Shown piece after piece: positions 1 to 64,000 of a stretch of DNA of 64,000 bases. The notes under the pieces are model-generated. The model was not told the origin of the DNA. It ran no database searches and saw nothing but the letters and a program-made list of their open reading frames with translations. Origin of the DNA: an uncultured Alphaproteobacteria bacterium (lineage in GTDB: Bacteria > Pseudomonadota > Alphaproteobacteria > Rickettsiales > CAIJLX01); contig CAIJLX010000022.1 of assembly GCA_903821695.1 (NCBI GenBank), positions 12,406 through 76,405 of the forward strand, read 5' to 3'. Positions within the stretch are counted from its first letter, which is position 1. Each line of letters starts with the position of its first letter. Position numbers and translations under genes: made by a program.

Positions 1-1
1 T

Positions 2-286
2 ATTTTTGCAAATGGCGATGGCGCTTATACCATTACCGGTGGCACTGGTGCGGATAGCTTTATGGGCGCTATTGCAGATGCCTTCATTACTGATTTTCAA
101 CTCTCGGCAGATAAGGCAGTTTTTTCTGACAGTATCTTTGCTGATGTTATAGCTGCTCTTGCAGCACAAACTTATGATGCCACAACAGAAGTAGCAACGA
201 TAACGCTACCTTTCGGAGGGCAACTAATTTTTCAAAATGTTCCCGAACCTCTTTCCACTAGTGATATTATGATTATTACTGGATAA
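2..286 (+). CDS. C-terminal part of an RTX/hemolysin-type Ca2+-binding secreted protein (5' truncated by window edge)
   Basis: The frame is open from base 2: IFANGDGAYTITGGTGADSFMG, with a GGxGxD nonapeptide, then an ITDF...DK tail typical of T1SS substrates. Stop at 284-286. Confidence 0.7.
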   Translation: MFANGDGAYTITGGTGADSFMGAIADAFITDFQLSADKAVFSDSIFADVIAALAAQTYDATTEVATITLPFGGQLIFQNVPEPLSTSDIMIITG

Positions 287-323
287 TCCTGGAAATTTCA
301 CACAGGACATATAAAACATAGAC

Positions 324-938
324 ATGACCTATACATTATACAAAAACGACCTTCCCGCTGGCTTTGAACTTTCTGGAGACTTAGCAATTGATACCGAAAC
401 CATGGGGCTTAACCCATTGCGGGATCGGTTGTGCTTGATTCAGATTAGCAATGGCGATGGCAAGGCGCATCTCGTGGCGTTTGATGGCAAAGATTATTCG
501 GCACCGAATTTGAAGAAGCTTATGGCAAACTCCAACAGCACCAAGATTTTCCATTTTGCACGGTTTGATGTGGCGGTGATGAAGCATTATCTGAACATCG
601 ATGTTGCGCCTATCTATTGCACCAAAATTGCATCTAAACTTGTGCGCACCTATACGGACCGCCATGGCCTTAAAGATATCTGCAGAGAACTACTGAGCGT
701 AGAGATTTCCAAGTATCAGCAAAGTTCGGATTGGGGTAGTGCGGAGTTAACACCAGAGCAATGCCATTATGCGGCGTCTGATGTATTTTATTTGCATCGC
801 TTACGGGAAAAACTGGATGTGATGTTGAAACGAACCGGTCGCGCAAACATCGCCAAAGAATGCTTCGATTTCTTGCCTACACGTGCGGCGCTAGATTTAT
901 CAGGCTGGGCGGAAACTGATATCTTTGCGCATAGCTAA
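324..938 (+). CDS. rnd: Ribonuclease D (short DEDDy 3'-5' exonuclease, no HRDC domain)
   Basis: Motifs AIDTETMG, FHFARFD and YAASDV; 204 aa; GGA SD-like sequence upstream. Confidence 0.9.
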   Translation: MTYTLYKNDLPAGFELSGDLAIDTETMGLNPLRDRLCLIQISNGDGKAHLVAFDGKDYSAPNLKKLMANSNSTKIFHFARFDVAVMKHYLNIDVAPIYCTKIASKLVRTYTDRHGLKDICRELLSVEISKYQQSSDWGSAELTPEQCHYAASDVFYLHRLREKLDVMLKRTGRANIAKECFDFLPTRAALDLSGWAETDIFAHS

Positions 939-1609
939 GCCGACTTTGGCCGCAGCACGTAGCCCTGCCCCCATACTGATTGCAGATATTTAGGCTGGCG
1001 AGGGTCGGACTCTAGTTTTTTGCGGAGGCGGGTGATTTGGACATCGACGGAACGTTCGCTGATGCCGTTCAGGCGTTTCGATAGGTTTTCGCGGGAGATG
1101 GGTTGGCCGATTTGTTCGCAGAGAATTTCTAATAATTTGATTTCGGTGGAGGTTAAAAATACGGCAACTCCGGCTTGGGTAAGCTCGCCGGTTGAGGCAT
1201 CGAAACGAAAATCACCGAACGTCAATTCCTTGCTTCTTGCAGGAGGGGTGCGGCGGAGGATGTTTTCGATGCGCAGTAATAATTCGCGGGGCTCGAAAGG
1301 TTTGACCAGATAGTCATCGGCGCCGCTTTCTAGGCCTTTGATGCGGTCGGCGACTTCGCCCATGGCGGTTAGCATGAGGATGGGAACGGGCTGTTCCAGG
1401 CGGATGGATTGGGTGAGTTGGACGCCATCTTCGCCCGGCATCATCACATCCACAATCAGCAGATCATATTGTTTTTCTTTAAGCTTTTCGCGGGCAATGC
1501 CAGCATTTTCAGCGGCATCGACGTGATAGCCTTCGGCGACGAGGAATTCGGTGAGAAGCTCGCGCAACCGGGTATCGTCATCGACCACCAATATTAATTT
1601 TTCATTCAT
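935..1609 (-). CDS. OmpR/PhoB-family DNA-binding response regulator
   Basis: Receiver domain (VVDDD, DVMMPGEDG, LTA, DDYLVKPF) and winged-helix C-terminus (RSVDVQITRLRKKLE, VWGQGY). Confidence 0.93.
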   Translation of the reverse strand: MNEKLILVVDDDTRLRELLTEFLVAEGYHVDAAENAGIAREKLKEKQYDLLIVDVMMPGEDGVQLTQSIRLEQPVPILMLTAMGEVADRIKGLESGADDYLVKPFEPRELLLRIENILRRTPPARSKELTFGDFRFDASTGELTQAGVAVFLTSTEIKLLEILCEQIGQPISRENLSKRLNGISERSVDVQITRLRKKLESDPRQPKYLQSVWGQGYVLRPKSA

Positions 1610-1680
1610 TTTGCTTGGAAAACTGGAAAAAAAGAATTAAAAGAACGCTCTCTTTTATAGCAGCCTTAAGGAATTTTTCT

Positions 1681-2553
1681 ATGCAAATAGTGCCCTTTGA
1701 CGACCGTGATGGGTTTATCTGGAAGAACGGCAAACTTCTCCCCTGGAGAGAAGCGAAGCTCCATGTGATGAGCCATGGCCTCCATTATGGTTCCTCTGTG
1801 TTTGAAGGTGAACGGGCATATAACGGCAAAATCTTTAAGTCTCGTGAGCATTCTGCACGCCTGCACCGCTCCGGCGAATTGCTCGGCTTCAAGGTTCCTT
1901 ATACGATTGATCAGCTTGAGGCTGCAAAAACCGAAGTACTGAAAGCCAATGGCGTTTCGAATGCCTATGTTCGTGCATTCGCTTGGCGTGGCTCGGAGAA
2001 GATGGCGATTTCGGCTGCTAACACGACCATTCATGTTGCGATTGCTACTTGGGAAATGCCAACTTATTTCGCGGCGGAACTCAAAGCAAAAGGCTTGGAT
2101 CTTTGCTGGGCGGATTATAAACGCCCCTCCCCTGAAACAGCCCCGAGCGAAGCAAAAGCGGCAGGGCTTTATATGATCTGCACAATCAGCAAACATAAGG
2201 CCGAAGCTTCGGGTTTTCATGATGCGTTAATGCTCGATTATCGTGGCTTTGTTGCGGAAGCAACGGGCGCGAATTTCTTTATGGTGGTTGATGGTGAATT
2301 ACATACGCCGAAGCCAGATTGTTTTTTGAATGGCATCACCCGCATGACTGTGATCGACCTCGCGAAGAAGCGTGGTATTAAAGTTGTCGAGCGCCACATT
2401 AAGCCGGAAGACTTGGTAAACGCACAGGAAGCCTTCTTAACCGGGACCGCAGCAGAAATTACGCCAATCGGCACAATCGGCGATTACAAGTTTGTCCCTG
2501 CTGCCGTGACCCAACAACTGATCGCGGATTACGAAGCGCTTACGCGAGCGTAA
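1681..2553 (+). CDS. ilvE: Branched-chain amino acid aminotransferase (PLP class IV)
   Basis: LHYGSSVFEG, EAKAAGLY, EATGANFF, LNGITR, AFLTGTAAEITP. Start moved to ATG 1681, which follows an AAGGA SD. Confidence 0.92.
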   Translation: MQIVPFDDRDGFIWKNGKLLPWREAKLHVMSHGLHYGSSVFEGERAYNGKIFKSREHSARLHRSGELLGFKVPYTIDQLEAAKTEVLKANGVSNAYVRAFAWRGSEKMAISAANTTIHVAIATWEMPTYFAAELKAKGLDLCWADYKRPSPETAPSEAKAAGLYMICTISKHKAEASGFHDALMLDYRGFVAEATGANFFMVVDGELHTPKPDCFLNGITRMTVIDLAKKRGIKVVERHIKPEDLVNAQEAFLTGTAAEITPIGTIGDYKFVPAAVTQQLIADYEALTRA

Positions 2554-3562
2554 AGAGAAAATCCGCAAGCTGGATGCCACCTAAGCCAGCACTAACGCCA
2601 GAGATCACGGCGAGATCAATGCCGCCTGCTTGAATCAATGCGCCATCGGCTTGTTGAATGATGGTTGGCGTGCCAGCAAAATTGAGCACCACGATTTTGT
2701 CAACGCCTGGTATAAAATCGAGAATAACATCAGAGTCGGAAGTATCGGCACCCAATATATCGAATACAAAGCTGTCTATTCCATCTCCACCACGAATCGT
2801 ATCGTGACCAAGATTACCAAAAATCGTGTCATCACCAATGTCACCCATGAGTTGATCAGCACCATTACCGCCTAGTAGCGAATCATTCTCTTTGCCTCCA
2901 AAGATAATATCATTCCCACCACCGCCATCGATTATATCATCACCTGCATTGCCTTGAAGAAGATCTTCCCCTTCATCACCCATCAGGCTATCGGCATCAT
3001 CATTGCCATAAATAGTATCATTGCCTATGCCCGCAGAAACCGTGTCCGCGCCGGCATCGCCGCTAATGACATCATTTCCTTCTGCGCCAATAATGCTATC
3101 GGTCCCCTCACCACCAAGAACCAGATCAATACCTGCACCTGCATCGATTGTATCATTGCCGAGGTCACCCCTTAAGATATCATTGCTATTACCGCCAAAA
3201 ATTGAATCGTCACCTTGACCACCAAAGATGCTGTCGACCTCATCGCCGCCATCCACTGTATCATCGCCTGCATTACCATACATGTGATCAGAACCAGAGC
3301 CACCGGCGATATAATCATCGCCCAATCCTCCTTCAAGTGAGTCGTTACCGAGATCACCACTCAAACTATCATCATCCTTACCGCCATAAATCGTGTCATC
3401 GCCACGGCCGCCGAAAATTGTATCATTCTCCGTGTTGCCATGCAGATAATCGGAACCTGTACCACCGGCGATATAATCATTACCCTCATTGCCCTGTACT
3501 ATGTCCACATCCGCGGTGGCATAGATCGTATCCGCATTTAATGTTCCAACGAATCTGACCAT
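2540..3562 (-). CDS. RTX-repeat Ca2+-binding protein, probable type I secretion substrate
   Basis: Nearly the whole protein is tandem GGxGxDx(L/I)x nonapeptides, followed by an ILDFIPGVDKI C-terminal tail. No signal peptide. Confidence 0.9.
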   Translation of the reverse strand: MVRFVGTLNADTIYATADVDIVQGNEGNDYIAGGTGSDYLHGNTENDTIFGGRGDDTIYGGKDDDSLSGDLGNDSLEGGLGDDYIAGGSGSDHMYGNAGDDTVDGGDEVDSIFGGQGDDSIFGGNSNDILRGDLGNDTIDAGAGIDLVLGGEGTDSIIGAEGNDVISGDAGADTVSAGIGNDTIYGNDDADSLMGDEGEDLLQGNAGDDIIDGGGGNDIIFGGKENDSLLGGNGADQLMGDIGDDTIFGNLGHDTIRGGDGIDSFVFDILGADTSDSDVILDFIPGVDKIVVLNFAGTPTIIQQADGALIQAGGIDLAVISGVSAGLGGIQLADFLFTLA

Positions 3563-3563
3563 A

Positions 3564-4313
3564 TTAATTATCCTCTAATATTTGTGCGTTGTGCTTGCTG
3601 ATTAATGCACGCAATTCTTGTGCGACTTTGTCGAGTGCCGCTACATCGGTCGAGCGGCACACCAAACTTACTCCTAATTTACCGTCGCGGATAAAGGGGT
3701 AACTGCCGATTTCAACATTCGGATTGGCTTCTTGTATCGCGGTGAGTTCGGCGGCGATATAGCCTTCCGTAACGGTTGCAGAAATCGTGCGAGACAACGT
3801 TACTGCTCCACCTTTTATGCGAGCACTTACACCATCCAACATCGCCTGCATAATTCGTGGCACGCCCGCCATTACATAAACATTTTCTAATATAAATCCT
3901 GGCGCGGCGGAAACAGGGTTATCAATCAATTCGGCGCCTTCTGGAATATCAGCCATTTTGAGACGCGCGGCGTTGATGTCTTCGGGTTTATAATGTTTGC
4001 GTAACCGGGCTTCGGCTTCCGGGTGGCGTAATAATTTTTTGCCAAAGGCTTTGGCGATGGTGGCGGTGGTAATATCATCGTGGGTTGGGCCGATGCCGCC
4101 GGAGGTGAAAACATAATCATTGCGGCCGCTCAAAGATTGCACCGCTTCGATAATCGCGTTTTCGTTATCGGAAACCACGCGGCACTCGACTAATCGCACC
4201 CCTAATTTGCCCAAGGTTTTCGCCAAATAATTAAGGTTTGCATCCTGCGTTCTACCGGATAGAATTTCATTACCAATAATCAGTAGCGCAGCTGTCGGTT
4301 GTAGGTTATGCAT
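3564..4313 (-). CDS. CinA/molybdopterin-binding-domain protein (competence/damage-inducible family)
   Basis: IIGNEILSGRTQDAN, SGGIGPTHDDIT, AGVPRIM. Confidence 0.85.
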   Translation of the reverse strand: MHNLQPTAALLIIGNEILSGRTQDANLNYLAKTLGKLGVRLVECRVVSDNENAIIEAVQSLSGRNDYVFTSGGIGPTHDDITTATIAKAFGKKLLRHPEAEARLRKHYKPEDINAARLKMADIPEGAELIDNPVSAAPGFILENVYVMAGVPRIMQAMLDGVSARIKGGAVTLSRTISATVTEGYIAAELTAIQEANPNVEIGSYPFIRDGKLGVSLVCRSTDVAALDKVAQELRALISKHNAQILEDN

Positions 4314-4360
4314 ATGACCATCGGTTTTAACATAACTTTCTGAAAGATAATAGTTTATTC

Positions 4361-5149
4361 ATGTCTGAACGTATTATTTTGCACCCGGAGGAAGATTTCG
4401 TCGCCATGCGCAAAGCGGGCAAGCTTGCCGCCGAGATCCTCGATTTCATCACCCCGCACGTCGTTCCGGGTGTTACGACCGATGCATTAAACACACTCTG
4501 CCACGATAAAATTACTGAGGCCGGTGCTATCGCCGCCCCCTTAAATTATCGCGGATTTCCGAAGTCTATTTGTACTTCGATCAACCACGTTGTCTGCCAT
4601 GGAATCCCTAGCGAAAAGAAGCTCGCGAAAGGTGATATCGTCAATATCGATGTGACCGTCATCGTCGATGGCTGGCATGGCGATACCAGCCGCATGTATT
4701 ATGTCGGCACCCCCTCCGTTCTTGCCCGTCGTTTGTGCGAAGCAACATATGAAGCGATGATGCGTGGGATTGAACTGGTGAAACCAGGTGCAACTTTGGG
4801 CGATATTGGCTCCGCCATTCAGCAATATGCGGAAAAGCAGAAATTTTCAGTGGTTCGGGATTTCTGCGGACATGGGATTGGGAAGATATTCCACACCGCC
4901 CCCAACGTGCTGCATTATGGCAAAGCAGGCACCGGTGGCAGGCTAGAACAAGGCATGTTTTTCACCATCGAACCCATGGTAAATGCAGGTAAATTTGATA
5001 CAGTTATCCTCTCCGATGGCTGGACGGCGGTGACCCGAGATCGCTCTCTTTCGGCCCAATTTGAGCATACCATTGGGGTAACTAAGGATGGATTTGAGAT
5101 TTTTACCCTTTCCCCCAAAGGTTGGAACTGCCCGCCCTATAAATCCTAG
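4361..5149 (+). CDS. map: Type I methionine aminopeptidase
   Basis: NHVVCHGIP, DVT, GDTSR, GHGIG, IEPM, QFEHT metal-binding motifs. Confidence 0.97.
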   Translation: MSERIILHPEEDFVAMRKAGKLAAEILDFITPHVVPGVTTDALNTLCHDKITEAGAIAAPLNYRGFPKSICTSINHVVCHGIPSEKKLAKGDIVNIDVTVIVDGWHGDTSRMYYVGTPSVLARRLCEATYEAMMRGIELVKPGATLGDIGSAIQQYAEKQKFSVVRDFCGHGIGKIFHTAPNVLHYGKAGTGGRLEQGMFFTIEPMVNAGKFDTVILSDGWTAVTRDRSLSAQFEHTIGVTKDGFEIFTLSPKGWNCPPYKS

Positions 5150-5208
5150 ATTTTAGGCCTTTTTTTTGGTATTCTGGGGTTACGAACATGTAGTTCAGGA
5201 GGGTACTT

Positions 5209-5472
5209 ATGCACGATATGCAACGCTTGCTGGAAAGCTACCGGCTCACCACCGCAGAGATCACGTATCATCTGCCGGATTTCCCCATTTTCCTACAGAC
5301 CTATCTTTGGCAAGACCTCGATATTGCCCCTGATTTCCCGACCTTGAAAAAGTTCTTAGGCTTTTGGGAGCGCTCATTAGATGGCCGGCTGCATTCAGTC
5401 AAAATCGCCCATTGCGAGTTGATTAAACCCTCCGAGATGCGCTTTGCCAAAGGCGAATTTTATTTACACTAA
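5209..5472 (+). CDS. usg: Usg family protein
   Basis: YRLTTAEITYHLPD...LQTYLWQDLD.APDFP.L..FL.FW...LDG.LHSV pattern; SD AGGAGG. Confidence 0.85.
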   Translation: MHDMQRLLESYRLTTAEITYHLPDFPIFLQTYLWQDLDIAPDFPTLKKFLGFWERSLDGRLHSVKIAHCELIKPSEMRFAKGEFYLH

Positions 5473-5497
5473 GCCTCAAGCGCAGTAGCACGGAGGC

Positions 5498-6466
5498 ATG
5501 AAAGTTCTGCATCTGATGCTCAGCCAAGGCCTGGGCGGTATCGAACAAGTCTTCCTCGATTATACCGCTATGTTACGTGCCGAAGGCATCGAGGTGATCC
5601 CCGTCATCCACCCCAACGCCGCCATCCGCCCACAAGTACCGGATGCGATTGCACTGCATAACTGGGGAAGCTGGGACATATTTGCAAAAATGCATATGAA
5701 CAAACTCATCCGCACTCATCAACCCGATATCGTATTAACCCACGGCAATCGCGCATTGGCATTCGGCAAACAATTCAAAGGCAAGCTTGTCCCGGTTGCC
5801 CATAATTATTGGTTCAAACATTTCAAAGGCCTCAAAAACGCGATCGCCATCACGGAAGATATCGCCCAGAAATTAGAAGTCGCAAACGTCGCCGTTATCC
5901 CCAATGTGGTCTCCGTCCCTACCACCATGCCTACCCGTGCGCCCTATCATAAACCACCCATCATCGGAACCATGGGAAGGTTCGTGCATAAAAAAGGATT
6001 CGATAATTTTATTCATGCGCTTGCGAAATTAGATGCCCACTTCACTGCTTTAATCGGCGGTCAGGGAGAGGAAGAATTAGCACTCAAGTCTCTAGTCCAA
6101 AAACTTGGACTAGAGAAGAAAGTAAAATTCATCGGCTGGGTCAAAAACAAAAAAGAGTTCTTCGATCAGATCGATATTTTCTGCCTACCCTCTCGCAGCG
6201 AGCCATTCGGCATCGTATTGCTTGAAGCCTTCGCCCATGGCGTGCCGGTGGTGAGCTCTATGAACGAAGGCGCCAGTGTGATCGCTCGCAATAAGCATGA
6301 TGCAATTTTGTGTGAAGAGGGTAAACTAGCCGAAGGTTTGGCAGCGATGTTGAAAGATGAAGCAGTAGCTCGAACTATCGCCACCAACGCCCTCGAAACT
6401 GTCGGCCAATATAAGCCTTCGCTTATAGGCAAGAAACTAAAAAACGTATTAGAAAACGCCCTATGA
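5498..6466 (+). CDS. GT4 family glycosyltransferase
   Basis: N-terminal GGIE motif, GRFVHKKG and PSRSEPFGIVLLEA (ExF-x7-E). Confidence 0.9.
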   Translation: MKVLHLMLSQGLGGIEQVFLDYTAMLRAEGIEVIPVIHPNAAIRPQVPDAIALHNWGSWDIFAKMHMNKLIRTHQPDIVLTHGNRALAFGKQFKGKLVPVAHNYWFKHFKGLKNAIAITEDIAQKLEVANVAVIPNVVSVPTTMPTRAPYHKPPIIGTMGRFVHKKGFDNFIHALAKLDAHFTALIGGQGEEELALKSLVQKLGLEKKVKFIGWVKNKKEFFDQIDIFCLPSRSEPFGIVLLEAFAHGVPVVSSMNEGASVIARNKHDAILCEEGKLAEGLAAMLKDEAVARTIATNALETVGQYKPSLIGKKLKNVLENAL

Positions 6467-7230
6467 AACACCTACTCGAACATCGCGGATTACTCCATCT
6501 GACTGGTGATGATGTGCGCTCATTTTTGCAGGGGCTATTAACGAATGATATTCACAAACTCACACCTGAAAAAAGTCTCTATGCAGCTTTGCTCACGCCG
6601 CAAGGAAAATTTCTCTATGATTTTTTTGTGTATGATTGGCAAGGCGGAGTGCTCCTCGAATATTATAAACCGATGGCAGCCGACATACTCAAAAAACTAA
6701 CACTCTATCGCCTGCGCTCGAAAATCACCTTCACTGATGTCAGCGACCAATATATGACGATTGCAGCCTGGGGCGATGAACAACCCAACCTCAAAGATCC
6801 TCGCCACGAAAAAATGGGCATGCGTTATATTACTGCTGAAAAACTATCCGACAATTTGGTGCCTGCGAGCGAGTATCACGCCCATCGTATTGCGCTTACC
6901 ATTCCGGAAATGCCGGATGATTTGATTAGCGGCGATTCATTTCCACTACTTAGCAATATGGAAGAGTTGCATGCCATCGATTATCAGAAGGGATGTTATG
7001 TGGGCCAAGAAGTTACTGCCCGCAGCAAATATCGCGGCAATCTTCGCAAGAAAATTTGGACAGTAAAAATAGAAGGTGATGCACCTGCGCCCGGCACACC
7101 AATCCGCATCGGCCAACGTGTGGTCGGTACGATGTTAAGCCACGCGAATGATTTGGGTTTGGCGCAAATAGAAAATGAAGTTGCGGCGCAAAAGCTACAG
7201 GCTGAGAAAGCAACGCTCACTATCCTATAA
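6463..7230 (+). CDS. ygfZ: YgfZ/IBA57 folate-binding Fe-S assembly protein
   Basis: KGCYVGQE signature and LLTPQGK. Confidence 0.92.
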   Translation: MKHLLEHRGLLHLTGDDVRSFLQGLLTNDIHKLTPEKSLYAALLTPQGKFLYDFFVYDWQGGVLLEYYKPMAADILKKLTLYRLRSKITFTDVSDQYMTIAAWGDEQPNLKDPRHEKMGMRYITAEKLSDNLVPASEYHAHRIALTIPEMPDDLISGDSFPLLSNMEELHAIDYQKGCYVGQEVTARSKYRGNLRKKIWTVKIEGDAPAPGTPIRIGQRVVGTMLSHANDLGLAQIENEVAAQKLQAEKATLTIL

Positions 7231-7263
7231 ATAAAAATGGGGCAGCGTTTCTGCTGCCCCATT
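7231..7263 (-). terminator. Intrinsic terminator for the flgE operon
   Basis: AATGGGGCAGC-N6-GCTGCCCCATT stem followed by a T-run on the minus strand, between convergent ygfZ and flgE. Confidence 0.75.
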
Positions 7264-7281
7264 CCCATTACATTAGCTTGC

Positions 7282-9423
7282 CTAGCGTAACATATCCGTC
7301 AATTTTTGTAGAAGACCGTCTACCGTTGTAATCGTCTTCGTATTTGCTTCATAAGAACGCTGAGCAACGATCATGCTGGTAAGCTCGTTCGAAAGTTCAG
7401 TGCTCGAGTTTTCAAGCGACTCAGGTGAAACTACACCTACGCCACTTTGCCCTGCTTGCTTCAGTGTAAATTCACCCGAAATATCGCTTTGTTTGTAGGC
7501 GTTGCCGGTTGTCGCGCCCAAACCATTGATGTTTGGGAAATCCGCCAACGGAATTTTATACACTTTGCGTGATTGGCCGTTGCTATAGTTGAACGAGATG
7601 ATGCCATCTTTATCAATCGAAACCGAAGTTAGCAGACCTGCGCCCGCACCATCTTGATCAATAAAGCGTACATCGTTACCACCGTCGAACTGTGTTACGC
7701 CATCGGTTTTACCGATTTCGGTTGCGCCCACTGTTCCGACTGGCTGACCTGCTGTACCGAAGTTGAGATCAATCTCACTCGCGATCGCCTGGTTCGCCCA
7801 AGCAATTTCCACCTTCTGCAAGAGACCCGCAGAAACGTTACGCAAGCTGCCATCGCCGTTAAAGGTCAGCGTTCCACTTGCCACCAATCCATCCGAACGT
7901 GTGGAAACAATTTCTGTCGGGGTTGCAGCATATAATTCTACTGCCCATTGGTTATTACCAATTTTAGCAGCGCTATAAATGAAATCATGGCCAACACCCA
8001 AACCGTCAAATAAGGTAATGTTTTTGCTGAAGATATTCGCTTTAATCTTCCCGGATGCAATGTTATTACCACCGACGTTCAGTGCGTTATACACCGGATC
8101 CAATACACCCGTTGGAATACCGAATTCATCAGCAGCACCGATGAAGTTGTTCGCCACACCAGGCGCAGCATCCAAGAACTCAATGGTTGCTAATGGATCG
8201 GTTGCAAAGATTCGCATTTGCGGATCGCTTGTTGTGCTCGTGATGGACGAAGTAATTCCTGATTTGGTAGCGATTACGTTTTTCAATCCATCGAATGTAT
8301 TAAAGCGATCAAGACCTCCGGCAAAGCTTGCGATACCTAACTCACCTACGATATCCGTCGCACCACCTAGGTTCGGGCCATCAACGTTCGTAAATGTCAC
8401 CGCATCGTTTGCATCCCGTGAAGAAACATAGAGACGGTTATTAGTAACGCGTGCAGTTAATCCTGGTGTATTGTTAATGGCGTCTGCCAGGGTTTGCAGA
8501 CTATTAAATCTACCATTGATAGGGTCCGGGCTATTGCTCAATGTAAAGTCGACAGTACCCGATGAGGTGGAGCTAATTCTAAGTATATCAAGCTCATCCG
8601 TTGCGCCAATTGAAAAGGAGCCCGAGGTTGTTGTGGCACCAAGAATACCAGCACCAACGGTTACATCAACGCTTTCCGCAAAACCACCATAGTTGAAAGT
8701 AGTCGTATTCGTACCGTTAATACGCACAGCGAATGACTCACCCGTTGCAAGACCTGAGGTACCACCTGGAGCAATAACGCTGGTTGAGGTGAAAGTAGGT
8801 CCACCGTTAAAGTCTGCAACTGAAACTGGGAGAACGATATCTGCACCTTGGCCAGGAATGGTTTGCTCGGTTGCTTTCAAGTTATGGCCAAAAGATACTT
8901 TCGTGGTTGCTTGTGCTACGGTTGAGCCGCGCGTGTTCACAATCACTAAGCTATCCAAACGTGCGTTTGGCGTGGTGTCCAAGTTACCTGGTTCACCCGG
9001 CAAACGCGCCTGGTTATCAAGCGGCCATGCTTGCAGATAATAACCAGCGGCGTTTTGTAAGTTGCCTCTGCTATCCGTACGGAATGAACCAGCACGGGTA
9101 TAAAGATAGGTTCCAGTTCCATCGTTCTTATCGTTGACCACCATGAAACCTTTACCGGAAATAGCAACGTCGGTTGAAACGCCGGTTGGCTGAATAAGAC
9201 CCTGGCCATCAATCGCACTACGTGTTCTTGCCAATGCGCCGCCACCACCACCACTAGCAGAAGAAAGACCAGTGCTGCCCGTGACCAATGAGGAAAATGT
9301 TGCAGCCTCAGTTTTATAACCAACAGTGTTAATGTTGGATATGTTGTTAGAGATACTGCTGATCGCCGTACCTTGTGAGTTGATTCCGGTTACTCCCGAA
9401 AATAAAGATCCATAAAGACTCAT
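7282..9423 (-). CDS. flgE: Flagellar hook protein FlgE, enlarged (713 aa)
   Basis: N-terminal SNNISNINTVGYK, TDVAISGKGF, YTRAGSF; C-terminal LENSSTELSNELTSMIVAQRSYEANTK. Downstream of flgD; SD AGGAGG. Confidence 0.93.
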   Translation of the reverse strand: MSLYGSLFSGVTGINSQGTAISSISNNISNINTVGYKTEAATFSSLVTGSTGLSSASGGGGGALARTRSAIDGQGLIQPTGVSTDVAISGKGFMVVNDKNDGTGTYLYTRAGSFRTDSRGNLQNAAGYYLQAWPLDNQARLPGEPGNLDTTPNARLDSLVIVNTRGSTVAQATTKVSFGHNLKATEQTIPGQGADIVLPVSVADFNGGPTFTSTSVIAPGGTSGLATGESFAVRINGTNTTTFNYGGFAESVDVTVGAGILGATTTSGSFSIGATDELDILRISSTSSGTVDFTLSNSPDPINGRFNSLQTLADAINNTPGLTARVTNNRLYVSSRDANDAVTFTNVDGPNLGGATDIVGELGIASFAGGLDRFNTFDGLKNVIATKSGITSSITSTTSDPQMRIFATDPLATIEFLDAAPGVANNFIGAADEFGIPTGVLDPVYNALNVGGNNIASGKIKANIFSKNITLFDGLGVGHDFIYSAAKIGNNQWAVELYAATPTEIVSTRSDGLVASGTLTFNGDGSLRNVSAGLLQKVEIAWANQAIASEIDLNFGTAGQPVGTVGATEIGKTDGVTQFDGGNDVRFIDQDGAGAGLLTSVSIDKDGIISFNYSNGQSRKVYKIPLADFPNINGLGATTGNAYKQSDISGEFTLKQAGQSGVGVVSPESLENSSTELSNELTSMIVAQRSYEANTKTITTVDGLLQKLTDMLR

Positions 9424-9474
9424 AAAAACCTCCTTGTTAAATTTGTTTCAATATATGTGATAATGATTTGCTGC

Positions 9475-10170
9475 TTACTGAACCGAGACAATATCCTCCA
9501 GAGGCACTATTTGCCCTTGATCCAACACGACGTTCGTTTTGCCGCCATCAATGCCAACACTCATGACCTTGTCATAAATATAAGTTGTCGCAGCGGTGCT
9601 ATTGCTGTCGCCATCCACCACAGCAACCACAATTTTGTAATTGCCATTATCAACGCGGTTGCCTGATGCATTTTTTGCATCCCATATGACGTTCTGTTTG
9701 CCTTCCGCATTTTTACCCGCGAATGATCCAATTAAGTTTCCAGCATCATCTGAAATGCTGATCAGTGTATTGCTGGTGCCCGCTGGAACATCATAGCTAA
9801 ACTTCACATCGCCAGTGCTAGAGACAACAAATGTATCGCCTTCTACCTGAGCCGTTTTGCCAATGTAATTGACCGCGGACGAAAGCTGCGCGCTCACCGT
9901 AGTGCCAGATTGCAAGCCGATCAATTTATCCAACTTGGTGTTGGTGTTCGTTTGCTGCTCCACTTGTGAAAGGCTCGCCACTTGTTGTGTCCACGCACTT
10001 GGATCGGTTGGGTTGGTCGGGTCTTGGTTCTTCAACTGTGTGACCAACAGTTTGAGGAACGTCGCCTCATCCAGACCTAAGTTCGATTTGGTAGAGCCAG
10101 TCTCATCCGTACTTTTTGCGATGGTGGATGTTGCCGGATTGGTTGCTGAACTAATGCTATCGAGTGCCAT
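9475..10170 (-). CDS. flgD: Flagellar hook capping protein FlgD
   Basis: FLKLLVTQLKNQDPTNP, SQVEQQ, WDAKN..G....G.Y. Confidence 0.93.
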   Translation of the reverse strand: MALDSISSATNPATSTIAKSTDETGSTKSNLGLDEATFLKLLVTQLKNQDPTNPTDPSAWTQQVASLSQVEQQTNTNTKLDKLIGLQSGTTVSAQLSSAVNYIGKTAQVEGDTFVVSSTGDVKFSYDVPAGTSNTLISISDDAGNLIGSFAGKNAEGKQNVIWDAKNASGNRVDNGNYKIVVAVVDGDSNSTAATTYIYDKVMSVGIDGGKTNVVLDQGQIVPLEDIVSVQ

Positions 10171-10182
10171 GATGGTTCTCCT

Positions 10183-12015
10183 TTAAACGTGTAAATCGAC
10201 TAAATTATTGAGATTGATATAACGCGCTGCAAGCGAAGCACTCTCAATCGTTTGCTTCAAATCTGAGTTGGAGGATTGCTGCTGCGCATGGCCTCCCTCA
10301 TTCTTTTGCTGCTGGTTGCTTTGTGCAAATTGACCGGCAAAACTATCCTGCCCACGAAGGCTGAATTGCAGATTGCTTGCATCTGCTTTAATGCCCGAAT
10401 CCGAAAGCGAACGTTGCAGCGCACCCATATCGCCTTTCAGCATTTCGAGTGTTTCTTTATGTTCTGCCACAATCGAAATATGCGGGCGATCGCCGCCATT
10501 CCACTCTAACTTCACATCCACTTTGCCCAAATCGACAGGGTCCAAATGAATAGTGATATTTTGTTTGCCCGCTGGTAGATGCGCAATTTTCATCGCGATT
10601 TGCTCCGCTGGTGAAGCAATCGTTTTGCTCAACTGATCCGCAAAATCATGGGCAGTTTCTGCATGTTGAGCAACTTTATGTGGCGCTGCTGGATTTAGCT
10701 GCACATCGTTGATTGCCGTTTTTTCATCCGTTGCTTTCACCGATTCAATGGTTTCAGTTCCCGATTTTTTCTGGCTAAATTGCTGAAGCTGATTTTGCTG
10801 CTGGCTTACCTGACTGACTGCCTGTGGGGTTACCGTAGTCGTCGCATTGCTCTGCAACGTAGGATCAATTTTCTCAGCTAGTTTTTTCGCATCACCTTCA
10901 GAAGGCAATGGCGCTGGTTTTGTAACCGTTGGCTGTACAGCATTCGCAACCACTACTGTTACCTTCGCCTCTTCTTGCACCTTAGGTAATGGTGTGCCGG
11001 CTGCTAGATTTTTCAAGCGAGCCAATGCATCTTCCACCGTTTGCGAGACATCATCTTTTGGCGCTGGCGTGTTTACAATAATAGTATTGCTTGGAGCAAC
11101 AGCAGGTTTATCGGCTGTTGCTGGCTGCTGAGCAAGTAATGCAACTTTGTTATTCGCCTCCTCTAAGTCGCTTGTATTTAATTGGCTGCCAACTTCTGGC
11201 TGAGTCAATGCAGTCGTCGCACGATAGGCGCTCAGCGTTTTATCCTGTAATGCCTGAAGCACTTTGTTATCAAGTGGCTGAGGCGCCGGATTATTATTCA
11301 CCACATCATTCTGTGGCACTTGAATTTGCGCTATATCCTGCTGCACCGGCTGCTTGACGATGGTGTTATTTAATAAATTCTGTGCCTGCGCTAATAAGCT
11401 TTCTTTCTTTTGAACGCCTTGGTTTTGCAGCAACTGATAAGCCGCGATAGCATCGCTATGTGTAGTTGTTGGGATTTCATCAGCAGATGCCAATGTATCC
11501 GTGACAGGGGGCACTACATATGAGGTATTCTGCACCTGCCCCAGTGTGCCGCCGACTACAGTATCATTGCCCTCACCACCAAAAATGGTCTCTGGCTGAA
11601 TAGGCGTTTCTTGTACTTGTGCCGCTACCTGCACCTCTGTAATTGCTTCTGCTTTTACTGGCACCGGTGTAGATTGCTGCACCGTTAAACCAGCCAATAC
11701 AGATTGCAACGCACCCAACGAATTATCGACGGTCTTTTCTTCCGGCTTCGATACATCAACTGGCTTAGCAGGTAAAATTTTCCCCGTGGAGGTAAATTTT
11801 TCCTGTTTTGGCAATGCGTTATTCTGTCCGAGCAGTAGGGTAAAAATATCCGTCGTCGGTGTATTTGTTGCCGTTGTTGCATTCACGCCAAACAGGCTGG
11901 AACCCGCCAGAGGATTCGCGGAAAGCAGTCCGCCTTGCCCACTATTCGCGGTCGGCGCAGCCCCTCCTCCGGGGCTCATCATCTGTATAAAGTTAAGTGC
12001 GGTAAAATCTGCCAT
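10183..12015 (-). CDS. fliK: Flagellar hook-length control protein FliK (610 aa)
   Basis: Long Q/P/T/A-rich low-complexity region, then a C-terminal domain (IHLDPVDLGKVDV, LQRSLSDSG); upstream of flgD-flgE. Start moved to ATG 12015 because the TTG at 12045 lies in the sigma54 box. Confidence 0.85.
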   Translation of the reverse strand: MADFTALNFIQMMSPGGGAAPTANSGQGGLLSANPLAGSSLFGVNATTATNTPTTDIFTLLLGQNNALPKQEKFTSTGKILPAKPVDVSKPEEKTVDNSLGALQSVLAGLTVQQSTPVPVKAEAITEVQVAAQVQETPIQPETIFGGEGNDTVVGGTLGQVQNTSYVVPPVTDTLASADEIPTTTHSDAIAAYQLLQNQGVQKKESLLAQAQNLLNNTIVKQPVQQDIAQIQVPQNDVVNNNPAPQPLDNKVLQALQDKTLSAYRATTALTQPEVGSQLNTSDLEEANNKVALLAQQPATADKPAVAPSNTIIVNTPAPKDDVSQTVEDALARLKNLAAGTPLPKVQEEAKVTVVVANAVQPTVTKPAPLPSEGDAKKLAEKIDPTLQSNATTTVTPQAVSQVSQQQNQLQQFSQKKSGTETIESVKATDEKTAINDVQLNPAAPHKVAQHAETAHDFADQLSKTIASPAEQIAMKIAHLPAGKQNITIHLDPVDLGKVDVKLEWNGGDRPHISIVAEHKETLEMLKGDMGALQRSLSDSGIKADASNLQFSLRGQDSFAGQFAQSNQQQKNEGGHAQQQSSNSDLKQTIESASLAARYINLNNLVDLHV

Positions 12016-12028
12016 ACGCCAGTTAATA

Positions 12029-12045
12029 TGCGTGAAGCGTGCCAA
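12029..12045 (-). promoter_or_regulatory. Sigma54 (RpoN) -24/-12 promoter of fliK-flgD-flgE
   Basis: Minus strand TTGGCACGCTTCACGCA: TGGCAC with exact GG-N10-GC spacing, just upstream of the fliK ATG. Alphaproteobacterial hook operons are typically sigma54-dependent. Confidence 0.75.
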
Positions 12046-12119
12046 TCTTGTAACATACTGAAATATAAGAATTAAATTTTAGTGCTGACTTTTTATGCAG
12101 GAAACTATTATCACACTGC

Positions 12120-14105
12120 ATGCGTTTAAAAATACATTCTGCCTATCAACCCGCCGGTGATCAGCCGGAAGCGATCCGCCAACTGGTTAAAGGATTAAGC
12201 GAAAAGAGACGTGACCAAGTACTGCTCGGCGTCACGGGCTCCGGCAAAACATTTACCATGGCGCATGTCATTGAACAAACCCAACGCCCTGCCCTTATCC
12301 TTGCTCACAACAAAACGTTGGCAGCGCAGCTATATGCAGAGATGAAAAGTTTTTTCCCCGACAACGCTGTGGAATATTTCGTCTCGTATTACGATTACTA
12401 CCAACCCGAAGCCTATATCGCCCGTACCGATACCTTCATCGAAAAGGATTCCGCGATCAACGATCAGATCGATCGCCTACGCCACTCCGCTACCCGCTCA
12501 TTGCTAGAGCGGCGTGATGTCATCGTAGTCTCCAGTGTCTCGTGCATTTACGGTATCGGCGCACCAGAGCTTTATTTACAGATGTCGTTCTCGCTCAAAA
12601 AAGGTGAACGCCACAATATGAAATCGATCACTCAAAAGTTGGTGGAGATTCAATATGAGCGGCACGATATGGATTTTCAGCGTGGTAGCTTCCGAGTGCG
12701 TGGTGATAACCTTGATGTGTTCCCCTCTCACCTTGAAGATCGCGCCTGGCGCATCAGCTTCTTCGGCGATGAAGTCGAGACGATCTATGAGTTTGATGCG
12801 CTGACCGGCGAAAAAGTGCGTTCACTGGATGCCGTGACTATATTTGCCAAGAGCCATTATGTGACTCCACGCCCGACGATGTTGCAGGCAGTCGACATGA
12901 TCAAAAAGGATCTCAAAGTTCGCCTAAAAGAATTGCAGAGCCAAAATAAATTGCTCGAAGTGCAACGTCTCGAACAACGTACACAGTTTGATATGGAGAT
13001 GATTGTTGAAACCGGCATGTGCAAAGGTATCGAAAATTATTCCCGCTATCTCTCCGGCAAAAAACCCGGCGAGCCCCCACCAACGCTGATCGAATATCTC
13101 CCTAAAGATGCGCTCATCTTCATCGACGAAAGCCACGTCACCGTTCCTCAAATCGGCGGCATGTATGCCGGCGACCGCAGCCGTAAAACAACATTGGTTG
13201 AACATGGCTTCCGCCTTCCCTCCGCCATGGATAACCGACCTCTTAAGTTTGAAGAGTTTGAAGCACTGCGGGGCCAAACCGTTTATGTATCAGCGACTCC
13301 TTCGACTTATGAGCTAGAACTCACCGGCGGTGAAATCGCTCGCCAAGTCATCCGCCCGACTGGCCTTGTAGACCCTGTTTGCATTATTCGCCCAGCTACT
13401 TCTCAGGTTGATGATTTGCTCGGGGAATGTAAAAAAGTAACCCAAGCTGGCGGACGTGTATTGGTTACGACACTCACAAAACGGATGGCGGAGGACTTGA
13501 CCGACTATATGCAAGAGGCGGGAATCAAGGTACAATATCTGCACTCAGATATTGATACGTTGGAGCGCGTCGAAATTATCCGTAATCTGCGCCATGGGAT
13601 TATTGAAGTGCTTATTGGTGTGAACCTTTTGCGTGAAGGTCTGGATATTCCAGAATGTAAATTGGTTGCGATATTGGATGCGGATAAAGAAGGTTTTTTG
13701 CGCTCCAAGACAGCACTCATACAGACAATCGGTCGTGCCGCCCGTAATGTTGATGGCCGAGTGGTTTTATATGCGGACAACATGACCAAGTCGCTTAAAG
13801 GTGCACTTGAGGAAACGGAATATCGCCGCAATATCCAAATCGAACATAATAAAAAACATGGCATTACGCCGGCGAGTATCCATAAGGCCGTGACCGAAAC
13901 ATTGCGGGTGGAAGAAAAGATCCACGAAGAAATTGCGCCTGCCGATAATACGATTGCCGCAATGCTTAAAGATGGAAAATCGCTCGATAAGACAATTGAG
14001 AAAATGAAAAAACAGATGCTCAACCATGCCGCGAATTTGGAATTTGAAGAGGCCGCCAATTTGCGTGACCAGCTGCACCAGCTGGAAAAAATGGCGTTAT
14101 CCTAA
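12120..14105 (+). CDS. uvrB: Excinuclease ABC subunit B
   Basis: [45 protein letters not shown] and a C-terminal UVR coiled coil. Confidence 0.98.
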
Positions 14106-14375
14106 ATAATAGACCAGCAAATTTTGCAGGAAATAAAGCCCGACAAAAAGAATAATGGCGGAGAGATCAACCCCATTGATCGGCGGCACAACTTTGCGAA
14201 TGCGGTCTAGTACCGGCTCTGTCAGCTTGGTAAGCACTTGATAAATTTTTGCGATGACGGGTTGATAGGGATTGACGATTTTAAAATAAATCAGCCAGAA
14301 CAGAATAATCTGCGCCATTAGCACCCAGCTATAAAGGCTGAGCAATGTAACAATGAGATTTACAAACGGATTCAT
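14097..14375 (-). CDS. YggT family membrane protein
   Basis: LTEPVL..IRK..PP..G.DLS motif with hydrophobic helices; start moved to ATG 14375. Confidence 0.85.
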
Positions 14376-14393
14376 GCTACTACCATATACAAC

Positions 14394-14816
14394 ATGACAA
14401 CCACCTGTACCATCAAAATCGAATTCGATGCCGCCAAGCGCCTGATGGATTTTACCGGCCCCTGCAACCACCTGCATGGCTATCACCACATTATCGAAGC
14501 ACAATTCGCCGCCAAAGGCAGAACCGGTAATATCGTAATGGATTTTGCTGAGATCGAAAAAATATTAGGCAACTGGATTGTGCAGAATTGGGATCATAAC
14601 GTGATTTTGAATGCGAAAGACAAAGCACTCGGCAGCAGCATTTCCACGATCACCAATCAAAATGTTTTTTATCTTAAGCAAGACCCTTCCGCTGAAGCAC
14701 TTGCGGAATATGTATTAAAAACCGTTTGCCCTAGCTTGTTTAAAAAACACAAGGTTAAGTGCATAAGCATACGTTTATATGATGCGCCCAGCCGCTGGGT
14801 TGAATCACGGATTTAA
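14394..14816 (+). CDS. QueD/PTPS-like T-fold protein with degenerate Zn site
   Basis: FDAAKRL...GPCNHLHGY...WDHNVILN...PSAE follows the 6-carboxytetrahydropterin synthase pattern, but two His ligands are substituted. Confidence 0.75.
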   Translation: MTTTCTIKIEFDAAKRLMDFTGPCNHLHGYHHIIEAQFAAKGRTGNIVMDFAEIEKILGNWIVQNWDHNVILNAKDKALGSSISTITNQNVFYLKQDPSAEALAEYVLKTVCPSLFKKHKVKCISIRLYDAPSRWVESRI

Positions 14817-15383
14817 GAGTGTTTTTTTCCAGCTTCCATTGCTGCGAGTAAATTGCTGGCGATGATGTAAGCGGAAATCTACCTCTTCCCAAAATTCAAA
14901 ATTATTCGGCACCACGCGATAACCCAACCAGTGCGGCGGGCGGGGAATATCGTGCCCTTCAAATTTCAGGCGATAGTGATTCATGCGCTCCATCAACACA
15001 TCTCGATTTTCCAGTATTTCGGATTGCTGTGAGGCCCACGCGCCAAGCTGGCTTTCGCGGCGGCGGGTAGCAAAATAAGCATCTGCTTCGGCAGCGGTGA
15101 CTTGATCAACATTGCCTTCAATGCGGATTTGGCGTTGCAATTCCATCCAATAAAACAACAATCCTGCTTTGGGGTTTTGTTTTAAATCATGGCCCTTGTG
15201 GCTGAGGGAGTTGGTATAAAACACGAAGCCTTTTTCGTTCCACTCTTTGAGCAATACAATTCTGGCGGAAGGTTGGCCATCGGCATTGGCTGTTGCCACT
15301 GTCATGGCCGTTGGTTCGCGCATACCACTGGCTTTAGCATCGCCCATCCAGGTTGCAAATAAGGCAAATGGATTATCGCTCAT
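14805..15383 (-). CDS. pdxH: Pyridoxamine 5'-phosphate oxidase
   Basis: PSARIVLLK, FYTN..S.KG, RQIRIEG, SQQS, PHWLGYR, EFWE, RLH.R. Confidence 0.95.
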   Translation of the reverse strand: MSDNPFALFATWMGDAKASGMREPTAMTVATANADGQPSARIVLLKEWNEKGFVFYTNSLSHKGHDLKQNPKAGLLFYWMELQRQIRIEGNVDQVTAAEADAYFATRRRESQLGAWASQQSEILENRDVLMERMNHYRLKFEGHDIPRPPHWLGYRVVPNNFEFWEEVDFRLHHRQQFTRSNGSWKKTLLNP

Positions 15384-15925
15384 ATACGTTTACTCAGCCA
15401 GATTGCGGCACGGCTTCCGACTTTGATGACGCCGGTTAAAATATCATAGCCAGGGGCAAGTTCCGCTTCTTCTTCCAAGCCGATATCACGGTGATGGTTT
15501 TCGTCAGCACGGAATTCGGCAATTTTTTGTTTGAGCTTGGGGTCGAGGTCTTGCTCTTCTTGCTCGGCATAATGTTGATCGATCACTTCTTCAACCGCCA
15601 CGGTGCATGCCATCGCCACTCTGGAACCCATCATCGCAGTTGCAGCACCAAGGGCATATCCGGCTACGTGCCAGAGTGGCAGCAAGGCTGTCGGGCGCAC
15701 GCGGTGTTCCGGGATCGCTTTTTCGAAATAGCTTAAATGCGCGGCTTCCTGTTCCCACATCTCGCGGATTTTGGCTTCGTGGCGGGTTCCTTTTAAGATG
15801 CGGAGTTGGCCTTCATAGATGCGGCGGGCGCCATATTCCCCAGCGTGGTTTACACGCAAAATTTGGGCGAGGCTGTCTTTGGGGTTTCGGTCGCCGGGTA
15901 GGACTAATTTTGTCTGCTTCGCCAT
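15380..15925 (-). CDS. coq7: Demethoxyubiquinone hydroxylase (Coq7 di-iron family)
   Basis: RVNHAGEYGA, ExxH (EAAH), AVEEVI..HY, DENH di-iron ligands. Confidence 0.92.
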   Translation of the reverse strand: MAKQTKLVLPGDRNPKDSLAQILRVNHAGEYGARRIYEGQLRILKGTRHEAKIREMWEQEAAHLSYFEKAIPEHRVRPTALLPLWHVAGYALGAATAMMGSRVAMACTVAVEEVIDQHYAEQEEQDLDPKLKQKIAEFRADENHHRDIGLEEEAELAPGYDILTGVIKVGSRAAIWLSKRI

Positions 15926-16398
15926 AATGCCACCCCACTAAGCCCTAATGCATAAAACATGTTCCAGGCGGCCATGGATAATCCTAAAAATATAAATGCA
16001 GGCTCATCGCAGCGGACAGTCGAAGCATTGAGGATAGAGGCAGTCAATGCTTCCATTGAAGTGGGGTAAGCGTCGGTAGTGCAATCCACCGGACCCGTCC
16101 ACCATTTTTTCTCAACGCCGGTATGATAACCAGCAATCGCCGCATCAGCGAGGAGCAAGAGAGCAACGATGAGGAAGACATATTTCAGGCGTTCCGTTGG
16201 AACTTTGCTGTAAAAAATCAGCGGCGTTAGCAGCAACATGACGATGCCATAGGGCCAGCGTTGTAGCAGGCATAGATGGCACGGGCGCAGGTCGAAACCG
16301 AACTGTGAAATAAGCGCACCAGCGAGTGCAGCAGCACTCGCCAGCCAAAAGAAACCAAACCAGAAGCGTGGGTTTGCTATTCTGTTATTTTGCGCCAT
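15904..16398 (-). CDS. dsbB: Disulfide bond formation protein B
   Basis: PCHLCLLQRWP CxxC, four TM segments and a second Cys pair (VDCT, VRCD). Confidence 0.9.
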   Translation of the reverse strand: MAQNNRIANPRFWFGFFWLASAAALAGALISQFGFDLRPCHLCLLQRWPYGIVMLLLTPLIFYSKVPTERLKYVFLIVALLLLADAAIAGYHTGVEKKWWTGPVDCTTDAYPTSMEALTASILNASTVRCDEPAFIFLGLSMAAWNMFYALGLSGVALWRSRQN

Positions 16399-18740
16399 AG
16401 ACCTTTGATGATAGATTGACGTGCTGCATCATGATCGCCCATTGCAGATGCCGGTTGGCTTGCTTGCTGTGGACGTTCTTCTAATTTTACTGCCGCCCCA
16501 CCGTTATTAAAGTTCTCGCGTGGACGTTGGCTTTGCTGGCCATCGCGGTAACGGTAACGTTGCTGCTGGCCACCGCCGCCATTCGCTTCACCTGCATCAT
16601 TCGCTGGTGTTGCTCCGGCTTGATTTGCGGAAAGCTGCTGCTGGGAAGGAGCATGCGGTTGACCATCTGCACGTGGCGGACGGTTATCACGGTTACGGCC
16701 ACCACGACGGCGACGATTGCGCCCGCCGCGTTCGCCACCACGCTCGCCCCCTCTATCGTTGCGAGGATTGCGGTCGTCTCTATCACCGCGTACTTCTTCA
16801 ATTTTGTTCTTCGGTGGCGCGAAACTGGAGAGATCTTCCTCTTCACCTTCAACCGCCTCCTCTGGCGCAAAGCTATCCAGCTGAATGGGCGCAGCCTGCT
16901 CTTTCACTTCAGATTCCGGCTTATTGTCGCGGCGTTTTTTGCTTAATACGGAGCTATTCTTATCCAGCAAGAAGTTATGCGCGATCAATGTAAGATCTGC
17001 ACGGATCACCACCTTCACGCCATAATTGCTTTCGATTGCCGTCAAATCCTGGCGCTTGCTGTTAAGCACAAACACGGCCACTTCCGGCGAGCAACCCAAA
17101 TGTATCTCTTCAAATTTACCTTTCGCAGCTTCATTCTCAATCGCGCGGATAATATCGACCGCGACAGAGTCATGCGAGCGCATCATGCCCGTGCCGTTGC
17201 AATGTGGGCAGGTCACAGTGTTTGATTCGAGGAAGCTCGAACGCAGACGCTGGCGTGACATTTCCATCAAACCAAATGGACTAATACGACCTACTTGAAT
17301 ACGTGCACGATCGGTTGAAAGTGCATCTTTCAACGCACGTTCTACGGCACGACGGTTGCGCCCCTCGCCCATATCGATAAAGTCGATCACAACCAATCCA
17401 GCCAAATCTCGCAGGCGCAATTGGCGGGAGATTTCATAGGCAGCTTCGAGGTTGGTTTTCGCGGCGGTTTCTTCGACATTGCGCTCTTTCGTCGCACGGC
17501 CGGAGTTGACGTCGATGGAGACCAACGCCTCAGTTGGGTTGATCACGATATAGCCGCCGGATTTCAGATAGGCGCGGTTATCGTATAATTTCACCAACTC
17601 ATCTTCGATTTGGTATTTGCGGAAGATTGGCATTTTTTCCGTAAATTGCTTCACCCGCGCCGCATGGCTCGGGAGGAACATTTTCATCGTTTCGCGGGTA
17701 TTATTATAAGTCTCTTCACCCTCCACCACGATCTCCTCGATCGAGGCATGATACATATCGCGGATGAAGCGTTTAATCAGGTTACCCTCTTCATAGACCA
17801 GTGTCGGTGCTTCGCTAGAAACCGCCATTTCTCGGACGCTATTCCATAGCTTCTGCAGATATTCAAAATCGCGTTTAATATCTTGTTTGTTCCTATCCAC
17901 ACCAGCTGTGCGGATGATCATGCTACCACCATCTGGCATTTCCAGATCATGCATAATTTCACGCAGGCGACGGCGGTCTTCATTGCTCGAAATGCGACGT
18001 GACAAACCACCTTGGCTTGGGGTGTTTGGCATAAACACGCAATAACGGCCCGCAATCGAAATATAGGTCGTCAGCGATGCGCCTTTATTGCCGCGCTCTT
18101 CTTTAACCACTTGGATCAAGACGATCTGGTTGCGCTTAATTACATCCTGAATTTTATATTTGCGGTAGAGGCTAGAACGCTTCACCGTAGGCGCATCGGA
18201 ATCTTGCCCGATAACATCTACTTCCGGATCCGTTTCCATCGGCTCAGCATACTCACGGTTTTCGCCTGTATCAGCCTGTGATTCAGTCGGCGAAATGGTC
18301 GCAAATGCATTCTCAACCGCGACTTCTTGTGCAGAAGCTGATTTTTCTTCGGTAGGAGTCACTTGCTCCGCTACTTCAGGCTGAGCGCTATCTGCCAACA
18401 AAGGCTGAGGTGCCGCATCGGGGTTTTGTTCCGCAGCATCAGCTTCGGCGGCTTCTTTGGATTCTAATTCTTTGAATTTTTCCTTATCCGAGGTGGGGAT
18501 TTGGAAATAATCATAATGAATTTCGGCGAACGGCAAAAAGCCTTGGCGATTGCCACCATATTCGACAAAAGCCGCCTGAAGCGAAGGCTCCACACGGGTT
18601 ACTTTCGCGAGGTATATATTACCTTTTAGGAGCTTTTTAGCTGCTGTTTCGAAATCAAATTCTTCGAGGCGGCCGTCATCAGCGATGACAATCCGCGGCT
18701 CCTCGGGGTGAGCCCCGTCAATGAGAATGCGTCTAACCAT
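16377..18740 (-). CDS. rne: Ribonuclease E (Rne/Rng family)
   Basis: KGNIYLAKVTRVEPSLQAAFV, S1 domain with acidic insertion, IDVNSG, IDFIDM, CPHC.G.G and an R/G/Q-rich disordered C-terminus. Confidence 0.96.
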   Translation of the reverse strand: MVRRILIDGAHPEEPRIVIADDGRLEEFDFETAAKKLLKGNIYLAKVTRVEPSLQAAFVEYGGNRQGFLPFAEIHYDYFQIPTSDKEKFKELESKEAAEADAAEQNPDAAPQPLLADSAQPEVAEQVTPTEEKSASAQEVAVENAFATISPTESQADTGENREYAEPMETDPEVDVIGQDSDAPTVKRSSLYRKYKIQDVIKRNQIVLIQVVKEERGNKGASLTTYISIAGRYCVFMPNTPSQGGLSRRISSNEDRRRLREIMHDLEMPDGGSMIIRTAGVDRNKQDIKRDFEYLQKLWNSVREMAVSSEAPTLVYEEGNLIKRFIRDMYHASIEEIVVEGEETYNNTRETMKMFLPSHAARVKQFTEKMPIFRKYQIEDELVKLYDNRAYLKSGGYIVINPTEALVSIDVNSGRATKERNVEETAAKTNLEAAYEISRQLRLRDLAGLVVIDFIDMGEGRNRRAVERALKDALSTDRARIQVGRISPFGLMEMSRQRLRSSFLESNTVTCPHCNGTGMMRSHDSVAVDIIRAIENEAAKGKFEEIHLGCSPEVAVFVLNSKRQDLTAIESNYGVKVVIRADLTLIAHNFLLDKNSSVLSKKRRDNKPESEVKEQAAPIQLDSFAPEEAVEGEEEDLSSFAPPKNKIEEVRGDRDDRNPRNDRGGERGGERGGRNRRRRGGRNRDNRPPRADGQPHAPSQQQLSANQAGATPANDAGEANGGGGQQQRYRYRDGQQSQRPRENFNNGGAAVKLEERPQQASQPASAMGDHDAARQSIIKGLWRKITE

Positions 18741-18933
18741 GGGAAATTCCTTTTAAAGTTCAATAGCATGCCGGTTGGGGCCACGCGCACGCGGCTCGCC
18801 GGAATTTGGGTAACACCGGCGAAAAGGGCCCGGAAAGGAGCCAAGACAGCCAGTAAAATGAAAATGAGTGGGTTAAGAAGTGACATACTGCCCTTCATCA
18901 TCCACAGCCTCGCAAAAATTGCAACGCAGAACC

Positions 18934-19644
18934 TTAGGAAATATCTTCCAGCAGAATTTTCAATGTCTTAGAGCGAATTTCCCGGCGGAATAGGACATAG
19001 ACGACCCAGGCCGTGGCGCCCATGAATAACGTAGGGTGAATAAACCAGGAAAGCGCTGCCAATCCAAAGTAATAGCCCCGCAGGCCGTTATTGAAATTCG
19101 CGGCGGCGATGGAGAGCATTTTGGTGATGCGCTCGGCATGTTTATGGGCCCGCTTATTATCCTCGCGAATGATGGGCGCTCCGGCGATCAAGATCGAGGT
19201 ATAATTAAACTGCCGCATCGCCCAGGTGAATTTGAAGAAGGCGTAAATGAATACGACCATCAACACGATAACCTTCGCCTCCCACACCACGACGCTATTG
19301 GTGGTGACGAACGGGAGCTGGCGGAGAATGGCGAGGCCCTCAGTGCCCTTGGTGAGCATGGTGAGCAAACCGGCGAGCAAGAAGATGGTGGTGGAGGTAA
19401 AAAAGGTAACGCTGCCCATCACATTGCTCGCGACCTTGGCATCAACCATCCGGTTATCGCGCTTGAGCATCTCTAGCATCCAGTTCATACGGTGTTGATA
19501 CATCACACGCACCAACATTATCACATCCGAATCACGGCGATAATCAGCATAATAAGAATAGCACGCCCACAGGCCGACGAACCACACCAGCGCGATGATA
19601 TCGGCTAGCAATACCGGTATTCCATATAGCATGACTTCGGTCAT
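18934..19644 (-). CDS. DUF599 family membrane protein
   Basis: W..M..R..R..D...........FF.ST, F..F.W..RQ.NY, FN.GLR.YYF pattern. Confidence 0.8.
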
Positions 19645-20423
19645 AAACCTAATAGCTCCCGTGTGGCCTTGCTTACATCGGGCTGCCGCATCAACGACTC
19701 ACCCACTAAGAATGCTTCATAACCAAATTCCTGCAACTGCACAATATCCGCATGCGTCGAAATCCCACTCTCGGCGATTTTTATTTTGTCGGATGGGATG
19801 AGCGCGGCCAGATCTTTCGAAGTTTGCAACGTCACCTCCAATGTTTTAAGGTTACGATTATTCACCCCCAACAATGGTGATTTTAACTTGAGTGCCCGCT
19901 CTAGCTCTTCCTTGTCATGCACCTCAACGAGTACACTCATCCCAAGCCCCAGCGCAATACCTTCAAGCTCTGCTGCCTGCTCATCCGAAAGCGCTGCCAT
20001 AATCAACAAAATGCAATCCGCTCCGAGCGCACGAGATTCGATAATTTGATAAGGCTCCAACATAAAATCTTTGCGCAAGATCGGAAGCGACACCGCCGCC
20101 CTCACCTGCACCAAATATTCATCCTGCCCTTGAAAATAAGGCTCATCCGTCAACACCGAAAGGCATGTCGCCCCACCAGATTCATAAGCTTTCGCTAATG
20201 TCTTGGGGTCAAAATCTTCACGGATAATTCCTTTGCTTGGCGAAGCTTTTTTAATCTCTGCAATCAACCCCGTTTTATTTTTCTTTAGCGCCTGCGCAAA
20301 TCCACGTGGCGGCGTTTGCTGCATGGCACGCTGTGCTAACTCCGCAATCGGCACACGCGATTTTTGCTGCGCAATATGCGCCCGCTTCTTCTCACAAATT
20401 TGTTCAAGCGTGTTCGTTGGCAT
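19641..20423 (-). CDS. trpC: Indole-3-glycerol phosphate synthase
   Basis: [44 protein letters not shown]. Confidence 0.97.
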
Positions 20424-21414
20424 TGGTAATCTCTATCACTCGGGTCAGTGTGTCATAGGCCTTTTTAGTTTGGATGGCATCCAGCGCTTCGGCATAAGCC
20501 AGTGCGAAATCTTCATAGCTATATTTACCGGCAACAACCAATGCAGCAGACGCATTGACTCGGACAGCTTCGCGGAATGCATCCGAACCTTTGCCTAAAA
20601 ACAAATGACGAATGGCAGTCGCATTATAAGTGGCGTCACCACCTTCGATCTCTTCCAAATTATAATATGCGTCCGGACTTATATTTATTTCTTTGCCATT
20701 TAAGAGTGCCAATGTTTTTGCAGTGACGCTAATTTCATCCATGCCATCTTCGCCATGCACAATCATCGCCCGCTCGATGCCGAGATATTCCGCCACCTTC
20801 GCAAACACCGGCACCAACGCCGCACTCGGCACACCAATTAATTGTCCTTTCACACGAGCAGGATTTGCTAATGGGCCAACGAGATTAAAGATCGTGCGGA
20901 AACCGAGTTGCTTACGGACATCCATCACCCGCCGCATCACAGGGTGATATTGCGGCGCGAATAAAAATGCGAAGTTGGTTTCCTGCAAACAAGTTTCCAT
21001 CGCCTCTGCTGGCAAATCAATTTTTATTCCGAGTGCTTCCAATACATCGGCCGAGCCAGAGGCGGATGAGATGGCACGATTACCATGTTTCGCAACCGGC
21101 ACTCCGCATGCAGCAACAACGAAGGAAGCGGCGGTGGAAATATTTAATGTGTTGAGGCCGTCGCCACCTGTGCCGCATAAATCAATCGTACCCGCAGGTG
21201 CATTGAAGGGTGCGGCTTTTGTACGCAGCACTTTTGCGGCGCCAGCGATTTCTTCTGCAGTTTCGCCACGTAGTTTTAATGCGGTGAGTAGAGAGCCGAT
21301 TTGGCCTTGGTTATCAGCAGCACCATTCATGATCGCTTGGAATGTTTTTTCCGATTCCTCAAGTGTCAGTGTCTCGCCCGCCACCACTTTTTTGAGCATT
21401 TTCTCGAGGATCAT
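20404..21414 (-). CDS. trpD: Anthranilate phosphoribosyltransferase
   Basis: [42 protein letters not shown]. Confidence 0.97.
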
Positions 21415-21977
21415 AACATCCCGATGAAGTTCTGGATCAATTGATGACCATGTTCGCTGGCGATGCTTTCTGGGTGGAACTGTACGCCGTGAATGGCATA
21501 TTGTTTATGCTGCAATCCCATGATGGTGCCATCGGCGGTTTCGGCGGTTACTTCTAATTCTGCTGGCAATGTTTTGCGTTCGACGATCAAAGAATGATAA
21601 CGAGTGGCTTTGAACGGGCTTGGAATATCTTTGAACAACCCTTTGTTGGTGTGCGTCACATCACTCACTTTACCATGCATCGGTTTATCACCTCGGATCA
21701 CTTTGCCACCGAAAGCTTGGCCGATGGCTTGGTGGCCTAAGCATACACCCAGCAGCGGAACTTTGCCGGCAGCTTTTTGGATGAGCTCTAGGCAGATGCC
21801 TGCTTTGTCCGGGTCGCATGGGCCGGGCGAGAGTATGATGCCTTTGGGGCTTAAGGCGAGAGCTGCACCGGCTGTGATTTCGTCGTTGCGTTTGACGGTG
21901 ACTTCGACGCCTTTGGTGGCGACATAGTGCAGCAAGTTATAGGTGAAGCTGTCGTAATTATCGATGAGTAGGATCAT
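21411..21977 (-). CDS. trpG: Anthranilate synthase component II (glutamine amidotransferase)
   Basis: IDNYDSFT, SPGP, GVCLGHQ, RYHSL, QFHPES. Confidence 0.96.
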   Translation of the reverse strand: MILLIDNYDSFTYNLLHYVATKGVEVTVKRNDEITAGAALALSPKGIILSPGPCDPDKAGICLELIQKAAGKVPLLGVCLGHQAIGQAFGGKVIRGDKPMHGKVSDVTHTNKGLFKDIPSPFKATRYHSLIVERKTLPAELEVTAETADGTIMGLQHKQYAIHGVQFHPESIASEHGHQLIQNFIGML

Positions 21978-23446
21978 AAAAACCCCTCAATTTCCTGTAG
22001 TGCTTTAATGAGTGCGCCGGCTTTGTTGATTGTTTCCTGGTATTCGGCTTCGGGGTCGCTTTCAGCAACGACGCCGCCACCGGCTTGTACATATAACATA
22101 CCATCTTTTACCAAGCCTGTCCGCAGGGCGATGCAATTATCCATATCACCATTGGCGGAAAAATAACCAACGCAGCCACCGTAAAAACTTCGGCGCACAT
22201 GTTCAAGCTCATCAATAATTTCCATCGCCCGGATTTTGGGGGCGCCGGAAACAGTGCCCGCAGGGAAGCCGGCAATTAATGCATCAATTGCATCATGATT
22301 TGGAGCAAGTTCGCCTTCTACGTTCGAGACAATATGCATGACATGGCTATAACGCTCGATGGTCATTTTTTCGGTGACGTTGACAGTGCCAGGTTTAGCG
22401 ACACGGCTTACATCATTGCGGCCCAAATCGAGCAGCATTAAATGTTCCGAAATTTCTTTCTGATCAGCGAGTAATTCTTTTTCGAGTGCGAGATCTTCTT
22501 GTGTCGTGACCCCACGTTTGCGGGTGCCAGCGATTGGGCGGATGGTGACTTTGCCTTCACGTAGACGCACCAAAATTTCTGGGCTCGAACCAACCAATGC
22601 ACCCTGCCCCCAATCGAGATAAAATAAGAACGGCGATGGGTTTAAATGGCGCAGTGAGCGATAGAGTGAGAAGGCCGAATAAAGACATGGAACAGAAAGG
22701 CGTTGCGAAGGAACGACTTGGAAAATATCTCCTGCTTCGACATATTCGACCGCCTTCTTTACCATAGCGTGATAGCCTTCTCGGCCGGTGGAGCTCGCAA
22801 GAGTGGTGATGTCTATTTTCTTTGGAGCTCTGCTATGGGGACTATAGCGCATAGCGATGCGTGGTTTGTTGAGTTTGGCGAGCGCCTCTTGGATCAAGTT
22901 ACCCGCTTTTTTATAGGCATCTTCCGGGTTGAGGATGGAAGAATAAATGGGGCTTACTAATATAATATCGTCTTTGACCGAATCAAAAATAACGATCAAT
23001 TGTGGACGCACGAAAAGAGATTCGGGGATGCCTAATGTATCTTTATTCTTATCCGGCAGGCGTTCCATATAACGCACCATGTCGTAACCCATATAGCCGA
23101 AAATGCCGGCGGCCATTGGCGGAAGATCGGCGGGGATTTCCAATTTAGATGCAGCGATGAATTTGCGCAGCGAATCAAATGGCCCAGCTTTTTCGAGCTT
23201 ACCGTTGAGGCTTGCTTTTCCGTTTTCGCATTTCCATGTCTGGTCTGGCTTTAGGCAAATGAAGGAATAACGACCCCGGGATTCGCCACCCTGGACAGAT
23301 TCGAAGAGGGCGCAGAATTGGCCTTCCTCTTTGAGCGCCATCAAAGCGGAGACGGGCGTTTCGCGGTCAGCCGGAATTTTTAAGCAAACAATTTGTCCGG
23401 CGCCTTTGGCATATGCTTTTGCAAACGAGGTAAAATCTGGAACCAC
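21974..23446 (-). CDS. trpE: Anthranilate synthase component I
   Basis: LFESV.GGE..GRYS, GDIFQVV, NPSPF, SSPE, PIAGTR, EHLMLLDLGRND, PAGTVSGAPK; GTG start. Confidence 0.96.
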   Translation of the reverse strand: MVPDFTSFAKAYAKGAGQIVCLKIPADRETPVSALMALKEEGQFCALFESVQGGESRGRYSFICLKPDQTWKCENGKASLNGKLEKAGPFDSLRKFIAASKLEIPADLPPMAAGIFGYMGYDMVRYMERLPDKNKDTLGIPESLFVRPQLIVIFDSVKDDIILVSPIYSSILNPEDAYKKAGNLIQEALAKLNKPRIAMRYSPHSRAPKKIDITTLASSTGREGYHAMVKKAVEYVEAGDIFQVVPSQRLSVPCLYSAFSLYRSLRHLNPSPFLFYLDWGQGALVGSSPEILVRLREGKVTIRPIAGTRKRGVTTQEDLALEKELLADQKEISEHLMLLDLGRNDVSRVAKPGTVNVTEKMTIERYSHVMHIVSNVEGELAPNHDAIDALIAGFPAGTVSGAPKIRAMEIIDELEHVRRSFYGGCVGYFSANGDMDNCIALRTGLVKDGMLYVQAGGGVVAESDPEAEYQETINKAGALIKALQEIEGFL

Positions 23447-23449
23447 AAG

Positions 23450-24916
23450 CTATTCTGCCTCTCTGGTCGCGCGGGTCGTAATTTTGACCGGCGTTTTTTG
23501 TTGCAGATAGAGAGTATATTGTGCGAGCAGATCTTCAAACACACCTTCGCGCATTAGCTCCTGTTGCGTTGCAATTTCTTTTTCCGTGAGCGGTGTCGCC
23601 GGAATCACCGATGCTAATTCACCAACCACGAAGCCACCCGCCTCAAGCGGGTATACACCCTTCACAAGACCTTTGCTGGCCTGAAATAATTGCTGCACAA
23701 ATTCTTCCGGCAGCGATTCTGTTTTGCCACGGCTAATAGGATTTGAGCGCTGCACGTTCAAACCTTCCGCTGTAGAAACTGCAGCAAGCTTTTCACCCTT
23801 GGAAAGACGTTGCACAATTTTCTCTGCTTTGTCTTTCATCAACCGTTCGAGCTCTGCAGCCTTCCAGGTGGCAACTACTTTTTCTTGCACTTTCGCGAGT
23901 GGTTGCTCAGCCATTGGCACAATGGCGTCTACACGCATGACATAATAAGTTGCCTGATCTTGCGAGAGCAGCAGGCCAGATTCATTGCCCTGCTCAATGC
24001 CGAATGCTTTTTGTACGAATGCTTCGCCATCTGGCAGATCTTTCGCTGGAGTCAACATTTCTAGCTTCTCGATCTGTTTCAATTTTAAGTTCAGATTTTT
24101 TGCGAGCTCTTCCATGCTCGCGCCACCTGCCAATGCATCTTCTACTTTATTGGCGAGCGCATAGAGGGTTTCTGCCGTCGCATCTTTGCCCAAGTCTTGC
24201 TTAGAAAACGTGACATAGCTAACCTTTCTGGATTCCGGAAGAGCGAAATCTTTTTTATGGGCATCATAAAATGCAGCAAGCGCAGCTGGCTCTGGCTGCT
24301 CAGGCACATTCACATTACTTGGCAATATTTCAACATATTCCGCCACACGCTTTTGGCCATCAATCGCATGTAGTATACTCACCTTCATTTTTGGCGCAGT
24401 TGAATCCGCCGTAATAGCCTGCACTAAAAACATAACAGCGATATTCTGCTTCAAGCCTTCGATATAGCCCGCTTCATCTTGCCCCATATTCCACAGGGTC
24501 TGCTTAAACCGCTCGCGATCAAACTTACCATCCTTATCGCGGAACGCAGGATTACCCGCGATTAATTTCGTAATCACACTATCATCCACCCGCAGACCAG
24601 CATTCTCGGCGCCCTGCTTTAGGAGCTCTTCCTGCACCATCTGTTTCAAAATCATACTTTCGACATTCATCGCCTTCATCATTTCATCCGGCACTTGGCC
24701 GCCGAACATCTGGCGAATATGTGCCGTTTGGCGACGTACTTCTTCTGCTAACCGGGCATTGCTAATACCGACGCCACCTACGGTCGCTGCGTTATTACCG
24801 CCGCCGGAAGTCTGCACAAAATCGCCTATTCCCCACACGACGAAGGAAAGCACGATCAACCCCATAAAGATTTTTAATATTATACCGCCGGTGAAGCCGC
24901 GCATGGATTGTAGCAT
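23450..24916 (-). CDS. SurA N-domain/PpiD-like periplasmic chaperone
   Basis: N-terminal membrane anchor, SFVVWGIGD, G.FD...F...L; sits in the usual position upstream of trpE. Confidence 0.85.
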   Translation of the reverse strand: MLQSMRGFTGGIILKIFMGLIVLSFVVWGIGDFVQTSGGGNNAATVGGVGISNARLAEEVRRQTAHIRQMFGGQVPDEMMKAMNVESMILKQMVQEELLKQGAENAGLRVDDSVITKLIAGNPAFRDKDGKFDRERFKQTLWNMGQDEAGYIEGLKQNIAVMFLVQAITADSTAPKMKVSILHAIDGQKRVAEYVEILPSNVNVPEQPEPAALAAFYDAHKKDFALPESRKVSYVTFSKQDLGKDATAETLYALANKVEDALAGGASMEELAKNLNLKLKQIEKLEMLTPAKDLPDGEAFVQKAFGIEQGNESGLLLSQDQATYYVMRVDAIVPMAEQPLAKVQEKVVATWKAAELERLMKDKAEKIVQRLSKGEKLAAVSTAEGLNVQRSNPISRGKTESLPEEFVQQLFQASKGLVKGVYPLEAGGFVVGELASVIPATPLTEKEIATQQELMREGVFEDLLAQYTLYLQQKTPVKITTRATREAE

Positions 24917-25075
24917 TTTATAACCTTTCTAATGAACGGTCTCAACTAGCAGAAAATCTGCTGTTGTGGCAAGTACGTAACTAATTCCTGTGCATCTAAA
25001 AATTATTGATTGCTTGTGCGTGAGCGGCGAGTTATGTATGAGTCAGTTTTTGTTAACGCTATTGTATTATTATAT

Positions 25076-25606
25076 ATGACGAATTCTTCGAACCCTCCTT
25101 CTAATACTACTCGCCGTGATTTTATGGTATTGGCCGCCACTGCAACTGCTGGTGTTGGCGCTGCCGTTGCTGCATGGCCGTTAGTCAATTCCATGAACCC
25201 TGCCGCTGACGTATTGGCACTTGCTTCCACTGAAGTGGATTTAAGTGCGGTACAGCCCGGGCAATCCATCACCGTGATGTGGCGCGGCAAACCAGTTTTT
25301 GTGCGTCACCGCACGCCAGAACAAATCGCGAGCGCAAAAGCGGATGATAACGCTCCTATGAGCGATCCAGAGCCAGACGCACAACGCGTTAAAAAAGGCA
25401 AAGAACAATGGTTGATCCTCGTTGGCGTGTGCACCCATTTAGGTTGCGTGCCAATGGGCAGCCAAGGTGATTTCGGTGGCTGGCTCTGCCCTTGCCACGG
25501 CTCGCATTATGATGCTTCCGGCCGTATTCGCAAAGGCCCAGCGCCGTTGAACCTCGCCGTTCCGCCCTATGAATTCTTATCAGACACTTCTATTCGCATT
25601 GGATAA
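25076..25606 (+). CDS. petA: Ubiquinol-cytochrome c reductase Rieske Fe-S subunit
   Basis: Tat motif TRRDF, CTHLGC and CPCHGS; start moved to ATG 25076. Confidence 0.97.
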
Positions 25607-25621
25607 ATTAGAGTAACCCCT

Positions 25622-26836
25622 ATGGCAGCTGCACCAAGAGAACAAAAACCAGGACTTATCGGGTGGATTGATTATCGCCTTCCCATCTTCACCTTCATGG
25701 ATGAGCAGCTTAATCAATACCAAACACCTAAAAACTTGAACTACGCTTGGAACTTTGGCTCACTCGCTGGCCTCGCCCTTATCATCCAAATCGTCACCGG
25801 CATTGTGCTCGCGATGAATTATACCCCACACACCAGCATGGCGTTTGATAGCGTTGAACGCATTATGCGCGAAGTGAATTTCGGCTGGTTGATTCGTTAT
25901 ACTCATGCGGTTGGCGCCTCGATGTTCTTCGTGGTGGTCTATCTTCATATTCTGCGTGGCCTGTTTTACGGTTCTTATAAATCTCCCCGCGAAATCTTGT
26001 GGTTCCTCGGCATCTTCATTTTCCTTTCGATGATGGCAACTGCGTTCATGGGTTATGTTCTGCCATGGGGCCAGATGAGCTTCTGGGGCGCAACCGTAAT
26101 TACCAACCTGTTCTCAGCTATTCCAGTGGTTGGCGAGAGCATTGTTACCTGGCTTTGGGGCGGTTTCTCGGTTGATAACCCAACCCTCAATCGCTTCTTC
26201 AGCTTGCATTATCTGCTGCCATTCGTGATCCTCGGTATCGTGGTGCTTCACATCGTTGCACTCCACACCACCGGCTCAGGGAATCCAACGGGTGTTGAAC
26301 CAAAAACTGCGAAGGATACCGTTCCTTTCAACCCATATTATACCATTAAAGACATGTTTGGTTATGGCGTGTTCTTGATTGTGTTCTTCGGCTTTGTGTT
26401 CTTTGCACCGAACTATCTGGGCCATCCTGATAACTACATTAAAGCGAACCCAATGGTGACTCCGGCGCATATCGTGCCTGAATGGTATTTCTTGCCGTTC
26501 TATGCGATCTTGCGCGCAATCCCGGATAAACTCGGTGGCGTAATCGCTATGTTTGGCGCTATCGCTATCTTGTTTGCGCTGCCTTGGCTTGATAAATCAC
26601 CAGTAAAAAGCGGACACTATCGCCCATTGTTTAAGCCTTTCTTCTGGCTGTTTGCGGCGAACTTTATTTTCCTAGGCTATCTCGGTGCGCAAGTACCAGA
26701 AGGTTGGTATGTTGTCGCTAGCCGTATCGCCCTGGTTTATTATTTCGCTTATTTCCTGGTGGTTCTGCCTTGGCTCTCTAAACACGAGAAACCATTGCCA
26801 CTGCCTGCCTCCATCCACGAAAGTATGAAGAAGTAA
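25622..26836 (+). CDS. petB: Cytochrome b
   Basis: Four heme His ligands, WGQMSFWGA and PEWY. Confidence 0.98.
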
Positions 26837-26837
26837 C

Positions 26838-27587
26838 ATGCGCGCACTCTTATTTGCAGTATCCCTTTTAACCGTTAGTGGCGCCTTTGCTTCCAGCGGC
26901 CACCACCTCAAAGAAGTCAGCTGGCCCTTCGACGGCATCTTCGGCACCTTTGATCGTCAGGCTGCTCAGCGTGGCTATCAAGTGTACAAAGAAGTGTGCG
27001 CCTCTTGCCACTCCATGAGCCTGAAATCCTTCCGCAACCTGCAGGAAATTGGTTTCAGCGAAGCAGAAGTAAAGTCGATTGCTGCTAGCTATACCGTAAA
27101 AGATGGTCCCAACGATGCCGGTGAAATGTTCGACCGCCCCGGTCGCCCATCCGACCATTTCGTTTCCCCATTCCCAAATGAAAAGGCTGCTCGCGCTGCG
27201 AATAACGGTGCCTATCCGCCTGATCAATCCCTACTTATTAAAGCACGTCATGATGGCGCAAATTACGTTTATTCCCTCCTTACAGGCTATGATGAAGCTA
27301 AACCTGCAGACTTACAGCTGGGTGCTGGCATGAGCTACAACCCTTATTTCCCAGGCATGCAGATTGGCATGTCCAAACCGCTGCAAGACGGTCAAATCAC
27401 TTATGCGGACGGCACCAAAGCCACCGTCGATCAAATGTCGCGCGATGTTGTTGTATTCCTGCAATGGGCTGCAGAACCAGAAATGGAACACCGCAAACAA
27501 ATGGGTATCAAAGTACTGTTGTTCTTATTCGTAATGACCGGTCTGCTCTATGTTGCGAAGAAGCGCATCTGGTCTCAGATCAAATAA
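26838..27587 (+). CDS. petC: Cytochrome c1
   Basis: Signal peptide, CASCH, PPDQS, NPYF and a C-terminal anchor after AAEPE. Confidence 0.97.
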   Translation: MRALLFAVSLLTVSGAFASSGHHLKEVSWPFDGIFGTFDRQAAQRGYQVYKEVCASCHSMSLKSFRNLQEIGFSEAEVKSIAASYTVKDGPNDAGEMFDRPGRPSDHFVSPFPNEKAARAANNGAYPPDQSLLIKARHDGANYVYSLLTGYDEAKPADLQLGAGMSYNPYFPGMQIGMSKPLQDGQITYADGTKATVDQMSRDVVVFLQWAAEPEMEHRKQMGIKVLLFLFVMTGLLYVAKKRIWSQIK

Positions 27588-27601
27588 CTTAAATGAATAC
27601 T

Positions 27602-27638
27602 AATAAAAAAGGGTGCCAATTTGGCACCCTTTTTTATT
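27602..27638. terminator. Bidirectional intrinsic terminator between petC and rnj
   Basis: Perfect 18-bp inverted repeat AATAAAAAAGGGTGCCAA-T-TTGGCACCCTTTTTTATT. Confidence 0.9.
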
Positions 27639-27645
27639 GTCCTAA

Positions 27646-29304
27646 TTAAACCCGCATCACCTGCACTTCGATGGTGGGGTATTTGCCGATCTCGGTCTTT
27701 GCGATTCGCTTCAGCGCATTGCGCACCTGTTTCACAATGGCATCATTTGGCGCACGGTTTTGTAGCTCGACTACGCCAGCCACTTCTTGCTCCATCACTT
27801 GCAGCAATTCCCGGTCATCCTCATCATCCAGCATACCGGGTGCCGCAATTTTAGGCGAGGTCAGCAGATCACCTTTCACATTCAGCACCACGGTGCAGAA
27901 CAACACGCCATCATTTAAGATGCGGCGACGTAATTTTAGCACCGGCGAATCGGTCGGTAACAGATAGTTCCCATCCACCGCCAAATACCCCCATGGCACT
28001 ACTGCGAGCTTCTCTGGCTTGCCGGGTGCTAAGTTGACGAGGTCACCATTGGCGATCTCGATCGTCTGCGGCACGCCCCAGGTCTTGGCCCATTTACAAT
28101 GTTCGTGTAGATGCACCGCCTCTCCATGCACTGGCACAGCGATGTTCGGGCGCACTAACTCATACATCTTCTTCAGCTCATCCCGCGAAGGGTGGCCGGA
28201 TACATGCACGAAATGATCTTTCTCGGTTAGGATCTCGATGCCACGTTTCACCAGCTGGTTAAACAGCGCGAAAATCCGCTTATCATTGCCCGGGATAATT
28301 TTAGAGGAGAAGATGATCGTATCTTTTGGAACCAAACGCAAAGTCGGTAGCAGATCATTGGCCAACTTATTGGTCGCCGCCAAAGGTTCACCCTGACAGC
28401 CCGTGCAAATCACCAGCAATTTATCTCGTGGGAAGCGACGTGCTTCCTGATCGCTCAAAAATTCCGGTACATCTTGTAGATATCCTGCTTCACGCCCAGC
28501 TTCAGTAATCCGCCACAGCGAACGGCCGATCATCACCACTTTACGGCCATTGGCCGCCGCTGCACGAGCAATGGTTTCCACGCGAGCGATGTTGGAAGCG
28601 AATGTTGTCACTGCAACCAATTGCTTACACTCACCGATCAGCTTCGTGAGGCTCTCGCGCAGATCACCTTCGGAGCCTGAATGGCCGGCGCTTAATACGT
28701 TGGTCGAATCACACACCATCGCGAGCACGCCCTCATCGCCATATTGCTTGAGGCGGGCATAATCGGAAGCGGGGCCAACAAGTGGTTTATCATCAAACTT
28801 CCAATCACCCGTATGCATCACAGTGCCATGGCGGGTTTTAACGGCGATCGCTTGCATCTCCGGAATCGAGTGAGTGAGATGGATCATCTCAAGCGAGAAA
28901 GGCCCAACCTCAAAACGGCTATTAAATGGGAGAACTTTCAGCTTCACCTTATTGATCGCATCAGGGAATTCTTGCAGTTTGGCTTTCAAGACTTCGGCGG
29001 TAAACGGAGTTGCATAGATCGGACACTTGATTTGCTGCCAGAGATAAGTCAGCGCACCGAGGTGATCTTCATGGGCATGAGTTAACACTAGGCCGAGGAA
29101 GTTATCACCCAGGGTATGAACAAATTCGATATTCGGAGCGATCATGTCGATGCCAGGAAGCTGTTCTTTATCGGCAAAACCAGCGCCGAGATCGATCATG
29201 ATCCATTTACCATCGAGGTGATAGAGGTTCACATTCATGCCAATTTCGCCTGAGCCGCCCAACGGAAGGAACATCAGGTTGTCTTTATATTTTTGTAAAT
29301 TCAT
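27646..29304 (-). CDS. rnj: Ribonuclease J
   Basis: LGGSGEIGMN, THAHEDHLG, HSIPE, TGDWK, CDSTN, HVSGH, PVHGE. Confidence 0.96.
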   Translation of the reverse strand: MNLQKYKDNLMFLPLGGSGEIGMNVNLYHLDGKWIMIDLGAGFADKEQLPGIDMIAPNIEFVHTLGDNFLGLVLTHAHEDHLGALTYLWQQIKCPIYATPFTAEVLKAKLQEFPDAINKVKLKVLPFNSRFEVGPFSLEMIHLTHSIPEMQAIAVKTRHGTVMHTGDWKFDDKPLVGPASDYARLKQYGDEGVLAMVCDSTNVLSAGHSGSEGDLRESLTKLIGECKQLVAVTTFASNIARVETIARAAAANGRKVVMIGRSLWRITEAGREAGYLQDVPEFLSDQEARRFPRDKLLVICTGCQGEPLAATNKLANDLLPTLRLVPKDTIIFSSKIIPGNDKRIFALFNQLVKRGIEILTEKDHFVHVSGHPSRDELKKMYELVRPNIAVPVHGEAVHLHEHCKWAKTWGVPQTIEIANGDLVNLAPGKPEKLAVVPWGYLAVDGNYLLPTDSPVLKLRRRILNDGVLFCTVVLNVKGDLLTSPKIAAPGMLDDEDDRELLQVMEQEVAGVVELQNRAPNDAIVKQVRNALKRIAKTEIGKYPTIEVQVMRV

Positions 29305-30071
29305 AGATTCCTTTGCGCGATGAGATAGAGCCCGTGCAGCGTTAAATCTGGCTCCACACGATCAATTTGGTTTGTTGCCTTGCCATATAGACTGGAAAGC
29401 CCGCCGGTTGCTAGCACTTTCACCGGATGGCCAAGCTCAGCCTTGATCCGGCCGAGGATCCCCTCGACCAGGCCGAGATAGCCATAAAACACACCGGACT
29501 GCATACAGCGAACGGTATTGGTGCCAATCACGGACTCCGGCTTCGTAATCTCCACCTCCGGCAAGCGAGCCGCCGCTTTTTGCAGCGCATCGAGCGAGAG
29601 ATTGACGCCAGGAGCGATCACGCCACCACAATAATTACCTTCAGCGTTCACAATATCAAATGTTGTCGCTGTACCAAAATCGACAATCACCGCCGGGCCC
29701 TTCAATAAATCAAATGCAGCGATGGTATTAACCAGGCGATCCGCCCCTACTTCATGCGGGCTATCCACCAAAGCTTGTACACCTAATTTCAGTTTTTTGA
29801 GATGCACCACCATTGGCTCCACCTTGCAATAATTTTTGGCAAAGCTGGTCAAAGCGAACATGAGCTGTGGCACCACGCAGGAAATGATGACTTGCGAGAT
29901 GCTCTCGATCTTCAATTTCTGCAATTCCAAAAATTGGGAGAAATTGAGCGCGAGTTCATCTGCCGTACGCTTCGGATCAGTCGCGAGGCGGCAGCGGGCA
30001 CGCACTTCGCCTTTATCGCCGATCAGGGCTAAAACGATGTTGGTATTCCCCGCATCAATTGCAAGCAGCAT
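29301..30071 (-). CDS. coaX: Type III pantothenate kinase
   Basis: IDAGNTN, GADR, DFGTATTFD, GG.IAPG, ATGG; start at ATG 30071. Confidence 0.94.
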   Translation of the reverse strand: MLLAIDAGNTNIVLALIGDKGEVRARCRLATDPKRTADELALNFSQFLELQKLKIESISQVIISCVVPQLMFALTSFAKNYCKVEPMVVHLKKLKLGVQALVDSPHEVGADRLVNTIAAFDLLKGPAVIVDFGTATTFDIVNAEGNYCGGVIAPGVNLSLDALQKAAARLPEVEITKPESVIGTNTVRCMQSGVFYGYLGLVEGILGRIKAELGHPVKVLATGGLSSLYGKATNQIDRVEPDLTLHGLYLIAQRNL

Positions 30072-30636
30072 TGTATTCCTTTTCCATTGGGCCAAAGCCA
30101 TTCAAACGCCAAGATTCATAGCGTAATCTCAGGCTTTCAGCAAGGAATGCCGTTACTTCTGCCAGGGATAGAGCCGAATAGAGATGCAGCGAGGTGGTTG
30201 GGTATTCCGGGATATCAGGATGCGAGGCAACATTGAGCCCGATCCCGATAATGACCGAGGGCGGCACTTTCCCCTTCGTCACCGTCTCAACCAATATCCC
30301 ACATATTTTTTTGCCCTCAACCAACACATCATTGGGCGCTTTGAGTTTAGGCTTCAGCCCCTGTCCTTTCAGCACATCCATGACCGCAAGGCCCGCCATC
30401 TTTACAAAATCCTGCGCCTGGGCATGAGGTATTTCTGGATAGAGCATCAGTGAGGCGTAGAGGTTGCCGGTTTCTGAAATCCAGTTGCGCTGGTTGCTTC
30501 CCCTGCCCTTGGTTTGGGCTTCGGCAACTAGCATCAGCCCATGTTCGGGTTTGGTCAGCGCACGGGATTTTGCTTCATCATTGCTGCTTGCCACTATGCC
30601 GATGGGGCATAAGGTAATGACTTCCAGTGATCGCAT
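30055..30636 (-). CDS. birA: Biotin--protein ligase, minimal catalytic domain only (193 aa)
   Basis: SSN, QTKGRG...W, K.PND, KICGIL.E, GIGLN; conserved position after nuoN. Confidence 0.88.
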   Translation of the reverse strand: MRSLEVITLCPIGIVASSNDEAKSRALTKPEHGLMLVAEAQTKGRGSNQRNWISETGNLYASLMLYPEIPHAQAQDFVKMAGLAVMDVLKGQGLKPKLKAPNDVLVEGKKICGILVETVTKGKVPPSVIIGIGLNVASHPDIPEYPTTSLHLYSALSLAEVTAFLAESLRLRYESWRLNGFGPMEKEYNAACN

Positions 30637-32114
30637 TATTGGCCGAGCGTGAAAGCTGCTTCGCGCGCAATCTGCACCAGCGGCGTCGGATAGAGGAATG
30701 CAAACAGCGTAAATGCCGCTGTTATCGCTATCACAAACTTATGCGCAAACGGAATAACCGGGATATCGAGCGGCGCCGTAGCCTCATCAAAATACATCAG
30801 CTTAATAATTTTAAGATAATAGAACGCCGCTATCACGCTTGAGAGAACACCGACGACCGCCAACCAATAATAGCCACGCTCGATCACCGGCAAGAACACA
30901 TAAAACTTCGCAAAGAAACCAGCGAACGGAGGAATGCCTGCCATTGAGAACATAAAGATACTAATCACCGCTGCTATCACCGGCTGGCGTGTAGCAAGGC
31001 CTTTAAAATCATCCAGCTCCTCAGCCGCTTTTCCATTGCGCTTCAGTTGCAATACAGCACCAAACATACCCGCCGTCATCACGCTATAAATCAGCAGATA
31101 AATCAGCACACCTTGAATGCCCGCAATGCTGCCCGAAGAAATCCCAAGCAATAAATATCCCACATGTCCGACGGAGCTATAAGCAAGCAGACGCTTAATA
31201 TTCGTCTGGCGAAGTGCGGCAATCGCCCCCACCACCATCGACGCCACAGCTGCTGCAATTGTAATCTGATTCCACTGCACCACTAATCCAGAGAGCGGCT
31301 GCATGAGGAAGCGAAGCGTAATCACCAACACAGCAACTTTAGGTGCCGAAGCAAAAAATGCCGTGATGACAGTCGGCGCACCTTGATAGACATCTGGCGC
31401 CCACATATGGAAAGGTGCAGCAGACATTTTGAAAAACATCGCAACCAGTATCAGAATAATTCCGAGCAATGCGCCAACTGGCAATGGACCAACGTGCCGT
31501 GAATAAAACTCAATCATCTTTGCAAAATCCGCTGTGCCACTAAAACCATAAACGAGCGAACAACCAAATAAAAAGATGCCAGAGGCGAGTGCTCCCAACA
31601 CAAAATATTTCACACCCGCTTCTGCGCAAAGCAGATTATCGCGATTGCTCGCTGCGAGAATATAAAGCGACAAACTCATCAATTCGAGTGCGACATAAAA
31701 GGAGAGCAGGTGATTTGCGGCCACCATCAACATCATCCCAAGCAACGAGAATAACATCAGCGCTAATGTTTCAAATGTAATCCAACTTTCTGTTTTTGCT
31801 GAGCCATGTAACAGGCCTAATATCAATGCTGCCGCAAGTACGATTATAATCTTTGCGGCGACGACAAAATTATTCAGCAACAACAAACCGCCAAACAAAT
31901 AGTTCGTATCATTATAATTTTGCCCCATCGCTATAAGGGAGGTCGATTCTTCCCAGCGCTGTGTTAGTGCAAATAGTACGACAAGCAGAACAACAATTGC
32001 GGTTTTGATAAAAAAGCCAACGCGATTTTGTTTCGTGAACGCACCCGCGACCAAAGCCAAGAGGCCTGCGCCTGCAACAATCAATTCCGGTGTTAACATA
32101 ATAAAATTTAACAT
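30636..32114 (-). CDS. nuoN: NADH-quinone oxidoreductase subunit N
   Basis: LELMSL, EAGVKYF, FK..AAPFHMWAPDVYQGAP, KRLLAYSS, AGIPP. Confidence 0.97.
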   Translation of the reverse strand: MLNFIMLTPELIVAGAGLLALVAGAFTKQNRVGFFIKTAIVVLLVVLFALTQRWEESTSLIAMGQNYNDTNYLFGGLLLLNNFVVAAKIIIVLAAALILGLLHGSAKTESWITFETLALMLFSLLGMMLMVAANHLLSFYVALELMSLSLYILAASNRDNLLCAEAGVKYFVLGALASGIFLFGCSLVYGFSGTADFAKMIEFYSRHVGPLPVGALLGIILILVAMFFKMSAAPFHMWAPDVYQGAPTVITAFFASAPKVAVLVITLRFLMQPLSGLVVQWNQITIAAAVASMVVGAIAALRQTNIKRLLAYSSVGHVGYLLLGISSGSIAGIQGVLIYLLIYSVMTAGMFGAVLQLKRNGKAAEELDDFKGLATRQPVIAAVISIFMFSMAGIPPFAGFFAKFYVFLPVIERGYYWLAVVGVLSSVIAAFYYLKIIKLMYFDEATAPLDIPVIPFAHKFVIAITAAFTLFAFLYPTPLVQIAREAAFTLGQ

Positions 32115-32116
32115 GC

Positions 32117-33622
32117 TTATTCCGCCGGTTTCATAATGATTTCTGTTTTACTCGTCTGCACTTGCTGCAACAAATGTTGCACCGAAGCATGCACAGGTTT
32201 TAAAATCAGGCTTGGGTAAATACCCAACAAAATTGCGAGCACCGCCATCGGTAACAGAATCGCCACTTCACGCGTATCTACATCCGTAATTTTCTTCAGT
32301 TTTGCATTGGTCAATTCGCCGAACACCACCCGCTTATATAGCCAGAGCATGTATGCCGCACCCAACACAACACCCGTTCCAATTAGCGCCATCACAATTG
32401 TGTTATCTTGGAACACGCCCATTAATACGAGGAATTCGCCGACAAAACCAGACGTGCCCGGCAAGCCCACAGAGGCCATCATAAACACCATAAACAGCAA
32501 TGCATAATAAGGCATGCGCTCAACGAGACCGCCGTAGAAAGTGATTTCGCGCGTATGCATGCGGTCATAAATAACCCCAACGCACATGAACAATGCAGCC
32601 GACACAATACCATGACTCAGCATCTGGAAAATACCGCCTTCGATACCTTGCACATTGAGCGCAAATGTTCCGGCGGTGACATAGGCCATATGCGCGATCG
32701 AAGAGTACGCGATTAGCTTTTTCATATCCTGCTGCATGAGCGCAACAAGTGACGTATAAATCACGGCTATGATGCTAAGGATGTAAACAAAATCAGCGAA
32801 ATAGATCGAGGCGTTTGGCAGCATTGGAAGTGACAAGCGCAAGAATCCATAGCCACCTAATTTAAGCAAAATACCAGCCAGAATCATTGAGCCTGCAGTT
32901 GGTGCTTGCACGTGTGCATCTGGCAACCAGGTGTGAACAGGCCACATTGGAACTTTGACGGCAAACGAAGCAAAGAATGCGAGCCACAACCATTTTTGCG
33001 CAGAGAGCGGCAGCTGTGGTGCCTTGTTCATCAGGTCTGGAATGCTCATCGTATTGCCCTGATAATAGAGATAGAGAATCGCGAGCAATAACAGCACTGA
33101 TCCGAGCAATGTATAAAGGAAGAATTTGAATGCGGCATAGACGCGATCTTTGCCGCCCCAGATGCCGATAATGAAGAACATTGGGATGAGCACGGCTTCA
33201 AAGAAGAAATAGAACATCACGAAATCAAGGCTTAAAAATACGCCGAGGATGAGTGTTTCGAGCAATAGGAATAATGCCATGTAGCCAGGCACTTTTTTCT
33301 CGATATTTTCCCAGCTGGCGAGAATGCAGAATGGCATGAGTAATGTGGTGAGCAATACGAACCATAGCGAGATGCCATCTAGGCCGAGATAATAACCGAT
33401 ACCGGCATTTTTGATCCAGGCGGTGTGTTCTACGAATTGGAATGCGGCGGATGTACCATCGAATTTCGCGAGTATGACGAGGGATAATAGGAACGTTATG
33501 ATCGAGGTTACTAATGCAATGATGCGTGATGATTTTTCTTCGTTGCGCGCGCAGAGAAGAATCGCTAATGCGCCGAAAGCGGGTAAGAAAATGAGGGAGG
33601 AGAGGAATGGGAAGTTGCTCAT
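32117..33622 (-). CDS. nuoM: NADH-quinone oxidoreductase subunit M
   Basis: FEAVLIPM, KVPMWPVHTWLPDAHV.APT, LLKLG.YG, KKLIAYSS, FVGEF. Confidence 0.97.
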   Translation of the reverse strand: MSNFPFLSSLIFLPAFGALAILLCARNEEKSSRIIALVTSIITFLLSLVILAKFDGTSAAFQFVEHTAWIKNAGIGYYLGLDGISLWFVLLTTLLMPFCILASWENIEKKVPGYMALFLLLETLILGVFLSLDFVMFYFFFEAVLIPMFFIIGIWGGKDRVYAAFKFFLYTLLGSVLLLLAILYLYYQGNTMSIPDLMNKAPQLPLSAQKWLWLAFFASFAVKVPMWPVHTWLPDAHVQAPTAGSMILAGILLKLGGYGFLRLSLPMLPNASIYFADFVYILSIIAVIYTSLVALMQQDMKKLIAYSSIAHMAYVTAGTFALNVQGIEGGIFQMLSHGIVSAALFMCVGVIYDRMHTREITFYGGLVERMPYYALLFMVFMMASVGLPGTSGFVGEFLVLMGVFQDNTIVMALIGTGVVLGAAYMLWLYKRVVFGELTNAKLKKITDVDTREVAILLPMAVLAILLGIYPSLILKPVHASVQHLLQQVQTSKTEIIMKPAE

Positions 33623-33623
33623 A

Positions 33624-35537
33624 TTATTGCATCCATACCCAGGTGATTACGCCAACTAAGCCCAACAGCATCGCGAAGGCATAATGATAGAGATAGCCGC
33701 TTTGCAATTTTGAAAGGCGACCGCCGAACCAATAGGAAAGTTGTGAAACGCCGTTGGGTCCGAGACCGTCGACAATTTTTACATCGCCCACTTGCCAGAA
33801 GAAAGTGCCGAGCGCTTTTGCAGGACGTACGAACAGGAATTCATAGAGCTCATCGACATACCATTTATTGTAGAAGAGAACATAAATTGGGCGGAAAATT
33901 TGGGTCATTTTTGTAGGTAACGATGGTACTAGCAGATAGAAAATATAGGCTAGTGTGATGCCAGCGAGTGCTACAAATTTTGTCCAAAGTGGGTGTTCGC
34001 CGTGGTGGAGGAATGGGTTGTGTTCGCTGAGCGATACAAGTGCACCACGCCAGAAGCTGTAATCGCCATCGACCATTTTGAATACTTCCTCGCCGAGATA
34101 GCCGGAGAAGAGTGCGCCGAGGACTAAGACGATAAGTGGCACTAACATGATGGCAGGAGATTCATGCACGTGATCCCACACTTTTTTGCTGCAACGTGGT
34201 TTGCCGTGGAAGGTCAAAATCAATAAGCGCCAGGAATAAAATGCGGTGAGGAAGGAAGTAAGCTCCCCGACATAAAATGCATAATGTGCGAATGGGCTTT
34301 CGGAGCCATGCGCCGCATGCAAGATCGCATTTTTGGAATAGTAACCGGCGAAGAATGGGATACCCGCAATTGCGAGTGAGCCGATCCAGAAAAGAGCATA
34401 AGTGAATGGAATTTTTTTCCAGAGGCCACCCATTTTTTGCATGTCTTGCTCGCCGGACATTGCGTGGATTACGCTACCTGCGCCTAAAAACAAGAGGGCT
34501 TTGAAAAAGGCATGGGTCATGAGGTGGAACACGCCAGCGGAATAAGCGGAAACGCCGCACGCGAAGAACATATAACCAAGCTGCGAGCAGGTGGAATAAG
34601 CGATTACTTTTTTGATATCGTTTTGGGTAAGTGCGATGGTGGCGGCAAACAGTGCGGTGGTGGCGCCGACAACGGTGATGAGCATTAAGGCGATCGGTGC
34701 ATATTCATAGAGTGGTGACATGCGGGCAACGAGGAATACACCGGCGGTTACCATCGTTGCGGCGTGGATTAATGCGGAAACCGGGGTTGGGCCTTCCATG
34801 GCGTCTGGCAACCAGGTGTGCAAACCGAGCTGGGCGGATTTGCCCATTGCGCCGATGAAGAGCAAAATGCCGATGAGGGTGAGAGCGTGAATGTCATAAC
34901 CCAATACGGTATAGACAGCGCTTACTTGGTTTGGCACAGCAGCGAAAATATCGGCAAAATGGATGCTACCAAAGATGGTGAAGGTTAGCAGCAAACCGAG
35001 CATAAAGCCTAGATCGCCCACGCGATTTACGATGAATGCTTTCATAGCAGCAGCGTTGGCGGAGGGACGTTTATACCAGAAGCCGATTAATAAATACGAG
35101 CAGAGGCCTACGCCTTCCCAGCCTAAGAAAAGTTGCAGCAGATTATCGGCGGTTACCAGCATCAACATGAAGAAGGTGAAGAGCGACAAGTAGGAGAAGA
35201 AGCGTGGGGTGTGTTCGTCATCATGCATGTAGCCGATGGAATAAATATGAACGACAGCGGAGACCCAGGTGACGACGACTAGCATCACGGCGGTCAATAC
35301 ATCAACACGGATGACCCAATCAATCGAGAGGGTGCCGGAGGAAATCCAGTTAAAGAGATGGAGGGTATAAGACTGACCATCGATTGCGACGTTTTTGAAA
35401 GTGATGCCAGCGAGGATGGCGGCGATGACCAGAAAACCGGAGGTAACATATTGCGCGAGATGCTCGTTAATACGGCGGGTGTTTAGGCCTACTACCAACG
35501 CGCTTAACAATGGCAAAAAGACGATCCAACCTGCCAT
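33624..35537 (-). CDS. nuoL: NADH-quinone oxidoreductase subunit L
   Basis: GWEGVG, KSAQ..LHTWLPDAMEGPTPVSALIHAATMV, DIKKVIAYST, HAFFKA. Confidence 0.97.
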   Translation of the reverse strand: MAGWIVFLPLLSALVVGLNTRRINEHLAQYVTSGFLVIAAILAGITFKNVAIDGQSYTLHLFNWISSGTLSIDWVIRVDVLTAVMLVVVTWVSAVVHIYSIGYMHDDEHTPRFFSYLSLFTFFMLMLVTADNLLQLFLGWEGVGLCSYLLIGFWYKRPSANAAAMKAFIVNRVGDLGFMLGLLLTFTIFGSIHFADIFAAVPNQVSAVYTVLGYDIHALTLIGILLFIGAMGKSAQLGLHTWLPDAMEGPTPVSALIHAATMVTAGVFLVARMSPLYEYAPIALMLITVVGATTALFAATIALTQNDIKKVIAYSTCSQLGYMFFACGVSAYSAGVFHLMTHAFFKALLFLGAGSVIHAMSGEQDMQKMGGLWKKIPFTYALFWIGSLAIAGIPFFAGYYSKNAILHAAHGSESPFAHYAFYVGELTSFLTAFYSWRLLILTFHGKPRCSKKVWDHVHESPAIMLVPLIVLVLGALFSGYLGEEVFKMVDGDYSFWRGALVSLSEHNPFLHHGEHPLWTKFVALAGITLAYIFYLLVPSLPTKMTQIFRPIYVLFYNKWYVDELYEFLFVRPAKALGTFFWQVGDVKIVDGLGPNGVSQLSYWFGGRLSKLQSGYLYHYAFAMLLGLVGVITWVWMQ

Positions 35538-35538
35538 A

Positions 35539-35850
35539 TCAACCCTTCATCACATTGATATCCTCAACCGCGATCGAGCCACGGTTGCGGAAATAGACGA
35601 CTAGAATTGCGAGGCCAATCGCAGCTTCTGCAGCAGCGACGGTAAGTATAAACATGGTAAAGATTTGTCCGACTACATCGCCCATATAAGCGGAGAAAGC
35701 GACGAAGTTGATGTTCACGGAGAGGAGCATTAATTCGATCGACATTAATAATGTGATTACGTTTTTACGGTTCAGGAAAATGCCGCAGACACCGATGGTA
35801 AACAGCAGCGAGGCGAGCACGAGATAATGTAGGAGCGTGATCTGCATCAT
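35539..35850 (-). CDS. nuoK: NADH-quinone oxidoreductase subunit K
   Basis: SIELML and [10 protein letters not shown], with both conserved Glu. Confidence 0.96.
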
Positions 35851-36461
35851 ATGCCCTTACCCGATTTTACTTTCACCATCGAGACCGAATCTGCCACATT
35901 GCGATGCACCTGTTTGCGGATATTTTGGCGGCGGACGCCTGGGCGATGGCGCAGTGTCAGCACGATTGCACCGATCATCGCCACCAGCAGAATGGCGCCC
36001 GAAATAATAAATGGGTATGCGTATTGCGTATATAACACATGGCCGATTGCCTCGGCGTTTGTTCCTTTTACGCCCGCAACAACTGGTGTTGGTTCAGCTG
36101 CAAATTTTACGGTGGAAGCTTGCAGGATTAAAAATAACTGAACGAACATGATTGCTGCAACGGCGCCACCGAAGGGGAGATAACGCAAGAAGCCGGCTTT
36201 GAGTTCGGCGAAATTAATATCGAGCATCATCACAACGAATAGGAACAACACTGCGACGGCGCCAACATAAACAATCACCAACGTCATCGCGAGATATTCG
36301 GCGCCTAGCAGAACGAACAGGCCAGCAGCGTTAAAGAAGCAGAAGATGAGGAATAGGATAGAATGCACGGGGTTTTTGGCGGAGACGACCATCACGCCAG
36401 AAAGAACAGATAAAAACGCAAAGACGTAAAATAGAAGGGGTATCAGCATCTTGTCTGACAT
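35847..36461 (-). CDS. nuoJ: NADH-quinone oxidoreductase subunit J
   Basis: [37 protein letters not shown]. Confidence 0.96.
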
Positions 36462-37406
36462 TCATACTGATTGAAGCTCACGAGGTCTAGGTAAATTTTC
36501 AAGCAGATGTTTCCGAATATATTCGGCCGCACGGGCGGCTTCATTCAGACCCAAATCGAAGGTGCGTTTTGGGTCAAATGCGCTCAATGGCCCCGCCTTT
36601 TCCGCCGCATAAAAGGAATGGTGCAATTGCTGATATTGGAAAAAACGACCTTCCGGCGCATAAATCCAGGTCGGCTTGCCGCTCGATACGGCTTCGGACA
36701 CCATGCGGGCGGAATCGCCTGTCACCACCACATGCTCAGCCAGTGACAACATTATCGCATAAGGGTTAGGATTAATGGCACGACGTTTAAAATCATAAAT
36801 AAAGTTGGGCTGCGGCAAATAATCAATCAATGCCTGCGAAATTTTCAGTGGTGTACGTGGGCTAGTCGTCGCGAGCACCGTTCCGCCTTGCGCCTTTAAG
36901 GTTTCGACAATAGCGATAATATCTTCTTCCTTGACGTCATCACCCACATGTACGCCACCAACCAATAGTGCGATCACTGGCGATTGCAGTTTGAGGCCCT
37001 CGAGGAACGGATATTTCCCTGTCAGAAAATCCGCCTTCGCCCGGTTGAGGCGATCTGGATTTACTTTATTAATATAGCCGGTGGTGAGGAATATATCGTC
37101 ATACCTTGGTAGCGGCTCATGGTTTGGAGCGATGACCAGGTCGAAGAAATCCAAATCCGGACCCGGATCCAAAATCGAAACCGTAGGCACTGCGCCTTGC
37201 AATAAATGTTTAAACGCAACGGCATGGGGTGCTGCAATAGCGCCACAGGAAAGAATCACATCAGGCTTTTGCAAATGGGTAAAAGATTGGAACCCTTCGC
37301 GTTCAATTTCGGCAACGCTGATGATTTGGATAGAGCCCAAATGCTCAGCGACAGCTTCAGCCATCACCGTACGGTGTGAATCATCTGAGATGATGAGGGT
37401 ATGCAT
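36462..37406 (-). CDS. ELM1/GtrOC1 (DUF1022)-family GT-B-fold protein
   Basis: I.DP.....FDLVIAP.HE, ALLVGG, TTS.RTP, NPY...L..A...VVTGDS..MVSEA..SGKP pattern. Confidence 0.8.
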   Translation of the reverse strand: MHTLIISDDSHRTVMAEAVAEHLGSIQIISVAEIEREGFQSFTHLQKPDVILSCGAIAAPHAVAFKHLLQGAVPTVSILDPGPDLDFFDLVIAPNHEPLPRYDDIFLTTGYINKVNPDRLNRAKADFLTGKYPFLEGLKLQSPVIALLVGGVHVGDDVKEEDIIAIVETLKAQGGTVLATTSPRTPLKISQALIDYLPQPNFIYDFKRRAINPNPYAIMLSLAEHVVVTGDSARMVSEAVSSGKPTWIYAPEGRFFQYQQLHHSFYAAEKAGPLSAFDPKRTFDLGLNEAARAAEYIRKHLLENLPRPRELQSV

Positions 37407-37888
37407 CAGCGGTACGGCGCATCCGCCGCCAGACGTCCGGCGATTTCGGTTTCCCAGCGCTCGCCATTGGCTAGCAGTTTGTTTTTATTATAGAGCAGTT
37501 CTTCATGCGTTTCGGTCGCATATTCAAAATTCGGCCCTTCCACAATGGCATCCACCGGGCATGCTTCCTCGCAGAACCCACAATAAATGCATTTGGTCAT
37601 ATCAATATCATAACGCGTGGTGCGGCGGCTGCCATCATCCCGCACTTCGGCTTCAATGGTGATCGCCTGCGCCGGGCAAATCGCCTCGCATAATTTACAA
37701 GCAATGCAACGCTCCTCACCATTCGCATAACGCCGCAGCGCATGTTCACCACGGAAACGAGGGCTCAATGGCCCCTTCTCATACGGATAATCAATCGTCA
37801 CCGGCCGCTTGAACATGTAGCGCAGCGTCAACGACATCCCGCTCAAAAGCTCAGTCAACAATAACGAACGTGCAAACTTATCGATCAT
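37406..37888 (-). CDS. nuoI: NADH-quinone oxidoreductase subunit I
   Basis: Two CxxCxxCxxxCP ferredoxin motifs; SPRFRGEH. Confidence 0.97.
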
Positions 37889-37897
37889 AGGTAAGTA

Positions 37898-37925
37898 GTT
37901 CTACAGAGAACAAAAAAATTTGCAA
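37898..37925 (-). promoter_or_regulatory. Putative sigma70 promoter of the nuoI-ELM1-nuoJKLMN operon
   Basis: Minus strand TTGCAA-N16-TAGAAC, with the ATG 9 nt later and no SD; immediately after an upstream terminator. Confidence 0.5.
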
Positions 37926-37931
37926 GAAGGC

Positions 37932-37970
37932 AAAAAAAGAGGAGGCAAACCCAATGGATATGCCTCCTCT
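37932..37970 (-). terminator. Intrinsic terminator closing the csrA islet
   Basis: Minus strand AGAGGAGGCA-N13-TGCCTCCTCT followed by a T-run. Confidence 0.85.
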
Positions 37971-37971
37971 C

Positions 37972-38073
37972 TTACTTGGAAAAACTAGAATCACGCTGAA
38001 GTGCGTTGGTATGTACGTGAAGAATAAATTTCTTCAACGTGATTCCGTTTCCTGATCTCGAGAAAATTACCAT
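37972..38073 (-). CDS. Putative 33-aa small ORF (MVIFSRSGNGITLKKFILHVHTNALQRDSSFSK)
   Basis: ATG 38073 has GAGGGA 9 nt upstream, is in frame with csrA, and stops just before the terminator. No recognisable homology. Confidence 0.25.
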   Translation of the reverse strand: MVIFSRSGNGITLKKFILHVHTNALQRDSSFSK

Positions 38074-38103
38074 CAACAGTAATCCCTCAAGACCAGCTTT
38101 TGT

Positions 38104-38325
38104 TCATTGATCACCAGCATGTTCCTCCAGCTTTAGATCAATATAGGTGATCGCCTGACCATCACCCAGCTCTTCATCTTCTCTGAGCTCTTCCCGGACG
38201 ATGTTCATATCCCTTGGTGCCTCAATACCTATTCTCACAGTATTGTGGTCGATTCTGACGATCGTCACCGTGACGTTCTGTCCGATCAAAATCTTTTCGC
38301 CAGGCTTTCGAGAAAGTACCAGCAT
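38104..38325 (-). CDS. csrA: Carbon storage regulator CsrA/RsmA family RNA-binding protein
   Basis: MLVLSRK.GE.I.IG....V.......VRIGIEAP....I.REEL plus an acidic tail; SD AAGGGGGA 7 nt upstream. Confidence 0.92.
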   Translation of the reverse strand: MLVLSRKPGEKILIGQNVTVTIVRIDHNTVRIGIEAPRDMNIVREELREDEELGDGQAITYIDLKLEEHAGDQ

Positions 38326-38441
38326 GGTACAATCCCCCTTATCTACCAGCTCCGCTGGTGTTATGGGAACTCAAGAGATGCGTGCAGTTCACATAACAAA
38401 TGTGAACTAATCCATTTATGCACTGCATCCCTTTCGTTCCC
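38326..38441 (-). promoter_or_regulatory. Structured GGA-rich RNA element upstream of csrA (leader or sRNA)
   Basis: 77-nt imperfect hairpin at 38365-38441, ACCAGC-GGA-GCTGGT hairpin at 38345-38359, and five GGA motifs including the SD. Confidence 0.55.
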
Positions 38442-38545
38442 GTAAAAGGCATTTTCAAGAAATTAGTAAGCAAAAAACCAATAAGAAACATTGTCATAAT
38501 ACCCAACCAATATGACAAAATGATGACAGCTAGCCTCAATAATCC

Positions 38546-38620
38546 CGTCATCCCGGCGGAGGCCGGGAGGGGATCCATCTTTCTGTCGGGGCCGTGGATC
38601 CCGGCCTCCGCCGGGATGGC
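38546..38620. repeat. CGTC-type REP-like palindrome pair (inverted dimer)
   Basis: CGTCATCCCGGCGGAGGCCGGGA(GGGG)ATCCA ... TGGATCCCGGCCTCCGCCGGGATGGC, directly downstream of the xerC stop. Confidence 0.8.
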
Positions 38621-38632
38621 TTGGGGAGGTTT

Positions 38633-39523
38633 TTAGGCCCTCGGAAACAATTTTTGGTAGTTTTCGGCCATTTGTAGGGGGGTTAGGTGGGTGTAGATTT
38701 GGGTGGTGGAGAGGCTGGCGTGGCCTAGGCATTCTTGGATCACCTTTAAATCGGCACCGTTGCTCAGCATATGGGTCGCGAAAGAGTGCCTTAGGGCATG
38801 GGGGGTAAGGTGTTCGGGGAGTTGTAGCGTTTTTCGCAATTTTTGAATATTTCTTTGAAATACAGCAGGTTGCAGGCGTTTTCCTCGGCTGCCGATGAAT
38901 AAAGCAGGCTCTAGCGGATAGGGGCGGATATCTAGATAATCTTTAATGGCGGCTCGGGCTTCCTCCAAAAACGGGACTAAACGCTCCTTATTTCCCTTGC
39001 CAATGACCCGTAACATGGCGCCTTTGCTATCGCTGATATTGAGGGCTAGGGCCTCGGAAATACGCAATCCGGCGGCATAAAGTAGGGTAAAAAGGGCCAA
39101 ATCCCGCCGTGCCATCCAGCCTTCGTCCCATATTTCAAGAATTCCAGCCCGGGATTCCTTGGCTTGGCCGATGGAAATGGCTCGTGGCAACCTTTTAGGC
39201 CGTTTCGGGCTTTTGAGTGCCTTAACGGCCGGGTTTTGGATGTCATAGCGGCGAGCTAGAAAGGTAAAGAAACTGCGGAGAGTAGCCAAGGCCCTAGCGT
39301 TTGAGCCGATGGCGAGTTTTTCGGTGACTCGGGCACTCATCCAACTGCGCAGATCGGTGACACTTAATTTTTTGAGAGCTTCGAGGGTGAGGCTCGCCTC
39401 GTTATGTTTCTGCCAAAAGGCTACAAAATGGCCCATATCATAGCGATAATTGCCGATCGTGCGTGGAGAGCAGCGTTTTTCCTGTCTTAAATAATTTAGC
39501 CACTCTTCCATTGCGTCCTGCAT
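38633..39523 (-). CDS. xerC: Tyrosine recombinase XerC
   Basis: GLRISE, GKGNKER, PHALRHSFATH and LGHASLSTTQIY: catalytic R-K-H-R-H-Y intact. Start moved to ATG 39523. Confidence 0.9.
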   Translation of the reverse strand: MQDAMEEWLNYLRQEKRCSPRTIGNYRYDMGHFVAFWQKHNEASLTLEALKKLSVTDLRSWMSARVTEKLAIGSNARALATLRSFFTFLARRYDIQNPAVKALKSPKRPKRLPRAISIGQAKESRAGILEIWDEGWMARRDLALFTLLYAAGLRISEALALNISDSKGAMLRVIGKGNKERLVPFLEEARAAIKDYLDIRPYPLEPALFIGSRGKRLQPAVFQRNIQKLRKTLQLPEHLTPHALRHSFATHMLSNGADLKVIQECLGHASLSTTQIYTHLTPLQMAENYQKLFPRA

Positions 39524-39544
39524 GTGCCTATTGTAAATCGCCTC

Positions 39545-40414
39545 ATGCAGATTTTCCACACTCTTCGCAGCTATCCGAAACCGACGGCCCTCGCGATTGG
39601 CAATTTCGATGGCGTGCATCAAGGCCACCAGGCAATTATCGCCGAAGCCAAAAGCAAAGGCCTCACCCCTGCCCTGCTCACCTTTTATCCGCATCCGTCA
39701 AAACTTTTTCGCCCCGATAATCATGCGCTGCGGATTAATACGTTGGCCGATAATTTCCACCTACTCGCAAAAACAGGATTGGAAGTCATCTTCCTCCAAC
39801 ATTTCCACGCACCCTTTTCCAAAACCGAAGCGGAACATTTCATTAAAGATGATCTGATCGCCCGCTATCATGCTGAACATATTATCGTCGGCGAAGATTT
39901 CGTCTTCGGCCACCAACGCAAAGGCAACACGGAATTATTGCAAGCAGCCGGCCTCAAGGTTACTTGCCTAAAACCAGTGATGGTGGAAGGTGCAGCTTGT
40001 TCTTCGACTCGCATCCGCAAAGCAATAACGGAAGGCGATATCACCAACGCCAATCTATTATTAGGCCGTCCATTTGCAATCACCAGCAATGTCCGCCAAG
40101 GCCAACAAAAAGGCCGCACGATTGGGTTTCCGACGCTCAATCTTAAACTACGCGAGGGTTTGGTTGTTCCGCGATATGGGGTTTATGCGGTTTCGATCGC
40201 GGGTCAAAAAGCGATTGCCAATTTCGGTGTGCGGCCGACGGTAACAGAAGATAAAACACCAACATTAGAAGTACATCTCATTCAACCCAAAATCATTCCC
40301 GATTATGGTGATAAACTAACCGTCGAATTCCATCGCTTCATCCGCCCTGAGCAGCGCTTCGCTAATATAGAAGCTTTGCAAAAGCAAATTGCACAGGATA
40401 TAGAAGCGCTATGA
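39545..40414 (+). CDS. ribF: Bifunctional riboflavin kinase/FAD synthetase
   Basis: GNFDGVHQGH, G.DF.FG, SSTRIR, GRTIGFPT.N, G.RPT, LEVH; start at ATG 39545. Confidence 0.95.
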   Translation: MQIFHTLRSYPKPTALAIGNFDGVHQGHQAIIAEAKSKGLTPALLTFYPHPSKLFRPDNHALRINTLADNFHLLAKTGLEVIFLQHFHAPFSKTEAEHFIKDDLIARYHAEHIIVGEDFVFGHQRKGNTELLQAAGLKVTCLKPVMVEGAACSSTRIRKAITEGDITNANLLLGRPFAITSNVRQGQQKGRTIGFPTLNLKLREGLVVPRYGVYAVSIAGQKAIANFGVRPTVTEDKTPTLEVHLIQPKIIPDYGDKLTVEFHRFIRPEQRFANIEALQKQIAQDIEAL

Positions 40415-40893
40415 AAAATCCGATTCGTAATGGCCTACTCATTGCCGCCCTCGTTTTTATCGCCGATCAACTTTCCAAATGGTGGATGCTCGATGTAGTG
40501 AATATCACTGAGCGTGCCCCGATTGAGGTGACCTCGTTTTTCAAATTGGTAATGGTGTGGAATCGTGGTGTCAGCTTCGGGATGATGAATGACATACCGC
40601 ATTCGCATTTATTATTCAGCGGCTTGGCTTTCCTCATTTGCTGCTTCCTGGTGATTTGGTTGATGAAAGCAACCCATTGGTTGATCCTGGTCGGCGTTGG
40701 CCTCATTATTGGTGGGGCAATGGCGAATATGGTTGATCGGTTGCGGTTTGAGGCGGTCTCGGATTTCTTTTATTTTCATATTGCAGATTTTTACTGGCCA
40801 GCGTTTAATATCGCGGATGCGGCCATCTGCATCGGCGCCTTCTGTATTATTATTGAAAGTGTGATATCCAATAAACATGAAAAAAATTCTTAG
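40411..40893 (+). CDS. lspA: Lipoprotein signal peptidase II
   Basis: DQLSK, NRGVSFG, N..DR, V.DF, FNIAD. Confidence 0.95.
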   Translation: MKNPIRNGLLIAALVFIADQLSKWWMLDVVNITERAPIEVTSFFKLVMVWNRGVSFGMMNDIPHSHLLFSGLAFLICCFLVIWLMKATHWLILVGVGLIIGGAMANMVDRLRFEAVSDFFYFHIADFYWPAFNIADAAICIGAFCIIIESVISNKHEKNS

Positions 40894-41446
40894 CATCATA
40901 CCTCTCATTTGCCTGATCGGCTGCACTGGCTCTGAAGTCAAAAGCAACTTGGGCCTCAAGAAAAAATCGCCGGATGAATTCATGGTGCTCGCCCACCCTG
41001 CCCTCACCGTGCCGCCAAGTTTTGATCTGCCGGATCCGCAAGCTGCAAGCATCAGCGCTGCAAAAGATTCCAGTGCGAAGCAAGTGCTGTTTGGTGCGAG
41101 CAAGCTCAAGCCAGAAACGAAAACAAAAACCAATTCCAAGAAAGCGAGTGCAGAAAGTTTGTTCTTAAGCAAAGCAGGCGTCGACCACACCCAGGGTAAC
41201 ATCCGCGATATTTTGGATGATGATTTGCGTGCGGAGCAACCACCTGCGGAAGTGCAAGAAGAAAAAGGATTCTTCGGCCGCCTCTTCACGCCTATTAAGT
41301 TAGATGAAAAACCAGACCCTATCGTGAACCCCGTTGCTGAAAAAGAGCGCATTAAAGAAAGCAAAGCAAAGGGCGAGAAGATTGATGGTGATGATGCAGC
41401 GACCATCCAACCCAAGGGCGAATCTGTCCTCGATAGAATTTTTTAA
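40877..41446 (+). CDS. DUF3035-like lipoprotein
   Basis: Lipobox LIGC, PDEF.V..HP.L.VPP.F.LP.P; usual neighbour of lspA. Confidence 0.8.
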   Translation: MKKILSIIPLICLIGCTGSEVKSNLGLKKKSPDEFMVLAHPALTVPPSFDLPDPQAASISAAKDSSAKQVLFGASKLKPETKTKTNSKKASAESLFLSKAGVDHTQGNIRDILDDDLRAEQPPAEVQEEKGFFGRLFTPIKLDEKPDPIVNPVAEKERIKESKAKGEKIDGDDAATIQPKGESVLDRIF

Positions 41447-41449
41447 GCA

Positions 41450-42652
41450 ATGCTGACTCAGACCATTTCACACAACGCTGACCCTAGCTTCACGGCAAAA
41501 GGTCTAGAAGCATTTAAGGCTTTCTTAAATTCCGGAAGCCCGCATCTCGCTGTGCTTAAAAAAACGGATGACCTCAAAGAAATTGCGCCACTCGCCAATC
41601 GCATCCGCAATCACTTTTCCGCATTGATCGTAGTCGGAACCGGTGGCTCAAGCCTCGGCGGAAAAATGCTGTATGAGTTGCGTGACACTTCCCGCAAATG
41701 CCCCGTCATTCATTTTTTAGAAAATGTCGATCCAACCGGAACGCAGGATGTATTCAATACCCTCGATTGGCCTAAAACATTTTTCCTCTTCGTCAGCAAA
41801 TCCGGCGGCACACTCGAAACATTGAGCCAAGTGTTGTTGGTGCTCAAACATCTCGAGCCAAACAGCATCGCCCAACAATGCGCTGCGATTAGTGATCCGA
41901 AAGACAGTGCCCTACGTCAAATCTGCACCGGCTTAAAAATTCCCGTCTATGACCACGAAGCAGAAATCGGCGGCCGCTATTCCGTATTCAGCAATGTCGG
42001 TTTATTGCCTGCCGCCGTTGCTGGTCTCGATGTCATGGGCCTGCGCGAAGGCGCCATCGAATATAGCAAAAACGCTGGTGAGGCGATTGCATCTGCTGCC
42101 TCTTACCACATGCAAATGATGCAGCAAAAAACCAATCTGCATGTATTAATGCCTTATAGCGAACGCCTCAAATCTCTAACGGATTGGCACCGCCAACTCT
42201 GGGCCGAAAGCATCGGCAAAGAGGGCAAAGGTACGACACCGATTCGTGCACTTGGTGCTGTCGACCAACATAGCCAAATTCAGCTTTATCTCGGCGGCCC
42301 GAAAGATAAATATTTTACGTTCCTCGCGACCGATCAAAAGCACATGGGCGAATCGATTTGGCCCGATCATTTGAAGCTGCCGGAGCATCCGGATATCGCT
42401 TACCTCAAAGGCAAAACATTGGGTGATATTATTGATGCCGAACAATGGGCTACGATTGAAACATTTAAATCGCATAAGCTCCCGGTGCGTGTATTGAAGC
42501 TCGCGGATTGCAGAGAGCGCACCATCGGCGCATTGCTGATGCATTTCATTTTGGAAACCATCATCACGGCTGCGCTGATGAATGTAAATCCATACGACCA
42601 ACCCGCCGTTGAAGACGGCAAAAAACTGGCGAAGAAAATGCTGGCCGTATGA
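41450..42652 (+). CDS. pgi: Glucose-6-phosphate isomerase (short form)
   Basis: GTGGSSLG, SKSGGT.ET, IGGRYS, QLWAES.GK, DQHSQ.Q, PYDQPAVE.GK. Confidence 0.93.
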   Translation: MLTQTISHNADPSFTAKGLEAFKAFLNSGSPHLAVLKKTDDLKEIAPLANRIRNHFSALIVVGTGGSSLGGKMLYELRDTSRKCPVIHFLENVDPTGTQDVFNTLDWPKTFFLFVSKSGGTLETLSQVLLVLKHLEPNSIAQQCAAISDPKDSALRQICTGLKIPVYDHEAEIGGRYSVFSNVGLLPAAVAGLDVMGLREGAIEYSKNAGEAIASAASYHMQMMQQKTNLHVLMPYSERLKSLTDWHRQLWAESIGKEGKGTTPIRALGAVDQHSQIQLYLGGPKDKYFTFLATDQKHMGESIWPDHLKLPEHPDIAYLKGKTLGDIIDAEQWATIETFKSHKLPVRVLKLADCRERTIGALLMHFILETIITAALMNVNPYDQPAVEDGKKLAKKMLAV

Positions 42653-44397
42653 ACCTAATACGTTTGCTTCCATCCGTAGTGGTCAGTCGTATTGCCGCCG
42701 GGGAAGTGATTGAACGCCCTGCCTCCGCACTCAAAGAACTTCTTGAAAATGCATTAGATGCGGGTGCAAGCCGAGTCGAAATCACTCTCGAGCAAAGTGG
42801 CAAAAACTTGATCCGCATTTCCGATAATGGTGTCGGCATGTCTCGCGAAGGAATGGAACTTGCTGTCGAACGCCATGCCACATCGAAGCTGCCGGATGAC
42901 GATTTATTCCACATCCAAACATTCGGTTTTCGCGGCGAAGCATTGCCCTCGATCGGTTCCGTCAGTCGCTTAAAAATAACCAGCTCAGCCAGAGGCAGCA
43001 ACGAAGCCTGGTCACTCAAAATCGAAGGCGGGGAAAAATTTCCATCCGAACCCGCACCTCGTCGCGAAGGCACCGAAGTTGAAGTGCGTGATTTATTTTA
43101 CGCTACCCCCGCCCGCCTCAAATTTTTAAAATCCGAGAAGACGGAATTGCAGCAATGCATCCAAGTTATCGAGCGCATGGCACTGGCCTATCCGCATGTT
43201 TCCTTCCTCGTTTATTCCGATGGAAAACCTAGCCGCAAATACGATGCAGGCACTCACACCCAACGCATCGCTGCCGTGCTCGGAAAAGATTTTACCGAAA
43301 ACACATTGCCGATCGAAATTACACGCGAAGCGATGAGCCTATCCGGCTTCGCAGGCCTACCAACTTTCAGCCGCAACACCGCCAGCGAACAATATTTCTT
43401 CATCAATAATCGCCCGGTGAAAGAGAAGTCATTGCATGGTGCCGTGCGTGCAGCCTATCAAGATTTCATCTCCCACACGCAACATGCACAAGTGTTGCTC
43501 TTCATCGATATTCCACCAGAAGAAATCGACGTCAACGTCCACCCCGCCAAAACCGAAGTGCGTTTCCGTGATGGCAGAGAAGTCACCGGCATGATCATCA
43601 CCGCCCTCCGCCATGCCCTCACCGGCGCCGGCCATCGTGCGAGCAATACTGTTTCTGGTTCTGCTCTAAATGCATTTAGCAGCAGCCCGATTTCCTATGC
43701 CTATGCACCACGCCCCTCCACTTCCTCTTATGTGCGTGAGCCAGCGGCGATGCTCTATCAACCATTGCCACAAGCACGTGATACCGCACCTGAGCAACAA
43801 CCAGATTATCAACATTTTCCACTGGGCGCCGCACTCGCACAATTGCATGAAACATATATTTTGGCGCAGACAGTCGATGGGTTTGTGATGGTCGATCAAC
43901 ATGCGGCGCATGAACGACTCGTTTATGAAAAAATGAAAAACCAGCGTGGCAAAGAAGCAGTTAAAACACAGCGACTTTTATTGCCCGAAATGGTCGAATT
44001 GACGAGTGGCAAAGTGCACGCGATTTCGGAACATCGTGAGGCATTGGCAGAGATAGGCATCATCGTCGAGCTGGCTGGTGATTCGGCGATCGTTGTGCGT
44101 GAACTTCCTTCTATTTTAAAAGATACAGATATTCAAAAATTGATCCGGGCGATTGCGGATGATTTGGAAGAACATGGGCAACCACTTGCGGCACATGGGG
44201 CAATCGAACATATCTGCGAAACTGCGGCGTGCCATGGTAGCATTCGTGCCGGTAGACGGTTGACGATTGCGGAGATGAATGCGTTGTTACGCGAAATGGA
44301 AGCGACGCCACATTCCGGTCAATGCAACCATGGCCGCCCGACTTATATTACGTTGAAGCGCAGCGATATTGAGAAATTTTTTGGCCGCACCGGATGA
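42649..44397 (+). CDS. mutL: DNA mismatch repair endonuclease MutL
   Basis: IAAGEVIERP, DNG.G, GFRGEAL, DVNVHPAK, DQHAAHER, ACH, CNHGRP. Confidence 0.98.
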   Translation: MNLIRLLPSVVVSRIAAGEVIERPASALKELLENALDAGASRVEITLEQSGKNLIRISDNGVGMSREGMELAVERHATSKLPDDDLFHIQTFGFRGEALPSIGSVSRLKITSSARGSNEAWSLKIEGGEKFPSEPAPRREGTEVEVRDLFYATPARLKFLKSEKTELQQCIQVIERMALAYPHVSFLVYSDGKPSRKYDAGTHTQRIAAVLGKDFTENTLPIEITREAMSLSGFAGLPTFSRNTASEQYFFINNRPVKEKSLHGAVRAAYQDFISHTQHAQVLLFIDIPPEEIDVNVHPAKTEVRFRDGREVTGMIITALRHALTGAGHRASNTVSGSALNAFSSSPISYAYAPRPSTSSYVREPAAMLYQPLPQARDTAPEQQPDYQHFPLGAALAQLHETYILAQTVDGFVMVDQHAAHERLVYEKMKNQRGKEAVKTQRLLLPEMVELTSGKVHAISEHREALAEIGIIVELAGDSAIVVRELPSILKDTDIQKLIRAIADDLEEHGQPLAAHGAIEHICETAACHGSIRAGRRLTIAEMNALLREMEATPHSGQCNHGRPTYITLKRSDIEKFFGRTG

Positions 44398-45206
44398 GCG
44401 CTGATTTTTTAATTTTCAATCGCGCACTCAAAAAACACCAGCGAGAGCGGGCAGTCAAAACCCTTCCTAATTCCGATTTTTTATATCACGAAGCGGCCGC
44501 ACGTTTGGCTGATCGGCTTGATGCAATTAATCGCGAATTTCCTCTAACGTTAGATTTAGGCACACGTGGTGGGCTGCTGACACCGATGTTGAAAGAGCAT
44601 CCTTCAGTAAAAACTATTTTTGGATCTGATCTGGCAAAAGCCTGGGCTACAGATTTTGTCTGCGATGAAGAATTTTTGCCGCTCAAAGTTAGCTCACTCA
44701 ATTTGATTACGAGTTTGCTGAATTTGCATTGGGTGAATGATTTGCCAGGTGCGCTGATTCAAATTCGGCAGGCACTTGCGCCAGACGGTTTGTTTCTGGG
44801 TTCAATGTTCGGCGGGATGACATTGCATGAATTGCGGCAGGCACAAGTGCAGGCGGAGATGGAACTCTATGGCGGCATCTCGCCTCGCATTTCACCCTTC
44901 ACCGATGTGCGCGAAATGGCAGGGCTATTGCAACGTGCAGGATTTGCGCTGCCGGTAGCAGATACCGAAACGGTGACGGTGTTTTATCAGGATGCTTATA
45001 CGTTGATGCGGGATTTGAAGGCGATGGGCGAGAATAATGCCCTACTCAAACGGCCGAATAATTTTATGAGCAAGCGGGCGTTTTCATTAATCGCCAAAAA
45101 ATATCAGGAACTGTTTGGAAGTGTGGAAGGTATACCGGCGACGTTTGAAATTATTACGATGACGGGGTGGAATGAGCCTAAAACTTCCGGAGGGCGAACC
45201 CCTTAA
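44394..45206 (+). CDS. SAM-dependent methyltransferase-fold protein, NDUFAF5-like
   Basis: LDLG.RGG, LHWVNDLPG.L.QI...L.PDG.F, TL.ELR, SP..SPF, LLQRAGF.LPV.D. Confidence 0.85.
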   Translation: MSADFLIFNRALKKHQRERAVKTLPNSDFLYHEAAARLADRLDAINREFPLTLDLGTRGGLLTPMLKEHPSVKTIFGSDLAKAWATDFVCDEEFLPLKVSSLNLITSLLNLHWVNDLPGALIQIRQALAPDGLFLGSMFGGMTLHELRQAQVQAEMELYGGISPRISPFTDVREMAGLLQRAGFALPVADTETVTVFYQDAYTLMRDLKAMGENNALLKRPNNFMSKRAFSLIAKKYQELFGSVEGIPATFEIITMTGWNEPKTSGGRTP

Positions 45207-45222
45207 GAACTCCCTCCGGAAG
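45184..45222. repeat. 11-bp inverted repeat at the 3' end of the methyltransferase gene (possible terminator or REP remnant)
   Basis: CTTCCGGAGGG-N17-CCCTCCGGAAG; no U-tract. Confidence 0.4.
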
Positions 45223-45296
45223 AATCTCTGATGACGCATCGCCTAAAAGAGAATGATTCTTAATATCAAGTGAGGCCTGCCCCGTCAATATTTATT

Positions 45297-46166
45297 TTAT
45301 GGGATCAGTAAAATTTTTCCGGTGTGCTTAAAATTCTCCATTTTCTCGAATGCTTTTGCCACATCAGTAAGCGGAAATGTACCATCGATAATAGGTCTAA
45401 TCTCTCCGCTCTCAATTTTTGGCCACCAGAATTCGCGAAGGGTTTCGAGGATCTCATATCGCTCCTGCAGGGGCCTAGAGGAAAAGGTGGAGCCGATGAT
45501 CGATAGGTTTTTAAGTAATAATTTACCCATCGGCAATTCGGCTTTGCTGCCTTCGATTAAGCCGATGATGAGGAGTTTGCCGAATGGGTTTAGCGCATCG
45601 ATATTTTTTTGTAAGTACGGTGCCCCAACCATATCGAGAATAATATCGAAGCCACCGGCAGCAACGAAATCGTCCTGCTTATAATTGATTGCTTTTGTGG
45701 CGCCGAGTTTAATGGCGAGTGCGCATTTCTCTGGGCTGCCACAGGTCACGGATACTTCTGCTCCGATAGTGCGGGCCATTTGGATTGCCATGATGCCTAT
45801 GCCACTGGTGCCACCATGCACTAACAAACTATCGGTTGGTTTTAGACGGGCGAGTAAGAAGAGATTGAGATAGACCGTTGCCATCGCTTCTGGCAATGCG
45901 GCAGCATGGGTGAGCGGTAGGTTGGCGGGGGCGGGTAATGCCATGGCTTCGATGACGGTGACGATTGGGTTGAAGCCATCTTCTACCAATGCGCAGACTT
46001 TATCACCGATTGCGAAACGGCGGGCCTCTTTGCCCATGTTTGTGACGGTGCCGGACACTTCCATGCCGGGTTTGGCGCCTTTGCGATACATGCCTTTTTG
46101 GATATATAAATCGGCACGGTTGAGGCCGATGGCGGCTACTTTGATTTTGATATCGTAGGGGTTCAT
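45297..46166 (-). CDS. NAD(P)H-quinone oxidoreductase, PIG3/zeta-crystallin family
   Basis: GLNRAD, PGMEVSG, AAALPE, HGGTSGIG, DIILD.VG, HTGKI; start at ATG 46166. Confidence 0.88.
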   Translation of the reverse strand: MNPYDIKIKVAAIGLNRADLYIQKGMYRKGAKPGMEVSGTVTNMGKEARRFAIGDKVCALVEDGFNPIVTVIEAMALPAPANLPLTHAAALPEAMATVYLNLFLLARLKPTDSLLVHGGTSGIGIMAIQMARTIGAEVSVTCGSPEKCALAIKLGATKAINYKQDDFVAAGGFDIILDMVGAPYLQKNIDALNPFGKLLIIGLIEGSKAELPMGKLLLKNLSIIGSTFSSRPLQERYEILETLREFWWPKIESGEIRPIIDGTFPLTDVAKAFEKMENFKHTGKILLIP

Positions 46167-47155
46167 TTGCGCTCCAGGAGGCAGACGGTTTCTAAATGAT
46201 GGGTCCAATGGAATTGATCGACAGCGACCATTTCTTTGATGGCGAATCCGGCATCGGATAAAATTTTGATATCACGACTCAGCGTTTGCGGATGGCATGA
46301 AATCATCACGATGCGCTTCACCTCCGAACGGGCAAGCGCTTTACATTGCGGCCCTGCACCATTGCGAGGTGGGTTCAACACGGCGACATCAACGCCCGGA
46401 ATTTCTTGGTGCTGCACAGGGAATCGTTCGATATCACGTGCTGCAGCAGTGATGCGGGCTTGGCCTTTTAATGCAGCTACGGCTTTGTCAGACATTTCGA
46501 AAGCGAGCACAGGAGCTTTCTTGGCGAGCAGGAAACTATAGGTGCCGATGCCGCAAAAAAACTCGGCGATTTTTTTGGCTTTGGGGATCATGCGGTCGAT
46601 GGTGTTGGTGATCGCTTGTTGACCTTCGGCGGTGGGTTGGAGGAAGGCGCCGGCGGGCATATCGATCCAGGTGTCGGAAAACTGCATTCTGATTTTATGA
46701 CGCATGAGAGCGATGCTGTCGTTCACCACGATAGAGGCGATGTTATGTTTTTCGGCGAAGGATTTTAGGATAGCGAGTGGTGGCTCTCTCTTCATGGTGA
46801 GCACTAATTCAATGCCGCTATCGGCCATCGTCACGAATATTTTTTCCGGCTTTAGCGATTTAGCCAAGGTTTGCAGCGGAATAATCAGCTCGTCCATTTC
46901 TGGGACCACTGCCAGGCAATGATCAATCGGTACCAGCTCATGGCTCTGCGGGGCGAAGAAGCCTAACTTGCCGCTGGCATCCACTTTAAACTCCGCCCGG
47001 CGGCGGCTTGCGGGTTTGCCCCAGATGTAGCTGATGTTCTGGCCGGGAAACAGCTGGGTGAGCACTTCCGCTTTATGCGCACGATAGGCCGCCTCGTCCA
47101 GATGTTGGAGTTGGCAACCGCCGCATTTTGGATAATAGATACATGGTGCATTCAT
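46163..47155 (-). CDS. RlmD/RlmC/TrmA-family m5U RNA methyltransferase (no TRAM domain)
   Basis: C..Y..CGGCQLQH Fe-S motif, AFLQ, FCG.G, NPPR, SC.P, HLE. Confidence 0.88.
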   Translation of the reverse strand: MNAPCIYYPKCGGCQLQHLDEAAYRAHKAEVLTQLFPGQNISYIWGKPASRRRAEFKVDASGKLGFFAPQSHELVPIDHCLAVVPEMDELIIPLQTLAKSLKPEKIFVTMADSGIELVLTMKREPPLAILKSFAEKHNIASIVVNDSIALMRHKIRMQFSDTWIDMPAGAFLQPTAEGQQAITNTIDRMIPKAKKIAEFFCGIGTYSFLLAKKAPVLAFEMSDKAVAALKGQARITAAARDIERFPVQHQEIPGVDVAVLNPPRNGAGPQCKALARSEVKRIVMISCHPQTLSRDIKILSDAGFAIKEMVAVDQFHWTHHLETVCLLERK

Positions 47156-47196
47156 CGGTCTTGCCAAAATTTCTTAAATCCCTATAAGCAATAGTT

Positions 47197-47619
47197 ATGC
47201 GTTATACATATACCCTGTTACTCTCGGCAACGTTTGTTTCAACGGCGGCTTTCGCCCAACACCAGTTCCGCGACCAAATGGAGCCTTATCCTTATACGGA
47301 TGAAGCTGCTGTCGCCAATCAGAAACCGCTGATGGTGATCCGCTATAACCAAGAAAACGTCTATTACCAGACACCATTGTTCAATGCAGTCAGCAAAACC
47401 TTACAAGTAAAACCAACCGCTCAGTTCACTTTCGTTTCCAAAGTACCCGTCACTGGCCAGCCGGAAAAAGATAGCCGTGCCGAAGAGCAAGCTCACAGCA
47501 ACTGGCAAAATATTCTGCAAACGCTGAGTGATATCGGCCTTCCCGAAAAACAAATGACCGTGCGCTTTGAGAAATCCAACAAAGTGCTCAATAACGAAAT
47601 CTTGGTTTTCGTTCAGTAA
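47197..47619 (+). CDS. Exported hypothetical protein
   Basis: Sec signal ending AFA; coherent 140-aa ORF with a divergent promoter (TTGCCA-N16-TATAAG). Confidence 0.75.
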   Translation: MRYTYTLLLSATFVSTAAFAQHQFRDQMEPYPYTDEAAVANQKPLMVIRYNQENVYYQTPLFNAVSKTLQVKPTAQFTFVSKVPVTGQPEKDSRAEEQAHSNWQNILQTLSDIGLPEKQMTVRFEKSNKVLNNEILVFVQ

Positions 47620-47633
47620 TTCACAGTATTTAT

Positions 47634-47702
47634 CGTCATTTCGAACGCAGTGAGAAATCTGTGGACGTGTGCTTCAGATTTCTCACTGCGTTCGAAATGA
47701 CG
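47634..47702. repeat. CGTC-type REP-like perfect inverted repeat
   Basis: 28-bp arms CGTCATTTCGAACGCAGTGAGAAATCTG / CAGATTTCTCACTGCGTTCGAAATGACG with a 13-nt spacer. Confidence 0.85.
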
Positions 47703-47740
47703 CGGACTTACATATTTTATGTGGCCTGGTTTCAGGCAAT

Positions 47741-47771
47741 AAAAAAGGGCGCCTTTTGGGCGCCCTTTTTT
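47741..47771. terminator. Bidirectional intrinsic terminator after rpmJ
   Basis: AAAAAAGGGCGCC-N5-GGCGCCCTTTTTT. Confidence 0.88.
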
Positions 47772-47786
47772 GCATTTGCTAAAGCC

Positions 47787-47912
47787 TTAACCTTGGCGCG
47801 CTTTGAAGCGTGGGTTTGCTTTGTTAATTACGTAAATACGGCCTTTGCGACGTACTACGCGGCAGTTCTTGTCGCGCTTTTTTGCAGATTTGAGTGAGCT
47901 TAAAACTTTCAT
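47787..47912 (-). CDS. rpmJ: 50S ribosomal protein L36, zinc-independent type (missed by the ORF track)
   Basis: Manual translation [41 protein letters not shown]; SD AGGAG. Confidence 0.96.
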
Positions 47913-49774
47913 AACCGTATCTCCTGTAGGCGCGGAGTGTTACTCAAGTTTTCCGGCTCTGTCAATTCCTTCTGTTTGAATACCCCATGAATGGTCTTTT
48001 CCCAATGGTGCAGCTTACCGCTAAACAGCTGATATACCGCACGAATACTCGCTATTGTGTGCAAAAACCAATAGAAGGGAAAAATCGGCACGGCGAGCAG
48101 CATATCCCACCATTTATGACGCCATAACACCGCCAGCGCGATAACCAGATGCACACCCATCCCGCCAAACATATTAAAGACCATGAGATTATAGAGCCAA
48201 TCCGGCATCGCATAATCACCGTAATAAGCCAGCAGCGAGAGAGTAATAATCACCGGCGTAATGATAAAAGCGAACGAGGCCGAACCAATAAACAACACAA
48301 ACCCCAGCACCCCCTTAAGCCCCAGCGCCTTCATCGTCCGCTTAGGGTGCCGCAGATGAACAAAGAATGTCTGAATATACCCCTTCACCCAACGCGTACG
48401 CTGCGTAATCCAGTTTTTGAATCTGTTGGGTGCTTCCTCTAGAGTGAGGCTGTCAAGAATCCGGGTTTGATAACCCGCCTCTGCCAGCCGCAAGCCGAGA
48501 TCCGCATCCTCAGTCACGTTATACGGATCCCACGCATGAATGGATTTGAGCACTTGGGTACGGAAGTGATTGCTGGTCCCACCCAACGGCATCGGCAAGC
48601 CTAAACGCTCTAGACCATAGAGCATCGCATCAAACCACATGGCGTATTCGAGCGAGAACATCCGGGTGAGCAAATTATCGCGGCGATTATAATAATTGAG
48701 GCGAGCCTGCACACAGCCAAGTTTCTTGCCATATTCAGCAAACATTTGTGCCGCTTTGCGTAGCTGTTGCGGCTCCGGCACATCCTCCGCATCATAGATG
48801 GTGGCCAAGGTGCCTTTGGCAAACTGCAGAGCATAATTACAGGCCTTCGGTTTGGTTTGCGGCTTGGAATGTGGCACCCGTACGATATGGAAAATACGTT
48901 CCGGTTTTTGAGCGATGAGGTTTTGGATGGTGTCGCTGTCATCCTCCTCCACAATCAATTTCACATCTAGTTTATCCTTCGGATAATCGAGTGCTCGAAT
49001 TGCTTGGATCAATGATTTGACGGTTGAGGCTGGCTCCTTAAAGAGCGGCACGAAAATAGTATAAGTCGGCAAATCTGCATCGGCGATAATGCGGTGGGTT
49101 TGAGGCTTTTCGCTGTAAAAATAACCAGCCCAAAAGATGTGGAACTTAAATAGCATTGCGAGCAAGTAGACGCCGTTGATAACGGCAAGCAGACCTAAGG
49201 TTGAAGCCTCAAAAAAGAATGCGGCAAACAATAGGCAGAGAAATATCGGTAGCCAAAAATTGCGCTTACGCCGCAGCATAAATAGTCGGCGGGCGGAGCG
49301 TTGCGGCTCGAACCGCCAGAGCTGTTGCACGGCATGCTCGCATAAGGCGCTGCCAGCATGAAGCTGCACTTGCTCGTAAATATCGTGCGGCGTAGCGAGT
49401 ACGCATTCGACGGGTTCTTCGAATAGAACCTCTAGTTTTTTTTGTGTGTTTTCTTGTGCGGGTTCGGCCATTGCGATTAACAGCTTTCCCCCTTCCCTGC
49501 GCCAGGGGATTATCTGCATGGGGAGATAGGAATGTGTGTGGTCGGAATCGAATAAGGGATGGTCGCATGGGTGATCGCGTAGGTTTACAAATCGTAGGCC
49601 CAATAGCTGAGCTAGCACAGTGTAGAGTTCGAGGTGATGTAGTGCACCGAGGCTTACTAAGATTTCACCCAAGCGTGCACCGGATTTGGTTTGGATCTCT
49701 AATGCTTGCGTAAGTTGTTGTTCGGTGATGCTTCCGGCGGCAAGCAGCGCTTCGCCCAAACGCACGCCCAGCAT
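47909..49774 (-). CDS. Processive GT2 glycosyltransferase with N-terminal MshEN (c-di-GMP-binding) domain
   Basis: Tandem RLGxxLLxxG...LxxQ motifs; YDAED, TEDADLG, QRTRW; TM helices before and after the catalytic domain. Confidence 0.88.
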
Positions 49775-50583
49775 TAGAAGCGATACCAGATGCTAAAGAG
49801 GCCGCCGGTGCCTTCGCCGGTATTGCGCTCATATACCGTTTGGAACATGCCTACTTGCAGTGACCATTTTGGTGAAAACCAATAGAGGCCGGAAAGCTGA
49901 AGCTTCACCAAATCATAATCAAATGCGTTGCTTAATAATGCGCTACCGCTGCCTGTACCTGCGCCATCAGCGGCGAAGGTGCCTTGCGCTTCACCGATGA
50001 TTTGCCAATGCTCCGCCACCCGATAACCCAATGTGGTTGCCAGCCGCCATTCATCGCCTGGCACTTCGGTGCGTACGCGATAAGCAACTTCATTATTCCA
50101 ATAATGTCTGCCTTGGTTGCCAAAATTACGGCCATAGAGAAGGCGCATTTCATAATCAAGCTGCTCTTGGCCGAGTGTTGGTAAATCGTTTTTATCATAG
50201 CCCCCGGGAAGTTTGACCAACGGCTGGATCGAGATCACGTTTTGGCCATCATTATAAAGCCGGGTGCGGATGAATATTTCGCTATCGGCGAGGTTGGAAT
50301 TGGTTTGCTCATCACCAAACATTTTTTGAGTCACATACTGGAAGCTTGGCGAAATTCCTAAAGTCACCGTATTGGTGAGGCCATATTCGATATAGGGGTT
50401 ATATTCGTATTTTTTATAAGGCTCTTGCGAGGAGGAATTGCCATGTTCATCGACATAGCGATCGCTGGTGTAATAGGTGAAGTTATTGATAACTTGGCCT
50501 TCGCCTTCGTTCAATGTCCAGGCGGCGGCGTGTAGCTCCGTGCAGATCAGCAGCCCTAGCAACAATGCAAGGGCTATCCGCAT
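49774..50583 (-). CDS. Putative outer-membrane beta-barrel protein
   Basis: Signal peptide, alternating aromatic/polar strands (EYGL, YGRNF, LGYRV) and a C-terminal beta-signal ...SIWYRF. Confidence 0.75.
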   Translation of the reverse strand: MRIALALLLGLLICTELHAAAWTLNEGEGQVINNFTYYTSDRYVDEHGNSSSQEPYKKYEYNPYIEYGLTNTVTLGISPSFQYVTQKMFGDEQTNSNLADSEIFIRTRLYNDGQNVISIQPLVKLPGGYDKNDLPTLGQEQLDYEMRLLYGRNFGNQGRHYWNNEVAYRVRTEVPGDEWRLATTLGYRVAEHWQIIGEAQGTFAADGAGTGSGSALLSNAFDYDLVKLQLSGLYWFSPKWSLQVGMFQTVYERNTGEGTGGLFSIWYRF

Positions 50584-50584
50584 C

Positions 50585-51064
50585 CTAGTGCAGCTTTCGT
50601 TCGATGTCTTGGAACGCTTTGGAGAGAATCTCCTCTGCGACTTCTGGGCTCATGCTTTCCAGGATCAGCGTGCGGGCTACTTCCATGGTGATATCCATCG
50701 CATTCGAGCGCAGATCGGTCATCACCGAGGATTCAGCTTGAGCAATTTTTTGCATTGCTAATTCGGTGCGCTTGGTAAGTGCATTTTCGAGCACTTCTTT
50801 TGCTTCTTGTGTGATGCGCTCTGCTTCAAGGCGGGCATGGGCCAGGATTGCTTGCACTTGCTCGAGTGAGTGGCTTTGCTCAGCTTCGTAGCGCGCGAGC
50901 AATGCGGATGCTTCATTTTTCAAACGTGTTGCTTCTTCGAGTTCGCTTTTGATTTTTAAAATACGCGTATCAAGCGACGACAAAATCAATTTTTTGCCGG
51001 TTTTAAACATCAACGCCACGAACATGACAAATGCTAGTGCTACAAAAAACTTCTCATCAAACAT
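50585..51064 (-). CDS. atpF: ATP synthase F0 subunit b
   Basis: N-terminal TM helix, LD.R...I..EL.EA..L..EA coiled coil; position in the operon. Confidence 0.92.
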   Translation of the reverse strand: MFDEKFFVALAFVMFVALMFKTGKKLILSSLDTRILKIKSELEEATRLKNEASALLARYEAEQSHSLEQVQAILAHARLEAERITQEAKEVLENALTKRTELAMQKIAQAESSVMTDLRSNAMDITMEVARTLILESMSPEVAEEILSKAFQDIERKLH

Positions 51065-51551
51065 GTTTCTGCCTCATTTGGTTTGCGACCGCTTTTTCGA
51101 TGATTTCACGCGAAACCTCACGACCGGTTACCTTCTTTAATACTTCCTGTGTAAGCTCGACCGAAACCGGCACCACACGCTCTATTACTTGTTCTTTCGC
51201 TTTATTGATGGCGATTTGTGCATCCGCCATTTTGCGATGGAGCACTTTATCCAGATCGGCATTACGCGCAACGGCAAGAGCTTCCGCTTCTTTCTGAATT
51301 TCAGAAACCACTTCCGCCGCTCTGCTGCGTGCGGATTTGATCTGCACTTCGTTTTGCTGAGCTAGAACGTCCGATTGAATACGCGCCGCTTCCGCTACTT
51401 GCAGATCACCTTCGATCTGCTCACGGCGAGTTAACAGAACGCTGCCCAGGCGTGGCAGTCCCACTCGCGCCATCACAAAATAAAGTGCGGCAAACGAGAG
51501 GGCCAGCCAGAATACCTGGGACAGAATCCAATATGGGTCAAGCTGTGGCAT
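51057..51551 (-). CDS. ATP synthase F0 subunit b'
   Basis: MPQLD....SQ.FWL..SF..LY......LPR pattern. Confidence 0.92.
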   Translation of the reverse strand: MPQLDPYWILSQVFWLALSFAALYFVMARVGLPRLGSVLLTRREQIEGDLQVAEAARIQSDVLAQQNEVQIKSARSRAAEVVSEIQKEAEALAVARNADLDKVLHRKMADAQIAINKAKEQVIERVVPVSVELTQEVLKKVTGREVSREIIEKAVANQMRQKHV

Positions 51552-51569
51552 TCGCCAACGAACCTATAA

Positions 51570-51794
51570 TTATTTGCTTAAAACGATCATCGCGATCACG
51601 AAGGCGAGCAAGCCCATCAATTCCGCGAGAGCTGCACCAACGATACCCCATTTTACCAATTTTGATTCGGTAGCTGGGTTACGAGCAACGCCGTTCAGAA
51701 TTGCTGCGAAGATCATGCCTACGCCGATAGCTGCGCCCGCCATGGTCATTGCGGTTAAGCCTACGCCTACATATTTCAATGCTGATAAATCCAT
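51570..51794 (-). CDS. atpE: ATP synthase F0 subunit c
   Basis: GAAIGVG, RNP and the conserved Glu (ALAEL). Confidence 0.96.
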   Translation of the reverse strand: MDLSALKYVGVGLTAMTMAGAAIGVGMIFAAILNGVARNPATESKLVKWGIVGAALAELMGLLAFVIAMIVLSK

Positions 51795-51880
51795 TTTCTT
51801 TCTCCTTAATTAAAACAAAAAACAAACAATACTATAAAAAAAGCCGCCGAATCATAGCGATGCAATTCGTGATTGCAACC

Positions 51881-52618
51881 CTAATGTAAGTTCACCGCAT
51901 CGTTCAAATAAATACACAATAACATGGTGAAAATATAAGCTTGCAGGCAGGCGATGAAGATCTCAAACCCGATGAACATCACCAGGAATGCCTGTGGAAA
52001 AATACCCCAAACGCCGAGCGTCACTACGAAGCCAGCGAAAATTTTCAGCAATACGTGGCCCGCAATCATGTTCGCAGCAAGACGAATCGAAAGGCTAACT
52101 GGGCGAACGATATAAGAAACAAGCTCAATCGGCACAATCAAAGGCATGATCCAGCTTGGCACCCCCTCTGGCACAAACAAGGCGAAGAAGTGTGTGCCGT
52201 GGCGGACGATACCATAGAGGGTCACGATCAAGAATAAGGTCGCAGCGAGGGCAAAGGTAACTGCGATATGGCTGGTAGCGGTGAAGCTATATGGCGTCAT
52301 CCCCAGAAGGTTACAGAATAAGATGAACATGAAGGCAGAAAAGATCAGCGGGAAGAATTTTAGGCCATCTTTGCCGACGTTTTCCATGATCATACCGGCG
52401 ATGAATTCATAGAGCATTTCGGCAGCACATTGTAAGCGGCCGGGGATTATTGCGCGATAACGGGTCGCACCCATCATGAAGAAGATAATGCAGGAGGTCG
52501 CAAGCACCATGAAGAGTGATGCATTAGTAAAGCTTAGGTCGAAACTGCCCATTTTAAAATCAAAAATGGGATGAATTTCAAACTGCGCAAGCGGGCTGTG
52601 GCCGTGATTTTCTGTCAT
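51881..52618 (-). CDS. atpB: ATP synthase F0 subunit a
   Basis: PGRLQ, NLLGM.P, RPVSLSIRL.ANM.AGH, LQAYIF. Confidence 0.97.
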   Translation of the reverse strand: MTENHGHSPLAQFEIHPIFDFKMGSFDLSFTNASLFMVLATSCIIFFMMGATRYRAIIPGRLQCAAEMLYEFIAGMIMENVGKDGLKFFPLIFSAFMFILFCNLLGMTPYSFTATSHIAVTFALAATLFLIVTLYGIVRHGTHFFALFVPEGVPSWIMPLIVPIELVSYIVRPVSLSIRLAANMIAGHVLLKIFAGFVVTLGVWGIFPQAFLVMFIGFEIFIACLQAYIFTMLLCIYLNDAVNLH

Positions 52619-52639
52619 AAAAGATCAAGTATTGGGGGT

Positions 52640-52912
52640 TTAATCGCGCCCTGTATGCCCGATTTCATCCTTCGATGCAAGCCTGAACATATTCCAAAAT
52701 GCAGCGACCATCCCAAGCACAATAAATACCACAAAAAGCCAGGGCTGCGTGCCCAGCCAATCATCCATAAACCAGCCAAACCCACCGCCCACCAACAGGC
52801 CTGCGATAATCTCTGAAAGAAACTGCCAGCCCAGGCTGCGCTCTGCGCGCTGGCTTGATTGATCCAGCTTTAATTTTGCTGCGGCAATTTTCTCTTCTAA
52901 CTCTTTGGTCAT
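52640..52912 (-). CDS. atpI: AtpZ/AtpI family protein
   Basis: G...GWF.D.WLGT.PW......LG..A.F.N; upstream of atpB. Confidence 0.88.
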   Translation of the reverse strand: MTKELEEKIAAAKLKLDQSSQRAERSLGWQFLSEIIAGLLVGGGFGWFMDDWLGTQPWLFVVFIVLGMVAAFWNMFRLASKDEIGHTGRD

Positions 52913-53571
52913 TATGGCTTAGGAGTAGCCAAGAACTTATCAATCATTGCTGAAAGCCCTGCTGCATCTGGCACACCATTATAGCGCTCGCCATTAACAA
53001 ATACTGTCGGTGTGCCAGCAACGGACAATTCTTGCGTACCGTCCATACGGCTTTTCACGACTGTTTCTTCAACTTTTTTATCAGCCAGGCATTTTTTGAA
53101 TGCTTTTTTGGTCATGCCTTGCTCGAGGGCAACGGCTTGTAAGTTAATTTCAAAATCCTTGCTAAAAGCCCATTTATCTTGGGTTTTATAGAGCTTACTG
53201 AGCATCTCCGACCGCTTATTTTCAGGCGTGCAATGCACCACCATGCCTGCGCGAAGGGCTGGGGCATTCAGTGGATAATCGCGGTAAATGAATTTGATTT
53301 TATTGGTCGCGATGTATTTTTTCTGGATTTCAGGGAATATGGTTTGATTAAACACTGCGCAATGTGGGCAGGACAGCGATGCATATTCAGTAACGGTGAC
53401 TTTCGCATCCGGGTTGCCTTGAATCCAATCGCCTTTTTGTGCCATCGCATAAGCTGGGTTCTTAGCGATAATGGCGTTCGCTTGCGGAGCTTGTGGCGCC
53501 ATGGTGGATTGCTCAGGCGCTGCCTCAGCGTTGAATGCAAATAAAGCCAGTGCCAAGATTAAATACCGCAT
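52912..53571 (-). CDS. DsbA family thiol-disulfide oxidoreductase
   Basis: Signal peptide, G.PDAKVT..EYAS..CPHC, GTPT.FVNG; start ATG 53571 with SD GAGGA. Confidence 0.9.
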   Translation of the reverse strand: MRYLILALALFAFNAEAAPEQSTMAPQAPQANAIIAKNPAYAMAQKGDWIQGNPDAKVTVTEYASLSCPHCAVFNQTIFPEIQKKYIATNKIKFIYRDYPLNAPALRAGMVVHCTPENKRSEMLSKLYKTQDKWAFSKDFEINLQAVALEQGMTKKAFKKCLADKKVEETVVKSRMDGTQELSVAGTPTVFVNGERYNGVPDAAGLSAMIDKFLATPKP

Positions 53572-53672
53572 AGTTTCCTCCATGAATGAGTCGATCAGTA
53601 TAAAATGTTTTAGGATTATCTCAAGCAAATGCTTGTGCCAGGTTATAGATCTGATTTAAACTAGAAAAAAAC

Positions 53673-54668
53673 ATGCAAAACACCCATTACGATAAAATAA
53701 AGGCCAGCCTCGAGGCCTCCCCCCGCCATTGGTTAGTAACGGGTGCCGCTGGCTTCATCGGCAGCCAGATTGTAGAAACTTTGCTTAAACTTTCGCAGCA
53801 GGTAACCGGTCTTGATAATTTCATGACCGGCACTCCAAAAAATATTGAGGCAGCGAAAAAACTCTCGCCTAAAAATTTCCGCTTTATAGAAGGTGATATC
53901 CGCGATGCCGCCCTCTGCGCTGAAGCAGTGCGTGGAGTTGATATCGTGCTGCATCATGCCGCATTAGGCAGTGTTCCTCATTCCATCTCTGATCCGCAAT
54001 TAGCCCATGCCATCAATGTGGATGGGTTTATGAATATGCTACTGGCAAGCAAAGAAGCAAAAGTGAAGCGCTTCGTCTATGCTAGCTCCTCTGCCTGTTA
54101 TGGCGACAGCACTGCCATCCCGGCCCGCGAAGGCGAGGAGGGTAATTTATTATCCCCTTATGCGGCAACCAAAGCGATTAATGATCTATATGCCCAAGTT
54201 TTCTCGAAGGCTTATAGCTTGCCGACGATTGGCCTGCGCTATTTCAACATTTTTGGTCCACGCCAGGATCCGAATGGACCCTATGCGGCGGTGATTCCGC
54301 TATGGATGAATAATCTGATGCAAGGTGCGCCATGCTTCATTAATGGTGATGGTGAAACCACGAGAGATTTTTGTTATGTTGATAATGCCGTGCAGGCTAA
54401 TATTTTGGCAGGTGTTGCACCACAGGAAGTGACTGGCGAGGTGCTGAATATTGCCGTTGGCACTAGCTCTACTTTGAATGAGTTATATGCCGCGATTCGC
54501 AATGAAATTGGCAGTCCTAAACCTGCCAGCTTCCGCGAGTTTCGTGAGGGGGATGTTCGGCATTCACTGGCCGATATTTCTAAGGCCAAGAAGCAGCTTG
54601 GCTATGCCCCCACCCATCAACTGAATGATGGCATCCGCGAAACGGTGAAGTGGTTTACCTCGCTTTAG
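53673..54668 (+). CDS. UDP-GlcNAc/GalNAc(A) 4-epimerase (WbpP/TviC-like SDR)
   Basis: GAAGFIG, H.AALGSVP.SI.DP, YASSS, SPYAATK, RYFNIFGPRQDPNG.YAAVIP. Confidence 0.88.
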   Translation: MQNTHYDKIKASLEASPRHWLVTGAAGFIGSQIVETLLKLSQQVTGLDNFMTGTPKNIEAAKKLSPKNFRFIEGDIRDAALCAEAVRGVDIVLHHAALGSVPHSISDPQLAHAINVDGFMNMLLASKEAKVKRFVYASSSACYGDSTAIPAREGEEGNLLSPYAATKAINDLYAQVFSKAYSLPTIGLRYFNIFGPRQDPNGPYAAVIPLWMNNLMQGAPCFINGDGETTRDFCYVDNAVQANILAGVAPQEVTGEVLNIAVGTSSTLNELYAAIRNEIGSPKPASFREFREGDVRHSLADISKAKKQLGYAPTHQLNDGIRETVKWFTSL

Positions 54669-56613
54669 TCTCAACCACGTCGTTGAGTATCACCGCACTA
54701 ATCTCTGTCAGCTGGCGTGGATATTGCGAAAGGAAGCGTTTAAACCGAGACGTATTTTCGCCCTGGCGGATCACCATAAAAATAGTTCCTGCAAACTCCA
54801 ACAATTGAAGGTCAGGAAGTGTTGGGCAATCGATGATAACGAGATCAAATTCTTCAGACAAAATATGCATGAGCGATTTCAATTTTTCTTGATCTTGCAA
54901 GAGATCATAATTTGCAGCTTCCGTGCCCGACGGAATAAACCACAGTTTCTCATCCACTGGATTCGCGAGCACTTGCTCAAGCGTTGCCTTACCCGCAATC
55001 AAATCCGAAAATCCTGGCACCTTGAGTGCAGAGAAATTTAGATGCAAAGAACCTTTCAGAATATCTCCATCAATCAACAAAACACGCTTTTTCTCGGATG
55101 CCAGAAGCGAGAAATTTGCAGCAAGAAAGGATTTACCCTGCTTCTCATGATGACTCGTAAACAGCAAAATATTATTGTGTGCACCGCTGGTAATATCATC
55201 AAGAATGGTCTTCAAGTTTCTTAATACTAATGCAGCATTATCAGTTACATCCATCAGATAATTATTCATACCCAAAGCTTTGCTTTTTTTCTCCGCCGAG
55301 TCACTATGCGGGATAGATGCAATGACAGGCAATTTAGTGACCTTCTTCAGCATTTCAGGATTGCGAATGTTGCGCAATCGAATATTGCCGAACAGTGTAA
55401 AGCATAGGCACAAAAACACGCCACCTACTCCACCAAGCACAGCAGCAATAGTAATCTTCATCCAATCGATCGTTTTCTCGATCACGGAAGGGCTGATGAC
55501 ATGTGCTTCACTCTTAATGATTTCACGCGAGAGCCTATTAATTTCAGCAGTGCTATCGAGGAATAATTGGCGGACAATAATGACTTCATCATTGAGCTGA
55601 TAAAACCGACGCTCGGCATCCGGCAATTTTACTATTTCAGGCTCAATACTATTGAGCTGTTTTTTGTAAGAGTCGATCTGTTCTGTGAATCCCAGCACCA
55701 CAGGATCTTGCGGTGCGTGGGTTGCAAGCAGTTCTGTTTTTCCTGATTCGAGATCACCGACTTTACTGCCTAAACCAGCAGCAAGTTGGATGAGCTCTAA
55801 TGTCTCCTCGGAAAAGGTTGATGTATCCTCTCTCGCGAGCGCTTCTTTTGCAACTTTTAATTGCGCTTGAATCTCTTTATTTTTAGCCCGCAAATTTGCC
55901 AATACATCTGCACGATTGCGGATGGTATTTTCGAGCGACTTGTCAACATAGACACCCATCAAGGTATCAAGAAAGTGTTTTGCAAATTCTGGTTCTTGAG
56001 CTGCAAAATGCAGCTCAATGCTGCTATCATTTATTTTGATGGCGCGGATATTTTTCTGTATCGTTTGCAGATAGGTTTCGGGTGACAATGGTGTAATAAT
56101 AAATTCCTCGCCCGCACCTGCTGCTAGGCTTGCCACCTTAATAGCAAAACCATTTTCTTTTACTTCTTCACCACCTGCTTTTCCTTGCAGGAGTGCCTTG
56201 CCGTAGGAATCATAGAGCACAAAGATTTCGTCAGCCTCCATCCGCAACTTAAACGGACTTTCCCAATAGGCTTTAGGTACCGTAAATTGCTCAAGCTCTA
56301 GGCTTAACATATCCATCCCCGTCAGCTGCTCCAACAAATGTGTGTTGTGCGCGACAAAGGCAGAAACACCCCCGGTGCTTTTCGCGATGGCTTCGGTAAG
56401 GTTTTGGTTGGAAAGGATAAGCCGCATAGCTGCATCAGCTGAAATTTGTGGCTCAATTTGCAGCTGGCCTCTGGCGGTGTTAATAACGGGGATACCAACA
56501 CTTCCAAGCACCGCTGTAACAACGCTTATAATAATCAGCAATAGATACCACCATTTGCCCCGATTCGGCGTTGGGGTAGTCGTATGTGAAAAAGGGGAGA
56601 ATCTTTGCTGCAT
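54655..56613 (-). CDS. Wzc-like polysaccharide co-polymerase/BY-kinase, degenerate
   Basis: Two TM helices, periplasmic coiled coil (HDP-like ...PQDPVV), Walker-like QGKS, LLIDGD and IIDCP; no C-terminal Tyr cluster. Confidence 0.8.
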   Translation of the reverse strand: MQQRFSPFSHTTTPTPNRGKWWYLLLIIISVVTAVLGSVGIPVINTARGQLQIEPQISADAAMRLILSNQNLTEAIAKSTGGVSAFVAHNTHLLEQLTGMDMLSLELEQFTVPKAYWESPFKLRMEADEIFVLYDSYGKALLQGKAGGEEVKENGFAIKVASLAAGAGEEFIITPLSPETYLQTIQKNIRAIKINDSSIELHFAAQEPEFAKHFLDTLMGVYVDKSLENTIRNRADVLANLRAKNKEIQAQLKVAKEALAREDTSTFSEETLELIQLAAGLGSKVGDLESGKTELLATHAPQDPVVLGFTEQIDSYKKQLNSIEPEIVKLPDAERRFYQLNDEVIIVRQLFLDSTAEINRLSREIIKSEAHVISPSVIEKTIDWMKITIAAVLGGVGGVFLCLCFTLFGNIRLRNIRNPEMLKKVTKLPVIASIPHSDSAEKKSKALGMNNYLMDVTDNAALVLRNLKTILDDITSGAHNNILLFTSHHEKQGKSFLAANFSLLASEKKRVLLIDGDILKGSLHLNFSALKVPGFSDLIAGKATLEQVLANPVDEKLWFIPSGTEAANYDLLQDQEKLKSLMHILSEEFDLVIIDCPTLPDLQLLEFAGTIFMVIRQGENTSRFKRFLSQYPRQLTEISAVILNDVVETKAR

Positions 56614-56710
56614 GGGTCTGTTTTTCTATGGTGCAATCCGCTATTTTGCAAGCTGGCAGTTCTTACCTTGCCTTTAAAACAGATTCCGCTACCCTCATCT
56701 GCCCATTATT

Positions 56711-59089
56711 ATGACCCAAGATCTCCTTATCCAGGCAGCTCAAGCCGAAAAAGCCAATAATCTTATCCAAGCTGATAAGTTATATGATGAGGCGCTCGCC
56801 AAAAACACCAATTATGAAACACTCATCGCAAGCTATCGCGTTGCCAAAAAATTGGGTAACCATCAAAAGGCAGCGAATGTTTTAGAAGCAGCATATCGGC
56901 TGCAACCTTCCCATAACCTCCGATTTGAACTGGCGGTTGCTTATCTGGATGCAGGCAAATTAAATGCCGCTGAAGAAATTGCCAGAGAAGGCTTAAAAAA
57001 GAAGCCCAAAGATTTTGGATTGGCGAATGCCTATGGTGTTATTTTGAAGCGACTGGGTCGCAGCGAAGAAGCCATCGAATATTTTCTGCTAGCAGCAAAA
57101 ATAGAAGGAACCAATTCCTCACCGCCAGTGAATCTCGGCAACACCTATATGATGGTGAATAAGCCCGCGAAGGCGGTGGAGTGGTTTAGCAAAGCTACCC
57201 GCCTTAACCCGAAAGATGGTGAAAATTTCCGTCTATTAGCAAACGCCCATATCCGGTTGGGAGATTATCCGAAAGGAATTTCGACTTTAGAACAAGCACT
57301 CGTGCGCTCTCCTAAAAACATCAAGGCGCGTATCGATATTTTTGGCATTTATTTAAAGGACAAAGATTACAGTGCGGCACTGCATCAACTTGAACTAGGG
57401 TTTCAAAGCTTCCCCAATCACCCCCTTTTAATCCGCAATAAAGTGATTCTCCTGCGCCGTATGGGTCAGCATGATGAAGCGTTGCAGTTGCTAGAAGAGC
57501 TATTGAAGCAAGAGCCAAACAATGATGAAACCTTGGCGGCACTGGGCGATCTTTACTACCAATCCTTAGGCAATCGGGAGAAGGCAAATTTTTATTATAA
57601 CAAGGCACTGCTGAGCAATCCGCAGAATTTTAATGCAGCGGCTCAATATTGCGAATGCTTGCTCAATAGCCGTTATGGCAGCGAGGCGGAGCATATTGCA
57701 AAGGCCTATGAAGTTGCCTGCAACTTGCTCGAAAACCAAGTTGATACATTAAAAATTGCGGCTTCGGTACAGGGCATTTTTTTGCGGCTTCTTGATTATG
57801 ACCGTCTTGCTCAATTGGGCGATCGTAAGAAATTATTGAGTTATTGGTTAACGCAAATGAATGTGGGCGAATTGCATAATCAGCTGGGTCGCGTGCAAAC
57901 AATTGAAGATAGGCTTGAACTTGTTTCCATGCACCGTGCGTGGGGTGATAAAATAGATGCTATAGCCGCCAAGAATCCGATTATACGGCATAGCTCGCCT
58001 CACTCCTCCGACAAAATACGCATCGGGATTATGTCTTCGGATTTGCGTAACCATCCGGTAACGTATTTTGTACTGCCGATTTTGAAATATTATGACCGCA
58101 GTAAGTTTGAGCTCTATTGCTATTCGTTCTATCAAAAAGAAGCGGACATGATGCAGCAGAAAATTGTTGAGATGGTCGATAGTTTTAATTTAATGCCCTA
58201 TGCGACAGATCAGGCCGTGGCGCAAAAAATAGCCGATGATAAAATTGATATTTTGTTCGAGCTTGGCGGCACCACATTAATGAATAAAATCGAAGTCTGT
58301 TCCTATCGCCCTGCGCCTATTCAAGTAAGCTGGCTTGGCTATCCGCATTCGAGTGGCCTCAGCACCATCGATTATATTTTGGTCGATCCATATATCAACC
58401 CTGAGCAGCCTGGATTGCTGATCGAAAGACCGTTCCTCTTGCCTGAAAGCTGGGTCAGCTTAGACGAGCTCGGTTTTTATGACATACCCATTGAACCGGG
58501 CATACCGGAGCAGAAAAATGGCTGGGTCACTTTTGGCACCGCCAACAACCCCTATAAATATACACCCAAATGTTTCGAGACATGGGCAGCGATTATGCGC
58601 CAGGTTCCGAATTCCCGCTTCCTGTTTATCCGCCCGGAAGGTGACGTTGAATATTTCAAACAAAATGCGATTGGCCATTTTACCAAGCATGGCATCGAAG
58701 CAGAGCGTATTGTCTTCTCGCCAATACGTGGCAAGCATATGCCACATTATAACAAAATTGATATCGCTCTTGACCCCTTCCCGCACGTCGGCGGCACGAC
58801 AACCTGCGAAGCCCTCTGGATGGGTGTGCCGACGATTACCTTGGTTGGCCCCGCCTTTTTTGAGCGCCTAAGTTATAGCAATTTGAGCAATGCAGGCTTA
58901 GGTGAATGTTGTGCATTTGACCTCGATTCCTATATCAGCAAAGCAGTGACACTTGCCAATGACCCAGAAAAAAGGCTTTATTTACGCCATCATTTACGCC
59001 AGCAGATTTCGGAAAACCCATTAGGGCAACCCGAACGCTTCGTAAGAAATTTTGAACAGAAGATTTTAGAAATAATGGGGAAAGCATGA
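56711..59089 (+). CDS. TPR-repeat GT41 (OGT/SPINDLY-like) protein glycosyltransferase
   Basis: Multiple TPRs, then RIGIMSSDLRNHPV, RPAPIQVSWLGYP.SSGL, FG..NN..K, DPFP..GGTTTCEALWMGVP. Confidence 0.88.
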   Translation: MTQDLLIQAAQAEKANNLIQADKLYDEALAKNTNYETLIASYRVAKKLGNHQKAANVLEAAYRLQPSHNLRFELAVAYLDAGKLNAAEEIAREGLKKKPKDFGLANAYGVILKRLGRSEEAIEYFLLAAKIEGTNSSPPVNLGNTYMMVNKPAKAVEWFSKATRLNPKDGENFRLLANAHIRLGDYPKGISTLEQALVRSPKNIKARIDIFGIYLKDKDYSAALHQLELGFQSFPNHPLLIRNKVILLRRMGQHDEALQLLEELLKQEPNNDETLAALGDLYYQSLGNREKANFYYNKALLSNPQNFNAAAQYCECLLNSRYGSEAEHIAKAYEVACNLLENQVDTLKIAASVQGIFLRLLDYDRLAQLGDRKKLLSYWLTQMNVGELHNQLGRVQTIEDRLELVSMHRAWGDKIDAIAAKNPIIRHSSPHSSDKIRIGIMSSDLRNHPVTYFVLPILKYYDRSKFELYCYSFYQKEADMMQQKIVEMVDSFNLMPYATDQAVAQKIADDKIDILFELGGTTLMNKIEVCSYRPAPIQVSWLGYPHSSGLSTIDYILVDPYINPEQPGLLIERPFLLPESWVSLDELGFYDIPIEPGIPEQKNGWVTFGTANNPYKYTPKCFETWAAIMRQVPNSRFLFIRPEGDVEYFKQNAIGHFTKHGIEAERIVFSPIRGKHMPHYNKIDIALDPFPHVGGTTTCEALWMGVPTITLVGPAFFERLSYSNLSNAGLGECCAFDLDSYISKAVTLANDPEKRLYLRHHLRQQISENPLGQPERFVRNFEQKILEIMGKA

Positions 59090-59856
59090 AAGCAGTAATC
59101 CTAGCTGGCGGAAAAGGCACCCGCATCACCGAAGAGTCCGCCACCCGTCCAAAACCGATGATCGAGATCGGCGGCATGCCTATCCTTTGGCACATCATGA
59201 AAATTTACTCCAAACATGGCGTAAACGATTTTGTTATTTGCCTTGGCTATAAGGGATATATCATCAAAGAATATTTCGCGAATTATGTTCGTCACCAATC
59301 CGACATCACCATCGACCTCACCAAAAACAAAATCGAATATCATTCCGGCAAAGCCGAGCCTTGGCGCATCACGTTAGTCGATACGGGTGAAGAAACCCAA
59401 ACCGGCGGACGCATCAAACGTGTGCAGAAATATTTAGATAAAAACAAACCCTTCTGCCTCACCTATGGTGACGGCGTTTCGGATGTAAATATCAAAGCCC
59501 TCATCGCCCATCACAAAAAAGAAAAACGGGCGGCGACTGTCACCGCCGTTCAACCTTCCGGCCGTTTCGGCGCATTGGTAACACAAGGAAATAAAGTAAC
59601 CTCGTTCGTCGAAAAACCAAAAGGCGATGGTGGTATTATTAATGGCGGCTTCTTCGTACTCGAACCGGAAGTGATCAAATACATAAAAGACGACACCACC
59701 ATCTGGGAAAATGATCCGCTCGAAACACTCGCCACCCGTGGCCAACTCACCGCCTATAAACATTCCGGCTTCTGGCAACCGATGGACACCATGCGCGATA
59801 AAAATCACCTCGAGCAACTCTGGGCAACCGGCAAAGCCCCATGGAAAATATGGTAA
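59086..59856 (+). CDS. rfbF: Glucose-1-phosphate cytidylyltransferase
   Basis: LAGGKGTRI.EE....PKPM, TQTGGR, TYGDGV, INGGFF, GFWQPMDT.RD. Confidence 0.95.
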   Translation: MKAVILAGGKGTRITEESATRPKPMIEIGGMPILWHIMKIYSKHGVNDFVICLGYKGYIIKEYFANYVRHQSDITIDLTKNKIEYHSGKAEPWRITLVDTGEETQTGGRIKRVQKYLDKNKPFCLTYGDGVSDVNIKALIAHHKKEKRAATVTAVQPSGRFGALVTQGNKVTSFVEKPKGDGGIINGGFFVLEPEVIKYIKDDTTIWENDPLETLATRGQLTAYKHSGFWQPMDTMRDKNHLEQLWATGKAPWKIW

Positions 59857-60896
59857 GTAATTTCTGGCAGAATAAGAAGGTATTACTCACCGGCCACACC
59901 GGCTTCAAAGGGGTGTGGGCTGCGTTATGGCTAAAACAGATGGGCGCCTCCGTCACCGGCATCGCCCTCGAACCAGACAATAAATTTTACGACATTATGA
60001 ACCACCTACCCGGCATCAAAAATCATACTTGCGATATCCGAGACCGCAAAGCACTTCTTCCCATCTTAAAAGAGGCCGCCCCCGATATAGTGATCCACAT
60101 GGCCGCTCAATCCTTGGTCCGGAAATCTTACCACGATCCACTTACCACGTTCGAAACCAACATCCTCGGCACTGCCAATATCTTATATCTCTTGCGCGAA
60201 CTCCCTACCCCGCCGCAAGTCGTCTTGGTCATCACCAGCGACAAAGTTTACGAAAATACAGAGACTGGAATTCCGCTCAAAGAAACCGACCGCTTCGGTG
60301 GCGATGATCCCTATAGTGCCTCCAAAGCCTGCACCGAAATCGTCACCGCTTCGATGCGCAAAAGCTATTTCAAAGATACCATCGTCGCGACCGCCAGAGC
60401 TGGTAATGTTATCGGCGGCGGCGATTGGTCTGAAGATCGCTTGATCCCCGATATCATCCGGAGCCTCGAAAACAATACACCCTTTACTCTACGCAACCCG
60501 AACTCCACTCGCCCATGGCAACATGTGCTCGATGTATTACATGGCTATTTCGTCTATATCGAAGCCCTCGCCCAGAAAAAAGAAATCCCCCTCTCCCTCA
60601 ATTTCGGCCCATCTGATGAGGCCTGCATCCCCGCCGGCGAGATCGTAAGCAAAATGGAAAAAGCATTAGGCAGCACCCCACGCAAAGAAGCTAGCGCGCC
60701 TTCCACCCTCGCTGAAAAGACATTATTGCATCTTGATTCGAGCCTCGCTGCCAAAGCCCTAAAATGGCGCCCCAAGCTCTCAATCGATGAATCCATTAAC
60801 TGGACTGCAAGCTGGTATGCCGCCTATTTAAAAGGCGAAGATATGAAGGCTTTCTCACTCCAACAACTCACCGCCCATGAAAGTTTACGCCCATGA
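59841..60896 (+). CDS. rfbG: CDP-glucose 4,6-dehydratase
   Basis: TGHTGFKG.W, H.AAQ.LVR.SY.DP, TSDKVY, DPYSASK, RAGNVIGGGDW, RPWQHVL. Confidence 0.94.
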   Translation: MENMVSNFWQNKKVLLTGHTGFKGVWAALWLKQMGASVTGIALEPDNKFYDIMNHLPGIKNHTCDIRDRKALLPILKEAAPDIVIHMAAQSLVRKSYHDPLTTFETNILGTANILYLLRELPTPPQVVLVITSDKVYENTETGIPLKETDRFGGDDPYSASKACTEIVTASMRKSYFKDTIVATARAGNVIGGGDWSEDRLIPDIIRSLENNTPFTLRNPNSTRPWQHVLDVLHGYFVYIEALAQKKEIPLSLNFGPSDEACIPAGEIVSKMEKALGSTPRKEASAPSTLAEKTLLHLDSSLAAKALKWRPKLSIDESINWTASWYAAYLKGEDMKAFSLQQLTAHESLRP

Positions 60897-62119
60897 GTTT
60901 TCACTGCCGTTTCTGCAATACACTGCTCAAAAACACCTTCGTTGACTTGGGTTCAACACCACTCGCCAATAGCTATTTGCCAACCGCAGATGCACCTGAC
61001 CAATCCTATCCATTGCATGTTTATGTGTGCAGTAAATGCTACCTCGTGCAACTGCACCACACCGTCTCGCCAGAAAATATTTTTGGCCATTACGCTTACT
61101 TCTCTTCCTACTCCAGCAGCTGGCTCGAACACGCTACTCGCTTCTGCGACAAAATGAAAAAACGCCTGTCGCTAAATTCTTCCAGCAAGGTCGTAGAAAT
61201 CGCGAGTAATGATGGTTATCTGCTAAAGAATTTCGTCGCCGCAAACATCCCATGCCTCGGCGTTGAACCTGCCAAAAATGTCGCCGAAGTTGCTATCGCC
61301 AACGGTGTACCAACTGAGGTTGTTTTCTTCGGCAAAGCATCTGCCCAAGCACTCAAAGATAAAGGCCATGCTGCTGATCTAATCGCTGCTAATAACGTGC
61401 TCGCGCATGTACCCGATCTGAATGATTTTGTCGGTGGCTTTAAAGTGCTGCTCAAACCAGATGGCGTCATTTCCGTTGAGTGCCCACACTTGCTCAAACT
61501 CATCCAGCAAAACCAATTCGACACCATTTATCACGAGCATTATTCCTATTACTCCCTACTCACATTAGAAAAAATATTCGCCGCCCATGGCCTAGAAATT
61601 TTCGATGTAGAAGAACTCCCCACCCATGGTGGCAGCCTACGTATTTTTGCCTCGCATGCTGGCAAACCTCGTTGGCCTTCCTCGCCTGCTTTTGCGAAAG
61701 TGAAGCAAGATGAAAAACATGCAATGCTAGATAGCCTCGCTGGCTATGAAGGCTTCAGCAAACAAGTCAAAACTGTATGCGATGGTTTACTCACCTTTCT
61801 CAAACAGGAAAAGACAAAAGGTAAAAAAATTGCCGCCTATGGTGCAGCCGCAAAAGGTAATACCTTGCTCAATGTCTGTGGTATCAACACTGATTTAATT
61901 AGCTTCGTAGTCGATAAAAATACCGCCAAACAAAATCACTTTTTACCCGGCAGTAAAATCCCGATTTTTGGCCCCGAAAAAGTCTTTGCTGAAAAGCCTG
62001 ATTATCTCGTAATCTTACCTTGGAATATTGCCGAAGAAGTGCGCGAACAGATGAAAGATATTCGCAGCTGGGGCGGAAAATTTGTGACCGCCATTCCGCA
62101 ATTAAGGGTGTATGAATAA
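60893..62119 (+). CDS. NDP-hexose 3-C-methyltransferase (SAM- and Zn-dependent)
   Basis: Zn site CRFC...C..C..VQL; EIASNDG, NNVLAHV, IYHEH, HGGSLR, YGAAAKG.T. Confidence 0.88.
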   Translation: MSFHCRFCNTLLKNTFVDLGSTPLANSYLPTADAPDQSYPLHVYVCSKCYLVQLHHTVSPENIFGHYAYFSSYSSSWLEHATRFCDKMKKRLSLNSSSKVVEIASNDGYLLKNFVAANIPCLGVEPAKNVAEVAIANGVPTEVVFFGKASAQALKDKGHAADLIAANNVLAHVPDLNDFVGGFKVLLKPDGVISVECPHLLKLIQQNQFDTIYHEHYSYYSLLTLEKIFAAHGLEIFDVEELPTHGGSLRIFASHAGKPRWPSSPAFAKVKQDEKHAMLDSLAGYEGFSKQVKTVCDGLLTFLKQEKTKGKKIAAYGAAAKGNTLLNVCGINTDLISFVVDKNTAKQNHFLPGSKIPIFGPEKVFAEKPDYLVILPWNIAEEVREQMKDIRSWGGKFVTAIPQLRVYE

Positions 62120-62649
62120 TGCGTTTTGAAAAAACGGATATTGAAGGATTACTTTTAATTGAGCCAGAACGGCATACCGATAATCGCGGCTATTTCGCCC
62201 GCAGTTTTTGTGAAGAGGAATTGCAACAACAAGGCATTCCATTTCACATCCGTCAATCCAGCGTTTCGTTCAATCCACAACAAGGTACATTGCGTGGTAT
62301 GCACTTCCAACTCCACCCAAAACCGGAAGCGAAAATTGTCCGCTGCGTTCGGGGCAAGGCATTTGATGTCGTCATTGATTTAAGAAAAAATTCGAACACT
62401 TATTTGCGCTGGGTCGGCATGGAGCTTTCCGAAAAAAATGGTTCGAGTTTTTATATTCCAGTAGGGTGCGCTCACGGCTTTCTGACACTGCAACCTGATA
62501 CCGAAATGCTCTATATGATGGATATGGATTATGATGCTGCTAGCTCTGGTGGTGTGCGTTGGGATGACAAAGCATTTGGCATCAAGTGGCCTTCGCAACC
62601 AACGTTGATGTCGGATAAAGATGCCTCCTGGCCGGATTATGTCCGATAA
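62119..62649 (+). CDS. rfbC: RmlC/RfbC-family NDP-4-keto-6-deoxyhexose 3,5-epimerase
   Basis: D.RG.F, GTLRGMH.Q, E.K.VRC..G...DV..DLR, GCAHGF.TL, W.D. Confidence 0.9.
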   Translation: MRFEKTDIEGLLLIEPERHTDNRGYFARSFCEEELQQQGIPFHIRQSSVSFNPQQGTLRGMHFQLHPKPEAKIVRCVRGKAFDVVIDLRKNSNTYLRWVGMELSEKNGSSFYIPVGCAHGFLTLQPDTEMLYMMDMDYDAASSGGVRWDDKAFGIKWPSQPTLMSDKDASWPDYVR

Positions 62650-63538
62650 GATTATTTTGCTCACAGGAGCTTCCGGCTTTATTGGCCGGCATGTAGTAAC
62701 ACCTTTGCTTGAACGTGGTTATACGATTCACGCTATCACCCATACAAAACAGCCCTCAAAAGAAGTCATTTGGCATAATGCCGATCTACTAAATGCAAAA
62801 GAGCACCGGCAGATTATTGAGAAAATTCACCCACATTCTCTGCTGCATCTTGCCTGGTATGTGGAGCATGGAAAATTTTGGAATGCTCCAGAGAATGTAC
62901 TCTGGCAAGATGCGAGTATTGATCTATTTTCTTATGCAAAAACAGTGGGTGTTAAACGCCTGGTCAGCATCGGTACGTGCGCCGAATATGATTGGAATAG
63001 GAAGGATACAACGCCATTTAAAGAGAGCGATCCATGCCTTCCCCACACTCTCTATGGAAAGGCGAAATTGAGCGTATTTGAATCACTAAAATCGACGTAC
63101 ACCAATTTTGCTTGGGGTCGAATTTTCCATCTCTTTGGTAAGAGGGAACATACAGATCGACTCGTCTCTTCCGTGATTCATGCGCTCAAAAATGATCAGC
63201 CTGCTAAATGCACCTCGGGCAAACAAGTGCAGGATTTTATGGATGTTCAAGATGTCGGTGCAGCGATTGCTGCGTTGCTTGATTCGGAAGTGACAGGTCC
63301 TGTTAATATTGCTTCTGGCAAGGGAACTTCAGTTGCAGAAATGGCACTGATGATTGGTCGCTTGATGCAGAAAGAAAACTTGGTTCAATTAAATGCATTA
63401 CCAGATCGACCAGATACGCCTGCCTATATTGTAGCCGATATCGAACGCTTAAAACGTGAAGTAAGATTTACGCCTAGTTTTTCATTGGAAGAAAGATTGG
63501 CCCAATTGATAATCCCCGGCTCCGAGCTTGTAGTTTGA
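62639..63538 (+). CDS. NAD(P)-dependent sugar 4-ketoreductase/epimerase (SDR)
   Basis: TGASGFIG, HLAW, GTCAEY, YGKAK, W.RIF; start at ATG 62639. Confidence 0.85.
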   Translation: MSDKIILLTGASGFIGRHVVTPLLERGYTIHAITHTKQPSKEVIWHNADLLNAKEHRQIIEKIHPHSLLHLAWYVEHGKFWNAPENVLWQDASIDLFSYAKTVGVKRLVSIGTCAEYDWNRKDTTPFKESDPCLPHTLYGKAKLSVFESLKSTYTNFAWGRIFHLFGKREHTDRLVSSVIHALKNDQPAKCTSGKQVQDFMDVQDVGAAIAALLDSEVTGPVNIASGKGTSVAEMALMIGRLMQKENLVQLNALPDRPDTPAYIVADIERLKREVRFTPSFSLEERLAQLIIPGSELVV

Positions 63539-64000
63539 ACGTCACCCGTACGTATGATGTTATCATAATCGGTGCCGGTGCCGCCGGGCTGATGTGCGCC
63601 ATTGAAGCAGGTAAGCGTGGACGCAGTGTATTGGTGTTAGACCATGCCACCAAGCCCGCAGAAAAAATCCGGATCTCTGGCGGTGGCAGATGCAACTTCA
63701 CGAACATTCACACCACCCCCAAAAACTTCCTCTCCCAAAATCTTCATTTTTGCGTATCTGCATTGAGTCGCTACACGCCGAAAGACTTCATCTCCCTCGT
63801 CAACAAACACAACATCGCCTATCACGAAAAAACTCTAGGCCAGCTTTTCTGTGATAGATCCTCCCGCCAAATCATCGATATGTTGCTAGCCGAATGCGCC
63901 GCTGTAAATGTAGCCATCCAACTAAATACTAGTATCCGCAATATCGCTAAAACCGAAGTCGGATTTACCCTTACTACAGATGACAACAACTTCTCCTGCC
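63535..64000 (+). CDS. HI0933/YhiN (BaiN) family flavoprotein (3' truncated by window edge)
   Basis: TTG start overlapping the previous stop; DVIIIGAGAAG, KIRISGGGRCNFTN, GQLF. Confidence 0.9.
   Translation, partial: MNVTRTYDVIIIGAGAAGLMCAIEAGKRGRSVLVLDHATKPAEKIRISGGGRCNFTNIHTTPKNFLSQNLHFCVSALSRYTPKDFISLVNKHNIAYHEKTLGQLFCDRSSRQIIDMLLAECAAVNVAIQLNTSIRNIAKTEVGFTLTTDDNNFSC

What the first reader, a model, noticed from the sequence alone, without database searches (positions are those of the whole stretch)
37932..38520. Self-contained csrA islet in an alphaproteobacterium: candidate imported Csr-type regulatory system
Seen: a ~600-bp unit of AT-rich promoter region, structured GGA-rich leader, csrA (73 aa, acidic tail), small ORF and terminator, between nuoI and a REP/xerC, with no fliW or flagellin beside it. 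Known: CsrA/RsmA is standard in Gammaproteobacteria, Firmicutes and Campylobacterota but scarce on alphaproteobacterial chromosomes. Inference: the N-terminus (MLVLSRKPGEKILIG...APRDMNIVREEL) recalls planctomycete CsrA proteins from memory, not from a search. This suggests horizontal acquisition with its own RNA control elements, perhaps regulating flagellar or surface-glycan mRNAs. A chimeric contig is the main alternative.
Basis: partly seen in the sequence, partly recalled or inferred. Interest (0 to 1): 0.8.

Follow-up and report, generated by a model that had tools for sequence, protein, structure and literature searches.

The report
Planctomycete-type second csrA in an alphaproteobacterium
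An uncultured lake alphaproteobacterium that already has its own flagellum-linked CsrA regulator also carries a second, self-contained csrA gene that came from planctomycete bacteria; this is a clean case of a known kind of event, a borrowed RNA-binding regulator.

Summary
The csrA unit is real: promoter-like site, structured leader, 73-aa CsrA (Pfam E=3e-23), structured 3' region and terminator, lying between xerC/REP and nuoI.

This CsrA is 88-94% identical to Planctomycetaceae (Schlesneria-type) CsrAs. It is at most 54% identical to any CsrA in 301 genomes of its own order. It nests inside the planctomycete clade (99/95 support), and an AU test rejects vertical descent (p=0.0015).

The premise was wrong. 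The order has a native FliW-CsrA system (29/41 and 28/41 genomes). This genome has fliW and a second, native csrA elsewhere.

The contig is not a chimera:
- Single-run unitigs span both junctions.
- An independent metagenome contig has the same xerC-csrA-nuoI order.
- A deeper relative has an intact nuoH-nuoI "empty site".
- The gene's GC content and synonymous divergence match the host.

The imported copy keeps the RNA-binding residues but lacks the FliW-contact residues (E51/D55). It shares a GGA-hairpin-plus-SD leader layout with planctomycete copies, which suggests autorepression.

Two things remain unexplained:
- A sister lineage holds a different planctomycete-type csrA in the same slot.
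- The 215-nt csrA-nuoI spacer is 97.7% conserved against dS of about 0.3.

Verdict: new member of a known kind, of moderate interest.

The parts
38104..38325 (-). csrA, 'type P' (planctomycete-type), 73 aa. The fold domain is residues 1-47, followed by a 26-aa acidic tail.
   Evidence: Pfam PF02599 E=3e-23; PDB CsrA matches. 88-94% identity to Planctomycetaceae CsrAs over aa 1-49 and at most 54% within its own order. Nested in the planctomycete clade at 99/95. RNA-binding positions L2, L4, R6, K7, M40, I42, R44, L47 are kept; FliW-contact positions are E51 and D55.
38326..38482 (-). 5' leader of about 157 nt if the promoter-like site is used. It contains a long imperfect hairpin at 38365-38441.
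   Evidence: Fold z=-6.0. Single copy in the genome. 90% identical to L104 overall, higher near the start codon.
38345..38359 (-). 6-bp hairpin ACCAGC-GGA-GCUGGU with GGA as its loop, 29 nt before the ATG: a candidate CsrA binding site.
   Evidence: MFE structure; coordinates. Identical in L104. An equivalent GGA site lies at -38..-28 in 65 of 79 planctomycete type-P leaders and in the unrelated L146 cassette.
38333..38340 (-). Shine-Dalgarno AAGGGGGA containing a second GGA, 18 nt downstream of the hairpin GGA.
   Evidence: Sequence. An A[AG]GGG SD is present in 44 of 79 planctomycete copies.
38490..38518 (-). Promoter-like site TTGTCA-17-GACAAT for csrA.
   Evidence: Consensus scan. The -35 lies in the 19-nt block conserved in all three carriers. 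This is a consensus match only; there are no transcript data.
38511..38529 (-). Left boundary block CTGTCATCATTTTGTCATA, directly after xerC. It is identical in the window, L104 and L146.
   Evidence: Three-way alignment. A 19-mer scan of metagenomes gave only chance hits.
38530..38632 (.). REP-like palindromic element of about 100 bp, a later host insertion that is not part of the csrA unit.
   Evidence: Absent from L104 and L146 at the same place. Its arms recur on at least 7 other contigs of the genome.
37981..38096 (-). 3' untranslated region with two long hairpins of about 20 bp (H1 38052-38096, H2 37981-38051).
   Evidence: Fold z=-7.6; coordinates. 126 of 128 nt are identical to L104, while synonymous sites differ by dS of about 0.3. 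Single copy. No Rfam family. Absent from L146.
37932..37972 (-). Intrinsic terminator of csrA: GC-rich 13-bp stem, then U7.
   Evidence: Folds. L146 has a different stem at the same position.
37898..37925 (-). Promoter-like block TTGCAA-N16-TAGAAC for nuoI-N, forming the right boundary. It is conserved in all three carriers.
   Evidence: Alignment. Inference only. nuoI has no obvious SD and only about 10 nt between the -10-like hexamer and the ATG.
37406..37888 (-). nuoI, the first gene of the detached nuoI-ELM1-nuoJKL... block.
   Evidence: Pfam Fer4. 85% identical to the nuoI of relatives, in which nuoH directly precedes it.
38633..39694 (-). Xer-type tyrosine recombinase (housekeeping XerC/XerD type). 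Its true start is probably M58, at 39523.
   Evidence: Pfam Phage_integrase plus SAM-like N domain. There are exactly two such genes per genome, here and in 4 relatives.

Best explanation
The unit is a horizontally acquired second csrA gene. It came from the Planctomycetaceae CsrA lineage (closest to Schlesneria-type copies). That lineage is also carried by temperate phages.

The gene became fixed in one small clade of an uncultured, flagellated lake alphaproteobacterium. It sits at a junction created when the nuo operon broke between nuoH and nuoI. It has been there long enough to take on host base composition, and it has diverged together with its neighbours under purifying selection.

Shown:
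- foreign origin;
- residence since before the window and L104 lineages split;
- an intact gene;
- a native FliW-CsrA pair elsewhere in the genome.

Inferred:
- The protein is an active homodimeric GGA-binding translational repressor.
- It represses its own translation by bridging the GGA in the loop of the -29 hairpin and the GGA in its Shine-Dalgarno, as E. coli CsrA does on its own leader.
- It is not controlled by the host's FliW, because the two FliW-contact residues are replaced (E51, D55).
- It therefore adds a FliW-independent layer of GGA-dependent control on top of the native flagellar partner switch.
- The strongly conserved, highly structured 3' region is a functional RNA. It may be a stabilising or processed 3' UTR, or an insulator in front of the new nuoI promoter. 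It is not a small protein gene.

My confidence is about 0.9 for the origin and history, and about 0.5-0.6 for the inferred mechanism.
For: Family: Pfam CsrA E=3e-23; PDB CsrA matches.

Foreign origin:
- The best 120 of 5.8 billion proteins are planctomycete wherever they are named.
- 80 named-genome loci are nearly all Planctomycetaceae at 88-94% identity.
- Across 301 genomes of the same order the best identity is 54%; the genome's own second copy is 39%.
- In the ML tree, the window and L104 sit inside a 62-sequence planctomycete clade (99/95, branch 3.2). The second copy sits in the order-native clade (99/95) as sister to G001 (99/90).
- AU test of vertical grouping: delta lnL 66, p=0.0015.

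Direction of transfer: the planctomycete copies share a recurring chromosomal neighbourhood, and the alphaproteobacterial pair is nested among them.

Not an artefact:
- L104, from another sample, has xerC-csrA-nuoI at about 92% nt identity.
- Unitigs from single runs span 37822-38226 and 38266-38604 exactly.
- L145 has intact nuoH-nuoI with no csrA.
- dS is 0.34 (xerC), 0.37 (csrA) and 0.28 (nuoI).
- csrA GC is 0.47 against host 0.48 and donor loci 0.575; nt identity to donors is only 73-80%.

Functional state: dN/dS 0.27; RNA-binding residues kept.

Native system: PF02599 in 29/41 genomes, FliW in 28/41, own fliW behind flgK-flgL.

FliW independence: I/V51 and N55 are required and conserved in FliW-regulated CsrAs, and N55D abolishes binding in B. 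subtilis (PMC7829508). The window has E51/D55; the native copy has I51/N55. No fliW lies within 4 kb of any of 80 planctomycete copies.

Autoregulation layout.

3' RNA: z=-7.6. 5 of 215 differences against a synonymous-site rate of 0.15, P=6e-10. The low-divergence tract is bounded on both sides by normal divergence.

Mobilome link: type-P-like csrA lies in phage early modules with integrase, exonuclease VIII, methyltransferase and replication O-like genes.
Against: - No transcript or binding data exist. The only metatranscriptome hit came from other organisms' conserved nuoI and xerC segments.
- GGA enrichment by count is marginal.
- The hairpin loop is a tight triloop, not the usual 5-6-nt loop of CsrA sites.
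- CsrA is short (56 aligned columns), so the fine position inside the planctomycete clade is unresolved. The nearest-sister grouping is only 88/94.
- The leader and 3' region show no blastn similarity to donor loci, so their origin is open.
- The conservation of the 3' region rests on a single pair of sequences, with no covariation.
- FliW independence is inferred from two residues, not tested.
- No vector is identified: plasmid and phage records hold only copies at 54% identity or less. The phage contigs with type-P-like copies are less similar (64-82%) than chromosomal Schlesneria copies.
Confidence: 0.75

Rival explanations
1. Assembly chimera or contamination: a planctomycete fragment was mis-joined into an alphaproteobacterial contig.
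For: The genome is a 111-contig metagenome-type assembly, and the protein is planctomycete-like.
Against: - The same xerC-csrA-nuoI order occurs on an independent contig from another sample.
- Single-run unitigs cross both junctions with no mismatches.
- csrA GC equals host GC, and nt identity to planctomycete DNA is only 73-80%.
- csrA dS equals that of its neighbours.
- A host REP element is inserted in the unit.
- Contamination is estimated at 0.24%.
Confidence: 0.02
2. Vertical inheritance: an ancient alphaproteobacterial paralogue that evolves slowly and was lost almost everywhere else.
For: Several genomes of the order carry extra, non-native csrA copies (G001, G014, G007/G043, G069), so paralogy is common there.
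Against: - None of those extras is type P; they are at most 54% identical.
- The AU test rejects grouping with the order's CsrAs.
- L145, a relative with 82% NuoL identity, has the empty nuoH-nuoI junction.
- The sister genus G001 and four other genera have an unbroken nuo operon.
- Identity of 88-94% to another phylum's protein would require near-stasis in two phyla while the native paralogue diverged to 39%.
Confidence: 0.04
3. Transfer in the opposite direction, from this alphaproteobacterial clade into Planctomycetes.
For: Trees of 56 columns are unrooted, and resolution inside the clade is poor.
Against: - Type P is found in dozens of Planctomycetaceae genera with a recurring chromosomal context. 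It is found in only two closely related alphaproteobacterial contigs.
- The alphaproteobacterial pair is a shallow tip within the planctomycete diversity.
- A relative shows the empty site.
Confidence: 0.02
4. The slot history, question 1: one planctomycete fragment carrying two adjacent paralogues (type b/C and type P) was inserted once. The window lineage then lost b/C and the L146 lineage lost P.
For: - L146 has a different csrA at the same xerC|nuoI slot (45% identity to the window, 84% to planctomycete paralogue b) with conserved flanks.
- In planctomycete loci L055 and L075, b lies about 1 kb upstream of P on the same strand.
Against: - Only 2 of 80 planctomycete loci show the pair within 4 kb.
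- About 1 kb separates the two genes there, and no remnant of the lost partner is visible in either carrier.
- Each cassette has its own leader and its own terminator stem, which looks like two whole units rather than two halves of one insert.
Confidence: 0.3
5. The slot history, question 2: sequential in-situ replacement, or a recurrent insertion hot spot. One planctomycete- or phage-derived csrA cassette displaced another between the conserved flanks.
For: - Sharp flank conservation (a 19-nt left block and the nuoI promoter block) surrounds cassettes that cannot be aligned.
- csrA of this lineage rides on temperate phages.
- Other genomes of the order hold further foreign-looking csrA copies at other sites, so uptake is repeated.
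Against: - The adjacent recombinase is a housekeeping Xer gene, not an element integrase.
- No att-like repeats or mobility genes flank the unit.
- XerC itself is only 74% identical between the two carriers, so unconstrained spacer DNA would be unalignable anyway and the replaced tract may be smaller than it looks.
- No further carriers were found.
Confidence: 0.4

Closest known systems
Accessory csrA paralogues of Legionella pneumophila (core csrA and csrR, plus ICE-borne csrT-type copies; Abbott et al. 2015, PMC4471563)
   Same: There are several CsrA paralogues in one genome. Some were acquired horizontally and are non-redundant with the core copy. One paralogue's mRNA carries a CsrA site, so paralogues can cross-regulate. 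The key RNA-binding arginine is retained.
   Different: - Here the extra copy is not on an ICE and has no type IV secretion genes beside it.
- The donor is another phylum.
- The resident system is FliW-type rather than sRNA-type.
- Cross-regulation is only inferred.
Mobile csrA/rsm alleles on plasmids and phages (Sobrero and Valverde 2020, PMC7366521; S. meliloti plasmid pMBA19a csrA, Agaras et al. 2013 as cited there)
   Same: csrA belongs to the mobilome. An alphaproteobacterium can host a foreign csrA. Phage-borne copies exist. Type-P-like copies sit in temperate-phage early modules.
   Different: - The window copy is chromosomal, ameliorated and fixed, with no mobile-element genes around it.
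- No plasmid or phage record carries a copy above 54% identity.
FliW-CsrA-flagellin partner switch (B. subtilis, C. jejuni, Geobacillus; PDB 5dmb)
   Same: The host genome has this system: fliW lies behind flgK-flgL, and a native CsrA has the C-terminal helix motif with I51/N55.
   Different: - The window's CsrA lacks both FliW-contact residues (E51/D55).
- It has an unrelated acidic tail.
- It scores lower against 5dmb (28 bits) than against E. coli-type CsrA (44 bits).
- It is not linked to fliW in the host or in the donor lineage.
E. coli csrA autoregulation and dual-site binding (own knowledge: Yakhnin et al. 2011; Mercante et al. 2009)
   Same: A GGA lies in a hairpin loop upstream and another GGA overlaps the SD. 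They are 18 nt apart, within the range that one CsrA dimer can bridge.
   Different: - There are only two well-placed sites, against four in E. coli.
- The loop is a triloop.
- No binding data exist.
- No CsrB/CsrC-type sponge was found.

Membership tests
CsrA/RsmA family (Pfam PF02599) | Profile match above the curated cut-off over the whole fold domain | tested here: met
   82 bits against a cut-off of 27, profile positions 1-50 of 53. 81.5 bits in the genome search.
CsrA/RsmA family (Pfam PF02599) | RNA-binding residues of beta1 (2-7) and beta5 (40-47), including the essential R44 | tested here: met
   L2, L4, R6, K7, M40, I42, R44, L47 from an ungapped alignment to E. coli CsrA 1y00. Regions as summarised in PMC7829508.
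CsrA/RsmA family (Pfam PF02599) | Interleaved homodimer fold and GGA-RNA binding | not testable with these tools
   No dimer modelling or binding assay was available. Sequence similarity to solved dimers only.
FliW-regulated CsrA subfamily | C-terminal extension with V/I51 and invariant N55 (FliW contacts) | tested here: not met
   The window copy has E51 and D55. The native copy on C77 has I51 and N55. Criteria from PMC7829508.
FliW-regulated CsrA subfamily | fliW in the genome and linkage to flagellar genes | tested here: inconclusive
   fliW is present on C55 behind flgK-flgL but is unlinked to either csrA. None of 80 donor-lineage copies has fliW within 4 kb.
sRNA-antagonised Csr/Rsm system (CsrB, RsmY/Z type) | A sponge sRNA with many GGA hairpin loops | tested here: not met
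   No Rfam family in the 64-kb window at gathering threshold, or at E<=5 in the islet. The 3' region has only 4 GGA in 172 nt, mostly inside stems. The rest of the genome was not scanned.
Mobile-element-borne csrA (ICE, plasmid, phage) | Mobility, conjugation or phage genes flanking the gene | tested here: not met
   The flanks are nuoI and a housekeeping Xer recombinase, one of two per genome. Relatives of the gene do sit in phage early modules.
Horizontally transferred gene (xenologue) | Nested in the donor clade, absent from the syntenic site of relatives, vertical topology rejected | tested here: met
   tree and AU test; empty site L145; unbroken nuo operon in 5 genera; at most 54% identity within the order.

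The most novel reading that the evidence does not exclude
The xerC|nuoI junction may be a slot where complete, self-regulating csrA cassettes (promoter, GGA leader, gene, terminator) of planctomycete or phage origin are exchanged between lineages. In addition, the type-P cassette may bring, or have evolved, a new structured RNA of about 115 nt (two 20-bp hairpins). This RNA is under stronger constraint than the protein itself. It could act as a 3'UTR-derived regulator or antagonist for a CsrA that answers neither to FliW nor to a CsrB-type sponge.
Probability: 0.15. Interest if true: 0.7.

Novelty: new member of a known kind. Interest (0 to 1): 0.4.

Why it matters
Extra, horizontally acquired CsrA paralogues are known from Legionella, Pseudomonas and a Sinorhizobium plasmid. 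Those are within-phylum cases and sit on recognisable mobile elements.

This case is cleanly documented and crosses phyla:
- The donor lineage and direction of transfer are identified.
- There is an empty site, and the age of the event can be bracketed.
- The host already runs the ancestral FliW-CsrA switch, and the incoming protein has lost the FliW contacts.

That makes it a natural experiment on how two CsrA proteins with the same RNA motif but different antagonists coexist.

It also corrects the idea that alphaproteobacteria in general lack chromosomal CsrA: this order has it widely.

Two observations could be followed up cheaply once more genomes or transcriptomes of this lake clade exist. 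One is the same slot holding two different planctomycete-type csrA genes. The other is the unusually conserved structured 3' RNA.

Tried and rejected
- **Rfam, whole window at gathering threshold and the islet at E<=5.** Only chance miRNA-model hits on the REP palindrome.
- **Metagenome scan with the conserved 19-nt left flank.** 12 hits, none with xerC, csrA or nuoI.
- **Context of P0242, the nearest relative of L146's CsrA.** Planctomycete-like, not another carrier.
- **L144.** The contig starts inside nuoI, so it says nothing about the slot.
- **Metatranscriptome run X8.** It only matches conserved nuoI and xerC pieces of other organisms, with mismatches. No expression evidence.
- **blastn of the leader and 3' region against 80 planctomycete loci and against the host genome.** No homologues, so the origin of the RNA parts is unresolved.
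- **Plasmid and phage record searches.** No type-P copy.
- **G001's uvrC-pgsA-csrA-lysC locus.** It is scattered in this genome, so there is no empty-site test for the type-C copy.
- **Recombination tract as the cause of 3'-region conservation.** Rejected, because divergence is normal immediately on both sides.
- **Small 34-aa ORF as the cause of that conservation.** Rejected as unsupported.
- **Integron-like or element integrase role for xerC.** Rejected, because there are two Xer genes per genome in all genomes checked.
- **The genome search closed during the session.** The class-wide CsrA census and the search for the 3' RNA in relatives were not run.
- **Structure prediction was not run.** CsrA is an interleaved dimer and only monomer prediction was on offer.
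Full report
**1. What is there**

On the minus strand the window reads as follows:
- a Xer-type recombinase (38633-39694);
- a roughly 100-bp palindromic REP element (38530-38632);
- a promoter-like site TTGTCA-17-GACAAT (38518-38490);
- a structured leader of about 157 nt;
- csrA (38104-38325, 73 aa);
- a 3' region with two hairpins of about 20 bp (37981-38096);
- a strong intrinsic terminator (37932-37972);
- a second promoter-like block (37898-37925);
- nuoI (37406-37888), then an ELM1-like gene and nuoJ, nuoK, nuoL.

The protein matches Pfam CsrA at E=3e-23 (82 bits, cut-off 27). It aligns without gaps to solved CsrA structures. The leader and the 3' region fold much better than shuffled controls (z=-6.0 and -7.6).

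By count, GGA is only marginally enriched: 5 against 2.4 expected in the leader (P=0.06) and 4 against 2.1 in the 3' region (P=0.15). The 34-aa ORF in the 3' region has no support.

**2. The host and its own Csr system**

The window lies in the middle of an 85-kb contig. The genome is 2.1 Mb, estimated 100% complete with 0.24% contamination. NuoL's named relatives are uncultured Alphaproteobacteria ('Rickettsiales bacterium', 'Alphaproteobacteria bacterium', Rhodospirillaceae, Novispirillum) at 62-65% identity. The stretch occurs in lake-water metagenomes.

CsrA is present in 29 of 41 sampled genomes of the same order, and FliW in 28 of 41. This genome has fliW behind flgK-flgL on contig C55. 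It also has a second csrA on C77.

That second copy carries the order's signature (MLYLxRK...GFxFP...ILRKE). It also has the FliW-contact residues I51 and N55. Those residues were defined experimentally in C. jejuni and B. subtilis (PMC7829508).

**3. Origin of the window's copy**

- A search of 5.8 billion proteins returns planctomycete CsrAs wherever hits are named.
- A scan of named genomes returns 80 loci. Nearly all are Planctomycetaceae (Schlesneria, Planctopirus, Planctomyces) at 88-94% identity over residues 1-49.
- The same protein searched against 301 genomes of its own order reaches at most 54% identity, and mostly 30-45%. The genome's second copy is 39% identical.
- In a maximum-likelihood tree of 107 CsrAs, the window copy and its one close relative (L104) sit inside a clade of 62 planctomycete sequences (99/95 support, stem 3.2 changes per column), among Schlesneria-type sequences.
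- In the same tree, the second copy sits in the order-native clade (99/95) as sister to the sister genus's copy (99/90).
- Forcing the window copy to group with the order's CsrAs costs 66 log-likelihood units (AU p=0.0015).
- In Planctomycetaceae the gene is solitary, with recurring chromosomal neighbours, and none of 80 loci has fliW within 4 kb. The transfer therefore ran from planctomycete to alphaproteobacterium.

**4. Not an artefact, and roughly when it happened**

An independent contig from another sample (L104) has the same xerC-csrA-nuoI order at about 92% nucleotide identity. It lacks the REP element. The arms of that element recur on at least seven other contigs of the host.

Unitigs from single lake-water runs cover 37822-38226 and 38266-38604 without a mismatch.

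Synonymous divergence between the window and L104 is the same in all three genes: 0.34 in xerC, 0.37 in csrA and 0.28 in nuoI. csrA has dN/dS of 0.27.

The gene's GC content (0.47) equals the host's (0.48), not the donor loci's (0.575). Nucleotide identity to donor genes is only 73-80% and stops at the coding region.

Five genera of the order, including the sister genus, have an unbroken nuoE-F-G-H-I-J-K operon. A closer relative (L145, NuoL 82%) has nuoH abutting nuoI with no csrA, although the ELM1 insertion is already present.

In the window's genome, nuoD-G, nuoH and nuoI-L lie on three contigs in unrelated contexts. The gene therefore sits at a rearrangement junction. The junction arose after the split from the L145 lineage and before the split of the window and L104 lineages.

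**5. Same slot, different gene**

A third carrier (L146: NuoL 86%, NuoI 97%, XerC 74%) has xerC-csrA-nuoI-ELM1-nuoJKL. Its CsrA is only 45% identical to the window's. It is nearest to another planctomycete CsrA type, at 79-96% identity to named Planctomycetota. It is 84% identical to paralogue 'b' of locus L055, but only 72% to the extra copy of sister genus G001.

The flanks are conserved in all three carriers. These are the 19 nt after xerC, and the T-run plus the nuoI promoter-like block. The leader, gene, 3' region and terminator stem between them cannot be aligned.

In two planctomycete loci, the 'b' type lies about 1 kb upstream of type P on the same strand. One co-transfer followed by differential loss is therefore possible. 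Sequential replacement, or a hot spot, is at least as likely.

The adjacent recombinase is one of exactly two Xer genes per genome in every genome checked, so it is a housekeeping gene. I could find no further carriers.

**6. How it probably works**

The RNA-binding positions are kept (L2, L4, R6, K7, M40, I42, R44, L47). The two FliW-contact positions are E51 and D55, and N55D is the very change that abolishes FliW binding in B. subtilis. The protein scores higher against E. coli-type CsrA (44 bits) than against the FliW-bound Geobacillus CsrA (28 bits).

I infer an active GGA-binding repressor that the host FliW does not control.

In the leader, one GGA forms the loop of a 6-bp hairpin 29 nt before the ATG. 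A second GGA lies in the Shine-Dalgarno, 18 nt further on. L146's unrelated cassette has the same layout.

Of 79 planctomycete type-P genes, 65 have a GGA at -38 to -28. In 59 of them it lies in an A.GGA[AT]G context close to the CsrA consensus. This points to autorepression as an old feature of the lineage. It would work as in E. coli csrA (my own knowledge: Yakhnin 2011; dual-site bridging, Mercante 2009). It also opens the leader to the native CsrA, as with Legionella csrR (PMC4471563).

No sponge sRNA was found.

**7. The conserved 3' region**

Between the window and L104, the 215-nt csrA-nuoI spacer differs at 5 positions (97.7% identity). The 128 nt before the terminator differ at 2. Against the third-position rate of nuoI (0.15), this gives P=6e-10.

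Divergence returns to normal immediately on both sides: 14-16% in the 3' half of csrA, and 14% at third positions in the first 50 nuoI codons. Recent recombination is therefore unlikely.

The region is single-copy, matches no Rfam family and is missing from L146. The two changes fall at a G-U position of H1 and in the loop of H2.

I read the region as a functional RNA, or as an RNA plus the nuoI promoter. With one sequence pair there is no covariation, and its role is unknown.

**8. A possible vehicle**

Four IMG/VR contigs (GC 0.54-0.58) carry type-P-like csrA genes, 64-82% identical to the window. The genes sit among an integrase, a RecE-like exonuclease, a DNA methyltransferase, a replication initiator O-like gene and a ParB-like gene. 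This CsrA lineage therefore also travels on temperate phages, in line with the survey in PMC7366521.

The window's closest relatives are still chromosomal Schlesneria copies, and plasmid and phage records hold nothing above 54% identity.

**9. Verdict**

The horizontal, planctomycete origin is well supported. The claim of an 'imported Csr system into a CsrA-less lineage' is not supported.

This is a new member of a known kind: an accessory, horizontally acquired CsrA paralogue. It has two open, potentially more interesting features, the slot shared by two different cassettes and the constrained 3' RNA.

Noticed in passing
window 33624-37888; genome contigs C27:74068-79083 and C108:12587-13669: The nuo operon of this genome is split into three pieces in unrelated contexts: nuoD-G, nuoH alone behind argF, and nuoI-L. 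Five related genera keep it contiguous.
   Followed up: partly
window 36462-37406 (-): An ELM1-like gene (Pfam Mito_fiss_Elm1, E=7e-46) is inserted between nuoI and nuoJ, overlapping both. It is present in L144, L145 and L146 but not in G001, G014, G007, G002 or G012, so it is specific to this small clade.
   Followed up: partly
window 37889-37925 (-): nuoI has no recognisable Shine-Dalgarno. Only about 10 nt separate a conserved -10-like hexamer from its ATG, so the detached nuoI-N block may be expressed from a leaderless or near-leaderless mRNA.
   Followed up: no
window 38530-38632; also C13, C92, C63, C34, C5, C53, C11: A family of GC-rich palindromic REP-like elements (arms CATCCCGGCGGAGGCCGGGA...). 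The copy here is an insertion that the close relative L104 lacks.
   Followed up: partly
L104:3046-5423: The related contig L104 stops matching the window, and the whole genome, inside the ELM1-like gene. Its remaining 2.4 kb has no counterpart in this genome: either a different arrangement or a mis-join in that contig.
   Followed up: no
L003 (G001), L004 (G014), L006/L097 (G007/G043), L143 (G069): Several other genomes of the order carry extra non-native csrA copies of other types at other sites; G069 has four matches. Repeated uptake or retention of accessory csrA genes seems to be a trait of this order.
   Followed up: partly
L160-L163 (IMG/VR contigs), csrA at about 4001-4200 of each: Type-P-like csrA genes sit in the early (integrase, recombination, replication) modules of putative temperate phages with planctomycete-like GC.
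   Followed up: partly
L002 (G000:C77) 1408-1707 (-): The native csrA overlaps the 3' end of a serB-like gene and is followed by a prephenate-dehydrogenase-like gene. It is not linked to fliW or to flagellar genes in this genome.
   Followed up: no
window 39524-39694: The long xerC ORF overlaps the start of the divergent ribF gene. The conserved XerC sequence starts at M58 (39523), which is probably the true start.
   Followed up: no
window 38104-38180 (-); alignment A3: The tails of type-P CsrAs are variable but often end in an alternating hydrophobic/acidic stretch (IDLKLEE here; IDVH, IELTV, IEIH in planctomycetes). This could be an extra beta-strand.
   Followed up: no

Follow-up and report, generated by a model that had tools for sequence, protein, structure and literature searches.

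The window, by which we mean the whole 64,000-nucleotide stretch of DNA that was analysed, carries a csrA gene on its minus strand in a cassette located between xerC and nuoI, and the neighbouring genes are xerC, ribF, lspA, a DUF3035 gene, nuoI, an ELM1-family gene and nuoJKL, a set that points to an uncultured alphaproteobacterium. The cassette is self-contained, about 600 bp long, and has the order promoter box, leader, csrA, structured 3' UTR, terminator. The parts that flank and include the gene are as follows.

38529-38490, minus strand: conserved upstream box CTGTCATC-N4-TTGTCA-N17-GACAAT, found by promoter scan and conservation
38325-38104, minus strand: csrA coding sequence, with its ATG at 38325, encoding 73 aa with an acidic C-terminal tail
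38103-37932, minus strand: structured 3' UTR, found by folding, with an intrinsic terminator at about 37972-37932

To judge by homology, the product is a genuine CsrA/RsmA family protein. It matches Pfam PF02599 over residues 1-50 of the 53-position profile, at E = 3e-23 and with 82 bits where the cut-off is 27, and aligns without gaps both to RsmE (2JPP) and, over residues 1-51, to E. coli CsrA (1Y00), where MLVLSRK... lies opposite MLILTRR..., IVREE lies opposite VHREE, and R44 and E46 are kept. The residues of strands beta1 and beta5 that we take to be responsible for RNA binding in CsrA (L2, L4, R6, R44 and E46 in E. coli numbering) are all retained. The nearest CsrA proteins in public genomes are those of Planctomycetaceae (Schlesneria), with 92-94% amino acid identity over residues 1-47/49 and genes that are 77-80% identical in nucleotide sequence to that of the window; four viral contigs also encode relatives of the protein. 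According to PMC7366521, lineages of this kind can be without a chromosomal csrA, Sinorhizobium meliloti being the case cited, and csrA alleles have been documented on plasmids and phages (PMC7366521). The csrA of this alphaproteobacterial clade appears to have been acquired horizontally, with different alleles in close relatives. It resembles the mobile csrA/rsm alleles of plasmids, phages and Legionella ICEs (PMC7366521) in being a stand-alone and apparently acquired gene; unlike them, it occupies a fixed chromosomal site, and no mobility genes are visible inside the cassette of about 600 bp.

The upstream box probably serves the csrA cassette as its promoter, of the sigma-70 type, and transcription is predicted to start near 38483. 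It is the sole promoter-like site on the minus strand within 37800-38900, and its CTGTCATC and TTGTMA elements are kept in 7/7 related cassettes of both leader types described below; the -10 hexamer is good in four of these cassettes and poor in three. Transcription by read-through from xerC is possible. The box was also considered as a dif or attC-type recombination site and rejected as such, since it fits neither the 11-6-11 layout of dif nor the attC R''/R' consensus and the pattern is not conserved. At the other end of the cassette the 3' UTR folds at -72.2 kcal/mol (z = -8.3), and comparison with the related locus L215 gives 5 differences in 218 nt, with a dS of about 0.3 in the flanking genes. 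A role for the 3' UTR as a GGA sponge was rejected because its GGA triplets sit inside stems.

Related loci and turnover of the cassette

Metagenome contigs from relatives were identified by exact look-up, with NuoI variants and the nearest CsrA homologue as queries. The cassette stands in front of nuoI in the related loci, usually behind xerC, with the same order of box, leader, csrA, 3' UTR and terminator. The loci differ in their csrA alleles, and some are without the gene.

L081: identical to the window
L215: csrA of 73 aa with 78% amino acid identity; nuoI with 94% nucleotide identity
L084-L087: csrA of 57 aa
L092, L091 and L272: csrA of 64 aa; L272 duplicates L092
L089: csrA of 58 aa
L093: csrA of 66 aa
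L269: csrA of 71 aa
L090: a further csrA allele on a partial contig
L094: empty site; xerC still neighbours ribF and lspA
L270: decayed cassette from which csrA is deleted
L271, L273 and L274: more distant relatives in which nuoH and nuoI are contiguous, without csrA

The nuoI genes of L089 and L093 differ at 1 nt in 483, and their csrA coding sequences are only 57% identical; the csrA core domain is only about 54% identical between strains whose nuoI differs by 1 nt in 483. The long hairpin of their leaders (type 2, below) and the Shine-Dalgarno (SD) sequence form nearly identical islands in the otherwise diverged cassettes of these two loci. Such exchange of cassettes among almost identical strains, an incidental finding, is the more unusual part of this work. 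The cassette seems to reside at one fixed chromosomal site and to be exchanged through its conserved flanks. An exchangeable, population-variable regulator module, as opposed to a housekeeping gene, is suggested by the divergence of the alleles, the empty site of L094, the decayed cassette of L270 and a dN/dS of about 1.2 in the C-terminal tail of the protein, and we consider that reading unlikely.

Fold and conservation of the csrA leader

The leader, together with the first codons of csrA, contains these elements, all of them on the minus strand.

38449-38443: anti-SD tract CCUUUUA, the 5' arm of helix P0, with predicted pairing to UAAGGGG of the SD region
38441-38365: HP1, a 77-nt hairpin made up of helices P1, P2, P3 and P4, from the ViennaRNA fold and covariation
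38441-38436 and 38370-38365: helix P1, GGGAAC/GTTCCC, read from the sequence
38435-34 and 38372-71: tandem GA/GA mismatches, read from the sequence
38433-25 and 38381-73: helix P2 of HP1, AAGGGATGC/GCATCTCTT, with one G-U pair
38423-19 and 38386-82: HP1 helix GTGCA/TGCAC, read from the sequence
38418-38408: HP1 side loop TAAATGGATTA (as RNA, UAAAUGGAUUA), with GGA at 38413-38411
38407-00 and 38394-87: HP1 helix GTTCACAT/ATGTGAAC, read from the sequence
38359-38345: HP2, ACCAGC-GGA-GCUGGU, with its loop GGA at 38353-38351
38341-38333: SD region UAAGGGGGA, the 3' arm of P0, with the third conserved GGA at 38335-38333
38340-38333: SD AAGGGGGA, read from the sequence
38330-38316: start-codon hairpin GUACCA-UGC-UGGUAC, a predicted fold, extending over 38336-38310 with GGGA/UCUC

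HP1 combines the tandem GA mismatches with one bulged A and an 11-nt side loop on its 5' strand, and the UAA and UUA flanks of that loop can close a mini-stem of three A-U pairs that presents AUGGA. The hairpin is followed directly by AUAACACC, and HP2 by AGAUAAGG. A first-pass annotation of this DNA had listed the HP1 helices, the mismatches, the side loop, HP2 and the SD, and all of these are present on the minus strand at the positions given above; the GA mismatches and the G-U pair are also as it described them, and the G-U pair and the strand bias of the covariance model R1 (below) agree with an RNA made from the minus strand. ViennaRNA gives the hairpin helices listed, with a minimum free energy of -50 kcal/mol for the leader compared with -29.8 +/- 3.2 kcal/mol in 200 dinucleotide shuffles (z = -6.4 to -6.6; in the run with z = -6.4 none of the 200 shuffles was as good).

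Four diverged homologous leaders on metagenome contigs, those of the window, L215, L084 and L092, constitute the type-1 set, and covariation was counted on their alignment fitted to R1, a covariance model of the type-1 leader. Standard pairs fill 92.3% of the cells of this alignment, a share that drops to 36-54% if the 3' partners are shifted by 1-3 columns. Compensatory double changes occur at 14 of the 39 base pairs (2/6 in P1, 5/13 in P2 and P3 together, 4/8 in P4 and 3/6 in HP2); the observed pairing and covariation values were reached by none of 500 column shuffles. The first-pass annotation had named a lack of covariation in homologous leaders as one finding that would refute it, and the alignment does contain covariation. 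RNAalifold, run on a plain MAFFT alignment, predicts the same helices, with compensatory changes in 11 of 34 predicted pairs. With only four distinct type-1 sequences, and three of the second type, the covariation statistics rest on few lineages. The scores of R1 are 94-143 bits on the sense strand compared with 16-17 bits on the antisense strand, and this strand specificity, together with the G-U pairs in the helices, marks an RNA element and not a DNA palindrome.

Promoter plus leader are 65-74% identical between cassettes and the coding sequences of the same cassettes 54-61%. The leaders of the window and L215 differ by about 7-9%, compared with a dS of 0.28-0.36 in csrA and nuoI. These sequence comparisons indicate that the leader is under constraint. 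A 79-aa open reading frame that overlaps it (38578-38339) was rejected as protein-coding: 1-nt indels break it in L215 and it is absent from L092, and because it is not conserved in the relatives the leader region is regarded as non-coding. There is no U-tract behind HP1 or HP2, and a terminator scan of the minus strand of the leader found none; HP2, having no U-tract, is thus not a terminator. We are highly confident that the leader is a real, conserved and structured cis-regulatory RNA.

The leaders of L089, L093 and L269 (type 2) are non-homologous to type 1 and have the same layout. They possess a long hairpin with an invariant inner stem and an outer stem that changes in sequence and mostly retains its pairing; the side loop of this hairpin, AAGGAG(C)UU, is invariant in all three loci and its apex is a CWGGAY hexaloop, which is the classical form of a CsrA site. 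The 3' part of the type-2 leader consists of a short hairpin and a GGA-rich SD. That two non-homologous leaders share one design argues that the display of GGA is a selected property.

Searches for known families and further copies place the fold in a narrow setting. Rfam 15 yielded no relevant family, either at E <= 10 on 37800-38900 or at the gathering score on the whole window; positions 38323-38450 were without any Rfam match, the only matches being chance-level miRNA ones on a neighbouring GC-rich palindrome. R1 found no type-1 leader upstream of 80 planctomycete csrA genes or of 4 viral csrA genes, and the planctomycete genes have a different GGA-rich leader of their own. A metagenome scan with the promoter-box pattern CTGTCATCRWWYTGTMAYAWT gave, among the matches listed, only chance ones, none with csrA downstream or with similarity to the leader; a scan of viral contigs with the pattern CCTTTTACRRGAACGA gave 48 matches. 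A second copy of the leader hairpin was not found within the 64-kb window. Given that there is neither an Rfam match nor an R1 copy at the planctomycete and viral genes, the fold is undescribed and, so far, restricted to one narrow clade. The first-pass annotation had proposed an undescribed structured Csr-binding motif that acts in cis or as a decoy: the covariation and the absence of an Rfam match bear out the cis leader, Csr binding is probable, and the decoy part is not supported, for the reasons set out below.

Displayed GGA motifs and a ribosome-binding site predicted to be sequestered

Five GGA triplets in 116 nt place the leader in the top 1.2% of all 116-nt windows in the 64-kb window, where the mean is 1.36; taken by itself this enrichment is modest, suggestive but not compelling. 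The first-pass annotation had counted five GGA in about 115 nt, and the count is correct; as evidence it was overstated, since only three are both exposed and conserved. Two of the five are buried in stems P1 and P2, and neither is conserved in the relatives. The remaining three lie in or beside unpaired sequence and are conserved, the GGA of the HP1 side loop in 4/4 type-1 leaders, that of the HP2 loop in 3/4 and that of the SD in 4/4. The side loop reads AAUGGAUUAG in the window, L215 and L084 and AUAGGAUUUG in L092, and the helices on either side of it covary; the loop flanks in L092 are AAA and UUU, with which a mini-stem of 3 bp is still possible and presents (A)UGGA. The HP2 loop reads GGA in both the window and L215; L084 has CGGAGU there and L092 has UGA. 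The predicted probability of being unpaired in the window is 1.0 for both loop GGA motifs and 0.21 for the GGA of the SD.

At 8 of 12 positions the HP1 side loop matches RUACARGGAUGU, which we take to be the CsrA SELEX consensus, and it may be regarded as a candidate high-affinity CsrA site. The GGA of HP2 and that of the SD are about 17 nt apart, a spacing that would suit bridging of the two sites by one CsrA dimer. A pairing of the HP1 side loop (AAUGGAU) with the loop of the terminator (AUCCAUU) was rejected, as it is not kept in L084 or L092; this complementarity occurs only in the window and L215 and is probably due to chance.

The ribosome-binding site is drawn into the same structure. 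An invariant CCUUUUAC immediately 5' of HP1 has UAAGGGG of the SD as its predicted partner, and the resulting helix P0, which is predicted by the RNAalifold consensus and in every single-sequence fold of the leader, would close a junction that holds both HP1 and HP2. The anti-SD tract CCTTTTAC is invariant in 4/4 type-1 leaders, and P0, with neither arm varying, can show no covariation. The type-2 leaders have a similar CU-rich tract, which pairs with AGAAAGG, and the GGA-containing SD is kept in 7/7 related cassettes of both leader types. Averaged over the SD region, the predicted probability of being unpaired is 0.29 for the window, and the cassettes span 0.04-0.44. A U-rich tract paired to the SD, the feature by which fourU thermometers are recognised, is found here as CCUUUUA:UAAGGGG in both the single-sequence and the consensus folds.

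The start codon has a hairpin of its own, whose uppermost stem and loop contain the AUG (38325-38323). Positions -18 to +21 of the window csrA fold at -12.7 kcal/mol, and a start-codon hairpin is present in 7/7 cassettes, at -11.2 to -15.2 kcal/mol over the same stretch, although its registers differ; for comparison, 84 csrA genes of planctomycetes and viruses average -5.75 +/- 1.6 kcal/mol over this stretch and go no lower than -8.9 kcal/mol. Sequence changes in the spacer covary with synonymous choices in csrA codons 2-4. An SD that is mostly paired and an AUG held in a hairpin would leave the message structurally locked. The SD-sequestering CCUUUU tract and the start-codon hairpin are both absent from the first-pass annotation.

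Probable autorepression by CsrA and its alternatives

To our knowledge, E. coli is the only species in which CsrA is established to regulate itself through GGA motifs in its leader. The classical target of CsrA and RsmE is A/U-N-GGA-N in a short stem-loop. The leader resembles the known targets of these proteins (the hcnA and RsmZ stem-loops; 2JPP) in having GGA in small loops closed by short stems, but it differs from them in that the best-conserved GGA of type 1 occupies an asymmetric internal loop, 11 nt in size, within a long hairpin, and the GGA of HP2 a 3-nt loop that would have to open. In E. coli, according to Yakhnin et al. 2011 as summarised in PMC7652899, CsrA represses its own translation through four sites, and the SD is overlapped by one of them. 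Several GGA motifs in the gene's own 5' leader, one of them overlapping the SD, a probable negative translational feedback and a canonical CsrA with its RNA-binding residues kept are features that the present system has in common with that of E. coli. There is no sequence homology between the two leaders, and three predicted-exposed GGA motifs here compare with four mapped sites there; also unlike the E. coli leader, this one folds, with support from covariation, into several helices that comprise a 77-nt hairpin, a three-way arrangement which the anti-SD helix closes, and a start-codon hairpin. As in fourU RNA thermometers, a U-rich tract (CCUUUU) pairs with a purine-rich SD by U-A and U-G pairs; unlike in those elements, the pairing closes a large junction with two further hairpins, and the start codon has its own hairpin.

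Our findings are, on balance, best accounted for by a cis-acting leader through which CsrA represses the translation of its own mRNA, a reading that we favour with only moderate confidence. In the predicted fold the 77-nt HP1 presents AUGGA in its small side loop and HP2 presents GGA in its loop, the upstream CCUUUU tract pairs with AAGGGG of the SD, and a further hairpin encloses the start codon. CsrA dimers would then most probably bind the exposed GGA motifs and the GGA of the SD, repressing translation of the csrA mRNA, and such negative autoregulation in cis, on an mRNA whose ribosome-binding site is poorly accessible, would keep the output of CsrA low and buffered. The display of GGA in an RNA whose SD and start codon are hidden suggests that CsrA probably limits its own synthesis, and the structure of the leader, its covariation and strand specificity, the three exposed and conserved GGA motifs, the shared layout of type 2 and the retained RNA-binding residues all argue in the same direction. 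We infer that CsrA is the binding factor, that repression is the effect and that transcription starts upstream of HP1. Counting against autorepression are the HP2 loop of L092, which is without GGA, the position of the main conserved GGA in an asymmetric internal loop and not in a classical apical hexaloop, and a transcription start that is only predicted, with a -10 hexamer that is poor in 3/7 cassettes.

Since the SD and the AUG are already sequestered, repression may not require CsrA, and the protein might even act positively. A translational lock made of structure alone, in which CCUUUU:AAGGGG and the start-codon hairpin keep the acquired csrA nearly silent, would have no role for CsrA; it might be released by temperature, in the manner of a fourU-type thermometer, by RNase processing or through co-transcriptional folding kinetics, and GGA would be conserved merely as part of the SD or of an unrelated structural motif. 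The mostly paired SD region (mean unpaired probability 0.04-0.44), a start-codon hairpin of -11 to -15 kcal/mol in 7/7 cassettes when the strongest of 84 others reaches -8.9 kcal/mol, the invariance of the CCTTTTAC tract and the dispensability of the HP2 loop GGA in L092 are all consistent with such a lock, but it leaves unexplained why a single-stranded AAUGGAUUAG of 11 nt should be conserved amid covarying helices, and why the type-2 leaders should have GGA in their side loop and in an invariant hexaloop. We therefore regard structure as the sole agent as doubtful, while noting that this mechanism and repression by CsrA are not mutually exclusive. CsrA is reported to activate some targets by remodelling structures that sequester the SD. 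The diverse mechanisms of CsrA are reviewed in PMC7652899. If CsrA or another trans-acting factor, a protein or small RNA, bound the loops and opened the lock, control would be positive, or positive autoregulation would make csrA expression switch-like, and an activator would make sense at a ribosome-binding site that is intrinsically closed; one conserved GGA lies within the SD, though, where binding normally blocks ribosomes, no candidate small RNA or partner gene was seen in the cassette, and we found no precedent for positive translational autoregulation of csrA. Positive control strikes us as improbable.

The first-pass annotation had also raised the possibility that the leader is processed into a decoy like CsrB or RsmZ, released by processing or premature termination and titrating CsrA in trans. 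Like CsrB, CsrC, RsmX, RsmY and RsmZ, the leader is a structured RNA that displays GGA in loops, two of them in a stable structure, but each of those decoys is transcribed independently, ends in a terminator of its own and carries many more GGA motifs, and the leader is without these features. Only three of its GGA motifs are exposed, there is neither a terminator-like site nor a U-tract between HP2 and the SD, ahead of the coding sequence, L092 has UGA in place of GGA in its HP2 loop, the GGA triplets in the 3' UTR lie within stems, and Rfam gave no match to a Csr/Rsm small-RNA family, even at E <= 10; a decoy is very unlikely. Less credible still, and in our view extremely improbable, is an element that acts at the level of DNA, such as a REP or MITE repeat, an operator palindrome or a site for the adjacent XerC-family recombinase. 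The cassette does follow immediately on a tyrosine recombinase gene, close relatives have it swapped or are without it, and a REP-like GC-rich palindrome stands 110 nt upstream; against this, the pairing uses G-U pairs and R1 is strongly strand-specific, the window holds no second copy, the hairpin arms do not fit the attC R''/R' and dif consensus sequences, and xerC neighbours ribF and lspA even in L094, where the site is empty.

Autorepression by CsrA, as we read this leader, leaves the known principle of CsrA autoregulation unchanged; the regulatory principle is known, and the fold and the lineage are new. The case is that of an acquired csrA, in a lineage that is normally without a Csr system, equipped with an elaborate and conserved leader in which displayed GGA motifs are paired with structural sequestration of the SD and the start codon. 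The leader is a defined RNA motif from which a covariance model can be built, making it a candidate for a new cis-regulatory family, and it offers an experimental prediction that concerns three GGA sites and the anti-SD tract. As the cassette turns over, its leader hairpin, SD lock and 3' UTR are preserved. If the cassette were indeed an exchangeable module, the locked leader would be the unchanging control element in a family of interchangeable CsrA variants exposed to diversifying selection, arising for example from conflict with phages or with the host cell, and CsrA at the displayed GGA loops could be a switch and not a simple brake. A chromosomal site at which csrA alleles are exchanged bears on the horizontal spread of global post-transcriptional regulators.

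Turnover of the csrA cassette upstream of nuoI

Our comparison of very closely related metagenome contigs found that the csrA cassette upstream of nuoI is exchanged among them. In two contigs with type-2 leaders (L089:2380-3003 and L093:340-916) the nuoI genes differ by 1 nucleotide in 483 and the flanks are identical, yet their csrA alleles, encoding proteins of 58 and 66 amino acids respectively, share only 57% nucleotide identity and about 54% of their core amino acids. The same site is empty in L094; the cassette has decayed in L270, with the loss of csrA; and L090, a partial contig, has another allele. The core domains of the csrA alleles in this clade differ from one another (40-66%) as much as they do from E. 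coli CsrA.

The features of the window that concern us here are as follows:

35539-37888, minus strand: complex I operon around nuoI
37932-38103, minus strand: csrA 3' UTR
38104-38187, minus strand: acidic C-terminal tail of CsrA, residues 47-73
38549-38618: inverted repeat between xerC and the csrA cassette

The complex I operon of the window's clade is interrupted between nuoH and nuoI. The nuoI gene has a promoter of its own (TTGCAA-N17-TAGAAC) with hardly any leader, and a gene of the ELM1 family separates it from nuoJ. In a more distant relative (L271) the order nuoH-nuoI-ELM1-nuoJ is contiguous, while two others (L273 and L274) are without the ELM1 gene.

Non-coding DNA flanking csrA

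Three long hairpins make the csrA 3' UTR extremely structured (-72 kcal/mol, z = -8.3). Just 5 differences separate the window from L215 over the 218-nt stretch that runs from the stop codon of csrA to the start of nuoI and is made up of this 3' UTR and the nuoI promoter, whereas dS in the neighbouring genes is about 0.3. In the remaining cassettes the 3' UTR is entirely unlike that of these two, and a 33-codon ORF within it showed no conservation across cassettes.

The inverted repeat is a perfect, GC-rich one of 20 bp (CATCCCGGCGGAGGCCGGGA / TCCCGGCCTCCGCCGGGATG) with a 30-nt spacer, and it caused spurious miRNA matches in Rfam. Different GC-rich palindromes occupy the same place in L084 and L089, which is the behaviour expected of REP-type elements.

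CsrA, its relatives and its possible targets

Between the window and L215 the CsrA tail has a dN/dS of about 1.2 (0.22/0.19) while the RNA-binding core has one of about 0.1; on these ratios, selection on the tail is judged to be relaxed or diversifying. No fliW gene was seen near csrA. In a Logan contig of 905 nt (L216:499-864), a 121-aa ORF comes directly after a csrA relative of 73 aa. This ORF has, apparently, two degenerate CsrA-like segments and gives a weak Pfam CsrA match; it may encode a tandem-domain CsrA.

By a crude call (GGAG, GAGG, AGGA or GGGG in the 20 nt that precede the first ATG), only about 13 of the 55 long ORFs in the whole window have an SD-like motif. Judged by this count, the csrA cassette is atypical for the genome in having a strong SD with GGA, and CsrA may have only a small set of potential targets.

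The 80 planctomycete csrA genes (L001-L080, 170 nt upstream) have their own type of leader, conserved and rich in GGA (for instance GUUGCCACAGGGAAGCAUCAGGCAC ... AGGGGU ahead of AUG), and share an upstream TTGAYGACA box. This pattern suggests that leaders bound by their own product are common in this subfamily of CsrA.

Follow-up and report, generated by a model that had tools for sequence, protein, structure and literature searches.

What are genes for a putative polysaccharide synthase and an outer-membrane barrel doing between the F0 genes of ATP synthase and the ribosomal protein gene rpmJ? We addressed this question in a lake alphaproteobacterium, using a 64,000-nucleotide stretch of contig CAIJLX010000022.1 (hereafter, the window). 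On its minus strand, the gene order is atpI-atpB-atpE-atpF'-atpF, a 269-amino acid (aa) open reading frame (ORF), a 621-aa ORF, and rpmJ; the two-gene module thus sits between the F0 genes and rpmJ. We consider it likely that the ORF pair is a reduced synthase-dependent exopolysaccharide module of the xagA-xagB type. The features of the locus are as follows:

52640–52912, minus strand: atpI-like gene for a small membrane protein, opening the F0 operon (PF09527 ATPase_gene1, E 3.6e-14)
51881–52618, minus strand: atpB, F0 subunit a (PF00119, E 5e-65)
51570–51794, minus strand: atpE, F0 subunit c (PF00137, E 1e-11)
51057–51551, minus strand: atpF', F0 subunit b' (PF00430, E 7e-15)
50585–51064, minus strand: atpF, F0 subunit b (PF00430, E 7e-20)
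49774–50583, minus strand: predicted xagA-like outer-membrane beta-barrel, 269 aa (AF2, Foldseek, family profile)
47909–49774, minus strand: predicted xagB-like synthase, 621 aa (Pfam GT2 families, PF05157, NF053729, AF2, Foldseek)
49604–49762, minus strand: tandem MshEN c-di-GMP-binding motif, 53 residues (5–57 of the 621-aa protein; NF053729, conservation columns)
48380–49069, minus strand: GT-A catalytic core (PF13641 over residues 236–465, E 1e-26)
47787–47912, minus strand: rpmJ, type B ribosomal protein L36 (NF002021, 88 bits against a cut-off of 70; PF00444)
47736–47772, minus strand: intrinsic terminator closing the operon (sequence and RNA fold)

All borders of the module are tight. 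The atpF stop codon TAG is followed by a single G and the barrel ATG (TAG-G-ATG), the barrel and synthase genes meet in TAATG, where the last A of the barrel's TAA is the first base of the synthase ATG, and the synthase stop codon TGA runs into the rpmJ ATG (ATGA), with an AGGAGA Shine-Dalgarno sequence 8 nucleotides (nt) upstream of that ATG. The first-pass annotation had placed the pair at 47909–50583 and described the first two junctions in this way; the coordinates match the ORF list and the minus-strand sequence exactly, and reading that strand confirmed both junctions. It had also claimed that no terminator precedes the end of rpmJ. A scan for consensus promoters and terminators agrees, in that its terminator-like matches within the operon are all weak (one is at 48113–48090), and a strong hairpin with a T-run lies past rpmJ. 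This element, GGGCGCC-CAAAA-GGCGCCC followed by T6, has a 7-bp all-GC stem and looks like a terminator whichever strand is read. It was not listed by the consensus scan and was verified by folding (61-nt stretch, −24.2 kcal/mol, z −2.9). The scan found no sigma-70–like promoter on the minus strand between atpF and rpmJ. Because the genes are coupled, with no internal terminator or sigma-70–like promoter detected, the module is probably co-transcribed constitutively with the F0 genes. The sequencing runs that contain the locus are DNA from lake-water metagenomes, with no RNA run among them. The atpI-like gene keeps its position upstream of atpB in relatives.

The 621-aa protein is predicted to adopt the fold of processive family 2 glycosyltransferases (GT2) such as BcsA and hyaluronan synthase, with an integral channel of transmembrane (TM) and interface helices. 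It comprises an MshEN region (residues 1–155), a TM hairpin (168–220), the GT2 domain (236–465), and interface and TM helices (452–584). The D/D/TED/QxxRW signature and TM helices claimed at the first pass are all present, and the catalytic residues (D279, DAED 328–331, TED 421–423, and QRTRW 458–462) are invariant across 54 homologues. An AlphaFold (AF2) model, run as a check, has a membrane-embedded processive-synthase fold (pLDDT 90.8, pTM 0.90). BcsA is the best match in the PDB by both sequence (residues 202–524, E 8e-15) and fold: Foldseek matched the model to BcsA (E 6e-15) and to hyaluronan synthases such as Xenopus HAS1 (E 1e-14), with a target-length-normalised TM-score of 0.58, and also to chitin synthases.

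Two 24-residue MshEN motifs (residues 5–28 and 34–57) lie at the N terminus of the synthase, separated by the five-residue spacer TKSGA. The motif form tested was RLGxx(L)(V/I)xxG(I/F)(L/V)xxxxLxxxLxxQ, twice, with a five-residue spacer. The NCBIfam profile NF053729 ('c-di-GMP_motif') reaches 57.7 bits, with its cut-off at 38, and the earlier reading of two N-terminal motifs with an exact 5-aa linker stands. The strict 'relaxed' MshEN regular expression (Wang et al.) matches neither the window protein nor most homologues, owing to position 11; we assessed the domain by per-column conservation instead, and motif calls in relatives were made by eye. The equivalents of MshE R9, L10, G11, G18, L25, L29, Q32, R38, L39, G40, G47, L54, and L58 are kept, and contact residues are conserved among the 54 homologues (G11 in 51, L29 in 48, Q32 in 50, G40 in 51, and G47 in 52). 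Residues 3–114 align to MshE (5htl) in phmmer with E 4e-11. As published for MshEN, the model (pLDDT >90 in this part) shows a four-helix MshEN_N bundle (helices 6–12, 18–31, 35–41, and 47–58) and then an alpha/beta MshEN_C subdomain (strands 88–94, 97–102, and 122–126, plus helices). The host genome has four GGDEF matches. c-di-GMP is known to activate E. coli NfrB via its MshEN domain (PMC8669469), and our literature search found no biochemistry of the Xag family, this protein and any XagB with an N-terminal MshEN included. By analogy, we infer that c-di-GMP gates the window synthase.

We predict with high confidence that the 269-aa protein is an outer-membrane beta-barrel, as the first-pass annotation had proposed. 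It has a Sec signal peptide (MRIALALLLGLLICTELHA, followed by AAW), ends in WYRF, and gives an all-beta AF2 model (pLDDT 86.9, pTM 0.80). The best Foldseek match is 4RL8, a COG4313 12-stranded channel (TM 0.75, E 5e-10), with FapF second. The protein itself matches nothing in Pfam and no PDB sequence, and was placed by structure prediction and a family profile. PF13557 (Phenol_MetA_deg) was matched in 4 of 18 close barrel homologues (best E 2e-7), and sequence identity to COG4313/FapF-type channels is ~12%. The barrel is probably a distant, superfamily-level relative of the COG4313/PF13557 channels. It is predicted to share with them (Pput2725, PDB 4RL8) and with FapF a ~270-residue, 12-stranded barrel and a short N-terminal segment, but those proteins have been implicated in amyloid secretion or in taking up hydrophobics and have no glycosyltransferase partner. 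COG4313 channels have a plugged lumen, and uptake of hydrophobic molecules has been proposed for them; once the plug is taken away, the channel through 4RL8 measures 10 to 12 Å (PMC4493636). A profile search of genome contigs with the barrel alignment returned two loci, labelled 'uncultured Rickettsiales bacterium' and 'Alphaproteobacteria bacterium'.

Because homologues of the two proteins bear the JGI names 'protein XagA' and 'glycosyltransferase XagB', we assign the pair, on sequence grounds, as a trimmed form of the named xagA/xagB module and not as a newly recognised kind of system. Note that we draw the orthology with Xanthomonas XagA and XagB from the JGI/KEGG names that homologues bear and not from direct alignment. 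The barrel profile matches five proteins named XagA (P0315, P0327, P0363, P0374, and P0378) with E 1e-54 to 1e-61, at 27 to 32% identity and 92 to 99% query coverage. The synthase is 42 to 45% identical to four proteins named XagB (P0073, P0074, P0116, and P0125) and to P0089 ('xagB'), over 95 to 96% of the query (E 1e-147 to 1e-153). Such synthases are very common, with more than 7,900 proteins among the matches listed in our search, and the barrel family comprises ~2,400 clusters at 50% identity. The first-pass annotation had described a candidate minimal synthase/porin system. Its barrel and MshEN-GT2 pair is real and adjacent, but belongs to the known xagAB kind; what is novel is the module's minimal form and its order-wide place in the operon.

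Xanthomonas xagABCD is a genetically characterised operon for biofilm exopolysaccharide, and rpfG-dependent biofilm formation in X. oryzae requires xagA and xagB (PMC3609779). The window pair resembles the xagABC(D) genes of X. campestris pv. campestris and X. oryzae pv. oryzicola (PMC3609779) in its A-before-B order and in its XagA- and XagB-named homologues, and the likeness may extend to a tie with c-di-GMP–regulated biofilm formation. Unlike them, it consists of two genes, without xagC or xagD counterparts, and lies inside the atp F0-rpmJ operon, whereas xag in Xanthomonas is a regulated operon of its own. The 'xag-like' or sfz-sfb clusters of Fe(II) oxidisers (bcsB-like, xagB, xagC, and xagD; PMC4643136; bioRxiv 10.1101/2021.03.12.435129) encode the same MshEN-GT2 synthase family. 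Other Alphaproteobacteria have a five-gene cluster of a BcsB-like protein, XagB, an unknown membrane protein ('X'), a REC-GGDEF protein, and XagA (L043, L054, L048, and L074); the barrel there is of the same family as that of the window, and P0363 sits in such a cluster. Both cluster types differ from the window in having an extra BcsB-like periplasmic subunit and a ~500-aa membrane protein. The REC-GGDEF cyclase of the five-gene clusters has no dedicated counterpart in the window's operon. In tblastn searches, we found no homologue of the BcsB-like subunit or of the ~500-aa 'X' protein in the host genome, and the host GGDEF proteins matched the clusters' cyclase mainly over the receiver domain.

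Other synthases share parts of this architecture. E. coli NfrB-NfrA-YbcH, which makes a c-di-GMP–activated N4-receptor glycan (PMC8669469, PMC8669472), likewise combines a processive GT2-MshEN fusion with an outer-membrane partner. However, MshEN is C-terminal in NfrB (GT2, two TM helices, MshEN) and N-terminal here, and its partner NfrA is large, combining TPR and barrel, where the window protein is a bare barrel of 269 aa. We rejected membership of the NfrB family: NF008411 reaches 32.1 bits where 1170 are required, over the MshEN part only, and the domain order is reversed. With BcsA-BcsB-BcsC, the window synthase shares the D, DxD, TED, and QxxRW residues of the GT-A core, a predicted integral TM channel and, by inference, gating by c-di-GMP. 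It differs in lacking PilZ, its candidate sensor being the N-terminal MshEN. The window also lacks BcsB, and its predicted 12-stranded barrel has no TPR, unlike the 16-stranded, TPR-bearing BcsC. BcsA membership was rejected as well (no PilZ match; TIGR03030, 84.8 bits against 699; NF008558, 65.5 against 992), as was PgaC membership, with a score far below the cut-off.

The two genes travel together. A barrel gene was found in 22 of 41 relatives, every one of which also has the GT2, and in 19 of these 22 the barrel gene directly precedes the GT2 gene; G038 has one gene between them. Outside the order, a GT2 lies within 9 kb of the barrel at 11 of 20 barrel loci, and on a Pseudoalteromonas plasmid (a gammaproteobacterium) a barrel homologue is directly upstream of a membrane GT2. 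A co-occurrence check thus showed that the great majority of relatives with a barrel keep the two genes side by side in this order, as do members of other alphaproteobacterial orders and one gammaproteobacterium. Among the relatives' loci examined, 16 repeat the arrangement atpF-barrel-GT2-rpmJ; their junctions are tight or overlapping, and no two of the 16 come from one family-level lineage of the order. The first-pass annotation had called the pair 'hitched' to the F0 operon; the position is confirmed, but it is an old, order-wide synteny and no peculiarity of this genome.

The module is eroded in part of the order. Lineages without ATP/ADP translocases have it intact, whereas in lineages with ATP/ADP translocases the barrel and/or the MshEN domain is lost or degraded. 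A GT2 without detectable barrel occurs in G003, G028, and G015, and a pseudogenised barrel stands beside an intact GT2 in G007 and G016. The synthase can therefore persist without this barrel. MshEN is lost or degraded and the GT2 kept in G036, G028, G037, G015, and G025, and the GT2 core is retained in reduced, host-associated lineages.

We propose the following mechanism. The XagB-like protein would sit in the inner membrane. A nucleotide-sugar would be polymerised by its cytoplasmic GT-A domain (DxD, TED, and QxxRW), and the polymer would cross the membrane through a channel built from the protein's own TM and interface helices, as happens in BcsA and hyaluronan synthase, whose fold the protein is predicted to share. 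The product may be a glucan-like adhesin or phage receptor, as the first-pass annotation suggested. The N-terminal MshEN domain, which a long helix and the TM hairpin connect with the catalytic domain, would be the c-di-GMP receptor; c-di-GMP from a host GGDEF protein would activate the synthase by an allosteric route, the way it activates E. coli NfrB, whose MshEN is C-terminal. At the outer membrane, the growing chain may dock on the XagA-like 12-stranded barrel or leave through it. Speaking against this role, the barrel has no TPR or periplasmic scaffold to take the chain across the periplasm, unlike BcsC, PgaA, AlgK/E, and NfrA. With the genes from atpF to rpmJ translationally coupled and presumably transcribed constitutively with F0, control would be post-translational. 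This minimal form would operate without the BcsB-like subunit, the ~500-aa membrane protein, or a dedicated REC-GGDEF cyclase.

It is unlikely, though worth weighing, that the synthase is real and the barrel is not its export pore, acting instead as an outer-membrane anchor or acceptor of the polymer, or as a channel of the COG4313 type that passes some hydrophobic or amphipathic molecule, with a glycan that is periplasmic, cell-bound, or released by another exit. The plugged channel that is its best structural match (PMC4493636), the conserved N-terminal segment of the family (A21, W22, and Q30 invariant), the lack of a TPR or periplasmic domain, and the intact GT2 genes without a barrel or beside a pseudogene (G003, G028, G007, and G016) are all consistent with such a role. 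However, barrel-GT2 adjacency and order are kept over different orders and two classes while other neighbours vary, X. oryzae xagA and xagB mutants have the same biofilm phenotype (PMC3609779), and the 12-stranded FapF, NanC, and KdgM conduct linear polymers or oligosaccharides. Loss of c-di-GMP binding by MshEN seems to us quite unlikely; the domain would then be a structural or dimerisation module, or bind a different ligand or partner, leaving the synthase constitutive or otherwise controlled. The motif deviates from the canonical form twice (Ser15 for MshE Ile19, and Leu57 for MshE Gln61), and the Ser at the Ile19 position, in motif 1, is among the changes listed for XpsE, an MshEN fold that has lost c-di-GMP binding (PMC5013675). 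The relatives that keep the GT2 with a lost or degraded MshEN, and the lack of a dedicated cyclase in the operon, point the same way. Against this, 13 of the 15 contact or conserved structural positions named in the MshE paper match (with Glu for Asp12), NF053729 scores above its cut-off, the contact residues are strongly conserved family-wide, and mutations of polar residues in MshE cost less than fivefold in affinity (PMC5013675). GGDEF proteins are also present in the genome, and a REC-GGDEF gene in the fuller clusters.

We regard it as very improbable that the GT2 glycosylates a lipid, as a glucosyl-diacylglycerol or GT21-type enzyme for membrane remodelling, and is no exopolymer synthase-translocase. 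A weak PF13506 (Glyco_transf_21) match (22.7 bits), the automatic annotation of an iron-oxidiser XagB-like protein as beta-monoglucosyldiacylglycerol synthase (PMC4643136), and the survival of the GT2 core in reduced, host-associated lineages could be read this way. However, neither QxxRW nor TED varies, channel-forming processive synthases are what Foldseek matched and what the C-terminal TM and interface helices are typical of, and the gene is partnered by an outer-membrane barrel and elsewhere also by a BcsB-like subunit. Scarcely credible is a functional tie to ATP synthase through assembly, membrane environment, or energy coupling, for which the conserved order and tight junctions in the 16 loci might speak. 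Outside the order, the pair was never beside atp genes at the barrel loci examined; inside it, the pair lies away from them in G027 and G038 and is absent in G029, where rpmJ directly follows atpF. We rejected a functional link on this evidence. The flanking genes dsbA and orf140 are as syntenic as the pair, so general gene-order conservation suffices for the position, which probably has no bearing on ATP synthase.

The reduced xagA-xagB module has value beyond this locus. Two questions can be put to this natural two-protein version more simply than to any other form: does an MshEN at the N terminus control a processive GT2, and is a 12-stranded barrel able to export a glycan with no TPR scaffold? 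A bolder claim, which we advance tentatively and hold to be doubtful, is that no smaller complete trans-envelope system for synthase-dependent polysaccharide secretion is known. On this view the module would have settled between atpF and rpmJ early in the history of this Rickettsiales-like order, would be expressed constitutively under control by c-di-GMP only, and would have been dismantled stepwise with each turn to energy parasitism. If true, the smallest such system would consist of one MshEN-gated synthase-translocase and a bare 12-stranded barrel, with no BcsB-type subunit, TPR scaffold, or dedicated cyclase, and its dismantling would take MshEN and/or the barrel first and the GT2 core last. 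Its survival in lineages that have no ATP/ADP translocases, and its erosion in those that do, make the module a possible marker for the loss of surface-attached, c-di-GMP–controlled behaviour on the way to host dependence in this order.

The barrel and synthase genes that follow atpF form a pair that belongs, by homology, to a known and genetically defined system, xag, because their homologues are named XagA and XagB and the xagABC(D) genes of Xanthomonas are genetically defined. Full-length homologues of the synthase (42-45% identity) carry the JGI name 'glycosyltransferase XagB' ('xagB' on one NCBI record), and those of the barrel carry the JGI name 'protein XagA'; this assignment was tested via names on homologues. 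In Xanthomonas, xagABC(D) is a named biofilm-exopolysaccharide (EPS) operon, and the raised biofilm of an X. oryzae pv. oryzicola rpfG mutant requires both xagA and xagB (PMC3609779). In a list by Roelofs et al. of EPS operons regulated by c-di-GMP, xagABC is one of those 'lacking a known receptor' (PMC4624772), and Wang et al. noted that glycosyltransferases can carry a fused MshEN (PMC5013675). Among the papers found, none characterises the xag system biochemically. The first-pass annotation had proposed a candidate minimal c-di-GMP-gated, two-gene exopolysaccharide system joined to the F0 operon; its outline was right, and the pair is a xag-family system in reduced form rather than a new kind.

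The ORF list and the sequence place the pair in a compact run of minus-strand genes, of which the atp genes and rpmJ were also confirmed by Pfam and NCBIfam:

52912-52640, minus strand: atpI-like gene
52618-51881, minus strand: atpB
51794-51570, minus strand: atpE
51551-51057, minus strand: atpF'
51064-50585, minus strand: atpF
50583-49774, minus strand: 269-aa ORF (barrel, XagA-like)
49774-47909, minus strand: 621-aa ORF (synthase, XagB-like)
47912-47787, minus strand: rpmJ

The junctions read ...CAC TAG G ATG CGG... (atpF/barrel), ...TTC TAATG CTG... (barrel/synthase) and ...TTATGAAA... (synthase/rpmJ), and an AGGAGA Shine-Dalgarno sequence precedes rpmJ. Gene order and junctions were exactly as first annotated, and the terminator was also where it had been placed, after rpmJ (an all-GC hairpin of 7 bp followed by T6, from sequence and folding). 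Between atpF and rpmJ the consensus scan detected no sigma-70-like promoter on this strand, and the terminator-like matches it gave within the genes are all weak. A hairpin and T7 run in the atpB-atpE spacer (51844-51860, minus strand) resemble a terminator and may be an attenuator setting subunit ratios.

Prediction and homology show the 269-aa protein as an outer-membrane barrel of the 12-strand type. It has no direct match in Pfam or in a PDB sequence search; it is made with a Sec signal peptide, its mature N-terminus is conserved (AAAWT...G.GQ), and its C-terminus reads ...WYRF. The AlphaFold2 model, built from 18 homologues, is all-beta (pLDDT 86.9, pTM 0.80), in keeping with the barrel first proposed, and its top Foldseek match is the COG4313 channel Pput2725 (4RL8; TM 0.75, E 5e-10), followed by FapF. 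PF13557, the Pfam family of COG4313, is matched by 4 of the 18 homologues. 4RL8 is a 12-stranded barrel whose 10-12 A channel is plugged by its N-terminal 14 residues (PMC4493636); in our model, merging DSSP segments can give 12 strands, from which we infer the same count. The family is large, with 2,375 clusters at 50% identity (E up to 1e-3).

The 621-aa protein is, by the same kinds of evidence, a predicted processive synthase of the inner membrane that forms its own channel. Residues 236-465 match GT2 families and MshEN (PF05157) is also matched in Pfam, while residues 5-56 match the NCBIfam model NF053729 'c-di-GMP_motif' at 57.7 bits (cut-off 38). PDB sequence searches aligned residues 202-524 with BcsA (E 8e-15) and residues 3-114 with the crystallised MshE N-domain 5htl (E 4e-11), as well as with several PilB/PilF N-domains. 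A confident AlphaFold2 model (54 homologues; pLDDT 90.8, pTM 0.90) comprises four helices (6-58) and an alpha/beta unit that extends to residue 126; a long helix (129-155) and a transmembrane hairpin (168-220) lead to the GT-A domain, and interface and transmembrane helices continue to residue 584. All of its Foldseek matches are processive synthases that form channels, namely BcsA, hyaluronan synthases of vertebrates and a Chlorella virus, chitin synthases and plant CesA, and DAED 328-331, TED 421-423 and QRTRW 458-462 are invariant in the alignment. Pfam, NF053729, AlphaFold2 and Foldseek thus agree with the first-pass reading of an MshEN fused to a processive-type GT2 with TED, QxxRW and transmembrane helices.

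Prediction and homology likewise assign the N-terminus to an MshEN fold whose ligand site is conserved. Mapped onto the residues of the MshE structure paper (PMC5013675), the protein keeps the equivalents of R9, L10, G11, G18, L25, L29, Q32, R38, L39, G40, G47, L54 and L58, and the two motifs are separated by the 5-residue linker already noted. There are two deviations, Ser15 at MshE Ile19 and Leu57 at MshE Gln61, the latter adjoined by Gln56. Among the 54 homologues, the glycines at MshE positions 11, 40 and 47 are kept in 51, 51 and 52, L29 in 48 and Q32 in 50; position 9 is R, K or P in 40, and position 61 is variable. In MshE, mutating hydrophobic contacts lowers affinity >10-fold and mutating polar residues <5-fold (PMC5013675). 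The domain therefore likely binds c-di-GMP. The genome has four GGDEF matches, two of them strong, so the ligand can be made.

A co-occurrence survey, which had been called for at the outset, covered 41 relatives sampled from the same GTDB order, nearly all of separate families. The barrel occurs in 22 of them, every one of which also has the synthase, and in 19 the genes adjoin with the barrel first; in relative G038 one gene separates them. By tblastn mapping, 15 of 20 relatives' loci hold the block dsbA-atpI-B-E-F'-F-barrel-GT2-rpmJ or a recognisable part of it, often ended by a convergent ORF, orf140. Of two further public MAG contigs, L037 has the complete block and L038 has barrel-GT2-rpmJ at its end. 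In two relatives (G013 and G008) the barrel still follows atpF, with the synthase elsewhere, and in two (G027 and G038) the pair lies away from atp. In G029, atpF is followed after 87 nt by rpmJ (L069, G029:C3, 3560-4227), and both genes are absent from the whole genome, which has 10 GGDEF genes; the module's site there is cleanly empty. One MAG (G024, 85% complete) has two pairs on separate short contigs (C82 and C108), which could reflect duplication or a strain mix. In G035 and G032, ORFs of 342 aa (L061 4948-5976) and 224 aa (L059 4965-5639) stand where the barrel would, after atpF and before the synthase; neither matches the barrel profile, their N-termini (SPW...G) resemble the barrel's, and they may be very divergent barrels.

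Other relatives show decay. A divergent barrel (profile E 2e-17) adjoins a synthase without MshEN in G037, and G036 has a barrel and a 473-aa synthase entirely without MshEN. The motif is not recognisable in G015 and G025; G028 lacks the barrel and has a synthase with a degenerate N-terminus directly after atpF; in G026 and G011 the synthase is a pseudogene. In G007 (L028 7189-7970) and G016 (L029 7142-7628), a stop or frameshift interrupts the barrel gene next to an intact MshEN-GT2, which suggests that the barrel is dispensable there or lately lost. Given losses of MshEN or barrel with GT2 kept, sensor and pore appear more dispensable than the catalytic core. In raw tallies that ignore kinship among relatives, the ATP/ADP translocase (PF03219) is strong in 8 of 41, and tblastn found the barrel in none of these eight; some order members have up to five TLC translocases, and with related MAG records labelled 'Rickettsiales bacterium' or 'Alphaproteobacteria bacterium' we call the order Rickettsiales-like.

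Across the class, the barrel is present in 31 of 401 genomes. We fetched 20 of these loci, one from the window's own order; of the other 19, 11 have a synthase within 9 kb and none has adjacent atp genes. Four loci from other alphaproteobacterial orders (L043, L054, L048 and the JGI contig L074, whose barrel bears the name XagA) share a five-gene cluster: BcsB-like (700-816 aa), XagB, a membrane protein without a Pfam match ('X', 488-673 aa), REC-GGDEF (320-341 aa) and XagA. This is the 'bcsB-xagB-xagC-xagD' type known from stalk-forming iron oxidisers (PMC4643136) plus the barrel. A TPR protein follows the cluster in L054, and a GH113 gene lies opposite it in L074. In the window's whole genome, tblastn found no BcsB-like or 'X' homologue, so its two-gene form is truly reduced. 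Beyond the class, plasmid pPBSW1 of Pseudoalteromonas sp. Bsw20308 (L073 8914-12679) encodes a barrel homologue (profile E 4e-33, annotated 'hypothetical protein'). The next gene downstream encodes a membrane GT2 of 502 aa that lacks MshEN, unlike the XagB type, and after it comes one for a membrane protein of the 'GT87 family'. Barrels of this family are therefore paired with GT2s of more than one type.

The window's genome (2.1 Mb, 48% GC) was found in lake-water metagenomes. Just beyond the rpmJ terminator lies a perfect 22-bp inverted repeat with a 15-nt loop (47639-47697; TTTCGAACGCAGTGAGAAATCT), whose arm occurs 19 times on 12 contigs (<=3 mismatches, both strands), making it a REP- or MITE-like palindromic element. 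Convergent to rpmJ, orf140 (47197-47619, plus strand; 140 aa) has a signal peptide and no family match; kept in position in at least nine family-level relatives, it encodes a conserved small secreted protein. Beyond the dsbA-like gene, 53673-56613 holds a TviC/WbpP-like UDP-sugar 4-epimerase (NF011728, 337 bits, under cut-off) and a Wzc-like tyrosine autokinase. These are part of a separate Wzy-type polysaccharide locus; the genome thus has at least two EPS routes.

Prediction and homology show the pairing of barrel and synthase genes to be tight and conserved. By analogy with NfrB (PMC8669469) and BcsA, c-di-GMP at the MshEN would switch polymerisation on, and the growing chain would pass through, or dock at, the barrel. 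Both genes are probably co-transcribed with the F0 genes and rpmJ, in which case control would be post-translational. There are four rivals: the barrel may serve as a COG4313-like channel or an anchor instead of the export pore, the MshEN may not bind c-di-GMP, the enzyme may glycosylate lipids, and the pair may have a true functional tie to ATP synthase. The comparative data favour none of these four. New in this pair are its minimal composition, a position between atpF and rpmJ that recurs across the order, and its erosion in translocase-bearing lineages.
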